UHGV virus genome: UHGV-0070184
DNA: 18,747 bases
Origin: a virus
Strand: one strand, 5' to 3'
The position numbers and the translations under genes are program-made. The notes under the pieces are model-generated. The model was not told the DNA's origin and did not search any database. It worked only from the letters and a program-made list of their open reading frames with translations. Positions 1 to 18,747 of the stretch are shown here, piece after piece (the stretch's first letter is position 1; each line of letters begins with the position of its first letter).

Positions 1-8245: not shown

Positions 8246-8581
8246 ATGAACAATATTCCCCCTATACCACAGTTAGGAATTTATGTCTCAAAAATCGATC
8301 CCACCCTACGTATCACTGTAACCGATGTTGATATTGTTGATGGTGAGGATGATTCTCCTGATGATGAATTGTTTTATTTAGTCCACTGGATCGAGGGGGA
8401 AGATGAAAGTGATATGACAGCAATGGAATTTGAGCTAGACCCAGTAGAGTGGCAGGCTTTCGTTGAATCTGAGCAATTAGTGTTTGAGCGTGATCCGTAC
8501 ATGGATTCAATCCCCGAAAATTCAAACTTGGCAAAGATTCGGGATTTTCTCATGAAGACTAAACAGAATGATCATTCGTAA
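8246..8581 (+). CDS. small highly acidic protein, 111 aa, unknown function
   Basis: ATG at 8246 with AAAGGAG about 7 nt upstream; by my count 15 Asp + 12 Glu against 7 Lys/Arg (net charge about -20); acidic runs DVDIVDGEDDSPDDE and EGEDESD. Confidence 0.7.
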   Translation: MNNIPPIPQLGIYVSKIDPTLRITVTDVDIVDGEDDSPDDELFYLVHWIEGEDESDMTAMEFELDPVEWQAFVESEQLVFERDPYMDSIPENSNLAKIRDFLMKTKQNDHS

Positions 8582-8774
8582 GTGTAAGCATCCATCAGGA
8601 AAATGGTTTTGTAAGTGAATCATCAACTTTTAGAGAGTCTCAGACACTCCCACTTCTGCTTCTGACACAAAGCGGACGATCACTTATCAAAAATAACCGC
8701 CCACCTTACGCCTTATTTCACTCATTGCCCAAACTAGCCCCCATCAGAATGAATCCTCCTGGGGGCAACGTTTC

Positions 8775-9008
8775 TTAATGCAGCCAGCTGTCGTCCTCCC
8801 ACACCTTCTGCATAATTTTCATCACTTGTTTTCTTTCTTCATCCAGTTGCAGTCCGGTTAGTTCCACACCGTTAGAGCTACCTTTGCGAATGCGAATTAC
8901 CGTTTTGGGATACAGGGGGCGCAGATTGCGGTAAAGCTCGGATTCAAGGGCGTCCAGGGTAGACTGGCTAATCTTCTGCTCTTTATCGATCATTATTTCA
9001 ATGCGCAT
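8775..9008 (-). CDS. DinI-family protein, 77 aa
   Basis: Internal ATG at 9006-9008 of ORF 8775..9080, preceded by GAGGTGA; product MRIEIMIDKEQKISQSTLDALESELYRNL...MQKVWEDDSWLH follows the DinI pattern (MRIEV..., C-terminal ..TWE..D.W). Lies downstream of a LexA box. Confidence 0.75.
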   Translation of the reverse strand: MRIEIMIDKEQKISQSTLDALESELYRNLRPLYPKTVIRIRKGSSNGVELTGLQLDEERKQVMKIMQKVWEDDSWLH

Positions 9009-9018
9009 AAAAGTCACC

Positions 9019-9207
9019 TCAGCTGATGACATCCATTGAGCGGTTGTATTCGTGGGTTCTGATTTTTGCCATGAGTTCATCAGTCAATTCAGAAACCCAC
9101 TGCAGAGCCAGCCCCTTCTCTTCATCACTACACTCACTGGCCGCTACAAGCTTAAGAAAAAAATCAATGCGCTGGAGCTTCAAAGACTCCAAAAAATAGT
9201 CCTGCAT
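9019..9207 (-). CDS. small protein (62 aa), first gene of SOS-controlled operon; possible Tum-like antirepressor component
   Basis: ATG at 9205-9207 with GGAGGA about 7 nt upstream; about 45 bp downstream of a perfect LexA box; followed by the DinI-like gene. The 186 analogy (LexA-controlled tum in the region beyond A) is from memory. Confidence 0.55.
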   Translation of the reverse strand: MQDYFLESLKLQRIDFFLKLVAASECSDEEKGLALQWVSELTDELMAKIRTHEYNRSMDVIS

Positions 9208-9249
9208 CTTTCCTCCTATGACACCAAAACAATACTGTATACATAACCA

Positions 9250-9265
9250 CTGTTTATATTTACAG
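9250..9265. promoter_or_regulatory. LexA (SOS) box, CTGT-N8-ACAG
   Basis: caCTGTttatatttACAGta at 9248-9267, a perfect match to the enterobacterial LexA half-sites, just upstream of the minus-strand small ORF / DinI operon. Confidence 0.65.
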
Positions 9266-9360
9266 TATATAATAATCTTACTGATGTAAAACGTTTTTTT
9301 TACGTTCATCGGCCTGATATGCCTGGTATTATTAAGAGCACGAATTGTTAACCCGCGTAA

Positions 9361-11775
9361 TTAATACAGGTTCCGCCACTTATCATCTTCCTTCAGACGC
9401 TGGTTCCGATAGAAGATACGCAGGCCTGCTCCTGACGGAATACTGCCGCCGCGAAGGAGCAAATCGACTTCTTTCTCGCTGCCATCAAATCCCCTGGACT
9501 TCAGTTCATAGACGAGCTGCTGTCGCTGATGGTCTGTAATTCGCTGTTTGTAGTCTTTACGCCGTTTCGGTTTCACCTGGCGTAACCTTGCAGCCAGTTC
9601 CCGGCGCTCTTTTTTGCTCATACTGTGCAGGTAATCGTGCAACTCCTTGTCATTCATACGGGTAATATCCGTTCTGGAGTCCCCATCAGCTGATTTGTCT
9701 TTCCCTTGTTGGTACAAATTTTCACCAAGGGGACAGTTATTGCCACGAGTCCAAGGGGCGCAAGCGCCCTGGTCGGCTGCCGCCTCCTGAACGTCAACGG
9801 CTTTACGAACCATTTTCCACTTCACTGCATGAGTGCAGATCTTGCCCTCTGCAATGGGTGACCAGATGCCATAAATACGAATACCGTGATCGCCATAGGC
9901 GGTCGGCTCTTCGTTGATTTCATAAGCGGTTCTGATGAGGTGATATTTACGGGGAACCAGTACGCCGCCCTGCTTCATGATGTAGGAGGCAAAGCAACCA
10001 GCATCAGCTGCAGCCAGAATGGCATCAAGGCGCGGGTTATCCAGTACCGGCGCACCTGCTTTTTTGTCACCCTGTTGCCTTGCCGCCTGACCAGCCAACA
10101 ATCGCAGTTCACGGTAAGCCTGACGCCCCGGAATGCCAAAGAAGCGGAATTGCTGAACACGATGCAGAGACGCCCAGGCATTAACGTATTCAGCGTTATC
10201 ACGCAGAGATTTCCCCGTTTCCTTGCTGATCTCGCCAGCCAGACCACGCCCGTCAATGTTCTTACTGATGTATTTCGCGATATAGCTTGTTGGCGTACCT
10301 TTGCGCGGGTTAATCAACTCAGACTTAAAGCGCGGCCCAGTGTTATTGCCCAGCTCCTCGCGGTCTTCACGGATGGCAAACTTACGCAGTAATGCAGTGA
10401 TGGCGCGGCGGTCTTTTTTGCGCATAAAACACAACAGGTGCCAGTGAACTGTACCGTCATGATGCGGCTCAGCCACCCGCACGCCATACCAGCGCAATCC
10501 GGCTTTGTGCATCGCCTTACGAAATGCAGCAAACATGCCGACCAGATAATCACTACTTTGTCTTACCGTCGCATTTGTCCAGGTTGGGTTGGGCCTGCCG
10601 TTATTTAGCGTGGAATGGAAACGTGACGGACAGGTGATGGTGTAGAAAACGGCGCAGTCACCGCGCATTTCCGCGATAAGCTCCAGACCTTTAACACAGG
10701 CCATCATCTCATTGCGGCGATGCGCAGGGTTGCTGCTGCTGGCGTTTACCACATCCTCCATGTCCAGCGTGTCGCCGTCTTCGTTCACCAGTTCATGAGA
10801 ACGGAAAAACTCCAGCGACTTACGGCGCTGCTCACGTTTATGCATCACGGCTTCATAGCTGACATAAGGAGATGCTTTTTTGCTGACCAGGCAGACAGCG
10901 CGCAACTGCTCTTCCCGCCATTCGCAACGCATCTTCCATAATTTCCGATACCACCAGTCGGCGCACAACATACGCGCCAGCGAACCCGGAATGAGTTCAT
11001 AGGGCACGGGTTTACGGCGGTTTCTTTTCCAGCGGAGTTGTTCAAACGCAGGTGGGATGACATCCAGACGCAGGGTTTCCGCTGCCACCTTTTCCCATGT
11101 CTTGCGGATTTCTTCTGGCTTAACATCATCGGTGGCGTACAAATCACCACAAGCGGCATCAAGACACATGCTCATATGCGCAGCGACAAGAGTAGACAGG
11201 CGTTTCACCTGATCCTGACTCATTTCAGGCAGGATCAGCAGGCCGTCCAGCCCTTCATGGCTTGCCATAAAGCGAAAAGAAGTGGATAGCTGACTGTCGC
11301 GTACATGCTCCAGTCGTTCCAGACATGGCTTAATCGTCTCACGCAAATAGCGGGAATAAGCCTTTGGCCTGCCCAGGCTGCTGAAGTATTCAATACGTTG
11401 CATCAGCGGCTTGCTGATATGGGAAGGCTGGGCGTTTACGTCCGCCAGAATGACCATGTCTGGATTAAAACGCTGCTGCTCATGCGCCAGCTTTGCCCGG
11501 CTAATGAGCTTATCCTGCTCCATTTCGCGCTGGACAGGATCACGGGATTCATTAAAGAAATAACGCTCCCAGACCTGCTCACTCAGTGCCTCGCGGCGCA
11601 GTTGTTCCTGTTCGTTATCGGCAGCGTACAGAGTGATCAGGTTTGAAAGTGCAGACTCCGGCGCAACTTCCGCCGGATCCAGATAAGGGTTAATGGCCTT
11701 TTTCGGGCCGTTCCATGAAAATGATGCAGCGGCCTCGTTAAAGCCGCTAGAGTTGCTCATATCGTCATGACTCAT
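9361..11775 (-). CDS. A: replication initiation endonuclease (P2 gpA family, rolling-circle HUH nickase), 804 aa
   Basis: HUH motif ..[13 protein letters not shown].., candidate catalytic tyrosine pair [11 protein letters not shown], size typical of gpA; ATG 11773-11775 overlaps the dam stop (ATGA). Confidence 0.9.
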
Positions 11776-12629
11776 ACACGCACCTCGTACACAGCAGAAC
11801 TATCCACGCCACGCGAAGGATCAAATCCCACCCAGCAGCGCGCCCCAGAAACAGCAATGATTTCTGTTGCAGATTTACTCTCGCCAGCCGACACGCCGAT
11901 GCTGCGTTTTGCCTTGATGTAGTGGTGAGTAAAATTGCGATACAGCGAACGGATCAGGGATGTGTCACTGTTAGAAACAATGACCGGATGTCCTTCTGAT
12001 GACCGATGTTCAAGAACAGATGCCAGGTGATACTGGTCATCTTCAGTGAAGCCGTCAGTGTGATAGCCGGAAAACGTACCGTCATACGGCGGATCGCAAT
12101 ACACCACATCCCCCGCCTTCAACATCGCCAGCGTTTCATCAAAGCTGGCGCAGATAAACGTTGCTCGCTGGGCCTTTTCTGCAAATGCGCGAATTTCTTT
12201 TTCAGGGAAATACGGATTTTTATAATTACCGTAGGGAATGTTGAAATGCCCGCTCTTGTTATAGCGACATAAACCACGGTAACCGTGACGATTGAGATAC
12301 AGGAAATATACCGCTTTCATGAAATCAGTAATTTCAGTTGAGTAATTAAACTCCTGCCTTATGTTGTAATAAGCCACCTCCCTGTTTGCTTCCTCAAATA
12401 AAGCTCTGGCGCGAGATATAAACGATTCACAATCAGCGGCAACCTTTTTATAGAGGTTGATTAAATCAGGATTAATATCCGCAACCAGATAGCTGGGATA
12501 ATCCGTTTCCATCATCACAGCACAGGAACCCGCGAAAGGTTCAACCAGTCGCGGGCCAGCAGGAAGATGTTTTTTCAGTTCGGACATTATGGCAGTTTTA
12601 TTTCCCGTCCATTTCAGGATGGTGCTCAT
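11772..12629 (-). CDS. dam: DNA adenine methyltransferase (Dam family, N6-adenine), 285 aa
   Basis: Motif [14 protein letters not shown] (DPPY catalytic motif) and N-terminal ..FAGS.. AdoMet region; start taken as ATG 12627-12629 (MSTILKW...) with GGAGGTG upstream; coupled to the TraR-like gene upstream and A downstream. Confidence 0.85.
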
Positions 12630-12853
12630 ACAGCACCTCCGTTGTAATGTTTGCCTTTCAGCTCTGCGATTTCCTGACAGGTAATGCAAAGCTGCACACC
12701 CGGAATGGCACGGCGGCGTGCTGGCGGAATTGGCGCTTCACACTCAATGCAAAGCACGCGGGACACGCCCGGTGTTTTGGCGCGGGCAGCACGGATATGA
12801 CGCTGGCGTTCTTCTTCAACGCGCTGCTGTACGAGATCCATTGCATCAGCCAT
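12626..12853 (-). CDS. TraR/DksA-type C4 zinc-finger protein, 75 aa
   Basis: CIECEAPIP...R.....C..CQE four-cysteine motif in a 75-aa product; AGGAGA about 8 nt upstream of ATG 12853; stop overlaps the dam ATG. Confidence 0.8.
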   Translation of the reverse strand: MADAMDLVQQRVEEERQRHIRAARAKTPGVSRVLCIECEAPIPPARRRAIPGVQLCITCQEIAELKGKHYNGGAV

Positions 12854-13086
12854 TAGTGGATCTCCTGCGCTTCGTTCTGGATTGCTTCAGCGGTCACACG
12901 CAGCAGTTCTGCTGCTTCGACGTGGTTTAGCTGGCGGGATGTGATATGACACGCCAGGCTATCAAGGCGAGCTGCCATTGCTTCAGCCCTTGCCCGGCGT
13001 TCTTCCAGACGAGCCTCTGTCAGTAAAATATTAAGCCCTACGTCATCCGGTCCGGTTTTAGTCGTGAGGGTTTCAATATTACGCAT
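12853..13086 (-). CDS. hypothetical early-operon protein, 77 aa
   Basis: ATG at 13084-13086 preceded by AGGAGA; stop TAA overlaps the next ATG (TAATG); no family recognised. Confidence 0.6.
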   Translation of the reverse strand: MRNIETLTTKTGPDDVGLNILLTEARLEERRARAEAMAARLDSLACHITSRQLNHVEAAELLRVTAEAIQNEAQEIH

Positions 13087-13153
13087 AATCAATTCTCCTG
13101 AATTTAGATAAAGGGATGCCCGGCGGGTTTACGCCATGATTTTCATTAATTGG

Positions 13154-13495
13154 TTAATTCGGCATGGTTAGCCGTCTGGGAAATAAGCTCACCACTGCAC
13201 GAAAATGATTCATTGCTTTAATCAGCTCCCGCTTTTCGTCAGTGGTCAGCTCATTAATGCTGATGCTATGACGTTCAGCTGGAATTTTTGCCATAAAGAA
13301 TATGGCAGCTAGTGCCCGTTTATTTTGTTCATTATTGATATCCCGTGGATCACGCATATCTTTAATAAACCGCTCAAGCTCTGACTCAATATTCAGGCCA
13401 AAAACTTTCGCCCTTAATTCCGCTATGTGATTAAGTCCATTCAGGCGTTCACCGGGGCTTAATGGAACAGTCGCCGCAGCGCCATTAATTGCCAT
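13154..13495 (-). CDS. hypothetical early-operon protein, 113 aa
   Basis: Intact ORF in operon context with a weak GGGGA RBS; no family recognised by eye. Confidence 0.55.
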   Translation of the reverse strand: MAINGAAATVPLSPGERLNGLNHIAELRAKVFGLNIESELERFIKDMRDPRDINNEQNKRALAAIFFMAKIPAERHSISINELTTDEKRELIKAMNHFRAVVSLFPRRLTMPN

Positions 13496-13517
13496 AATTC
13501 ATATCCCCAAAACGCAA

Positions 13518-13742
13518 CTATCGTTCTTTGTTCTTACGGTAACGCTCAAGGGGAGATACATTTTTTCGTACCGTCTCTTTAACCTGCTCTCCCCGTAAAA
13601 ACGTCCCATCCTTTAGCGTGAAAAAGTAACTGCCATCGCCCGACAACGACGGATAACAACAGAGCAAATCATCTTCAGGTACTGAATAACTCTCCCCTCT
13701 GTAACGAAACTGATAAACCACTTCACTTTCCGCTGCATACAT
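13518..13742 (-). CDS. hypothetical protein, 74 aa
   Basis: ATG at 13740-13742 with GGAGAAAG about 7 nt upstream; protein-like composition; overlaps the 3' end of ORF 13613..13909 in another frame. Confidence 0.5.
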   Translation of the reverse strand: MYAAESEVVYQFRYRGESYSVPEDDLLCCYPSLSGDGSYFFTLKDGTFLRGEQVKETVRKNVSPLERYRKNKER

Positions 13743-13909
13743 TTTGACTTTCTCCGTTTCCTCGTGGTCAATTCAGACAGCAATTCATCTTGTGAATGAC
13801 ATGGATGCCAGCGTTTACCATCCTCACCCATGATCCAGCCGTGACCGTAGTGCATTGCCGGGCTTTGTTTTACCAGCAGCGATGCAAATGATGGTTCTTT
13901 CGTCAGCAT
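13613..13909 (-). CDS. hypothetical protein, 98 aa; 3' 130 nt overlap the next gene, possible frameshifted or overlapping gene
   Basis: ATG at 13907-13909 with GAGGTG upstream, overlapping the cII stop; the N-terminal 50 aa look protein-like, the C-terminal part (K/R/C-rich) looks like an out-of-frame read of the 74-aa gene. Confidence 0.4.
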   Translation of the reverse strand: MLTKEPSFASLLVKQSPAMHYGHGWIMGEDGKRWHPCHSQDELLSELTTRKRRKSKCMQRKVKWFISFVTEGRVIQYLKMICSVVIRRCRAMAVTFSR

Positions 13910-13916
13910 AAGCACC

Positions 13917-14426
13917 TCACAGCAAACCGAATGAAGCACCGAGGCCAGTCACGGTATCAACTGCACTCGCCATCGCAGGATTAGCCTGTAAACGGGCCTG
14001 CAATGAAACAGCCGCCAGCGCCATCAGTCGTGTTACAGAATTAATGCTGCTGATCGCATCGCGACGGCCTGCACTGGTTTTTACATCGCCAGAAACCGCA
14101 CCTGCAGCAACACGCCCGATCTCTGCGGTTGCACTCATGACGTAATGTGGCAGTCTCTCTTTTGCCACCTCATTTACCGGTATACATGGCAGGCAGTGAA
14201 TCTGAGCCAGAAATCCATCAACCAGTGTTGGGTCTTCAGTGAGATCGGTTAACTGCCAGATATCTGACGCAGTAAGTTGGTGTGGTTGTTCCGGGTTGAG
14301 CTTGTTACGCAAGGTTTGAACGTTCATACCTGCGCGCTCTGCCAGCTTCGCCATGTTGTGTCGTAGGGCGAAGGCCCGGCAGGCTTCATTGAAATGGGGA
14401 TGTTTTGAAATGCGATAGTCAAACAT
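13917..14426 (-). CDS. cII: phage regulatory protein CII (186 type), 169 aa
   Basis: 169-aa product with ...MAKLAERAGMNVQTLRNKLNPEQPHQLT... HTH and C-terminal ..RLQANPAMASAVDTVTGLGASFGLL, recalled as 186 CII family; sits downstream of apl. Confidence 0.8.
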   Translation of the reverse strand: MFDYRISKHPHFNEACRAFALRHNMAKLAERAGMNVQTLRNKLNPEQPHQLTASDIWQLTDLTEDPTLVDGFLAQIHCLPCIPVNEVAKERLPHYVMSATAEIGRVAAGAVSGDVKTSAGRRDAISSINSVTRLMALAAVSLQARLQANPAMASAVDTVTGLGASFGLL

Positions 14427-14458
14427 AGTCAGTTGCTCCGTGAAGTCTCAAAATGGAA

Positions 14459-14680
14459 CTAGTTGATAGTCACGTTGCAATCAGAGAGGGCATCGATCGT
14501 CATCGCAGCAATGTTAATCATCACTTTTTCACGCTTTTTATCCTTACGTAGGCGATGACGAGGCAAACGCCCATCTGCAAGCATGTCGTTAATTGTGTCG
14601 ATAGATAAGCCAGTGAGTTCACTATATCTTTCTATAGTAACGTGGGGGGTGATGAGAGTGATTGAAATGTTAGGTCTCAT
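14459..14680 (-). CDS. apl: Apl/Cox-type excisionase and lytic-promoter regulator, 73 aa
   Basis: First gene of the minus-strand early operon, convergent with cI; small basic protein; start taken as ATG 14678-14680 (AGAGGAA upstream), the track start at 14704 is TTG. Assignment is largely positional. Confidence 0.6.
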   Translation of the reverse strand: MRPNISITLITPHVTIERYSELTGLSIDTINDMLADGRLPRHRLRKDKKREKVMINIAAMTIDALSDCNVTIN

Positions 14681-14805
14681 GATGCAACATTCCTCTTTTA
14701 GCAATGATTAATCAGGATGAATACTGATCGTTTGTATTATGTGAACACTGCAAACATACGATCACATCATGAAATCGTCAAGGTAAAAGTTCACTTGGAG
14801 TGACC
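14681..14805. promoter_or_regulatory. lysis-lysogeny switch region (pR/pL promoters and operators)
   Basis: Intergenic between apl (-) and cI (+). Candidate minus-strand promoter: -35 TTGACG (14776-14781), 17-nt spacer, -10 TATGTT (14753-14758). Imperfect inverted repeat TGATCGTTTG (14725-14734) / CAAACATACGATCA (14751-14764) flanks it. Confidence 0.45.
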
Positions 14806-15369
14806 ATGAATTTGGAAAAAGGCGGTCGTGGGGCCATAGAGCGCATGGTTGAAGCCTATGGTTTCAAGACAAGACAAGCTTTGTGTGATCATTTGGGCAT
14901 TTCTAAAAGCACCTTAGCCACGCGCTATATGCGTGATTCATTCCCGGCAGAATGGGTAATCCAATGTGCACTTGAAACCGGCACGTCGCTAGAGTGGCTA
15001 ACTACTGGGCAAGGTTCAAAAGAAAGTTCACAAAAAGAAAACACAAAAGAGATCGAAAGGAAGATTTTATCAAGCGGAAAACTACTTCCTGATGGTTACT
15101 ACATTTTCGACAACAACTTTTTGCCTGAAAAACTAAAAAAACCTTTTGTTGTGATCGATGGCGCATCAGAGTTTATCTGTGATTCGGATTATGAGGATGT
15201 ACGTGATGGTAAGTGGATCGTTGATATTGATGGCGAGGTTGCTATCAGGAATCTGACAAGACTGCCGGGACGTCGTCTAAATGTCGATGGCGGCAGCAGT
15301 TCCTTTGAATGCAAAATAGATGAAATTGATATCATAGGAAAAATTAGAAGCGCGATCGTCAATTATTAA
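14806..15369 (+). CDS. cI: CI repressor (186 type), 187 aa
   Basis: Pattern ..EAYGF......C.HLGIS.STL..RY.R......W...CALETG..L.WLTTGQG recalled from 186-family CI; GGAG 5 nt upstream of ATG 14806 (the track start at 14800 is GTG). Confidence 0.8.
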
Positions 15370-15392
15370 AATTAATGTATAAGGAAATAAAT

Positions 15393-15578
15393 ATGTTTTA
15401 TAAATCTATACATATCCTACTTATTTGTTTATTTATTACTTTACCTATTACAAGTTTTGCAAAAAATTATCCATGTTCTGGTAAGAAAGGGGGAGTTTCA
15501 CATTGTACATCTGATGGGAAGTTCGTTTGCAATGATGGAACGCAAAGCAAGTCAAAGAAAATATGTTCTAAAAACTAA
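15393..15578 (+). CDS. small secreted Cys-rich protein (61 aa; predicted signal peptide plus about 38-aa basic mature peptide with 4 Cys)
   Basis: ATG 15393 with AGGA about 8 nt upstream; N-terminal hydrophobic stretch ending ..SFA, then [38 protein letters not shown]; very AT-rich; stop 11 nt before the KAP NTPase start. Confidence 0.5.
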
Positions 15579-15589
15579 GGTTGCTTCAT

Positions 15590-16921
15590 ATGAATAATGA
15601 TATGACTTTTGAAAACAGAGATGAGTATAATAGAAAAATCATTGCTGAAAAAATAATAAGCTTACTCGAGTCCCCCTTAAAAATATCCCCTATTGTTATC
15701 GATGGGGACTGGGGTACCGGTAAAACCGAATTTTCAAAAAAATTAGCGGCATTGATTGAAAAAAATGAATCTGGGCATAAAGTAGTATATATTGATGCAT
15801 TTACTGAAGATCATAATGATGCTCCCATACTTACTATAATGGCTGCAATAGTTGCATTATATCCAGAGAGTGAAAAGAAGGAATTAATATCAAAGGCATT
15901 ACCAGCATTGAGATTTGGACTTAAAACTGTACTCAAAGCTGGCGCTGGGTGGATTTTAAAACAAAATGCAGATGATATTGCGGATGAATTCGAAGATGCT
16001 ATTAAAGATGCGGCTAACTCAGCTATAGATGGTACTGTAGAAGCACTGCTTGATGATCATATTGAAGCAAAGAAACATTTGCTTGCTCTCAAGGAAGTAC
16101 TTGCTGAACTAACTAGCGAAAATAAAATAACAATTATCATTGACGAACTTGACCGTTGTGAACCAAGCTTTGCCATCTCTATCATCGAAAATATAAAACA
16201 TGTTTTTGACACTGAAAATCTTAACTTCTTGTTAGTTGCTAACATCTCACAATTGAAAGCATCAATAAATCATATTTACGGTGCAGGTGTTGACTCAGAA
16301 AGATATCTTGATAAATTTATAAAATTCACTTACAGCCTGCCAGTGACTTTCACTGAAAACAATTACGATAAAATTTTGGCTTCGAACTCTCATTTTAGAA
16401 TGCTATGTAACGAGTCTGAAAGACTAAAAGAAATTGGAGAAAGTAGTATTCATATAGTTCAAAAATTTATCGAACTAAAAGGCTTGTCGCTACGGGAAGT
16501 TGAAACCTTATCAAGATATCTAGAAATTTATCAAATTTTATCTCAAAATGAAATCAGCAATAAATTTATACCAGGCTATTGCTGTTATCGAACCCTTGCA
16601 GTAATTCTTTATTCGTTTGGTCGTGAACTGGCCCTTAACTACGTAGAAGATAAAATAGATGCACAATTAATAATCAATTTCTTCGGTGTTAATAGACTCC
16701 CATATCAGACAGATCAATATAACATCAACATCTACTATTATGCATTATTTGGTATAACTTATAAATATATGCCAGAAGGTTCTCCTTTACTTCCTTCTGA
16801 AAACGATGAAAAAAACAGATGGGCTGAAATAAGTGATTATCATATTTTAAAAGGAAATGCAGGTGTAGAAGACCCTGTTAGAATATTCAAAAACACCTTA
16901 AAAGTTTTCTTGCTCCAATGA
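15590..16921 (+). CDS. KAP-family P-loop NTPase, 443 aa
   Basis: Walker A GDWGTGKT (G-W-G-GKT form) and Walker B IIIDELDRCEP (DxLDR form), both as I recall for the KAP family; hydrophobic segments lie between them; strongly AT-rich. Start taken as ATG 15590 (the track start at 15581 is TTG). Confidence 0.8.
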   Translation: MNNDMTFENRDEYNRKIIAEKIISLLESPLKISPIVIDGDWGTGKTEFSKKLAALIEKNESGHKVVYIDAFTEDHNDAPILTIMAAIVALYPESEKKELISKALPALRFGLKTVLKAGAGWILKQNADDIADEFEDAIKDAANSAIDGTVEALLDDHIEAKKHLLALKEVLAELTSENKITIIIDELDRCEPSFAISIIENIKHVFDTENLNFLLVANISQLKASINHIYGAGVDSERYLDKFIKFTYSLPVTFTENNYDKILASNSHFRMLCNESERLKEIGESSIHIVQKFIELKGLSLREVETLSRYLEIYQILSQNEISNKFIPGYCCYRTLAVILYSFGRELALNYVEDKIDAQLIINFFGVNRLPYQTDQYNINIYYYALFGITYKYMPEGSPLLPSENDEKNRWAEISDYHILKGNAGVEDPVRIFKNTLKVFLLQ

Positions 16922-16978
16922 AATGTTTGATTGAAGATCTTTAAACATTGACCACTGTTCAAACATACAGTTAAATTT

Positions 16979-18747: not shown

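Follow-up and report, generated by a model that had tools for sequence, protein, structure and literature searches.

The DNA analysed here, a viral stretch of 18,747 nucleotides referred to as the window, carries a two-gene module that we read, with a probability of about 0.88, as the SOS operon of a Fels-2/DuoHS-type (186-like, Peduoviridae) E. coli prophage, in which an antirepressor, TumA, and a second protein, TumB, would be under the control of LexA. The tumA/tumB switch is already known and ordinary, as it is near-identical to the DuoHS module that has been tested by deletion. What was observed directly for the window comprises its sequence features, homologies, conservation, and near-identity to this experimentally tested module. 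On this reading the prophage would belong to the SOS-inducible, antirepressor-driven branch of the P2-like phages. The features of the operon and its upstream neighbour are as follows.

9361-11775, minus strand: gene A (replication), upstream neighbour of tumA on the same strand
9285..9290, minus strand: predicted Ptum -35 hexamer TTTACA, with conserved spacing to TACTGT
9262..9267, minus strand: predicted Ptum -10 hexamer TACTGT, doubling as left arm of SOS box 1; in the 186 annotation it is the -10 of p95
9248..9267, minus strand: SOS (LexA) box 1, TACTGTAAATATAAACAGTG, with a perfect CTGT-N8-ACAG at 9250-9265
9233..9252, minus strand: SOS box 2, CAGTGGTTATGTATACAGTA, offset by 15 bp from box 1; 15.5 bits
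9019..9207, minus strand: tumA, antirepressor gene, 62 aa, homologous to the N-terminal half of 186 Tum
8775..9008, minus strand: tumB, DinI-family protein, 77 aa, homologous to the C-terminal half of 186 Tum
8737..8766, minus strand: GC-rich hairpin GCCCCCA...TGGGGGC, directly 3' of the tumB stop and present in the minimum-energy fold

The sequence-only reading of this DNA had placed a perfect LexA box at 9250-9265, about 45 bp upstream of a 62-aa ORF, and had proposed that it be scored with a weight matrix. CTGT-N8-ACAG is indeed there, and the distance measured from the end of the box to the tumA ATG at 9207 is 42 nt. With a LexA weight matrix trained on 28 E. coli sites, the 20-mer at 9248-9267 scored 23.7 bits compared to the training median of 20.1. 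The window has two sites of at least 20 bits, a score that was not reached in any of 500 first-order Markov simulations, and three sites of at least 15 bits compared to 0.04 expected from the same simulations, and the best unrelated site in the window after the LexA boxes scored 7.9 bits. CTGT-N8-ACAG itself occurs twice in the window compared to 0.17 expected, the other copy being at 16955-16970. The sequence of box 1 is identical in Fels-2, Cartapus, Kp4845-2, and DuoHS.

Between the hexamer TTTACA and the downstream TACTGT there are exactly 17 nt in the window, Fels-2, Cartapus, SEN8, and the Klebsiella phage ST13-OXA48phi12.1, with a spacer whose sequence diverges, and this layout parallels that of the annotated 186 p95, TTCACA-18-TACTGT. 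Because a generic sigma-70 scan of 8400-9500 called no promoter, Ptum being below its threshold, Ptum was assigned from the comparison with 186 p95 and from the conserved spacing. Transcription from Ptum would start near 9255. The hairpin at 8737-8766 is possibly the end of the operon, as a putative terminator, a role that we only infer since its T-run is not clear. An Rfam scan of the window gave no match at either threshold.

What had been noted beside box 1 as a neighbouring half-site is present but was under-read, as it is a second SOS box of 15.5 bits that overlaps the first, the 16-mers CTGTAAATATAAACAG and GTGGTTATGTATACAG of the two boxes having one common base, the G at 9250. The 38-bp operator is identical at 34 of 38 positions, flanking bases included, to the operator upstream of the colicin R gene cra and at 32 of 38 positions to that upstream of the pesticin gene pst, and in blastn it matched more than 150 small plasmids with 85-87.5% identity over about 47 bp, the matches abutting cra and pst. 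The geometry of the two boxes, a 15-bp offset with one shared base, is the same in the pColR and pPCP1 operators. The systems differ in that the boxes of pColR lie downstream of a separate -10 whereas in Ptum box 1 contains the -10, and in that a toxin is regulated by the colicin and pesticin operators whereas Ptum regulates a prophage antirepressor. In colicin operators with two overlapping SOS boxes, two LexA dimers are bound and basal expression is undetectable (PMC2994835). By analogy, two LexA dimers may cooperatively occupy the predicted dual operator of Ptum, and such a colicin-type operator would probably repress more tightly, and let the promoter fire later, than the single box found in 186 and in PSP3.

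The second element could instead be a decayed relic, with LexA binding box 1 only and the likeness to the colicin operators arising from constraints that LexA sites share. Box 2 has GTGG and not CTGT as its left arm, and a single SOS box is found, and suffices, in 186, PSP3, 613R3, and ESSI2. Box 2 scored 15.5 bits here and just 10.0-10.2 bits in SEN8 and Kp4845-2, and therefore it may not bind LexA in all the relatives. However, SEN8 and ST13-OXA48phi12.1, although divergent, retain its geometry, lineages with diverged flanks still have the right-arm ACAG and the offset of 15 bp, and in ST13-OXA48phi12.1 box 2 reaches 18.4 bits. Moreover, the second boxes of the colicin R and pesticin operators score lower than box 2 of the window (12.6 and 13.6 bits, respectively), although binding of two LexA dimers is reported for colicin dual boxes, and the match to the colicin R operator extends to the flanking bases. 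We consider a relic the less likely reading and favour the dual operator.

The sequence-only reading had also reported that the 62-aa ORF and the DinI-family ORF overlap at 9019-9080 and had left it undecided whether they are two genes or one frameshifted tum. The overlap is an artefact of taking the longest ORF, 9080 being the most upstream ATG of the DinI frame, whereas the tumB start at 9008 is backed by four lines, namely the alignment to the DinI structure 1ghh, the PSP3 start, the Fels-2 start, and the RefSeq annotation. Thus, tumA runs from the ATG at 9207 to the TGA at 9019 and tumB from the ATG at 9008 to the TAA at 8775, and the reading frame changes across a spacer of 10 nt. Strong ribosome-binding sites had been claimed for both ORFs and were found for both, AGGAGGA at 9211-9217 for tumA and GAGGTGA at 9014-9020 for tumB. 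There is no continuous frame of the kind that a fused single-ORF Tum would have, as the TGA at 9019-9021 splits the halves. Of the 5426 complete E. coli genomes compared, 1083 have the module, with 95-99% identity. The stop, the 10-nt spacer, the ribosome-binding site, and the ATG are identical in Fels-2, Cartapus, DuoHS, and others, and in SEN8 and ST13-OXA48phi12.1 the spacers differ and the two-gene layout is the same. A weak hairpin at 9013-9030, which spans the tumA stop and the tumB ribosome-binding site, is not conserved in SEN8 or ST13-OXA48phi12.1.

Since the two ORFs are in different frames and jointly span the length of 186 Tum, they could be taken for a single 186-type tum gene broken by a frameshift or nonsense mutation, in which case the induction gene would be a pseudogene. 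We give this next to no weight, because an arrangement found in that many complete E. coli genomes (1083 of 5426) rules out a frameshifted gene. Conservation of the junction across Fels-2, Cartapus, DuoHS, and others, and of the layout where the spacers differ, speaks against it as well. So do the independent split in PSP3 and the fact that DuoHS, with the same arrangement, is fully inducible (PMC12055606). In addition, all 87 TumA-family representatives found with a HMMER profile search over 1.84 billion representatives, a search that did not reach the fused 186 form, are small and stand-alone, with a C-terminal DinI extension in 0 of them. Of the two options, the comparisons thus resolve the question for a genuine and conserved two-gene arrangement, and that of a frameshift falls.

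An alignment to 186 tum, suggested earlier as a way of deciding whether the two ORFs correspond to one gene, identified the pair as a split tum: TumA and TumB concatenated (139 aa) gave one tblastn segment with 186 Tum, covering residues 7-137 with 29.5% identity and an E value of 2e-18. For TumA and the 186 Tum N-terminus BLASTP gave no alignment, and a shuffle-calibrated Smith-Waterman test was used in its place. Against the N-terminal 70 residues of 186 Tum, TumA scored 57 compared to 21.4 +/- 4.0 for shuffles (Z 8.8, 0/2000), and the alignment is ungapped, covering residues 7-41 in both proteins. TumA does not match the phrog_189 profile. Given the negative BLASTP and phrog_189 results, homology between TumA and the N-terminus of 186 Tum is weak, and its support comes from the shuffle test and from synteny, tum being directly downstream of gene A in the window as in 186, PSP3, Fels-2, and DuoHS. 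The AlphaFold2 model of TumA is a two-helix hairpin with a pLDDT of 90, and when this model was compared with the PDB by Foldseek, the hits were generic helical hairpins alone, none of them significant. In ESSI2-type phages there is a tumA-like gene with a LexA box and without a DinI gene, and TumA types and TumB types recombine independently of each other; both observations fit two autonomous functions.

That the 62-aa ORF is followed, in a different frame, by a DinI-family ORF had been stated before and was borne out by a match of TumB to Pfam PF06183 (DinI) with an E value of 6.6e-23 and 81.3 bits compared to a cutoff of 24.2. The match is full-length, residues 14-76 of TumB covering profile positions 1-63 of 63. 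The score against the NCBIfam DinI equivalog was 42.7, below the cutoff of 111, and therefore TumB is a member of the DinI family and not an orthologue of the host DinI. Against PDB 1ghh, which is E. coli DinI, the E value was 1e-5 and the alignment starts from residue 1. TumB is 100% identical to Fels-2 STM2726.1 and DuoHS ECHS_RS04500, 78% identical to PSP3 TumB, and 42% identical to residues 71-146 of 186 Tum. As judged from its family membership, TumB most likely modulates the RecA filament and hence how strong the SOS signal is or how long it lasts; TumB would probably not act on CI.

The closest tested relative is DuoHS of E. coli HS, in which Δtum (ECHS_RS04495) and lexA(Ind-) each abolish lysis and virion foci induced by mitomycin C (PMC12055606). 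The published junction primers of this Δtum map to 9205-9227 and 8999-9021 of the window and from these positions it follows that the deletion removes exactly the 62-aa ORF and leaves the tumB start intact (PMC12055606). The deletion shows that tumA is necessary for induction; the sufficiency of tumA and the dispensability of TumB lie outside its reach. DuoHS resembles the window in TumA (98.4% identical, ECHS_RS04495), in TumB, in a near-identical dual operator, in the position of tum after gene A, in an integration site adjacent to rcdA, and in Int (96.5% identical). It differs in CI, which is 70.6% identical, and in its cargo, both 3' of tumB and in the interval from cI to int.

From these comparisons the following sequence of events can be proposed. 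In the lysogen, LexA on the two overlapping SOS boxes would keep the operon silent, LexA on box 1 covering the -10 of Ptum (TTTACA-N17-TACTGT) and box 2 covering the start site and the early transcribed region. Upon DNA damage, active RecA would bring about self-cleavage of LexA and Ptum would fire, giving a transcript that encodes both TumA and TumB. TumA would then inactivate the 186-type CI, most likely by a binding that blocks operator binding, like 186 Tum, and thereby release the early lytic promoter, and TumB, as a stand-alone DinI homologue, would most likely tune the RecA filament. The p95 promoter of 186, which LexA regulates, drives expression of Tum, an anti-CI factor (PMC7708051). 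Binding of CI by TumA in the window prophage is suggested by this analogy, and the requirement for tumA and for a cleavable LexA has been shown on near-identical or homologous modules elsewhere. The presumed target is encoded in the window together with a 186-type CII.

14800..15369, plus strand: cI, 186-type immunity repressor and likely target of TumA (Pfam Phage_CI_repr E 3e-33, Phage_CI_C E 6e-29)
13917-14426: CII (CP76), 186-type

The earlier proposal that the prophage is probably SOS-inducible by the 186 mechanism is thus supported, through the near-identical DuoHS module (PMC12055606) and the 186-type CI and CII. The CI of the window is 37% identical to 186 CI and at most 55% identical to any phage CI in the collection compared. 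Since it is at most 55% identical to these and just 70.6% identical to the DuoHS CI, the action of TumA on it is put forward as probable. One may ask whether the module is SOS-regulated and yet does not control induction, being a RecA modulator of the DinI type or having a TumA that is blind to a divergent CI. The distances between the CIs would allow this, as would a TumA for which Pfam, NCBIfam, and PHROGs hold no annotated family or function. However, TumA that is 94-100% identical accompanies, in other prophages, CIs that are 40-55% identical to the window CI, and deletion of tumA in DuoHS abolishes induction (PMC12055606), which makes a module without a role in induction quite improbable. 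Near-identical TumA with divergent CIs fits a generalist antirepressor, as described for the Gifsy antirepressors (PMC3121763).

The control of induction by tumA can be compared with that in other relatives. In Fels-2 of Salmonella (STM2728 / STM2726.1) the stretch between the end of gene A and the tumB stop is about 97% identical in nucleotides, the proteins TumA and TumB are 98.4% and 100% identical, respectively, and the same two SOS boxes are present. The similarity ends at the tumB stop (8777), after which Fels-2 has an orf97-like gene, and the cI of Fels-2 abuts int without a leader carrying a LexA box. Bunny et al. 2002 reportedly traced lexA-null lethality to the tum homologue of Fels-2. 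PSP3 has a named tumA/tumB split after gene A and behind a LexA box, and its tumA is annotated as 'similar to 5' end 186 tum; UV induction of prophage'. However, PSP3 TumA is of another sequence type (about 22% identity), the split is by an in-frame stop with a 3-nt gap, and there is a single consensus SOS box of 28.4 bits. That tum is split in two in Fels-2 and PSP3 has been stated, as has, from a personal communication cited second-hand, that the upstream gene of PSP3 has the antirepressor activity (PMC3121763).

186 shares with the window a LexA box over the TACTGT -10, the position of tum after gene A, a 186-type CI as target, and an antirepressor N-terminal part and a DinI-like C-terminal part homologous to TumA and TumB. 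The DinI-like part of 186 is also made separately, from an internal ribosome-binding site and GTG, and is annotated as 'truncated Tum - modulates SOS induction'. The differences are a fused ORF of 146 aa, one SOS box, orf97 downstream, and low identity, 42% for TumB and about 16% globally for TumA. The Gifsy phages likewise have a single LexA-regulated operon with a small antirepressor and a DinI homologue (PMC3121763), but there the two genes stand in the opposite order, and neither the antirepressor nor the repressor is of a related family.

Besides the two boxes at Ptum, a LexA box lies in the leader of int.

16948..17003, plus strand: candidate second SOS-controlled promoter, for int, proposed from conservation

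The order in this leader is TTGACC, a LexA box at 16953-16972, TTAAAT, and a hairpin at 16979-16998 followed by T6, and the Shine-Dalgarno sequence of int lies within the hairpin. The LexA box and the hairpin are directly upstream of int and are conserved in every related locus examined. The LexA sites of the window number exactly three, and the whole DuoHS prophage likewise has these three and none besides. Going by conservation, the candidate int promoter may be under LexA control. We tentatively suggest, at somewhat less than even odds, that P2-like prophages of this class have a two-promoter SOS regulon, made of Ptum with its colicin/pesticin-like dual operator and of a LexA-repressed int promoter with a hairpin switch. 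The predicted start of the int promoter would fall within the 5' arm of the hairpin, which in other transcripts would act as a terminator and hide the int ribosome-binding site. Int would then be expressed from SOS-initiated transcripts alone, and read-through from cI and from inserted defence cargo would be blocked. The dual operator of Ptum, perhaps taken over from colicin and pesticin promoters or held in common with them, would make induction a late SOS event under tight repression. No description of a colicin-type dual operator on Ptum or of a LexA-repressed int promoter was found in the searchable literature. The dual operator, the near-invariant TumA with divergent CIs, and the int leader bear on the tightness and lateness of induction and on the commitment to excision.

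Finally, these results bear on annotation. No Pfam or NCBIfam family matches TumA, its match in PHROGs, phrog_698, is labelled 'unknown function', RefSeq labels it "hypothetical protein", and a literature search found no use of the names TumA and TumB. The 62-aa "hypothetical protein" encoded in about 20% of complete E. coli genomes would thus be a Tum antirepressor. The label 'levan regulatory protein', which TumA carries in UniRef/GenBank, was rejected as the supporting domain is absent. Some gene callers stretch the tumA ORF upstream across its own operator.

The tum module of this prophage is of an already known kind and is essentially the same as one that has been tested in E. coli HS. 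Its layout, from replication gene A to a hairpin 3' of the DinI-family gene, is given below (window coordinates; tumA and tumB are the 62-aa and the DinI-family ORF, Ptum is their promoter, and box 1 and box 2 are SOS boxes).

9361, minus: end of replication gene A
9290-9285, minus: TTTACA, 17 bases from TACTGT
9267-9262, minus: TACTGT, the start of the 20-mer TACTGTAAATATAAACAGTG
9267-9248, minus: box 1, 20-mer TACTGTAAATATAAACAGTG, holding the perfect CTGT-N8-ACAG (9250-9265)
9252-9233, minus: box 2, 20-mer CAGTGGTTATGTATACAGTA, overlapping TACTGTAAATATAAACAGTG
9217-9211, minus: AGGAGGA, 5' of the tumA ATG at 9207
9207-9019, minus: tumA, 62 codons, ATG 9207 to TGA 9021-9019
9020-9014, minus: GAGGTGA, 5' of the tumB ATG at 9008
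9008-8775, minus: tumB, 77 codons, ATG 9008 to TAA 8777-8775
8737-8766, minus: GC-rich hairpin, possible operon end

The perfect CTGT-N8-ACAG that the sequence-only reading had placed at 9250-9265 is present, and this pattern occurs twice in the window against 0.17 expected. When the window was scored with a symmetrised LexA weight matrix made from 28 E. coli sites (training sites 12.6-26.5 bits, median 20.1), the three best sites were 9248-9267 (box 1, 23.7 bits), 16953-16972 (20.1 bits), and 9233-9252 (box 2, 15.5 bits), and the next best was 7.9 bits. Simulating the window 500 times with a first-order Markov model gave on average 0.04 sites scoring 15 bits or more, and no site that reached 20 bits. 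Transcription from Ptum probably starts near 9255 and the tum operon would terminate at the GC-rich hairpin.

The 62-aa ORF followed by a DinI-family ORF was also borne out, each with its ribosome-binding site, AGGAGGA and GAGGTGA. TumB belongs to the DinI family as a full-length member (Pfam PF06183, E 6.6e-23), and its alignment with E. coli DinI (PDB 1ghh) begins at TumB residue 1. TumA has no family in Pfam or NCBIfam and belongs to phrog_698, 'unknown function'. When TumA and TumB were joined and compared with phage 186 Tum, a single tblastn segment covered Tum residues 7-137 (29.5% identity, E 2e-18), in agreement with the proposed relation to 186 tum. BLASTP between TumA and residues 1-70 of 186 Tum found nothing; the Smith-Waterman score against the 186 Tum N-terminus was 57, compared to 21.4 +/- 4.0 in 2000 shuffles, none of which was as high (Z 8.8), and this alignment is ungapped over residues 7-41 in both. 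The 186 N-terminus relates equally well to PSP3 TumA (Z 8.2) and to the ESSI2 homologue (Z 9.4). AlphaFold2 predicts TumA with confidence as a two-helix hairpin (residues 2-23 and 28-61, pLDDT 90.2) that has no specific structural relative.

It had been left open whether the two ORFs are two genes or one frameshifted Tum-like gene, and the supposed ORF overlap at 9019-9080 does not stand, since the 101-aa ORF from 9080 is a mere extension to the first upstream ATG and tumB opens at 9008. The same applies to a 96-aa version of tumA from 9309, whose translation would run through its own operator, promoter and both SOS boxes. Many database TumA entries (P0002, P0005, P0007-P0009) run to 87-96 aa, since gene callers choose the upstream ATG (9309 in the window; 9207-9309, minus). 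The names 'levan regulatory protein' and 'levan regulatory domain protein' on some of them are unsupported. Starting at the end of gene A and up to the stop of tumB, the sequence is about 97% identical to Fels-2 (STM2728 and STM2726.1) and likewise to dozens of Peduoviridae of Escherichia, Klebsiella and Salmonella; the tumA/tumB junction of Cartapus is the same as in the window, and in SEN8 and ST13-OXA48phi12.1 the spacers are different with the layout of stop, RBS and ATG unchanged. The 518-nt module, counted as present at a coverage of at least 80%, was found in 1083/5426 complete E. coli genomes, where most copies are 95-99% identical and the annotation is 'hypothetical protein' and 'DinI-like family protein'. 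Among 1.84 billion representative proteins, a profile search picked out 87 TumA-like representatives, nearly all of 35-100 aa, and a C-terminal DinI extension was found in none of the 87. The conserved junctions and layout, the E. coli genomes and these stand-alone TumA representatives make a broken single tum gene very unlikely. The Tum halves also reassort: in 613R3 (L009 556-972) the TumA is of PSP3 type and the TumB of 186 type, and PSP3 (L003 1456-1875) has its own TumA with a Fels-2-like TumB. ESSI2-type phages have a LexA-boxed tumA-like gene without any DinI gene (70 aa in ESSI2_ev015, L008 1201-1413). The same split is annotated in PSP3, tumA as 'similar to 5' end 186 tum; UV induction of prophage' and tumB as 'similar to dinI and 3' end of 186 tum', and in 186 an internal AAGGAGGG-GTG start makes the DinI-like part separately, annotated 'truncated Tum - modulates SOS induction'. 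A weak hairpin GTCATC...GGTGAC (9013-9030, minus) covers both the stop codon of tumA and the ribosome-binding site of tumB and could couple tumB translation to that of tumA; neither SEN8 nor ST13-OXA48phi12.1 conserves this hairpin.

The E. coli HS prophage DuoHS adjoins rcdA, as does the window prophage (rcdA, a TetR-family gene, is at 18161-18727). Compared to the window, its TumA is 98.4% identical (one T51S change), TumB 100%, A 96.9%, Int 96.5%, CII 89.9% and CI 70.6%, and its Ptum region is nearly identical. The lethality of lexA-null in Salmonella was reportedly ascribed to the Fels-2 tum homologue by Bunny et al. in 2002. In DuoHS, mitomycin C-induced lysis and virion foci were abolished by a markerless 'delta-tum' (ECHS_RS04495) and likewise by lexA(Ind-) (PMC12055606). 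In the delta-tum primers NHR24 and NHR28 the ATG of the 62-aa ORF is joined to its TGA, and GGTGACTTTTATGCGCATTG, the tumB start, is retained; on the window their junctions fall at 9205-9227 and 8999-9021. A need for tumA and for cleavable LexA has been shown on near-identical or homologous modules, which supports the earlier proposal of SOS induction by the 186 mechanism. According to Lemire et al., tum is split in two in Fels-2 and PSP3 and the PSP3 antirepressor activity is in the upstream gene (PMC3121763); 186 Tum has been described as an anti-CI factor whose expression comes from LexA-regulated p95 (PMC7708051), and STM2726-STM2727-STM2728 are in an operon-analysis list for mutagen-treated Salmonella (PMC2225428).

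TumA would bind the CI of this prophage and TumB would modulate RecA filaments. The window encodes a 186-type CI (14800-15369, plus; Phage_CI_repr and Phage_CI_C) and CII. In phages with a CI only 40-55% identical to that of the window, TumA is 94-100% conserved; in RE2010, TumAB is 93% and CI 40% identical. Judged from these identities, the antirepressor TumA and its presumed target CI are evolutionarily uncoupled, and the pairing of a near-invariant TumA with divergent CIs suggests recognition by TumA of some conserved CI feature. In the phage collection no CI is more than 55% identical to that of the window.

The element beside the perfect box, which had been read as a half-site, is a second SOS box offset by 15 bp from box 1, and the two 16-mers share one base. 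MAFFT aligned the single 186/PSP3 box opposite box 2; in functional terms the 186 layout is matched by box 1, whose left arm is the -10 TACTGT. The 15-bp geometry is kept in SEN8 and ST13-OXA48phi12.1 despite diverged flanks, with box 2 at 10.2 and 18.4 bits, respectively. When the 101-bp promoter region was compared with plasmids by blastn, more than 150 small mobilisable plasmids matched over about 47 bp at 85-87.5% identity, with the matches directly 5' of the genes for colicin R and pesticin (the latter on Yersinia pestis pPCP1). The 38-bp operator is identical at 34/38 positions to that of colicin R and 32/38 to that of pesticin, and box 2 has a higher score in the window than in either (12.6 and 13.6 bits). 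Because colicin-type dual SOS-box operators are reported to bind two LexA dimers and show no detectable basal expression (PMC2994835), we infer by analogy that Ptum of the Fels-2/DuoHS lineage would be under tighter repression than the single-box promoters of 186, PSP3, 613R3 and ESSI2. That box 2 is a relic is rather unlikely, and it keeps some weight because box 2 is weak (~10 bits) in two relatives. The colicin-type dual operator on Ptum may be undescribed.

The remaining high-scoring LexA site lies in the int leader.

16948-17006, plus: int leader cassette
16953-16972, plus: third LexA box CACTGTTCAAACATACAGTT, 20.1 bits, filling the spacer between the promoter-like hexamers of TTGACC-17/18-TTAAAT/TAAATT
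16979-16998, plus: terminator-like hairpin and T6, directly after the LexA box

The 3' arm of the hairpin contains the int Shine-Dalgarno sequence, just 5' of ATG 17004. The cassette is also in 813R9, 4LV2017, ESSI2_ev040 and DuoHS, and in 80/80 IMG/VR loci with the same integrase, where 22 different leader sequences carry boxes scoring 16.7-25.7 bits, whereas in 186 and Fels-2 cI abuts int and the leader is absent. The hairpin is maintained through a compensatory change (T-A to C-G) and G-U changes, and in ESSI2 with a wholly different stem; the sequence 5' of ACATTGA varies from locus to locus. The predicted start is in or past the 5' arm, and RNA begun at 16984 loses the hairpin (-3.1 kcal/mol, no better than shuffles). 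Together with the conservation of box and hairpin, this points to a possible LexA-repressed int promoter, from which transcripts would escape a terminator/RBS trap that would block read-through; the supply of Int during lysogenisation, when LexA is intact, is a difficulty for it. No description of this arrangement was found in the searchable literature and it may be undescribed.

Fels-2 similarity stops at the tumB stop. About 60 nt past it, a 22-bp hairpin with several G-U pairs (8664-8712, minus) forms on the tum-operon strand only, with a fold z-score of -4.4 for the region and without a T-run or Rfam match. The genes 3' of tumB and between cI and int are as follows.

6476-7759, minus: 427-aa AAA-type ATPase, matching PADLOC candidate PDC-S59 (E 3e-36)
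8246-8581, plus: convergent 111-aa ORF, phrog_17127, function unknown
in 15375-16921, plus: 67-aa ORF, PRK10040-like small protein, between cI and int
in 15375-16921, plus: 446-aa KAP-family P-loop NTPase, matching PADLOC defence candidate PDC-S20 (E 7e-171)

The KAP-family NTPase has weaker matches to PifA and QatA. Both cargo positions vary in relatives. In the variable region 3' of tumB (6476-8581), the whole 3-kb arrangement is shared with one complete E. coli genome only, SW071618, and about 19 different sequences lie between cI and int across the IMG/VR loci.
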